Shown: positions 1 to 30,807, counted from the first letter of the stretch. The stretch is DNA of 30,807 bases from Coleofasciculus chthonoplastes F2-STO-03 (GCA_040222015.1 JAVJWO010000073.1:1-30807); one strand, 5' to 3'. The notes: generated by a model not told the origin, from the letters alone. Numbers and translations: made by a program.

Positions 1-140
1 GCCAGGGGTCTTACAGCAGGCTGGACTAGGAGAACATCCCGCCGTGTGTGCCAGTGTCAGACTAATCGTGGTAGACAACTGTTATTGAAATCTGGCTCTT
101 TCAAGCTCAGGGTTCAACGAAGTAACCCTGAGTAGTTGAC
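1..140 (-). ncRNA. 5' part of an IscB-associated omegaRNA (HEARO-like, IS200/IS605 OMEGA element end); runs off the left edge
   Basis: Minus strand starts GTCAACTAC, then a perfect 9-bp hairpin CTCAGGGTT/AACCCTGAG followed by CTTG, a TTGAAA/TTTCAA hairpin, AGTTGTC pairing back to GTCAACT (1 mismatch), then GGATGTTCTCCTAGTCC. This is the motif order of HEARO/omegaRNAs. No iscB ORF is visible in the window. Confidence 0.75.
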
Positions 141-145
141 CTTGC

Positions 146-526
146 TTAATCCTCAAGCTGCTTGGCTGAAACCTCTACGGCGTCTACATCAATCGTACCC
201 AGTGGCGTCAAGCGGTTAAATTGACCCTGTTCGACTTTCAACAATTCGTCACAGTTGGGACAGCGACATTCGGTACGATTAAACCCAGTAAACTCGTAGG
301 CACAGACGGGACATTTATCCTCAACCAAGTTACGCTGTAACCACCACCGAAAGCCAACCCAGCCAATGACTGGTGCGAGGATGGCTAACCCAATCAGAAT
401 TAAGAATCCGTTGACCAGCCAGCCCAAGCCAACTGTTCCCAGTAAGAGAAAGGTGGCTAATAGCGTGAGCCAACAGCCCACGCCTGATAGGTTAAACTGA
501 GCAAGTTTAGGATCGTACTGGTTCAC
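146..526 (-). CDS. Conserved cyanobacterial membrane protein with C-terminal zinc ribbon
   Basis: Two hydrophobic N-terminal helices; CPVC...CPNC pair; C-terminal GTIDVDAVEV motif. Confidence 0.8.
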   Translation of the reverse strand: MNQYDPKLAQFNLSGVGCWLTLLATFLLLGTVGLGWLVNGFLILIGLAILAPVIGWVGFRWWLQRNLVEDKCPVCAYEFTGFNRTECRCPNCDELLKVEQGQFNRLTPLGTIDVDAVEVSAKQLED

Positions 527-613
527 GGTACTTTTTGGAAACTGACTATCTCCATCCTAGTTCACATCGGTTCTAACCTGAGAGGTGAAAAGCTACACCC
601 TACCAACAACGGT

Positions 614-1273
614 TTAACTGCTGATCATTTCCGTTGATGCAGATTGTCCTAAACGGGGTTCAGTACCGACAAGTAGGCGCTGAATATTGGCTCGATGCCG
701 TAATATAACGTATAGCCCCGCCACAATCCCAAATATCTGATAGGGCAATGGTTGAGCTAAGACGATCATCAAAACAGCCACCGCGATCGCAGCCGCCATA
801 GAACCTAGAGAAACAATCCGCGAGAAACTGACGACCCCAATAAAGATTATCAATACACTCAACGCGACGAACCAAGACATAGCGAATAAGACGCCCAACC
901 CTGTGGCGGCAGATTTTCCTCCCGTAAAGTTAATCCAGATTGATTTACTGTGACCCAACATAGCCGCCAACGCGACAACAGCCACCAACCACGGTTTCCA
1001 AGTATCCGGCATCACGGATGATCCCGTTAGGGCAAAGAAGCCATGTACCAAAGCAACAGCACCCACTCCTTTCGCCGCATCAATCAGTAAAACGACTAAA
1101 GCTGGACCTTTTCCCAGGTTTCTCAAAACATTGGTCGCCCCCGTTGATCCCGAACCGATTTCCCGAATATCAATTCCTTTAACCAGACGTCCTGCCCAAT
1201 ATCCAGTTGGAATTGAGCCAAGTAAGTAAGCACTGATCACCAGTAGCCCAATCCAACTTAACTCACGCATCAT
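614..1273 (-). CDS. plsY: Glycerol-3-phosphate acyltransferase PlsY
   Basis: Motifs YLLGSIP, GSGSTGATN, GHSKS..FTGGK, RHRANIQRL; multi-pass membrane protein. Confidence 0.95.
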   Translation of the reverse strand: MMRELSWIGLLVISAYLLGSIPTGYWAGRLVKGIDIREIGSGSTGATNVLRNLGKGPALVVLLIDAAKGVGAVALVHGFFALTGSSVMPDTWKPWLVAVVALAAMLGHSKSIWINFTGGKSAATGLGVLFAMSWFVALSVLIIFIGVVSFSRIVSLGSMAAAIAVAVLMIVLAQPLPYQIFGIVAGLYVILRHRANIQRLLVGTEPRLGQSASTEMISS

Positions 1274-1319
1274 CGTTTCAAACCCTCCACAATTAACACT
1301 ATAAATTTTATGGGAATAA

Positions 1320-1565
1320 CGGGACTAAAATAAAAATCAACGCCAAATCAAGCCAAAGCTGGCTTGATAAAAGACAAAGGAAGTCCCTGTTTTCATTTAA
1401 CCAAGCGATAAAACCCCTTGACATTGCTGTCCGAAATGCTGGCAAAGCATCAGTCCAACGTTTCCAAGCTTTATTCGCCCATTGTCTTCGTCATCCTTCT
1501 GTTAAATTCTGCCACAGGATAAAGCTATAGGCACAAAACACTACTATAAAATGACGTTCTCAGCT
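1320..1565 (-). mobile_element. Degenerate IS701-family transposase C-terminus and element end
   Basis: Hand translation ERHFIVVFCAYSFILWQNLTEG*RRQWANKAWKRWTDALPAFRTAMSRGFIAWLNENRD resembles cyanobacterial IS701 C-termini. It has an internal stop and ends in TTTTATTTTAGTCCCG. Confidence 0.7.
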
Positions 1566-1823
1566 TTTAAAGCTGAATGGGAATATTCATTAACTTGAAT
1601 AATTCCTTTGCATTTGAGCAAAAACTTTTGCCTTCCCAAGGCGGTTGCGATCATCTGTGGGAACTATTATTAGCACAGATTCAGGAAAAAAATAGACATC
1701 GGCTGAAATCAGACTTTTCCCTAGACAGGAGCAAAGTTTGAGATTCTTTTTCACCAGATGTCTATTGTTTATGTTCCAGAAAGTTGTAACCAACTCCCCT
1801 TGACATTGGTAAGCTAAGCGTCA

Positions 1824-2000
1824 TTGACATCCTCACCGCCCTACAAGGACGGTGATTCCTACCAGTCAAACAGCGATAGCTGAATGTACTCTCGGTGGGT
1901 TGACGGTTCACACACTGCCTCATGAGAGGTCTTACACGCGCTCCCCGTCCGTTTAGAGTCGTGGAGCTGCCCGACCCCGACTTTTTCTATATTTGTAGAT
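1824..2000 (-). mobile_element. tnpB: IS200/IS605 tnpB 3' remnant with right-end hairpin and reRNA (omegaRNA) scaffold
   Basis: Minus strand encodes TNIEKVGVGQLHDSKRTGSACKTSHEAVCEPSTHREYIQLSLFDW* (TnpB-like tail), followed by GGAATCACCGTCCTTGTAGGGCGGTGAGGATGTCAA: a 10-bp stem ending in the TCAA right-end motif. Confidence 0.8.
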
Positions 2001-2950
2001 GGCTGGTGGCTGCGACATTGCCAATCCAGTCAACGTCAAAGCTAAGTTCATGGTCTTGATCTCTGCTCAGAGGACCATAACCGTCGCTAGGTGCGATCGC
2101 AACCACAAATGGTGCGGTGGCGCCGCTGGCTACTAGACTGACGTTCCCAATCGAGGTGATCTGTGCTGCCACTTCTGTGGTAATTATTTCCACAATCGTG
2201 TCTGCATTGACACCTTGGACTAACTTACAACCCGTTGCCTTGGCGATTCGGCTCCCTTGTTCGGGGGTACCACCAGGCTCTCCGCATTTAGACCTAAACG
2301 CGCTGGAGGATCTTACGGGATCGTCGTCGAGTCCGGCTGGGGTACGATAGTTGGTGTCCATGCTCAGCGCCAGCACTTTAATCTTCTCTGCCACGAGCTT
2401 GGCGGTGACCGATGCTTCGGTGATGTCGTAGGAGAGGTTGGAAATTTATTTGCAGACTGGGTCGTGACCGGCGGCGTCGCCAAACCAAACAATAATCCGC
2501 TTGGCATCTGCACGCCAACCGATCTGACCGCCTGGTGGTTCGGCAACTTGATCCAGTCCATAGAACTGAGCTTCTGGCGTGTCCTGACCGGGGGAGGTTG
2601 TCCAGGTATCGATCGCGGCTTTGACGGCGGCGATATCGGCGCTCAGGCTACATTGGTTGGCGAATCCGTAAGGATGTTCGTCGGCAACCGGAGCCGGAAA
2701 GTCCTTATAGTCGCCAACCCCGAACTGGACATCTGCCCCTAAGTCCTGGATTCTGGTCATGGAATCGACGATGCCGCTCTTGACCGCCGCGATCGCATTA
2801 TTCATGCTACCCGTTGTGTCGGCGAGAAAATAGACATCCACTTTCGGGACTACCCCAGATTTCGGGATAGTGACCTTCACCACTTCGGCGATGGTCTGAT
2901 CTATGGATAGGGTCAGATCATTCGTAGCTGGTGAAACCTGAATTTTTCTT
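1987..2950 (-). pseudogene. VWA-domain protein pseudogene
   Basis: MIDAS-like FLADTTGSM plus QFGVGDYKD, GQDTPEA and IIVWFGDA. ORFs 2446..2883 and 1987..2394 are in one frame separated by a single TAA at 2446-2448 (DPVCK*ISNLSYDITEASV). The frame stays open upstream to about 2950 without an ATG, and the 3' end runs into the tnpB remnant. Confidence 0.85.
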
Positions 2951-3091
2951 CAATCAATGATAAGCTTTTTTGTTGTTGATAATTTCCCCCAAACCAAATG
3001 GGTTGTGGCAATTTTCCAAAACGAGATATTGGCTATGTCTAGGTTTCTAGCTGCTCACCTCTCACAACTCATTTAAAGTCGCTATATATTA

Positions 3092-4294
3092 TTAATAATT
3101 ACTCATTTGCTGAGGATCGGGAGCAAAGGCTAACCAGAGAGAAAATTGCAGGATTGAAAGACTAATCTGGTCTTCTGTTTCATCAACAATGATTAAAGGA
3201 AGTTGCTTCTGAGTCATTAAGCGATCGGCTTTTTGCACCAGGGCTGATGGTTCCTCAAATAAAACAACCCCCCGTTCTGGACCAAAATCACTGCGGGCAA
3301 TACCCAGACAATCCTGCAATCCTCTGCGCCATTCTCCCAGCCGTTCAGGGGTATTGGCAAGAACCAAGATTCGTAGTCTATCACCGTAAAGCGTCCGCAT
3401 TACAGACATCACGGCGGAGGCGACCAAAATATTTTGCAAGCGGCTACCAATCGTGCGAATCGCCCCACGCCCCCCTTGACTAAAAAACCAATTGGACACT
3501 CGCTCCGCATGAATTGGCTCAAACGTGCGACGCAATTGCCAAGGCGGACCATAATAATCTGGCATTTTGCGGTATTGGTCAATAATGTCCCGAATTTGCT
3601 GGATCTGATCTTGAAACGCCTGTTCAGCAAATTTGGGTGTAGGAGAAGAAACTGGCGGCTGGGCTTCATCCATCCTAGGTTGAGAAAATTCTGCAGTCTG
3701 TTCGGCTAATTCTAACTGCTCCGCCGCCACAACCAAGTCTTGTAAACTGCCAACCAAATAGTCTTTAAAACCCTGCACCCGAATTGCCAATTCTTGAGAT
3801 ACCCCAGCAAATGTGGTTCGCATTTCCGTGCGAATGCGTTCTCGGCGGCGTTCTAGTTGCTCCACAGAAATTAAAAGAGCTTGCTTGCGCTGCTCTAATT
3901 CGCTTAACCCCTCTTGGAGCATTTGTTGGATGGTGGCTTGGGTTTTGGTTAACTGGTCAGATAAAATCTGATTTTGGCTGGCTTGTAGCTGGGCAATTTT
4001 TTGCCTCAACTGTTGTTCTTGCGCCTCAAGATCCGCGAGCGTTTGGGTTAAATTCGCTACGGTTTCCTGTTGGTCTGTTGACGGCGTCATCTGATGATCA
4101 TCTGGCGCAGGTAAGTCTACAGCATTTGAAGCGTCAGCTTGGGGTTGGATCACGTTAGATTGGTCAGATAAATCGGTTAACGGCTCAGAGCGTTCTGTTT
4201 CGGGTTTTGGCTCTAGAGAGTTTTCATCAAATCCCTCCAGGATTGGTTGTTGTTCTAAATTAGATTCTTGGGTTTGTGGTTCGTCTGAATTCAT
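3092..4294 (-). CDS. DUF3086 family coiled-coil protein (start re-called to MNSDEPQ at 4294)
   Basis: Coiled-coil region then PDYYGPPWQLRRTFEP, GGRGA and WLAFAPDP motifs; usual position after DUF3119. Confidence 0.85.
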   Translation of the reverse strand: MNSDEPQTQESNLEQQPILEGFDENSLEPKPETERSEPLTDLSDQSNVIQPQADASNAVDLPAPDDHQMTPSTDQQETVANLTQTLADLEAQEQQLRQKIAQLQASQNQILSDQLTKTQATIQQMLQEGLSELEQRKQALLISVEQLERRRERIRTEMRTTFAGVSQELAIRVQGFKDYLVGSLQDLVVAAEQLELAEQTAEFSQPRMDEAQPPVSSPTPKFAEQAFQDQIQQIRDIIDQYRKMPDYYGPPWQLRRTFEPIHAERVSNWFFSQGGRGAIRTIGSRLQNILVASAVMSVMRTLYGDRLRILVLANTPERLGEWRRGLQDCLGIARSDFGPERGVVLFEEPSALVQKADRLMTQKQLPLIIVDETEDQISLSILQFSLWLAFAPDPQQMSNY

Positions 4295-4332
4295 TGAATA
4301 ATTAATAGTAAACACTATATCGGAAAGTAGTC

Positions 4333-4722
4333 TCAAATCTGGGGACAGCGCTCCTCTAAGCAACGTTTAAGCTGTTTGGGATCGAATAAAATTGGCAAGA
4401 AGTGGATGCTATTAACTTCCTTAAAATAGAAAAGGATTGGAAACGATGACCAGAAGATCCGCCAATTTGACCAGTCTTTATACGGAAAACGGCGAATTAG
4501 AGTCTGGGAACGATAGACATCTAATGCGGTTTCGGTAAATTGCAGACGGATGGTTACCGCTTGAATCATTAAAAATAACCCGAAAAGAGCAATGAGTAAA
4601 CCGACCCAAATTTGGAGCAGCACAATCGGTATACTGCCCAGAACCAATACCAAAGGAATCGCGTAGCTAGGGGCAAGTTCGATGGTTTGGGTTGATGAAG
4701 ATGAAGAAGTAGCAGAGGTCAC
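4333..4722 (-). CDS. DUF3119 family membrane protein
   Basis: RRFPY..W.NWRIFW...PILFYFKEVNSIHFLPILFDP; synteny mlaE-DUF3119-DUF3086. Confidence 0.85.
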   Translation of the reverse strand: MTSATSSSSSTQTIELAPSYAIPLVLVLGSIPIVLLQIWVGLLIALFGLFLMIQAVTIRLQFTETALDVYRSQTLIRRFPYKDWSNWRIFWSSFPILFYFKEVNSIHFLPILFDPKQLKRCLEERCPQI

Positions 4723-4775
4723 TAGACTAAATTCCCGTTGTTTATCGACACAAATGATCTATTTTAAACCCCTAA

Positions 4776-5561
4776 CTACAGAACTGCACTGCCTGTGCCT
4801 TGGAACATCAGCCACGACAAAAAAAAGTTAGTGATGAAAATTGCGAGTAAAGCCGTGACGACTGCCGTTGTCGTGGATTGACCAACTCCTTTGGCACCAC
4901 CACTAGTGGTTAATCCCCAGCTACAGCCAATGACGGCTATCAGCATCCCAAACACAGCGGCTTTAATCATCGCCGTAAACAAATCCCAGATTCCCAGGAA
5001 ATTCCGGGCGGAATCTAGAAAGACAGATTGAGGAATATTGTAAAAATTAACAGCAATCAATACGCCGCCCGTCATGCCAAGAATAATTGAGAGAATTGTC
5101 AATAACGGCAGCATTAGAATGCAGGCAATGACACGAGGGATGACCAAATAATCAATCGGATCAGTTTTGAGCATATAAAGTGCGTCAATTTGTTCAGTCA
5201 CGCGCATCGTGCCAATCTCAGCCGCAAACGCTGAACCCACTCGTCCGGCAATCACCACAGCCGTTAACACAGGCGCAAGTTCCCGGCTCAATGCCAGTGC
5301 CAAAACCCCTCCAATAGCTGTAGTTGCCCCAAAGTTAATAAATTCTCGCGTTACCTGAATTGTAAACACGGCACCGATAAAACTAGCCGTGATCATGGCA
5401 ATGGTGAGTGAATCCGGACCGACGACTGCCATTTGCTCCAGGGTATTGCGTCGGTAGATTTTGCCACCGAGAAGATGAACGATGACTTGACCGCCTAATA
5501 AAATGGCAGCTAGCAAGCGCTGGAGCCACAATCCTAAGCTAGAGGAGAAGGTTTCATTCAT
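4776..5561 (-). CDS. mlaE: MlaE/TGD1 (Ycf63)-family lipid ABC transporter permease
   Basis: RELAPVLTAVVIAGRVGSAFAAEIGTMRVTEQIDAL and GGAKGVGQSTTTAVV motifs. Confidence 0.93.
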   Translation of the reverse strand: MNETFSSSLGLWLQRLLAAILLGGQVIVHLLGGKIYRRNTLEQMAVVGPDSLTIAMITASFIGAVFTIQVTREFINFGATTAIGGVLALALSRELAPVLTAVVIAGRVGSAFAAEIGTMRVTEQIDALYMLKTDPIDYLVIPRVIACILMLPLLTILSIILGMTGGVLIAVNFYNIPQSVFLDSARNFLGIWDLFTAMIKAAVFGMLIAVIGCSWGLTTSGGAKGVGQSTTTAVVTALLAIFITNFFLSWLMFQGTGSAVL

Positions 5562-5735
5562 TCGTCATTTGTCATTTGTCATTTGTCATTTGTCATTTGT
5601 CATTCGTCATTCGTCATTCGTCATTTGTCATTCGTCATTTGTCATTCGTCATTCGTCATTCGTCATTTGTCATTCGTCATTTGTCATTCGTCATTTGTCA
5701 TTTGTCATTTGTCATTGTTCACTGTTCACTGTCCA
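5561..5735. repeat. STRR2-type heptamer array: 22 units of TT(T/C)GTCA plus 3 degenerate units
   Basis: Read directly. Unit pattern CTTTTT CCCTCT CCCTCT CTTT shows a 42-bp higher-order duplication. Confidence 0.97.
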
Positions 5736-5739
5736 AGGA

Positions 5740-8700
5740 CTATCTGCTCTCACTTGATTCCACACGGAAACGTTCTACAGAATTGAGTAGATCTCGTGCC
5801 ACACCGACTAGGTTTTGTAAGGCACTGGACACCCGTTGGGCTTCCTGAGAGGTTTCTTGGGCAGTTAGCTCAACCGATTGCATGACTTGGGCAACAGCGC
5901 GGGAGGTTTCGGTTTGCTCGACTGTATCCGCTTTAATCGCTCGCACCAGCGAATCAATGCGATTGGACACTTGAATGATATCTTCCAATGCTTGTTTGGC
6001 TTGCTCTGCCCGTTTGGTTCCATCAATAACCTGCTGGGTGCCTTCTTCCATCGCCGTCATCACCGAACCTGTTTCGCTTTGAATCTGCATGACGATTTGC
6101 TCAATTTCTTTGAGTGCCTTGGCTGAACGGTCTGCCAGTTGCCGCACTTCATCGGCAACGACGGCAAACCCTCGACCCGCCTCTCCAGCTCGAGCTGCCT
6201 CGATACTGGCATTGAGCGCTAACAGGTTGGTTCGGGATGCAATTGTGGAAATTACGGCGACAATCTTGGAAATTTCCTGGGAAGACTCAGCCAATCGCTT
6301 GACTTTTCTCGTGGTTTCTGCTACAGTTTCTCGAATTTGCAAGATACCTGCCACCGTATGTTCTACCGCGTGACCGCCTCTGTGGGCGACATCCGCAGCG
6401 GTGTGGGCAACTTCCTCGGCTTCCCGGGCGGCTTCGGCGACTCGCTGAATGGAGTCGGTCATCACCTGAACGGAGTTGAGGGTAACGGCTAGTTCCTCGG
6501 CTTGGCGCAAGGCGTCATTGGATAAACTGCCAGCAAATGCCGCACTTTCGGTAGAACCCTTGGTCACTTTACGGGCGGCATCTTTTACTTGTTGAACGAT
6601 TTCCCGCAGATTTTGAATGGTTAGGTTAAAGGAGTCAGCCACCGCCCCCAAAACGTCGGCTGTTACTTCAGCTTGTACCGTCAAGTCGCCGCGTGCAGCT
6701 CCTTCTACATCATCTAGCAATCGAATCACCTGACGTTGCAGGTCTTCTTTGGCTTGCTCTTGTTCTTCAGCTTTTCGGGTGGCTTCGCTGGTGGTGGTTA
6801 AGATGACTCGCGCCATCTGGTTGAAACCTGAAGCCAGTTGACCGAGTTCTCCCTCGGAATAGATGGGGACACTGACATTCAGATTTCCCTGAGCAACGGC
6901 ATCAAACTGAGTTTGTAAATCCACGGTGACTTGTTGAATCTGGCGAGTGGTGATCCGACCCAGAAACAGGGTAATGCCAAAACTAGCCGCAAATGCTGCA
7001 CCACTGGCTAAAGCATGGGCAAATTTGAGATTCGCGATCGCGGGTTGAGCTTGCCCTTGGGGTACTGAACTTCGGGCAGCAATACTTTGTGCCGAAAAAC
7101 TGACTAAGGCAACAACAAAAGCGGAGGCAATCCCAGCCGCAAACGAGATAATCCACTGTTTATGATGGAGGGAAGCATTTTCAAAGGGAGCCAGCCACCC
7201 TTGATCAACACTAACGATCGGTTCATTTCCCCCCTCTTTGGCTTGACTAAAAACTGGGAGTTGTTCAGTTGAGCTACCAATACTGAAAATTTCTTCATCA
7301 CTATCAACTGAGCGATATTCCTGAGCCGATTGCTGGTGAGCAGCTACACTATCTCGGACGGCATCGCCATTTTCCCTAACTCCCTCACTTTCGCCACCTG
7401 CTGGTATGACTCCGCTGTTACTTAAAACATCAAAATCTGATTCACTCGCGCCCGAGTCAGCTAATTCATCCTGATCGTCTATGGCGAAATCGGGAAGAGA
7501 GCCTAAATCATCTTCAAATACATCAAAAGCGTCTAAAAAGTCTTTGTCCGTTTCAAGTTCTGAGAAGTTCTCAGCCTCAGCCTCAGCCACTTCATCCATC
7601 GTGAATGAGTCATTGCTGAAAGCATCGTCAAAGCTCTCAAAGTCGAAGTGCTCATCGGGAGCGTTAAATCCATTTTGATCGAAGTCTGATTCATCCTGAG
7701 TGTACTCCTGGCTTTCAAATGCTTCAATCGCCTCATCTGTTTCCTCAGCCGAATAGTCAAACTCATCGGTATCCGTTGGTAAACTTGCGCCCAACTCCCC
7801 TGAATTCATCAGTAGGGTTTCGTCTTCATAAACGGGGTGGTCTTCATCTGACTCGTCAATCGATTCATCATGCCAACCCTCCATTTCCTGATCAACGTCC
7901 GATAAGTCTTCATCGAAATGGGATTCTGACTCATAAGAGGGTGGATTCTGATCCTGAGCATCTTCAAATTCAGGGGCGCTACCGGGAGGCATGACAAATG
8001 TTGCCGCCGTATCATCCTCAGACTCCGCTGAAAAGTCCTCAAAGTGATCCTGATAATCGGCCTCGCTAAATGGGGTATCATTTAAATCAAAATCACTCGC
8101 TCCTTCCTCAAAATTTTCTGGGTAATTTGCCGAGCTAAAGGGGGTGTCATTTAGATCAAAATCACTCGCTCCTTCCTCATAATCTTCATAGTCTACCTCA
8201 GCAAAGGGGTTGTCATTTAGATCAAAATCACTCGATGACTCATAAAGATTGTCAACATCACCACTCTCTTCGTCTAAACCGCGCAAGGCAAATGGATTGG
8301 ATTCATCTACAGAACTTGGCTCATCCGTCGTCTCTGATTCAATAGCTGAACTATCCAGGGGTTCGGCAAAGGGCGAAGATGAGGTTGAGTCAAAATCATC
8401 CCCTAGTCCCGCTTCATCCAAATCTAAAGCCCCTAAATCGAAATCCTCAGACTCATCAATCGCTTCCGAGTCTTGCCAGGTTTCTAATGTAGGTATCTCA
8501 TTCAAATCATCGGTTTCATCAATATCGTGGAAATTGTTATCGAAGTCCTCTGTGGATGGGGGTGAATCGACAGAATCGAATTCACTGGACAATTGATTAG
8601 CATCTTCTAGACCTTTATGGGCATATTCGATAAAATCAGGTTCAGACGTTAAATTAAGAACTTGCTCATAGTGTTCCCGTGCTTGCTCGTACTGCTGTAG

Positions 8701-8862
8701 ACCATAGCAACAGATATGACCCTTAAGTAACAAAGCACTTGGATCATCGGGATACTCTTCAATCAACCGACTAATAAGATCGGCAGCTTCTTGGTATTTA
8801 CCTTGTGCGTAAGCCGTTTGTGCGTGTGTATATTCCTGAACGTAATCTGTACTTGATGCCAT
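5740..8862 (-). CDS. pilJ: Methyl-accepting chemotaxis protein PilJ/HmpD: TPR, long acidic linker, 2 TM, HAMP, MA domain (ATG at 8862 preferred)
   Basis: [34 protein letters not shown] signalling hairpin; [26 protein letters not shown] before ATG 8862. Confidence 0.93.
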
Positions 8863-8939
8863 TGACCTCCTCCCTTTGCTCACCAGGAAAAAGTAACAAA
8901 CAAAAGCTTGCTCTCTTTTTCCTTTCTTTTACTGTTCAT

Positions 8940-9470
8940 TCATGCTGCCCACCGCGCTGCTCGTAGAATTGCCACCTGATCGAGAAGTCGTAAAAATTGA
9001 TTAGATTCTGGATCTAATAACCACTCTCCTTTTAAAAAAGGTGCCATCGTATCCGGAACATTCATTGCCATTTGTAATTGCTCCACATCTAACCAATCCA
9101 TGTCCACAATTCGCTCCACGGCTAAACCAAGCATTGTATCTTGATCTTCGATGGCAATGACGGGAATTTCTGATCGGTCTGTATTGACAGGGATCGGCTC
9201 TCCCAGAAATTGACCCAGATCACCAACCCATATAACCCGACCTCGCATATTGATCGTCCCCAATAATAAGGGGGAAGCATTAGGGATCGGGGTGATCTGG
9301 TTGGGAGATGGCTCAAGCACTTCTTTAATCCCAGTCGCTGGCAAAGCAAATTCCATACCAGAAGGGACGTAAAATCGCAAGTGTAATTCACCCTCAGGAC
9401 TTTCTAGTTCTTGCAATTCTGGGGCTTGATCTTGACCAGTATCTGTTAAAAAATCCGGATTTCCAACCAT
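8940..9470 (-). CDS. pilI: CheW-family protein PilI/HmpC
   Basis: ITPIPNASPLLLGTINMRGRVIWVGDLGQFLG and LGLAVERI; cluster position. Confidence 0.92.
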   Translation of the reverse strand: MVGNPDFLTDTGQDQAPELQELESPEGELHLRFYVPSGMEFALPATGIKEVLEPSPNQITPIPNASPLLLGTINMRGRVIWVGDLGQFLGEPIPVNTDRSEIPVIAIEDQDTMLGLAVERIVDMDWLDVEQLQMAMNVPDTMAPFLKGEWLLDPESNQFLRLLDQVAILRAARWAA

Positions 9471-9494
9471 TCGCAGCTAGAGTCTTAACTATAT

Positions 9495-9860
9495 TTATGA
9501 CCTGAGTAGCTGTTTGACTGTGCCAATCAACTCGGTGGGCTGAAAGGGCTTAGCGATGTAAGCATCTGCCCCTTGCTTCATTCCCCAATATCGATCAAAT
9601 TCTTCGCCTTTTGAAGAACACATGACCACGGGTACATTTTGGGTTTTGGGATCAGCCTTTAAACGACGACAGACCTCGTACCCATTCATACGAGGCATAA
9701 CAATATCCAATACCACTACATCAGGACGAGACTGCAGAATATGTTCTAAGGCTTCCACTCCATCGCTTGCCACAGAGACTGTCAACCCACTGCCTTTGAG
9801 GAGGTCTGAGATCATCTGTCGCTGTGCCAAACTGTCTTCTACAACCAAAACTGTACTCAT
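9495..9860 (-). CDS. pilH: CheY-type response regulator PilH/HmpB
   Basis: VEDS, LDIVMPRMNG, CSSK, YIAKPF receiver motifs. Confidence 0.93.
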   Translation of the reverse strand: MSTVLVVEDSLAQRQMISDLLKGSGLTVSVASDGVEALEHILQSRPDVVVLDIVMPRMNGYEVCRRLKADPKTQNVPVVMCSSKGEEFDRYWGMKQGADAYIAKPFQPTELIGTVKQLLRS

Positions 9861-10114
9861 AACCCCCTACCTGACTTGCCAATAAGCGCACGAATTTTGA
9901 ACGTGAACTGAGCTGTATCGTTGAGCTATACCCTTAAACATAGATAGAGTAATGATTAATGTATCCTTTATGGTAGCTTCATCCTGAACTGATCCCTTTC
10001 TCTATTGTGACAGGCTTAACTGCCAAATGGAGCAGGGCGTATCGCTGTATGAGTCTATGAGGTGATTGTAGCGGAAGAATTACCTTCCTGGGTGTTACAT
10101 GATCATTGCTGTTG

Positions 10115-11413
10115 TTAAGCCGATGCTGATTTAGTAATATCGGTTGCCTTGACCTCCTCCTCTAGGACTTGGCGGGAACTATCGAAACTCATTTTTTCCG
10201 GATCTCCCGGACCTACGTATTTCTCCAATAACATCAACAGCTCACTGGCTCCAAACGGTTTAGTCAAATAGTCCGTTGAGCCTACCATGCGAGCTCTCAC
10301 ACGGTCAATAAAGCCATCTTTGCCCGTCAGCATAATGATTGGAGTTTGTCGAAATGTCGTCGATTGTCGCAACATGCCACACAGTTCATATCCATCGAGT
10401 TGGGGCATGACTAAATCACAGAGAATTAGAGCTGGTTTGATTTGGAAGAGTAAGCTCAGAGCTTTGAGGGGATTTTGAATCGCTGTTACTTCATATCCTT
10501 GGGCTTGCAGCATATACTCGACGGTTTTGCTAACTGCCTTGTCATCATCAATACAGACTACAGAGGGTGCATGATCTGCCCGGGTGGATTCCCAAGGTTG
10601 TCGAACGGCGAGGGTTTGTTGAGGTGCTGACGTCAGCAATTGAATCCAACTCCGTTGGATATAGGGGTAAATGGCTCGGGTGACAGTCAGGATGTCACGA
10701 TTGAGATAGCGAGCCATCTGTCGCAGAGAATTCTTGCCATTTGCCCACCGTTGGAGGGTTCTAAATGCATTCTCCGGTAATGCTGCCTTTAATTTAGTTT
10801 CATCCGTAATCAGTGGGCATTGATTGGGGGATTGGATATGGGGATGAAACTGCTTCCACTCCTGGACTTGCTTCATAATCTTGGTCACTAGGGGGGCAAT
10901 TTCTAAGGTGGTGAGTTGGGGCGCTAAGGCTGGATCAACCTCGAAGACAAAATATCCATTGTGGAGGCTCAACAGGTCAAATAGGGTTTCATGTACCATA
11001 CTGTGGAGAATGCTGCGCCCTTGAGCTGGCGTGATAATATGGTTTTCTAGCAACGCCCAAAGATAGCCATATTCGGGAGCATTGGTCGAAGCAATCGACG
11101 GTTCTTCGATGTCATCCAAAGCTCCTTCAGCTCGATAGCGACGCAGGTAATCGCGCAGTCGTGACAAACTGTGATCACTGTTTGCCGCATAAGCAATTTG
11201 TCCGTTGAGAAAAAAAACAAACCAAAATGGTCCAGGGCAACGGGGTGGGGTCGCGAGGTGAGAGCGTCCCTGGATAAATTTATGAGTCACATCACTACCA
11301 GAGTTATGGGTGTGGAAGCTTTGCGCCTCAACTAAAAGTTCTCCTGTGCGCTGACCCAGTTCGATCAGTTGCAGGATACTGCGGATATCAATTTCATTTA
11401 ACGTTCCCTGCAT
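10115..11413 (-). CDS. pilG: PatA-type response regulator PilG/HmpA (PATAN/DUF4388 + receiver)
   Basis: MQGTLNEIDIRSILQLIELGQRTGEL N-terminus; C-terminal receiver CIDDD, CDLVMP, YLTKPF. Confidence 0.9.
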   Translation of the reverse strand: MQGTLNEIDIRSILQLIELGQRTGELLVEAQSFHTHNSGSDVTHKFIQGRSHLATPPRCPGPFWFVFFLNGQIAYAANSDHSLSRLRDYLRRYRAEGALDDIEEPSIASTNAPEYGYLWALLENHIITPAQGRSILHSMVHETLFDLLSLHNGYFVFEVDPALAPQLTTLEIAPLVTKIMKQVQEWKQFHPHIQSPNQCPLITDETKLKAALPENAFRTLQRWANGKNSLRQMARYLNRDILTVTRAIYPYIQRSWIQLLTSAPQQTLAVRQPWESTRADHAPSVVCIDDDKAVSKTVEYMLQAQGYEVTAIQNPLKALSLLFQIKPALILCDLVMPQLDGYELCGMLRQSTTFRQTPIIMLTGKDGFIDRVRARMVGSTDYLTKPFGASELLMLLEKYVGPGDPEKMSFDSSRQVLEEEVKATDITKSASA

Positions 11414-12483
11414 TTTAAGGAAAATGTACTCCTAAAACCTTGCGTTCAATGCTGAGGCGCGAATGGTCTGTTGGGTTACCAAGTTGCCTGCCATCTTAAC
11501 CTCAACCCCAACTTGATGCTTTACCACCACCGCTGACTGACCCTGTTAAGATAACATCCAATTAGGCTGGAATGGATCGTTTAACGGATGTGTTTCAACA
11601 GAGCAATTTAAACTTTAAATTTAACTTTGCTCAATAGAGCCATTGAAATTTATAGAAGAAGAGTCAATCAAAACCTCCATGTATTCAGTATAATTGAGGA
11701 TTAGACTTGCTGTAACACCTCCTGATCAGGCGGGTTGGACGGCGGTGAGCGATCGCTCGCGTTAATCACCAATTAGCCGGGTTGGCTCGGATACAGGGAC
11801 AAAGCAATGGCTTCAGGAGACGAATTAGTTAAAATGAGTCTAGTCTCAAAAGCATAAGTTTATAAAAACAAGTTTTGTCACAAGGCGAGATGAATCGCAC
11901 AATCAAGTTAAGTCAAGGCTAGACATACTCCTAAAACAGTAACCAGAAAACAGCAATCGAGTTATTGAAGCTAAAATTTTATAGCCAATGGAGTAGGATT
12001 GAGCAAAAAGCTGGTGTCTGTACCAGCCAAGGACTTATAATCTCTCATAGAAATTCATAACTAATTGTAATACAGCCAAAGTCATGCATCGAGAATGGCT
12101 TCGTTAAATAAACTTCAACTACCCCGCGCTACTGACGTAGAGCGCGAAGATGGTGAGGAATAGGGGTTCAATCAGCCAAGGCGACTCGGTTCCTAGCTTA
12201 CCTAAACTTGCCCGTTAAGGAGGGTTGAGTTGGAGATATGTAGCATTCCTCGGTCCGTCAGGACTATCCGGTGGTAGCTTAGATTCAGGACAATAGTCCA
12301 AGACGCGGCTACCTCTGTCACTTCCTAAAAGCTAGCATTGTAGACAAAGCTGCTCGGTCTATAAATCAGAGTTAGCTCTGAGAACATCAGGAGCAGTACG
12401 ACCAGCAACCCAATCAACTAAGATTTAGTTCAGGTTGGCTTAGTCAAGAATTGGGCACAAGACAAGTAAAGAGGACGATCAGT

Positions 12484-14244
12484 GTGCTGTATCTAGCAGA
12501 AGTCAAAAAGCAGAAAACTGGCCCTTTTGGCGGCAGTAAGACCGAACTCAAACTGCTGGCTTGTCAGCGGAATGATCAGAGTTGGAGCGCTGTCCCAGGT
12601 GATGAAATCATCCCAGGAGACGAAGCCGGTGGCATGAGCGATGGGGCTTTGGCAATTGTCAATGTCAGTAACAATCGGATTCAAGGCGAAGTTGAGCCAG
12701 CCGGGACGAGACTGGCGAGCATCTTACAAAATTTTTCGCGTCTGTTGGACAAGGCGAAAAGTCAAGAAGAAGAGATTGAACAGTGGAAGCAGTCCTTGAC
12801 GTATCAAAGTCAAGAACTCAACCGCCGCGAGATGGAAATGGAAGCGCGGTTGGAACAGATGCAAGCCATGGAGGAAGAGGTTGAACAAATCGATCAGCAG
12901 CGTCAAGACCTAGAAAGTACGAAAGAGGAAACTGAACGCCTCAGAGAGGAGTTTGATCGAAAACAACAGGAACTTGAAGGCGCTTGGGAACATCTGCGCG
13001 GTGAACAGCGGCGTTGGGATGAGCAAAAAGAACAGCTGCAACAAACTTCGGGTTTAAGTGAGGACGATGTTGCGGCGATGCAGGAGTTGCTCGATCGCCT
13101 ATCGACGGCTGTCGCTCCTACAGATACTGTGCGGGAACAGTTGAATCAAGCGTTTGACATCATTGATCAACAGCAGTCAGAACTAGATAGTGACTGGCAA
13201 AAACTAGACAATCAGCGCCAACAAGCAGAGCAACGCCAAACCGAAATTGACGAGCAAGCTGAGGACATTCACCAGCGTAAGCAAGAGTTAGAGCAGGTTC
13301 AAACCTCTTATGAAGAGGCACAAGCGGAATTGAAGGTGCAGCGGAATGCTTGGGAGATGAAGCAGGAATCCGTACATCTACTCAGCCTGCAACTTCAAAC
13401 TCATCAGGAGTTACATCAAGAGCTGGCTCGTTTAGCGACCAGTTCAGCCGATGTCAAAATTAGTCAAGAGGTTAACATTCAAGCGCTGGAAAATATGCCC
13501 TTGGGTGAACTCCAGGAAATCGTGCAAAATTTACAGCAAGATTTGGAGAGAGTGGTACAGTTTGTCAACGATCAGGAAGAGGAACTCACATTCCAGCGCC
13601 AAACGGTTGAAGAAATCCAGGAAAAAATTAATAACGCGAGCGAGTACGATCGCATTAGTTTGGAAAGTGAGCTAGCTGACGAGCAAGACCGCTACCAAAT
13701 GTTGGATGAAACCCTCGTCGGTCAACGCCGCAACCTGCGGGAGAGGGAAGAGATTCTCAATCAGCATAATCGTGTCTTACGTCGTCGTCAGGGTATTAGT
13801 GAAGGGAGTAGCGCCGATCCCCATAAAATCGACCTCGGTCCGGTCTTAAACCAGCTCGAGGAACAGCGACAACAGCAGGAAAGCGAACTGGAAAAACTGG
13901 AAAACCAAGTTGAGCAAATGCGCCAAAGCATTAGCCAAGCCGAGGAAATGCTGACTCAGCAAGAAAGTGAGCAAGAAGCCAAACGCTCTGAGTTACAAAG
14001 CTTGGAAGAAAACTGGCACTCGATGAAACAGGAAGTCGCTGAACTGTGGAGTCAAGTGAATTTGTATCAAGAACTCTTACCGCCCAAACAAGAGGCTCTG
14101 AATCAAATTCGCCAGATCCTCGACGCGATCGCACAAGCCCTGAATCAAATTCAGGAAGTTGGCGATTATCAACTCCAAGCAATTTCCGAAATGCGGCAAA
14201 CGGTTGATAGCATGGTGGAATCTCCAGAACTGGCAGCTTCATAG
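12484..14244 (+). CDS. hmpF: Pilus motility taxis protein HmpF (start re-called to GTG 12484)
   Basis: N-terminus (M)LYLAEVKKQK..ELKLLACQRNDQSWSAVP, EIEQWKQSLTYQSQELNRRE, long coiled coil; divergent from the hmp/pil cluster. Confidence 0.9.
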   Translation: MLYLAEVKKQKTGPFGGSKTELKLLACQRNDQSWSAVPGDEIIPGDEAGGMSDGALAIVNVSNNRIQGEVEPAGTRLASILQNFSRLLDKAKSQEEEIEQWKQSLTYQSQELNRREMEMEARLEQMQAMEEEVEQIDQQRQDLESTKEETERLREEFDRKQQELEGAWEHLRGEQRRWDEQKEQLQQTSGLSEDDVAAMQELLDRLSTAVAPTDTVREQLNQAFDIIDQQQSELDSDWQKLDNQRQQAEQRQTEIDEQAEDIHQRKQELEQVQTSYEEAQAELKVQRNAWEMKQESVHLLSLQLQTHQELHQELARLATSSADVKISQEVNIQALENMPLGELQEIVQNLQQDLERVVQFVNDQEEELTFQRQTVEEIQEKINNASEYDRISLESELADEQDRYQMLDETLVGQRRNLREREEILNQHNRVLRRRQGISEGSSADPHKIDLGPVLNQLEEQRQQQESELEKLENQVEQMRQSISQAEEMLTQQESEQEAKRSELQSLEENWHSMKQEVAELWSQVNLYQELLPPKQEALNQIRQILDAIAQALNQIQEVGDYQLQAISEMRQTVDSMVESPELAAS

Positions 14245-14259
14245 GATGGCAGAAGGCAG

Positions 14260-14282
14260 TGGTTCGACAGGCTCACCAACCA
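14260..14282. repeat. 23-nt insert with 5-bp terminal inverted repeats inside GGCAGAA heptamers
   Basis: ggcag[TGGTTcgacaggctcaccAACCA]ggcag. Confidence 0.55.
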
Positions 14283-14297
14283 GGCAGAAGGCAGTTT

Positions 14298-14367
14298 TAG
14301 GTTGGGTTAACGCCTGTTACTAGGGCAGAATAGAGGGCTAAGGTTCCCTTACTACGAACCCAAGCTA
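14298..14367. repeat. REP-like inverted pair between convergent hmpF and tilS
   Basis: TAGGTTGGGTT ... AACCCAAGCTA (10/11 complementary). Confidence 0.5.
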
Positions 14368-14393
14368 ATCTACCAAATTAGGTGTGCCGAGCA

Positions 14394-15404
14394 CTACTCC
14401 CCCTGACTATTTCGCCAAACAATCCAATTCCCTTCCACTTGAGCGCTGGCTCCTCCGGGAAAGGATGAGGTGCGAGAGCGATTGGGCGCATCAATTAAAG
14501 CCGTAATCGCTTCAATTTGCTCAAAATTGGCAGCCGTCGGTTGGGCGATTGCTAAAAACTGCCGAATCGCACGACGTTGTAGGGCGAGAGGGGCTTGTCG
14601 TAAGATTAAACGATTGAGTTTGAGCATCGTAGTGGGTTCATGCTCACTCGTAGAACCCATGGCTTGCTCTCGTAGCGATCGCGCCGCCGTCTCTAAATAC
14701 TCCACATCAGCCCGTAACAGTTCCGCTGTATGACCCAGAGCAGTTTCCACCCTCGGATTAAAATGAGTTTTTAGATAAGGCAGTACCTCTTGGCGAATGC
14801 GATTACGAGCATAGCGGAGGTTTTGATTATAGGCATCCAACCAAACCGGGAGGTGCTGTTGCTCCACAAACTCCCCCGTTTCCCTACGGGTAACCTCTAG
14901 CAACGGGCGTACTAGCTGTACCCCATCTACCAGAGGACGTTGCCAGGTCAGCGATTGGAGACCATCAACTCCCGTACCTCGAATTAGATTATACAAAACC
15001 GTTTCCGCGCGATCGCTCTGAGTGTGAGCCGTGACTACATATTGAAATTGATAGGTTTTGGCAATCTTACCGAGTGCCTGATAACGCCATTGTCGAGCCG
15101 CTCCCTCACTTTGAGTCACTTGATCCGCAATTTCCAGATAAAAAGGAATCGCCCAACTCTGAGCCACTTGTTCAATGTGATCTGCCAGCCCCTTGTCTGC
15201 GGGCCAACGGTGATCACAATGCGCGATCGCTAATTGCCATCTCCACTTCGACTGCAAATCCAAAAGCAGTTTCATTAAACAGAGGGAATCTTGCCCCCCC
15301 GATACAGCCACTAAAACATGACGACTTGGCGCTAATAGCTGCCTTTGCCGTAGCGTTTGATGAAGACGGGCGTGAATTAGCGTCCAATCTGAACGTTTAG
15401 ACAT
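14394..15404 (-). CDS. tilS: tRNA(Ile)-lysidine synthetase TilS
   Basis: PP-loop VAVSGGQDS, HCDH, TAHTQSDRAET, VRPLL, RNRIRQEVLP. Confidence 0.95.
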   Translation of the reverse strand: MSKRSDWTLIHARLHQTLRQRQLLAPSRHVLVAVSGGQDSLCLMKLLLDLQSKWRWQLAIAHCDHRWPADKGLADHIEQVAQSWAIPFYLEIADQVTQSEGAARQWRYQALGKIAKTYQFQYVVTAHTQSDRAETVLYNLIRGTGVDGLQSLTWQRPLVDGVQLVRPLLEVTRRETGEFVEQQHLPVWLDAYNQNLRYARNRIRQEVLPYLKTHFNPRVETALGHTAELLRADVEYLETAARSLREQAMGSTSEHEPTTMLKLNRLILRQAPLALQRRAIRQFLAIAQPTAANFEQIEAITALIDAPNRSRTSSFPGGASAQVEGNWIVWRNSQGE

Positions 15405-15486
15405 TCTTATCGCAGAAGGCTACAAGGCAAGAAGCTTGTTACTGATATAGCAGCTACCTTGGCAGGTTAGGACATTCTTTTGAACA

Positions 15487-16602
15487 TTACTGATTACTTT
15501 GCCAACCTTCTGAACTCATTTCTTCCCAAACATCATCGAGAAGCGAGTCTGTATCATTGTCCTCCTCTTCCTCTAAGTTTGAGGAAAAATCACCTAAATC
15601 AAACTCATCTTCATCTTCATCTTCATCACTAGCAGAAGTTGCATCAAAATCGAGTTCCTCATCACTTTCTGTGGCAATTGCTCCCAAATCTAGCAACTCG
15701 TCGTCGTTGTTGGTGCTTTCCTCTTCCATCTCCAACTCTTCTTCAATGCTTTGGGAGAGTTCATCAAATTCATCACCAAAGCTCGCTGATGTATCCTCAT
15801 CGGTAGAGAGTTCCTCTAAGTCATCACTAAAGCTCGCTGATGTATCCTCATCGGTAGAGAGTTCCTCTAAGTCATCACTAAAGCTGACGGGTTCCTCTTC
15901 TTCTAAGGGAGACATTTCCTCGAAGTCACTCTCAAAGCTGACGGATGGCTCTTCCTCCTCACCAGGAGACATTTCCTCGAAGTCACTCTCAAAGCTGACG
16001 GATGGCTCTTCCTCCTCATCGGTAGAGAGTTCATCGAAGTCACTCTCAAAGCTAACAGGTGGCTCCTCTTCTTCTAGTTCCTCCATCTGAAAGCTTGTCC
16101 CCTCATCCATCTCATCATAGATGTCACCGAGGCTGTCTTGCTGTTGATCCTCATCGTTGAAGGCAGATAATTCATAGTCATGATCTGCCTCATCCAAACT
16201 CATCGATGGCTGCTCTAAATCGAGTTCCTCATCCATGGTGAGTGAGTCGTCTGGCACAGAGAACTCATCCTCATCCTCATTCTCATCCTCTGCACTGACT
16301 GATTCTACTGGCATCTTCTCCTCAGCCACTTCTTGAGGACAAAATTCCAAATTGATTCTTACCTTGCCCTTTTGCCAACCACCCGCACTAAATCGCAAGA
16401 CTTCACAGGAGATACCCTCCTCACTAAACCAGGCATTTTTGTCTTGAGTCCATTCGCTCAACCCATGCTCAAGCTGCGTTTTGATCGCGTCCGCCAATTC
16501 GCCTACTCGGAAGGTATGATGCCCAATTAAGATTTGCGCTGATTCGTCAACGGATAAGACTTCACCACTAGCGAGTGGCTCAAACTGATTATCTACGCCC
16601 AT
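15487..16602 (-). CDS. KGK-domain protein with long acidic repeat tail
   Basis: WFSEEGISCEVLRFSAGGWQKGKVRINLEFCP; D/E-rich tail with 17-19 aa repeats; C-terminal SLLDDVW. Confidence 0.85.
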   Translation of the reverse strand: MGVDNQFEPLASGEVLSVDESAQILIGHHTFRVGELADAIKTQLEHGLSEWTQDKNAWFSEEGISCEVLRFSAGGWQKGKVRINLEFCPQEVAEEKMPVESVSAEDENEDEDEFSVPDDSLTMDEELDLEQPSMSLDEADHDYELSAFNDEDQQQDSLGDIYDEMDEGTSFQMEELEEEEPPVSFESDFDELSTDEEEEPSVSFESDFEEMSPGEEEEPSVSFESDFEEMSPLEEEEPVSFSDDLEELSTDEDTSASFSDDLEELSTDEDTSASFGDEFDELSQSIEEELEMEEESTNNDDELLDLGAIATESDEELDFDATSASDEDEDEDEFDLGDFSSNLEEEEDNDTDSLLDDVWEEMSSEGWQSNQ

Positions 16603-16716
16603 TTTCCCCGATTAACGTTCTACTTGTGTGCTTAATCATGATTTACAAATTGGGTCATTCCCTGGATCACCTAGGAGTAAGCGATTTGGTCGTCGCGTTG
16701 ATTAGTCCTGGAAGTC

Positions 16717-17790
16717 CTAGAAGAACCAGCCGTAGGAATGTAATCCTTTACCCAATAGATTCACCCCAAGATAACAAATCCAGACTACAACAAATCCTGT
16801 TGCTGCTAAAATGGCGGGTCGTCGTCCTTGCCAGCCTCGGGTAATGCGAGCATGAAGGTAAGCGGCAAATACGAGCCAGGTAATTAATGCCCAAGTTTCT
16901 TTGGGGTCCCAACTCCAATAGGAACCCCATGCCTCATTTGCCCAAACTGCACCAGCAATAATGCCAATTGTCAGCAACGGAAATCCTAGCCCGATAATCC
17001 GATAGCTAATATTATCTAAGGTATCCGCTAAGTTTAGGCGTTGGGGAGAAAGGGTGGGAACGCTAGCTACCTCAGGTGTGGAGGATGGGGCGGAGGCGAC
17101 AGCATCCAGAACGGCTGTACTTGTCGAACCTGAGGTGTCTTGCCAACTCATCGCCATTGCTCCACTATCGCCTCCCTGGGGCTGAAGGTTATCCTGATTT
17201 CGTTTCAGTTGATAGGAAGTCGCTCCCGTGGAGTCTTGTTTACGGCGGAAGCCACCTGTACCGACAGAACTCCCGCGCAGTTCAACATTTTGACCCCGAG
17301 TCACGACTAAAAAGGCGATCGCTAATAGTGATCCCACCATTAATGTGGCGTAACTGAGCATCATCACGCTGACGTGCATCATCAGCCAGTTGGATTTCAG
17401 CGCCGGAACTAACGGTTCCGCCTGTTGCATATCAGATGGTAGTGACAGAGCGGCAAAGGCGGTAATTCCCATGGCGACAGGGGAGGTAACCACGCCCACC
17501 AAACGACTCGCGCTCATTTTCTCGGCTACCAGATGCATCGCGGTGATGCCCCAGGCTAAGAAAAATAGGGATTCATAGAGATTACTTAATGGGAAATACC
17601 CAGCACTCAGCCAACGGGCACCAAGTAAGGCGGCAATACACAGGTTGGCGATGATCATACCCGTTCCGCCTAAGGTGGGCAGATAGGGGATGTTCTTGAA
17701 GGCTGCACCAACCCAATACAGCAGCATGGTAACTAGGAGAACTGCAAATGAAATATTATCTAAGCTGTTTTGGAGTGAAATTAGATCCAT
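16717..17790 (-). CDS. ccsA: Cytochrome c biogenesis protein CcsA (system II, Ycf5; often annotated CcsB)
   Basis: WWD motif [42 protein letters not shown]. Confidence 0.96.
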
Positions 17791-17913
17791 TACGCTTCTC
17801 TACTTAATCGTTTAGACATGAATTTACTGGGTTACTATATATCCTATCGGGATTACCGCCTTTCACGAGAGGCGAAAAAAATCATCATAACGATTTTTGG
17901 GATTATTGGGGTT

Positions 17914-17937
17914 GTAGAGACGTAGCATGCTACGTCT
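17914..17937. repeat. GTAG-type REP palindrome
   Basis: GTAG followed by the perfect 20-bp palindrome AGACGTAGCATGCTACGTCT; degenerate relatives near 21338 and 21464. Confidence 0.8.
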
Positions 17938-17978
17938 AGGAGATAGGGAAGGTTGGAGAGATCTGCCTTGAGAAAACG

Positions 17979-19715
17979 TCAAGGAGAGGGTATCGGAGAA
18001 GAAGGAACCGGAACTGGATTGGACGGTAGCATTGTTTCTAGCTTGACAAATAAGTCAAAACGTGTATTTCGCTGATCTTCCCCGGCTGTCGTCAAACCGA
18101 TCGCGCGGATTGCCTGCATCATCTCATCAAGTTGAGAGGGAAGTTGAGGCAAATTTAAATTATCTCGATTTAAGAGACGCTCCACCTCAATGAAAACTTG
18201 ACCATTGTGGGGACTAGGTTTTGTGGGTACGATTTGCTGAAACAGTGGCGTTTGAGTCAAGGGGGCTTGGGGTTGAGGAACAATGGCATCAGCAATGGGT
18301 GCGCCGAAGGTGAGAAAGGCAATATTTCCTTCTAACCAACCGTGGGTAGCGGTAACGCCTCCCAGGGGAGATGTCCAGCGTACCAAAGGTTGACGATTGA
18401 GTTGGGTGTTTTCCACCGTAAACTGATAACGGGTTTCCATCACTTGATCAAGCTGCTGGAAGGCTTTTTCTGTAGCGGCGCGATCGCTCGATAGAATCAT
18501 TACGGTGATACCTGCGCCTAGCATGGGTGGTGGCTGGTTTTCTGGGGGTGTGAGCAAATCCTCAGTTGCGGGAATCAGGGCAATTACCCATTCTCCTGCC
18601 ATCCAGGGTAATAAATCCTCTTGTACATCTACACCCAGAGTTGTCTGTATCCCGGCACTCAGATTCGCTGCGGGAATGGGGATCAGGGGATTAGCGGAGG
18701 CGTTTTGGGCGTAACTTTTCCACAATTGAGCTAAATTACTACCACTCAGCATGAAGCGGGTATTGGCGGGGAGGCGTCTGGGTAAACGGCTACTGGTATT
18801 TTCTATGGGATAGGCGTTTTGGCTATTCGGTTTCAGCCAAGACATCCCGCGAAAACGTATCCCATCTGACTCCAAGGAAATACTCGTCACCAGCCCTTGC
18901 TGGGGTTGCCTTTGGGCTAACTGTTCCGGTGAGAGCGATCGCGTGGAGTTGGCGGCGGCGGTGGCGGTAAACGTGGGTAGGTTTAAGTACACTTGAGCAA
19001 ACGCCTGGGTGGTGTCAATTGTAGCTAAAGCCTCAATATATCCCGGCGTAGATGCCACAGATTTCACCCCTTTATAGGTGTCAATCACCTCCTCCATGGT
19101 TTGGGGATTTGACGTAACCACGACAAACCGTTCCAAAACAGTAACCGAATAGTTTTGGCTACCGGGCTTTTGAGTTTCGCGAAGCTGAACTCCGCGATAG
19201 GTTCTCTCACCAAACTGAGTCACTTTCTGAGACGCGGTTTTAGCCAAAATTTCTTTAGCTTGGGCGGGGTTATTAATCGGTAGGATAACTAAGTCGGGGA
19301 GTTTGATAAACGGTAGCGTGACAGGGGATGTTTGCTCTGATTCCGTTTCTGGAGCAGATGTACTATCCCCCCGATAGGCAATCATTACCGTTTCACCTAA
19401 CCACGGCTGGATATCTTCCTCGTAGTCGTAGCCGTTGTCTGTTAGCAGGTTTTTCTCAAGCTGGGCGAGTTGTCTGACTAACGCCGCTAGAGTGTTGGGT
19501 GTGCCATATCGCTGCAATTGTCGCCATTTACCGCTATCTGTAGACACTAAGGCTGTGATCAGGGTATCTTGAGGCACAAGTTTTGCCCCCACTGGTGCTT
19601 TTGCCAGCCATAGATTGTGTTGTACGAACAGAGAATAGGCGATGACACTCCCGCTCATCAGGACAACAATTAGGGCTAATGTTACCCGTAAAAGGAGTTT
19701 ATTTCTTTTCAGCAT
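17979..19715 (-). CDS. DUF3352 family exported protein
   Basis: N-terminal signal/TM; DYEEDIQPWLG and EDLLPWMAGEW repeats typical of this family. Confidence 0.8.
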   Translation of the reverse strand: MLKRNKLLLRVTLALIVVLMSGSVIAYSLFVQHNLWLAKAPVGAKLVPQDTLITALVSTDSGKWRQLQRYGTPNTLAALVRQLAQLEKNLLTDNGYDYEEDIQPWLGETVMIAYRGDSTSAPETESEQTSPVTLPFIKLPDLVILPINNPAQAKEILAKTASQKVTQFGERTYRGVQLRETQKPGSQNYSVTVLERFVVVTSNPQTMEEVIDTYKGVKSVASTPGYIEALATIDTTQAFAQVYLNLPTFTATAAANSTRSLSPEQLAQRQPQQGLVTSISLESDGIRFRGMSWLKPNSQNAYPIENTSSRLPRRLPANTRFMLSGSNLAQLWKSYAQNASANPLIPIPAANLSAGIQTTLGVDVQEDLLPWMAGEWVIALIPATEDLLTPPENQPPPMLGAGITVMILSSDRAATEKAFQQLDQVMETRYQFTVENTQLNRQPLVRWTSPLGGVTATHGWLEGNIAFLTFGAPIADAIVPQPQAPLTQTPLFQQIVPTKPSPHNGQVFIEVERLLNRDNLNLPQLPSQLDEMMQAIRAIGLTTAGEDQRNTRFDLFVKLETMLPSNPVPVPSSPIPSP

Positions 19716-19749
19716 GAATATTCGTTATTTGTCATTTGTCATTTGTCAT

Positions 19750-19774
19750 ACTCGCGGAGCGCCAAGCAAGCTAC
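19750..19774. repeat. 25-nt small dispersed insert in an STRR2 unit (copy 1)
   Basis: gtcat[actcgcggagcgccaagcaagctac]gtcat; homologous copy at 30000-30025. Confidence 0.7.
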
Positions 19775-19875
19775 GTCATTGGTAAAGAGTTGAGGAGTAT
19801 TGGCATAACTATATAGGCTTAGATTTTATAGGCTTAGATTTTATCCAGCAAGCCCTAAATAAATTAATCGTATTA

Positions 19876-19900
19876 GTAGCGAGCAAGATGCTCGCACTAC
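19876..19900. repeat. GTAG-type REP hairpin
   Basis: GTAG CGAGCA AGA TGCTCG CA CTAC. Confidence 0.7.
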
Positions 19901-19945
19901 AATAATTTGGCTGGGATTGACAATAACCTTTAAATGACAAACAAC

Positions 19946-20046
19946 TAGGTTAGCAAGCTTAAATTGGTGGGTAAAATTTTCCTGGATAGTTACTCTCATA
20001 AGGGTTTCAGAAAATACTTTGCCAACGTTTTAAGCTTGCCAAGCTA
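19946..20046. mobile_element. MITE-like element with long imperfect inverted repeats
   Basis: TAGGTTAGCAAGCTTAAA...TTTAAGCTTGCCAAGCTA; arms match at 25 of 35 positions by hand alignment. Confidence 0.55.
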
Positions 20047-20099
20047 CTACCAGAATGTCCCTGCTCCCTTTGCTATTCAGCTTAAGTTGACACTAATGT

Positions 20100-21272
20100 T
20101 TAATACTCCGGTACGGACGGGTCAATTTCCCGACTCCAAGCGGTAATTCCCCCTTTGACATTAATCCCTTCAATTCCGGATTCTTTGAGAATGCCTAATG
20201 CTTTAGCTGAACGTCCTCCCATTTTACAATGGGCAATTAAGCGATGACCATTTAGGAGTTGCTTAACTTTTTCGACGCCTGAACCTTGTTCAATATCCGG
20301 TAATGGGACTAAAACAGCACCGGAAATTTTAGCAATCTCGTATTCATTGGGATTGCGGACATCAACGAGGACAAAATCCTTTGTGTCACTATCCATTAAT
20401 TGCTTGAGTTCTTGAACGGTCATTTCTTGAATTGCCATTAACCGTTGCGCCTCCTGTTCTTTAGCTTGGGTAATGCCACAGAATTGTTCGTAGTCTACTA
20501 ATTTTTCGATAACGGGGCGTACTGGATTCGGTCGCAGTTTCAGTTCCCGGAATTTCATATCCAGGGCGTTGTACAGTAACAACCGTCCGCTGAGGGTTGT
20601 CCCCTTACCCAGGATAATTTTAACGGCTTCCGTGGCTTGGATGAGTCCAATAATTCCAGGCAAAATACCCAAAACGCCCCCTTCTGCACAGGAGGGAACC
20701 ATTCCGGGAGGTGGGGGTTCGGGGAACAAGTCGCGGTAGTTTGGTCCATCTTCGTAGTTAAAGACGCTGGCTTGTCCTTCAAACCGCAAGATGGAACCGT
20801 AGACATTAGGTTTACCCAGGATTACGCAGGCGTCATTGACGAGGTAACGGGTGGGAAAATTATCGGTTCCATCGACAACAACATCATAAGGTTTCACGAT
20901 ATCCAGCGCATTCTCCGATGTCAGGCGGGTTTCGTAGAGATCAACTTGACAATAGGGGTTAATTTCTAGAATCCGGGTTTTTGCCGATTGAATTTTCGGT
21001 TTCCCTACCCAGGATGTCCCGTGAATCACTTGACGTTGCAGGTTGGAACTATCGACGATATCAAAATCTACGATTCCGATACGTCCAATCCCGGCGGCGG
21101 CTAAATACAGTAAGAGGGGTGAACCGAGTCCGCCGGTACCGATACAGAGAACACTCGCCGCTTTGAGGCGTTTTTGTCCCTCTAGTCCAACTTCCGGCAA
21201 TATTAGGTGTCGAGAATATCGTTCGTATTCTTCTTTGGTTAGCTGGATTTCGTCCAGATTGGGATTTAACAT
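20100..21272 (-). CDS. moeB: MoeB/MoeZ-type E1-like adenylyltransferase with C-terminal rhodanese
   Basis: RYSRHL, GTGGLG, SNLQRQ, DGTDNF, PSCAEGG; rhodanese DVRNPNEY and HCKMGGRS. Confidence 0.93.
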   Translation of the reverse strand: MLNPNLDEIQLTKEEYERYSRHLILPEVGLEGQKRLKAASVLCIGTGGLGSPLLLYLAAAGIGRIGIVDFDIVDSSNLQRQVIHGTSWVGKPKIQSAKTRILEINPYCQVDLYETRLTSENALDIVKPYDVVVDGTDNFPTRYLVNDACVILGKPNVYGSILRFEGQASVFNYEDGPNYRDLFPEPPPPGMVPSCAEGGVLGILPGIIGLIQATEAVKIILGKGTTLSGRLLLYNALDMKFRELKLRPNPVRPVIEKLVDYEQFCGITQAKEQEAQRLMAIQEMTVQELKQLMDSDTKDFVLVDVRNPNEYEIAKISGAVLVPLPDIEQGSGVEKVKQLLNGHRLIAHCKMGGRSAKALGILKESGIEGINVKGGITAWSREIDPSVPEY

Positions 21273-21367
21273 GGCAATTTGGTAAGATTAGCGATCAGCG
21301 ATTGGGAATTGGGTATTAGGGATTGGGGAAGTATTCCAGACCTAGCATACTACGTCTTGAAGTTCGT

Positions 21368-21430
21368 GTAGGGGCGGGTTTGACTATTATCGTTTATTGT
21401 TCACCTAGATGCGACTAAACCCGCCCCGAC
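21368..21430. repeat. REPIN-like element (GTAGGGGCGGGTTT...AAACCCGCCCC)
   Basis: Inverted arms; spacer homologous to the copy at 23920. Confidence 0.8.
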
Positions 21431-21484
21431 CAAGTTTTGAGTTGCCTCATTTCCCTCATCTCCCAGACGCGCCATGGCACGTCT

Positions 21485-21991
21485 CTACATTATTGCTTCC
21501 GTGAGAATCTCTTCCGGCTGAAACTGGTGATGGGGATCGAGAGTCCAGCTTCTCAGGTCAGAAGCTATACCCTGTTGAACGGAAATTATAATATACGAAT
21601 AACGATGCCATGCGATCGCCCGATCAAATTCTGAGGGAATGGCTGGATGGTCAGGATGAGAGTGATAAATCCCAATGATATCTAATTCGCGATCGCGTGC
21701 CTGCTTCTGAACCTTCAACATCACCTCTGGGGCAATGCTAAACTGATTCCGTTTCGTCCCTGACTGACGCGGGGAACCGTTTACCCCTTGAAAGGCTTCA
21801 GCCGCCTGAGTATCCCAAGCGTTTTCTGTGGGTGAGACTTCAACCAGCGTTTTTACCTCCCCCTTAATTTGACCTAATAACAAACCACAGCATTCTTCTG
21901 GGTATGTGCTTTCGGCGTGAGTTTTCATCACCTGAATCTGATCAGGGTTAATGTTGACTAAATGGGTTGGGGAATAGTCTGAGTTTGACAT
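21485..21991 (-). CDS. JAB/MPN+ (M67, Mec-like) metallopeptidase
   Basis: YPEECCGLL and JAMM motif YHSHPDHPAIPSEFD; upstream of moeB. Confidence 0.92.
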   Translation of the reverse strand: MSNSDYSPTHLVNINPDQIQVMKTHAESTYPEECCGLLLGQIKGEVKTLVEVSPTENAWDTQAAEAFQGVNGSPRQSGTKRNQFSIAPEVMLKVQKQARDRELDIIGIYHSHPDHPAIPSEFDRAIAWHRYSYIIISVQQGIASDLRSWTLDPHHQFQPEEILTEAIM

Positions 21992-22148
21992 CAATCTCAG
22001 GGAATAGGGAATAAGTGTAATCTACGCTAAACTCAATCTTAGACCATAGGAATCCTACTATTATTTTTTAAGTCGTCGGACAAAAGAAAACAAAACCGTA
22101 CTAAGTTTTATAAACAAACCTCAAGCCCTTACAAAGGACGAATGACAA

Positions 22149-23270
22149 ATGACGAATGACAAAGCTTTCCTCGAACAGTTTACAAGCTATACTACCGAGG
22201 CTTTACGGCATCAAAATCTGGCAGTTAGTGATTCATTGAACCGGAGGCAGATTCCTCCTAGCCAGGTACGCCCTCTTGAGAGCTCTTACCAAATTTCCTT
22301 GAAACTCGGTGATGATTTGCCGCTCAACCTCATCAAAAAACAAATCTTACAACAAATTGATGCCGTTGTCTATTTTCTCCGAGATTTTCATATTGGGGTA
22401 CTGGGTCAGCGCACCAGTCTATTTCATCTTTATGAGGTTGAGATTCAAGTCGAATCCCATCTGCACTATCAATTAACGTTTGAATCGGGCAAACTGTTGA
22501 TTCAAATCCCCTACTGGCAGATGGCAGTTTTGGATCGCTACCTGCCTTATCATAAATTAAAATATCGCTGGCATCGCGGCAACCATTTACCCAAGTTTTC
22601 GCACATTCGCAAAATTTGGTGGTTAGTTGATCCGATTGGAGAATTACGGTATAACCTCCGCTCCATGCTGGTGTTGGCGATTCAAAAGCAAATTTTGGGA
22701 ATTGACAAGCTTTTTGTAAAATTTAACTTACTGGATAACGGGAACCAAAAACGTCGAGCGGTTCAAGGTGATCATCAAGACCAAACAGAACTTAAGACTC
22801 ACGCGATCGCGTTCCTAAAGGCAACAGTCAAAGAAGAAAAGTTGGGCGTGAATCTCGATCTCGTGCTTGAGAATCAGGATGACGCTACAATCGCGCAGTT
22901 ATTGGCAGTCTACAAGAAAAATTTGGTAGACATAGAGCAGATGGAGGAATTAATTGAAACCGGGACATTTACCTTACAAGAGAAGTTGAATGAAGAGCAA
23001 TCGCAAGTCGATGTCAAGATGGTTGGCTTTGTCAATGTCGGCAACTATCATCGGATTGATGTGGCAGTCAATGTGAGTAAAGATTATCTTAAAAAATATG
23101 TAGATGTCATTCCTCGCAAAACTGATATTAAAGCTGTACAGTTTGGCTTTGTAAATGTTTACACGATAGATGATATTACCGTAAAACCAAATTTTCATGG
23201 GGCGCTGACACTCAATTTTGAAACAGCGGCGTTGGAGAGGGCATTAAAGGAATTAGAATTAGTGCAGTAA
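22149..23270 (+). CDS. Hypothetical protein, no family recognised
   Basis: 373-aa open frame; start lies in STRR2-derived units (MTNDK); duplicated GFVNV motif near the C-terminus. Confidence 0.75.
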   Translation: MTNDKAFLEQFTSYTTEALRHQNLAVSDSLNRRQIPPSQVRPLESSYQISLKLGDDLPLNLIKKQILQQIDAVVYFLRDFHIGVLGQRTSLFHLYEVEIQVESHLHYQLTFESGKLLIQIPYWQMAVLDRYLPYHKLKYRWHRGNHLPKFSHIRKIWWLVDPIGELRYNLRSMLVLAIQKQILGIDKLFVKFNLLDNGNQKRRAVQGDHQDQTELKTHAIAFLKATVKEEKLGVNLDLVLENQDDATIAQLLAVYKKNLVDIEQMEELIETGTFTLQEKLNEEQSQVDVKMVGFVNVGNYHRIDVAVNVSKDYLKKYVDVIPRKTDIKAVQFGFVNVYTIDDITVKPNFHGALTLNFETAALERALKELELVQ

Positions 23271-23273
23271 GTA

Positions 23274-23413
23274 TTGGTCATTGGTCATTGGTCATTGGTC
23301 ATTGGTCATTGGTCATTGGTCATTGGTCATTGGTCATTGGTCATTGGTCATTGGTCATTGGTCATTGGTCATTGGTCATTGGTCATTGGTCATTGGTCAT
23401 TGGTCATTGGTCA
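23274..23413. repeat. STRR2 array, 20 perfect TTGGTCA units
   Basis: Read directly; starts 3 nt after the upstream stop codon. Confidence 0.98.
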
Positions 23414-23516
23414 TAATAGTCACTGCCTTTGAGAAGCAAGTTACATAATTTGTCAGGAGTTGAGCAATCATCCCGATTCAGTGATAGAGTGTTTGAATTT
23501 ATAGATTAACGAGAAA

Positions 23517-23918
23517 ATGGAACGTGGTTTACTCTGGTTACCCTTACTCGCTGTATTTATTTGGTTAGCTTGGTCAGGTTGGAATGAATATCAAAAAGTT
23601 GAGGCATATCGTGTATGGGCAGAACAATTTGAACGGGCAAAATATGATATTTATGCGGTATTGGGACAAAAGGGAAAGAATCTGACCTGGGGAAAACCGA
23701 CTCGTTCAGGTCCGGTGGATATAGAAACCTTTTCTCTGAATGATGTCCAAAGCATTAAAGTGGTAGTTGATGGGCAAATTGTTACCTTAGAGAATCCGCC
23801 AAAAAAAGGTCGCGCGATCGCACTAGAGTTTCTCCTCCCAGAATCCACAGTTCAGGTGCCGTTTACCGAAATTCCTCTGGCGATGGAGTGGGGAAAATTT
23901 CTCCTGAATTATAAATGA
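23517..23918 (+). CDS. Conserved cyanobacterial hypothetical protein with N-terminal TM anchor
   Basis: MERGLLWLPLLAVFIWLAWSGWNEYQKVEAY...KYDIYAVLG...WGKPTR. Confidence 0.85.
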   Translation: MERGLLWLPLLAVFIWLAWSGWNEYQKVEAYRVWAEQFERAKYDIYAVLGQKGKNLTWGKPTRSGPVDIETFSLNDVQSIKVVVDGQIVTLENPPKKGRAIALEFLLPESTVQVPFTEIPLAMEWGKFLLNYK

Positions 23919-23919
23919 C

Positions 23920-24052
23920 GTAGGGGCGGGTTTCACTATTATCGTTTCTTATCTCATCCAGATGTGACTAAACCCGCCTGTGTGTAGTGTAGGGGCGATT
24001 TTCACTATGATCATGTCTGAACCCACCCAAATAAAACTAAACCCACCCCGCC
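23920..24052. repeat. Two tandem REPIN-like elements
   Basis: GTAGGGGCGGGTTT...AAACCCGCC (23920-23978), then a degenerate copy GTAGGGGCGATTTT...AAACCCACCCC. Confidence 0.75.
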
Positions 24053-24169
24053 TATTACACAATGGCTGTATTAATCTTTGTTACTTTTTCCCTGTTCCCT
24101 GTTCCCTGTCTAATGGAACGCTAACTCCTGAAATTCGTCTTTAAGAATAATAGTTCTGGTGCTTTTTCC

Positions 24170-25777
24170 ATGAAACCTATCTTACCTATTTTTGCGATTA
24201 TCGGATTACTCCAGAGTTGCACCACCCCGGTGAACATTTCCTCTCAAGCCATCAGGAATCCCGCTAATTGCCCTAGCCAAACTGAACCCGTACCCATTGC
24301 GTCTGCTAATGATCAGGGACTGTATCAGCAATTTGACTATCACATTCGCGATATTATTACAGATGCTGATACGATTACCTTCCAGACGCAGCAGTATGAT
24401 ATTGTCTTTTGCCGATTTGATCGCACTTGGACAGTAGAACCGGGAACCTTAGCCAATGAATTGCAGACAGCTAATAATCCTGAACAATTCTCAGAAAATC
24501 TCCAGAATTCCCCCTATCAAACTATTGAAATTAACGGTAAATCTTATCAATATCGCGTCATTCTCGAACCGAATCCCTTTGGCAATGAAGCGCAAGGAAT
24601 TGAACCCGAAACGGTTGTCTTTGAACTGATTACTCCCAATAGCGAACAACCCCAACGTCACCCCCTCTATACCTTAGACCAGGTAAGGCAGGCTGAAGTC
24701 GGATTTTCCTTGGGAGTTCCTCGAATTACCTCCGCCCTCAGTTATGCGGATCGCCTATTTTGGTCAGTCGCATCGGAACAAGGGGAAGGATTTAGTGGTA
24801 TCGCCACGATGGTTGGTTACAATCCCGATATGAATGAGTTGGTGGTGATTCAACCTGAAGAAATTCAAGGGCAACAAATTACTGATTTTGTCATCGCCGG
24901 AGATCCCAGCAATCCAGTCTTTTGGCTGGGAACTCAAATCAGTGGCGAAGGGAATCCCTATCTATCCGGAATGGGATTAGTTGCCTATCGTCCTTCTCCT
25001 CCTTCTCTCAAATCGGGAACAATTACCTCCTACACCGTCCGCAATAGTCCGATTATTGGGGCAATTCCTGATCAACTGCACTTAGAAGGCGATCGCCTCT
25101 GGGTGGGAACCGGAAATGGGGTTTGCCAGGTTCGTTGGCAAGGGGCAGATAATTCTGGAAATTGGTCTTGTTGGCGATTTGCAGCAAAGGCGAAACTGCC
25201 GAGTCAGGGATTGCCGATTTACCGCCGTTTATTAGCGGAAACTCCATCCGTTACTCTGGAGGCGGATCAGGTGGGAGATACGGTAGAGGTATTATGGTGG
25301 TCTCCGTTGGACTACCAAACCCAAAAAGGGCGGTATGAAGTTCGGTATGAGAATGGCTTTACCGTCAGCTTAGACGAGGGGACGAGTTCTTGGTCTGAGA
25401 AATATGGGTCATCATGGCAACCTCGTCCCTGGCAACCGCCTCTATACTGGGCGGGACACGAATGGCATTGGCAAGGCGATCGCTTTGTGCGCGGTTTTGA
25501 TCAAGTCGCCCTAAATTTCTTTGGTGGTGGACCTCTGGGAATTGTATCCGATCAGGATCAATGGACAGGGGAAAAGCCAGCGAATATGAACGCCTTGCGG
25601 GGTGATTTAGACGTATTGGAATTAACGGAAACGACAACGAAGCTGAATTATTATTCAGGTTGGGTAGAAGAAGAATTACTGAATCCTTATTTCACCGTTG
25701 TTCCTCAAAATCGTCCCTTTAATCCGCGTCCTAATCCTTTAGATGAGATGGCAAAGACGGTATCTGTGTCTAGGTGA
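24170..25777 (+). CDS. Putative lipoprotein with beta-rich (propeller-like) body
   Basis: Signal MKPILPIFAIIGLLQSC with lipobox-like LQSC; repeated strands LFWSVA, FWLGTQ, LWVGTGNG. Confidence 0.75.
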   Translation: MKPILPIFAIIGLLQSCTTPVNISSQAIRNPANCPSQTEPVPIASANDQGLYQQFDYHIRDIITDADTITFQTQQYDIVFCRFDRTWTVEPGTLANELQTANNPEQFSENLQNSPYQTIEINGKSYQYRVILEPNPFGNEAQGIEPETVVFELITPNSEQPQRHPLYTLDQVRQAEVGFSLGVPRITSALSYADRLFWSVASEQGEGFSGIATMVGYNPDMNELVVIQPEEIQGQQITDFVIAGDPSNPVFWLGTQISGEGNPYLSGMGLVAYRPSPPSLKSGTITSYTVRNSPIIGAIPDQLHLEGDRLWVGTGNGVCQVRWQGADNSGNWSCWRFAAKAKLPSQGLPIYRRLLAETPSVTLEADQVGDTVEVLWWSPLDYQTQKGRYEVRYENGFTVSLDEGTSSWSEKYGSSWQPRPWQPPLYWAGHEWHWQGDRFVRGFDQVALNFFGGGPLGIVSDQDQWTGEKPANMNALRGDLDVLELTETTTKLNYYSGWVEEELLNPYFTVVPQNRPFNPRPNPLDEMAKTVSVSR

Positions 25778-25782
25778 AAACC

Positions 25783-25800
25783 TTTACAAAAATTTACATA
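25783..25800 (+). promoter_or_regulatory. HLR1 (RpaB-binding) motif
   Basis: TTTACAAA-AA-TTTACATA matches (G/T)TTACA(T/A)(T/A)-N2-(G/T)TTACA(T/A)(T/A) at every position. Confidence 0.6.
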
Positions 25801-25984
25801 ATTTCCCAACTTTTTGTCCTACTGACTTAAAAATAGGAGTCAGGAGAGATTAATTTTCATCTGTTCTGGTGTACGCAGTTTATCAGGGCTACTTAGATCT
25901 ATTTCACTAGGGTTTTATCCTGAAAAAGAAGTCAAGGGTGAGTAGAAAGACTCAAGTAGACACAAATAGGCACAAATAGGCAAA

Positions 25985-26087
25985 TATAGCAGTACGCTCT
26001 CGCGTAGTTACAGTACACTTGTTCTAAGTCTCTTTTGATAAACCCCTCATTTCTAATAGTGTAAATACACCAGCGCGTAGCGCTATA
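25985..26087. mobile_element. 103-bp MITE with TA ends (IS630/Tc1-like)
   Basis: TATAGCAGTACGCTCTCGCGTAGTTACA versus reverse complement of the right end TATAGCGCTACGCGCTGGTGTATTTACA: 22/28 identical. Confidence 0.7.
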
Positions 26088-26094
26088 GATCAAC

Positions 26095-26709
26095 ATGAAG
26101 AAGGTTACCATGTCAGATTCTAATAGACAGTCAAGACAGTCATCGCCTGAGACAAAATCTATTTCAAGTGCAATAATTCAATTGTTATCAATTCCAGTAA
26201 TTGCTGATTTTTTCCAAGCAAGACCTTGGATAACTTTAGTAACATTGATCACTCTCTTTGCCGGAAATATCTTGCAAGTTTTTATACAGCTACCAGAAAA
26301 ACAAACTGATAATGTAAATAATGAATTTACTGAATTTCCTATTACCAAAAATGACTTAGAGTCAATATGTATATCTATGGAGTCTGAAATTCACAAAAAA
26401 AAAGAACAGGAAATAATTAATTATAAATCAGTCGAACTTGATGATGATGCAACAAACTTATGGCCTGTGTTTCGTTGGGTATGTGTTTATCAAGCAGTAT
26501 ATCATGATCCAATGGCTGGAATTCAATCAAGGTATACCTTTAGAAAAGGGATTGATCTAAATGAAAATTTTTGCAATAAATTTCCCTATAATCCACCGTT
26601 AAAAATTTATTTTAAAGACTTTAATGATCCTAATTCTTTAGTTTGCACTAAAATCGCCAATGATCTTTCTCAGCGGACGCCTCCCATTGTTGCACCTTCT
26701 ACGGAATAA
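26095..26709 (+). CDS. AT-rich hypothetical membrane-anchored protein with a 4-Cys C-terminal domain
   Basis: TM WITLVTLITLFAGNILQVFI; Cys pattern ESIC...WVC...IDLNENFC...DPNSLVC. Confidence 0.65.
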   Translation: MKKVTMSDSNRQSRQSSPETKSISSAIIQLLSIPVIADFFQARPWITLVTLITLFAGNILQVFIQLPEKQTDNVNNEFTEFPITKNDLESICISMESEIHKKKEQEIINYKSVELDDDATNLWPVFRWVCVYQAVYHDPMAGIQSRYTFRKGIDLNENFCNKFPYNPPLKIYFKDFNDPNSLVCTKIANDLSQRTPPIVAPSTE

Positions 26710-26719
26710 GGTTTTAAGC

Positions 26720-26853
26720 TACTGGACTGACACAGCTAAAATTGTGGGATAGATTTGGCGGTGAAATTGGGCGCATGCCATGCGCCCCTACAATTCTAAT
26801 CCACCAATTAAGGTGTGCCACGCCACTACTGGCGCGACCCAACTAAAATGGTG
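26720..26853. mobile_element. MITE with imperfect TIRs enclosing a REP hairpin, plus the left end of a second copy
   Basis: TACTGGACTGACACAGCTAAAATTGTGG / CCACCAATTAAGGTGTGCCACGCCACTA; internal GGGCGCATGCCATGCGCCCCTAC; followed by TACTGGCGCGACCCAACTAAAATGGTG. Confidence 0.6.
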
Positions 26854-26865
26854 TATTAGTCAATT

Positions 26866-27270
26866 ACTGGAGTTTAGACTACGACCAATTAACTCAGCCA
26901 TAGCTCTATGCTGAGAAAGAAGAAAAATTCCTAAATGTAAAGAGGTTAAGAAGCTTTTTTATTCCGTTTTTTGTGTCGTGCTTTACCTTTTTTGACCACA
27001 AGGTAACTTGTTATTTTAGTACGTTTGTTCCCTTTCTTCCAACCTGGAGACTTTCCACCTGCGTACTCGAAACCGTCCTAACTTGACATCCTCAACCTCA
27101 AAAGTCTCGGTGGCTTTCCACCAAGTTGAAGAGTCGTTGAGCTTAAATTTTCGACCATGTTTTCTCGGTCGTCCCTTACCTGTATATAGCGGAGGAGCTG
27201 AATATAAACAACGGTCTACGGTATTAAACCGGACAATTTTATCAGTAATTCCGATTATGGGGCGATGATT
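26866..27270 (-). mobile_element. Internally deleted transposase remnant (NF041680/IS701-like type)
   Basis: YTGKGRPRKHGRKFKLNDSSTWW joined out of frame to the C-terminal KSPGWKKGNKRTKITSYLVVKKG; ends in AGTCTAAACTCCAGT. Confidence 0.7.
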
Positions 27271-27349
27271 GGTTGCCAGGGGTGTTAGCATAATTTTAAT
27301 CTAGGACTTCTAGTTTTTGCTTCACTATCAAGTCAAATCAATTGATAAA

Positions 27350-28669
27350 ATGCTTAAAACAATTCAAGTTGAAAACTTCAAAAGCTATCGACATGGAGTT
27401 TTACCCTTGGCTTCTTTAACTGTCTTAATTGGTGCTAATGCATCAGGCAAAAGCAACATCATTGAAGCCCTAAAATTACTGTCTATGATTGCTGAAGGCG
27501 AGCGATTAAGCCTGCTGGGAAACACGCATCAACAGAGTGACAATCTGTTTAGAGGTGAAATTAATAATCTTGGATACCGAGGATCAACATCATTGCAAAT
27601 TTCTTGTGATGTAACAACTCAAGCCTTTGCCGGCTGGGAGCATTTTGAGATTCATCTAGGGTTTGGCAAGGATGGAGAGATCCATGTCACCCAAGAAAAA
27701 ATCACAGGCTCGACATCGACTGTTCCACTTTACCAAATTATCAGTGAACCTCAAGGAGCAGGTAGTGATGTTTTTGTGGCATATAATAATTTTGCCCGTG
27801 GTGGTAGAAAGCCAAAAATCGTATGCAGTAGCCAGATGGCAATTTTCACACAGTTATTGAGTGAAATTCGGTTTCGTCCTGAAAACCAAGAAACTCGCGC
27901 TCAAATACCGAAAATCACTAAGAATTATGTGCGTTGGTTGAGTGGCATTGTTTTTCTGGAGCCTGAACCTAATGCCATGCGCTTTTATGGACATAAAACC
28001 GATAAATTGCTCAAGAAACACGGCGAAAATATTTCGGGTGTTCTTTATACTCTATGCCAAGACGCGACGATTAAGGCTGAGATATTAGAATTTGTGAGAA
28101 GCCTTCCTGAACAAGATATTAAAGATATCAGCTTTATTGAAACGCCTCGTGGAGAAGTGATGGTGCAGTTAACTGAAACCTTTGGTGGCACATCAACTGC
28201 CTATGATGCCGCGACTCTTTCAGATGGCACATTAAGAGTTCTGTCGATTGCAGGAGTTTTGTTTTCGGCTCCAGAACAAAGCATTGTCGTTATTGAAGAA
28301 ATTGATAATGGAGTACATCCTAGTCGAGCCGAAAGTTTGCTGAAGCGGATGTCTAATATTGCACAACGACGTAATTTGCGAGTGCTGATTAGTAGCCATA
28401 ATCCGGCATTACTTGATGCGTTACCGGATCAGGCTGTACCAGAAACCGTTTTTTGCTATCGTAGTCCTGATGATGGTTCGAGTAAACTGATCCGATTAGG
28501 AAATATTCCAGACTACCCTGAATTAATTGCTCAAGGTTCGGTTGGACATCTGATGACACGGGGTTTACTTGAACGGTTTGTGAAACATCATCCTGGACGT
28601 GAACAGAAGCAGCAAAAAGCACTGGAATGGTTAGCTTCTATCCGTGAAGAGATGGAGATCAGCGGATGA
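27350..28669 (+). CDS. Soluble ABC-type ATPase (AAA_15/AAA_21-like); start re-called to MLKTIQVENFKS
   Basis: IQVENFKSY, Walker A GANASGKSN, signature LSDGTLR, Walker B/D-loop VVVIEEIDNGVHP, H-loop ISSHNP; no TM segments. Confidence 0.9.
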   Translation: MLKTIQVENFKSYRHGVLPLASLTVLIGANASGKSNIIEALKLLSMIAEGERLSLLGNTHQQSDNLFRGEINNLGYRGSTSLQISCDVTTQAFAGWEHFEIHLGFGKDGEIHVTQEKITGSTSTVPLYQIISEPQGAGSDVFVAYNNFARGGRKPKIVCSSQMAIFTQLLSEIRFRPENQETRAQIPKITKNYVRWLSGIVFLEPEPNAMRFYGHKTDKLLKKHGENISGVLYTLCQDATIKAEILEFVRSLPEQDIKDISFIETPRGEVMVQLTETFGGTSTAYDAATLSDGTLRVLSIAGVLFSAPEQSIVVIEEIDNGVHPSRAESLLKRMSNIAQRRNLRVLISSHNPALLDALPDQAVPETVFCYRSPDDGSSKLIRLGNIPDYPELIAQGSVGHLMTRGLLERFVKHHPGREQKQQKALEWLASIREEMEISG

Positions 28670-29121
28670 AGGCAGTGGCAATTGTTGATACCTCTATCTT
28701 TTGTGAGTTTCTGAATATTCCTAATATGAATAGCTCACAAGAGGAAGTCTTAAATGAATTTGAAAGACTTGTCTTTAACGATACATCATTTCTTTTGCCA
28801 ATAGCTGCTGTTTATGAAACAGGCAATCATATCGCCCAATTACCGGATGGGAAAAATCGTCGCCGTTTCGCTCAAGCTTTTGTTAGGGAAGTTCAGAAAG
28901 CGATTAACGGAGAGGCTCCTTGGCAAATTCTGCGAGTTCCAACGGTTCAAGAAATTGGTATATGGTTGAATGAATTTCCTGACTCAGCGATGCGAACTGT
29001 AGGTATGGGAGATCTGTCAATTATTAAAGAATGGGAAGAAGCCAAAAAGAGGACTCCTTATCTACGTGTGTTTATTTGGTCTTTAGACAAAGACTTGAGA
29101 GGATATGACTACCAGCCATAA
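28666..29121 (+). CDS. PIN-domain (VapC-like) nuclease
   Basis: Acidic tetrad in PIN-type contexts: IVD8TS, VYE51TGN, GMGD116LSI, WSLD141KD143; ATGA overlap with the ATPase stop. Confidence 0.72.
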   Translation: MKAVAIVDTSIFCEFLNIPNMNSSQEEVLNEFERLVFNDTSFLLPIAAVYETGNHIAQLPDGKNRRRFAQAFVREVQKAINGEAPWQILRVPTVQEIGIWLNEFPDSAMRTVGMGDLSIIKEWEEAKKRTPYLRVFIWSLDKDLRGYDYQP

Positions 29122-29185
29122 TAATGTGAACCTGTAGGGTGTGTTAATTATTTACTGTTGATTGGTTTTGGAAACCAAACCCCTA

Positions 29186-29971
29186 CTAATCATTAACAAA
29201 ATTAGCAATAACCGGGAAATGATCCGAGGGAAAAATTCCTTGGCATTTCCGATCATCAACGGTCACAGTTTCTCGTTTTACGCGACTATCGTAATAAATC
29301 GTATCAACAGCAGCAAACGGCTGACCTGTAAAGTCATGAAAACTTAACTGTTTTTCTAATTCAATATCGGATAAGGCATCATGGAGAGTCATAGAATTCG
29401 CTGATGACTTGGATAAGATTTCCCGTGGTAAGCTACCGGGTTCAGCATTAAAATCACCTGTAAGGAAAAGATAGGTAGTGTCAGGGTTGCAGTGAATCAT
29501 GCGATCGCGGATCAGTCTTGCCCCCAATTCCCGTGCCTTGGCGCTGTTATAATCTAGATGGGTATTGAAACAGGTGATTGTTTTAGATACCTGCGCTACA
29601 CTAAAGACTGCCCAAGTTGTCATGCGCGGTAAAGGGTTCCCCCAGTTCGGACTAACACTTCCAGCACTATCAGGCGTATCACTTAAGAAAAAATCACCAT
29701 GATCCAAGCATTTGAGACGGTCTTGGTTATAGAAAATCGCACAATGTTCTCCTGTTCCTGTTCCCGTGCGATCGCCCCCAATACTTTGATAATTCGGGAG
29801 ACGGCGATGTAAGTCCAGTAACTGATGGGCTTTGCCTTCCTGTGTGCCAATGATATCTGGATGATACTCCTGAATCAGCGCCGCGATCGCATCACGCCGA
29901 ATCCTCCAATCCTGGTTATCTGGATCAGGCTTATCGTAACGGATATTGAACGTTATGATTCTAATATTCAT
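29186..29971 (-). CDS. Endonuclease/exonuclease/phosphatase (EEP) family protein (alternative start 29992)
   Basis: TFNIRYD, GTQEG, NTHLD, GDFNA, VDTIY, SDHFPV catalytic motifs. Confidence 0.92.
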   Translation of the reverse strand: MNIRIITFNIRYDKPDPDNQDWRIRRDAIAALIQEYHPDIIGTQEGKAHQLLDLHRRLPNYQSIGGDRTGTGTGEHCAIFYNQDRLKCLDHGDFFLSDTPDSAGSVSPNWGNPLPRMTTWAVFSVAQVSKTITCFNTHLDYNSAKARELGARLIRDRMIHCNPDTTYLFLTGDFNAEPGSLPREILSKSSANSMTLHDALSDIELEKQLSFHDFTGQPFAAVDTIYYDSRVKRETVTVDDRKCQGIFPSDHFPVIANFVND

Positions 29972-29999
29972 AGGTGATTCGTCATTCGTCATTTGTCAT

Positions 30000-30025
30000 A
30001 CTCAAGGAAGCCTCAAGCAAGCTAC
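30000..30025. repeat. 26-nt small dispersed insert in an STRR2 unit (copy 2)
   Basis: gtcat[actcaaggaagcctcaagcaagctac]gtcat. Confidence 0.7.
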
Positions 30026-30088
30026 GTCATTTGTTCCCTGTTCTCTATTCCCTTTCCTCATCCCTAGGTTCACAACTCAAATCGAATC

Positions 30089-30142
30089 ATTATATAACAT
30101 TTAGTTAACTTATAGTTAAGGCAAGGTTAAGTAGTTGTTAAT
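30089..30142 (-). promoter_or_regulatory. Pho box (SphR/PhoB) with -10 element upstream of the EEP gene
   Basis: Minus strand: ATTAACAA-cta-CTTAACCT-tgc-CTTAACTA-taa-GTTAACTA (four repeats, exact 11-bp period), then TATAAT at 30094-30089. Confidence 0.72.
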
Positions 30143-30181
30143 ATAATGGAAAATAAGAGATTATGAGACAGGAGATAAGAT

Positions 30182-30457
30182 ATGGCACAGTCCGCATCAT
30201 TCGATTCCGCACAGGTCAGTAAGCAAAACTTTCTTTACCCTAGATGCCGCTACTACGGCAAGTTTACACCAGAGGATCTAGCCTTTAATGCCAACTTGCA
30301 AGAGTTTGCCCAGAAAGTCTCCTATATTTCTGCCCTAGAAACTGGCGGCAAGATTTCCTCTGAACGAGCCTATCAGCAAGTGCAGGATCTCTGGAAGCAG
30401 TTGAAACATAGTAAGGAATCCTTGGGCATTGGTCAATCTACCCCCCCCAAAACCTGA
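30182..30457 (+). CDS. Conserved small cyanobacterial protein (DUF7219-like)
   Basis: FLYPRCRYYGKFTPEDLAFNANLQEFAQKVSYISALETGGKIS; AGGAG RBS; TATAAT at 30142-30147. Confidence 0.85.
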   Translation: MAQSASFDSAQVSKQNFLYPRCRYYGKFTPEDLAFNANLQEFAQKVSYISALETGGKISSERAYQQVQDLWKQLKHSKESLGIGQSTPPKT

Positions 30458-30492
30458 TAGTTTTTGTATAAGACAGTAGTTTGAGCAAAACT

Positions 30493-30675
30493 GTGACACA
30501 CGATGCTAAAATTTTAGTCATTGAAGATGAATAAATTTTGCGTGACATTATCATTAATGTCTTACAGGAAAAAGGATATAAGGCAATTGGGACTGGGGAT
30601 TATCACAGGGGCTTACTCTTAGCCAAAGAGTTAGTCCCTGATTTAATTTTGTGCGATTTTCGGATGCCAAAGTTG
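30493..30675 (+). pseudogene. Response-regulator receiver pseudogene
   Basis: VTHDAKILVIEDE*ILRDIIINVLQEKGY...VPDLILCDFRMPKL; TAA at 30532-30534; truncated by a tandem repeat. Confidence 0.82.
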
Positions 30676-30807
30676 ATTTATCGGTGAGGAGGGCGGGTTT
30701 TGTTGTTGATTTATCGGTGAGGAGGGCGGGTTTTGTTGTTGATTTATCGGTGAGGAGGGCGGGTTTTGTTGTTGATTTATCGGTGAGGAGGGCGGGTTTT
30801 GTTGTTG
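30672..30807. repeat. 33-bp perfect tandem repeat (4 copies plus a partial, runs off the window)
   Basis: Unit GTTGATTTATCGGTGAGGAGGGCGGGTTTTGTT at 30672, 30705, 30738 and 30771; no spacers. Confidence 0.97.

Follow-up and report, generated by a model that had tools for sequence, protein, structure and literature searches.

An intact copy of the candidate defence system PDC-M07, an ABC ATPase paired with a predicted PIN ribonuclease, in Coleofasciculus chthonoplastes

What kind of system is formed by two overlapping genes of the cyanobacterium Coleofasciculus chthonoplastes F2-STO-03 that encode a soluble ABC-type ATPase and a small putative nuclease? The genes lie in a stretch of 30,807 nucleotides (the window) at the start of contig C73 of this 7.7-Mb genome. 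A sequence-only reading had described them as an intact pair with an ATGA overlap and had proposed an unnamed anti-phage or toxin system in which the ATPase acts as sensor and a PIN RNase as effector. Both ORFs were recovered, on the same strand and sharing the ATGA (Table 1). The closest homologues of the pair were found in filamentous cyanobacteria, the ATPase of locus L052 being the nearest named homologue (93% identical).

Table 1. Positions of the gene pair and its surroundings in the window.
Feature	Position	Strand	Basis or predicted role
Left flank gene, 535 aa	24170..25777	+	88-95% identity in 5/5 congeners searched
Variable upstream segment, outside the system: orphan ORF, two short repeats, transposase fragment	25747..27217		Missing in X1 contig
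Internally deleted transposase remnant, NF041680 / IS701-like	26862..27217	-	80-84% DNA, 80% aa identity to congener loci
Leader travelling with the cassette, likely holds the promoter	27218..27349	+	X1 contig junction
PDC-M07A, soluble ABC ATPase (OLD/PtuA/Rad50-like head), 439 aa	27350..28669	+	Predicted sensor and restraint
PDC-M07B, PIN-fold protein, 151 aa, tetrad D8/E51/D116/D141	28666..29121	+	Predicted RNase effector
Right flank gene, Exo_endo_phos family	29186..29992	-	Pfam PF03372

Judged by its sequence, the window pair is an intact copy of the catalogued candidate system PDC-M07 (PADLOC-DB 2.0.0). The ATPase matched PDC-M07A over residues 1-434 with 619.6 bits (E 7.9e-187); this family was named in 5/5 top PADLOC matches, and the next family reached 118 bits. 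For the small protein all six PADLOC matches were to PDC-M07B (196 bits, E 9.4e-59, residues 1-150), and the pair also has the gene adjacency and order of PDC-M07. The PDC set was defined by embedding in BREX or type I RM (Payne et al., bioRxiv 10.1101/2024.01.29.577857), in a paper whose main text does not name M07. Embedding in BREX, DISARM or type I RM was found for members of the family; the window copy is not embedded. A full-text literature search for 'PDC-M07' returned 0 papers, and no published experimental test of the system was found in the literature, full-text searches included; the supplementary files of the preprint by Payne et al., of PMC12988326 and of PMC12839542 may describe M07. 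The accessible parts of PMC12881386 report tests of PDC-M05 and HEC-01, not of M07, and in those of PMC13092281, where DS-3 and DS-5 represent other PIN systems, no M07 test was found, nor was one found in the accessible parts of PMC11381338, PMC11514479 and PMC12065111. The claim of an unnamed system did not survive, as PADLOC names both genes PDC-M07A/B. Novelty is not supported because both genes are catalogued and the HEC-03 design has already been shown to be anti-phage, and the window locus is not a discovery, being one more copy of a catalogued candidate.

The ATPase carries Pfam AAA_21/AAA_15 domains. Its motifs were taken from the sequence and then scored across 102 paired homologues. 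K34 of the Walker A motif GANASGKS (residues 28-35), the SDG of the ABC signature LSDG (290-293) and H350 were each present in 102/102, the two glutamates of Walker B (EE, 316-317) in 101/102 and 100/102, D319 in 101/102 and Q168 in 88/102. Walker A, signature, Walker B and H-loop, read as intact from the window, are near-invariant in this set. The best Foldseek matches of a structure model (pLDDT 89.2) were retron and Septu PtuA and OLD, and in VIA, a second-look search, Rad50, SMC and PtuA scored about equally (Z 17-19); AriA was absent among the structural matches listed by Foldseek and VIA, which excludes nothing. The equally high scores of Rad50 and SMC heads and of PtuA would also suit a housekeeping or repair module, in which an ATPase like Rad50 or SMC works with a PIN nuclease outside any conflict. 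The C-terminal helix of the ATPase, suggested earlier as a docking site, is predicted at H417-438. Its W427 is kept in 82/84 homologues possessing the helix, which is missing from 18/102; a docking role for this predicted helix cannot be a general feature. Against three relatives, dN/dS was 0.10-0.18 for the ATPase gene and 0.11-0.32 for the PIN gene (two further relatives were saturated), and both genes are under purifying selection.

No family was assigned to the small protein by Pfam and NCBIfam searches, and sub-threshold PIN matches appeared in two of five homologues tested. Foldseek placed the PIN fold on top for its AlphaFold model (pLDDT 92.9), with probability 1.00 but an E value of only 1e-3. 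The best VIA match was VapC20 (5wzf; Z 13.8, rmsd 2.2, 125 residues aligned), followed closely by 5x3t, which we take to be VapBC26 (Z 13.6), and ranks 1-22 were PIN/VapC-type or uncharacterised archaeal entries. The protein models as a VapC-like PIN alpha/beta topology. Among 103 PIN homologues D8 and E51 were each conserved in 103/103, D116 in 102/103 and D141 in 98/103. The fourth acidic residue, which had been left as D141 or D143, is assigned to D141 because D143 is conserved in only 43/103. A conserved acidic tetrad, without D143, is present in this predicted nuclease.

The surroundings of the pair indicate how it may have reached this genome. In run X1 one contig joined window positions 24931-25746 to 27218-27578 via ~93 other letters; because it skips from 25746 to 27218, the cassette begins near 27218 and the segment upstream is separate and variable. 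A promoter scan gave 14 sites against 10.0 +/- 3.4 expected by chance, none of them in the 27218-27349 leader. The variable segment contains an orphan 204-aa ORF (26095-26709; GC 32%, one hydrophobic stretch) that occurs once in the genome and drew no match from Pfam, PADLOC or NCBIfam. It also contains repeats at ~25980-26088 (up to 8 other genome matches) and ~26719-26859 (up to 65 genome matches), and the congener ORF that matches the transposase remnant scored E 8.5e-64 to NF041680. These multicopy repeats and the transposase fragment agree with the earlier description of decayed DNA upstream of the pair. In one congener (G007, contig C17) the flank genes lie ~50 bases apart: matches stop at window 25753 and restart at 29167, and window 25754-29166 (~3.4 kb) is absent. 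In four other congeners the two flanks were on different contigs. The pair had no match in 7/8 congeners, the eighth having only a distant subfamily. GC content was 42% in the ATPase gene, 39% in the PIN gene and 45% in the genome; HIP1 occurred 0 times in the 3.4-kb island with ~2.7 expected, which is too weak alone. The window copy is likely a horizontally acquired mobile cassette.

Some further features of the window lie apart from the pair. A perfect 33-base tandem repeat (30672-30807, 4.1 copies) reaches the window end and may be an assembly artefact; a short ORF just before it (30538-30687) resembles the start of a response regulator. A ThiF-rhodanese gene adjoins a Prok-JAB gene at 20100-21994, presumably an ordinary sulfur-carrier pair and not CBASS Cap2/Cap3. 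A chemotaxis-like cluster at 5740-11413 (DUF4388 response regulator, CheY-like, CheW and TPR-HAMP-MCP protein) is of a kind ordinary for cyanobacteria.

The PIN family is widespread: 839 relatives were obtained with clustering at 90%, and 1017 representatives with clustering at 50%. About 770 matching stretches were estimated in GTDB species genomes, and the best 80 of these were fetched; they came from Cyanobacteriota, Pseudomonadota, Acidobacteriota, Chloroflexota, Spirochaetota, Desulfovibrio and methanogenic archaea, among others. Pair conservation was checked in these best 80 of ~770 loci: the ATPase gene lay directly upstream of the PIN gene in 79/80, the exception (L056) being a contig edge, and the two overlapped in 49/72 scored junctions. 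No conserved small gene stood next to the pair across the 80 loci, in line with the earlier statement that an adjacent VapB-like antitoxin gene is lacking. Among 301 cyanobacterial genomes, the PIN profile gave matches in 32 and the ATPase profile, at E 1e-40, in 36. A second subfamily, with a ~415-aa ATPase without the last helix and a ~170-aa PIN, also scores as M07. Three viral-contig loci in all were found in IMG/VR, and a search of an annotated phage collection gave no relative of the pair. Single loci had neighbours of their own: the pair lies on an IMG/VR contig of 52 kb, where a gene with a P22 antirepressor domain and a gene for a 2520-aa LPD3-domain protein flank it (L001:6730-8507), just after a terminase gene (L131), together with an orphan hsdS on the Lactococcus lactis plasmid pUC06D (L166:7668-9636; WP_128062390/391), and in Baaleninema simplex directly upstream of a gene for an mCpol-domain protein with a CARF-TM match (L053:10975-12432).

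The pair was carried on 10 plasmids, including ones of 9 kb and 11 kb and the Anabaena cylindrica plasmid NC_019772, and this could be explained by a selfish toxin-antitoxin (addiction) module, in which the ATPase would neutralise the PIN and the pair would stabilise its own presence or that of the plasmid, BREX or RM locus that carries it, without any phage sensing. The many unrelated housekeeping neighbourhoods of the pair, and the TA-type or mobile genes often found beside it (Uma2, MazF, HicB, HepT, Fic), fit such a module as well. Against it stand the ATPase, which at 439 aa and with all its catalytic motifs conserved far exceeds the needs of an antitoxin, the location of the pair inside BREX and RM operons, and the anti-phage activity of the same design in HEC-03, PARIS and Septu. 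We therefore regard addiction as unlikely.

The defence operons in question came from the relatives. Among the 80 loci the pair was inside or beside BREX in 12 and type I RM in 6. It lay between brxC and pglX in nine (L085, L087, L092, L102, L107, L109, L112, L120, L124; L112 and L120 are from Halomonas) and between pglW and pglX in L090, and pglX was directly downstream in L093 and L094; BREX genes stood on both sides in 10 loci. Type I RM enclosed the pair in L095, L105, L110, L115 and L122 and adjoined it in L114, and type IIG or DISARM genes were near the pair in L066, L068, L072, L089 and L129. A Vibrio plasmid, in addition, has the order hsdM-hsdS-pair-hsdR. With queries drawn from these same loci, a BREX, RM or DISARM gene was found at <=5 kb in 16 of the 49 loci that had 5 kb on both sides, and none of the queried genes in 33/49. 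The baseline, a rough one from one genome and distant queries, is that ~0.9% of the own genome is this near its RM/DISARM matches. On an ATPase tree (quick method, SH-aLRT only) the embedded loci came down to roughly one clade of type I BREX, a single case of type II BREX and one clade rich in RM; because of this relatedness the embedding amounts to ~3 to 5 events, not 18. In the cyanobacterial clade of the window copy (20 rows) none was in BREX or type I RM, and the neighbourhoods were varied housekeeping ones. Pfam and PADLOC searches found no defence gene beside the window pair; type I RM, type IIG and DISARM-like genes of this genome are on other contigs, and no BREX match was obtained with the queries used. 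Defence-gene neighbourhoods, looked for as support of the proposed function, were thus found in relatives and not for the window copy and its clade.

Which of the two genes breaks first bears directly on how they work together. The 301 cyanobacterial genomes contained 39 ATPase loci of the M07A clade: 27 intact pairs, 7 with a broken PIN, 4 without PIN (three of one clade), 1 broken ATPase without PIN and 0 broken ATPases with an intact PIN. The best-80 loci, a set that favours intact PINs because the loci were found by PIN motif, added broken PINs in L052, L064 and L070, a double break in L065 and the reverse case in L111, a deleted ATPase beside an intact-looking PIN. In total, with the PIN-less ATPases L137-L139 scored as one event, the PIN was broken or absent with an intact ATPase frame in 12 cases, the reverse was seen in 1, and both were broken in 2. 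Under length-proportional decay (the PIN being 26% of the coding length) the binomial P is 8e-7; with 8/9 instead it is 1e-4. Two pairs among the 12 PIN losses are close kin (96-98% identity) with differing lesions.

Rows were judged by hand, and a frame was counted only if it had a stop, a shift or an insertion or lacked a domain. The count excludes contig-edge loci (L008, L034, L056, L059, L093, L118), PIN fragments only (L157-L159), sister-clade ATPases (L134-L136) and duplicates (L025, L038, L039, and L032 = L082). A contig of run X2 differed from window 27250-28736 by 7 letters with no stop and lacked 353 bases of the PIN gene. Run X20, a single RNA run with only short pieces as contigs, had a 358-base PIN gap whose end is close to that of the X2 gap; it may be the same event and was left out of the count, as were low-share sequencing runs.

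Read most simply, the bias arises because a toxic PIN is freed, with harmful effect, when the ATPase is lost first. This suggests that the ATPase restrains a toxic RNase, and that the PIN does harm when no working ATPase is present; addiction predicts the same bias. The loss bias, which is new, is a useful addition, and so are the embedding sites. The PIN-less M07A clade (L137:2438-3706, L138:2988-4262 and L139:3273-4526, in genomes G291, G159 and G281) has ED instead of EE in Walker B, dN/dS of 0.07-0.10 at dS 1.3-2.7, and a common upstream neighbour (in L137 a gene of the AI-2E transporter family), and is possibly a domesticated ATPase. Because these PIN-less ATPases are under purifying selection, the ATPase may have its own use, which could also bias the losses. 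Their persistence beside a transporter gene in three genomes is a point for the housekeeping module, which we nevertheless consider extremely improbable: presence is patchy (32/301 cyanobacterial genomes), decay is frequent, neighbours change, and the pair is carried on plasmids and embedded in defence operons.

A different defence mechanism would have the ATPase activate a latent nuclease (RNase or DNase), with both proteins needed and neither toxic alone, as has been reported of PARIS AriB and DS-5. AriB alone is only mildly toxic according to the accessible parts of PMC11464382, HEC-03 requires both genes, the DS-5 PIN is not unleashed by removing its partner (PMC13092281, accessible parts), and L111 retains a PIN beside a broken ATPase. 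If breaking either gene gave equal relief from cost, however, the three-times-longer ATPase should be broken more often, and the count was 1 against 12. We hold activation alone to be decidedly unlikely.

The reading that we prefer, and consider probable, is that the window pair is a horizontally acquired PDC-M07 in which the ATPase would bind and restrain the PIN RNase and free it when a phage protein is sensed, in a PARIS-like abortive defence. It draws on the family assignment, the PIN-like predicted fold, the conserved acids, the obligate pairing, purifying selection, the patchy spread, the embedding in BREX/RM and the loss bias. By analogy with PARIS and HEC-03, the ABC ATPase would bind the PIN RNase and hold it in check, a phage protein sensed by the ATPase would lead to ATP-dependent release of the PIN, and the freed PIN would cut tRNA or rRNA; translation would then stop and the infection be aborted. 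Anti-restriction proteins are a first guess for the trigger because of the BREX/RM setting. In the own genome any guarding would be in trans, since the window cassette stands alone. Of the sequence-only interpretation as a whole, the PIN fold, the obligate pairing, the defence context of relatives and the sensor-effector reading held up, and the novelty did not.

A more specific version, in which PDC-M07 guards BREX or type I RM, the ATPase is antitoxin and sensor in one, and a VapC20-like PIN cuts the sarcin-ricin loop of 23S rRNA and not tRNA, appears very unlikely to us in this full form. The title of structure entry 5wzf names a sarcin-ricin loop cleaving toxin, but the target of the PIN is not readable from the VapC20 match because other VapCs are within 2-3 Z units. 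If the sarcin-ricin loop were cut, phage-encoded tRNAs could not rescue translation.

PDC-M07 is a good test case, as it is widespread and combines a PARIS/Septu-type sensor with a PIN family missed by Pfam. The loss bias leads to a sharp prediction, namely that the PIN is toxic on its own and that the ATPase relieves this toxicity. Should the system act as a guard of BREX or type I RM against anti-restriction proteins, a PIN-based layer would be added to that arms race, and if the guard model is true there would be one more defence to weigh in cyanobacterium-cyanophage ecology.

Among known toxins, VapC20 and VapC26-type VapC of type II VapBC were the best structural matches of the PIN model, at 12-15% identity only and with the VapB partner absent here; membership in type II VapBC was rejected, the upstream gene being an ATPase in 79/80 loci with no recurring small neighbour. 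Septu and retron PtuA were the top Foldseek chains for the window ATPase (E ~1e-14 to 1e-13), at 11-17% identity and with an NCBIfam PtuA score of 35 against a cut-off of 500. Septu membership was rejected, as Pfam and PADLOC gave no HNH match and the partner has a predicted PIN fold and is not PtuB. PARIS and HEC-01 share with PDC-M07 the pairing of a sensor ABC ATPase with a small nuclease, and the PARIS AriA and HEC-01A models match the window ATPase at 99-118 bits. The effector is a TOPRIM protein in PARIS and a predicted PIN in PDC-M07; PARIS membership was rejected, as no TOPRIM (DUF4435) effector was found and the partner models as PIN with no AriB match. According to the accessible parts of PMC11464382, the hexameric ABC ATPase of PARIS holds the nuclease and lets it go once it has bound phage proteins such as Ocr; tRNA is the substrate of the nuclease. 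The analogy is imperfect because of the mild toxicity of AriB alone; the losses suggest that, unlike in PARIS, the PIN needs its ATPase as restraint. The ATPase clade nearest outside PDC-M07A (27-30% identity; ~230-240 bits to the PDC-M07A model) has in 2/3 loci a partner of 190-200 aa with TOPRIM-like acidic motifs recognised by eye (L135:3972-4571, L136:2588-3154), which Pfam, PADLOC and NCBIfam searches did not match; this hints at effector exchange.

A tested analogue is HEC-03, in which an ABC ATPase is joined to a VapC-like PIN and which blocks phage and requires both genes (Payne et al., bioRxiv 10.1101/2024.01.29.577857). HEC-03 and PDC-M07 share the two-gene design and the effector fold class, and the ATGA overlap was also seen in loci found with the HEC-03 ATPase model. 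Three such loci were fetched and two of them (L150, L152) compared: the ATPases are ~22% identical to those of PDC-M07, and the PINs have no sequence or profile similarity (hhalign probability 1.4%, with a 2-sequence profile). Only residues 1-55 of the window ATPase match a HEC-03 model (49 bits), and no HEC-03 model matched the small protein at E 0.1. HEC-03 membership was rejected, these being different families. In two of the three HEC-03-model loci the ATPase and PIN-like pair is directly followed by a gene for an RNA ligase (L150:3326-4123, L152:3321-4007; PF09414, as tested on L150), which suggests a coupling of RNA cutting to repair. Modules of OLD-ABC ATPases and PIN RNases inside BREX loci have been described computationally as a back-up effector layer (2026 survey, PMC12839542, accessible parts), and are set beside PDC-M07 here as an analogy.
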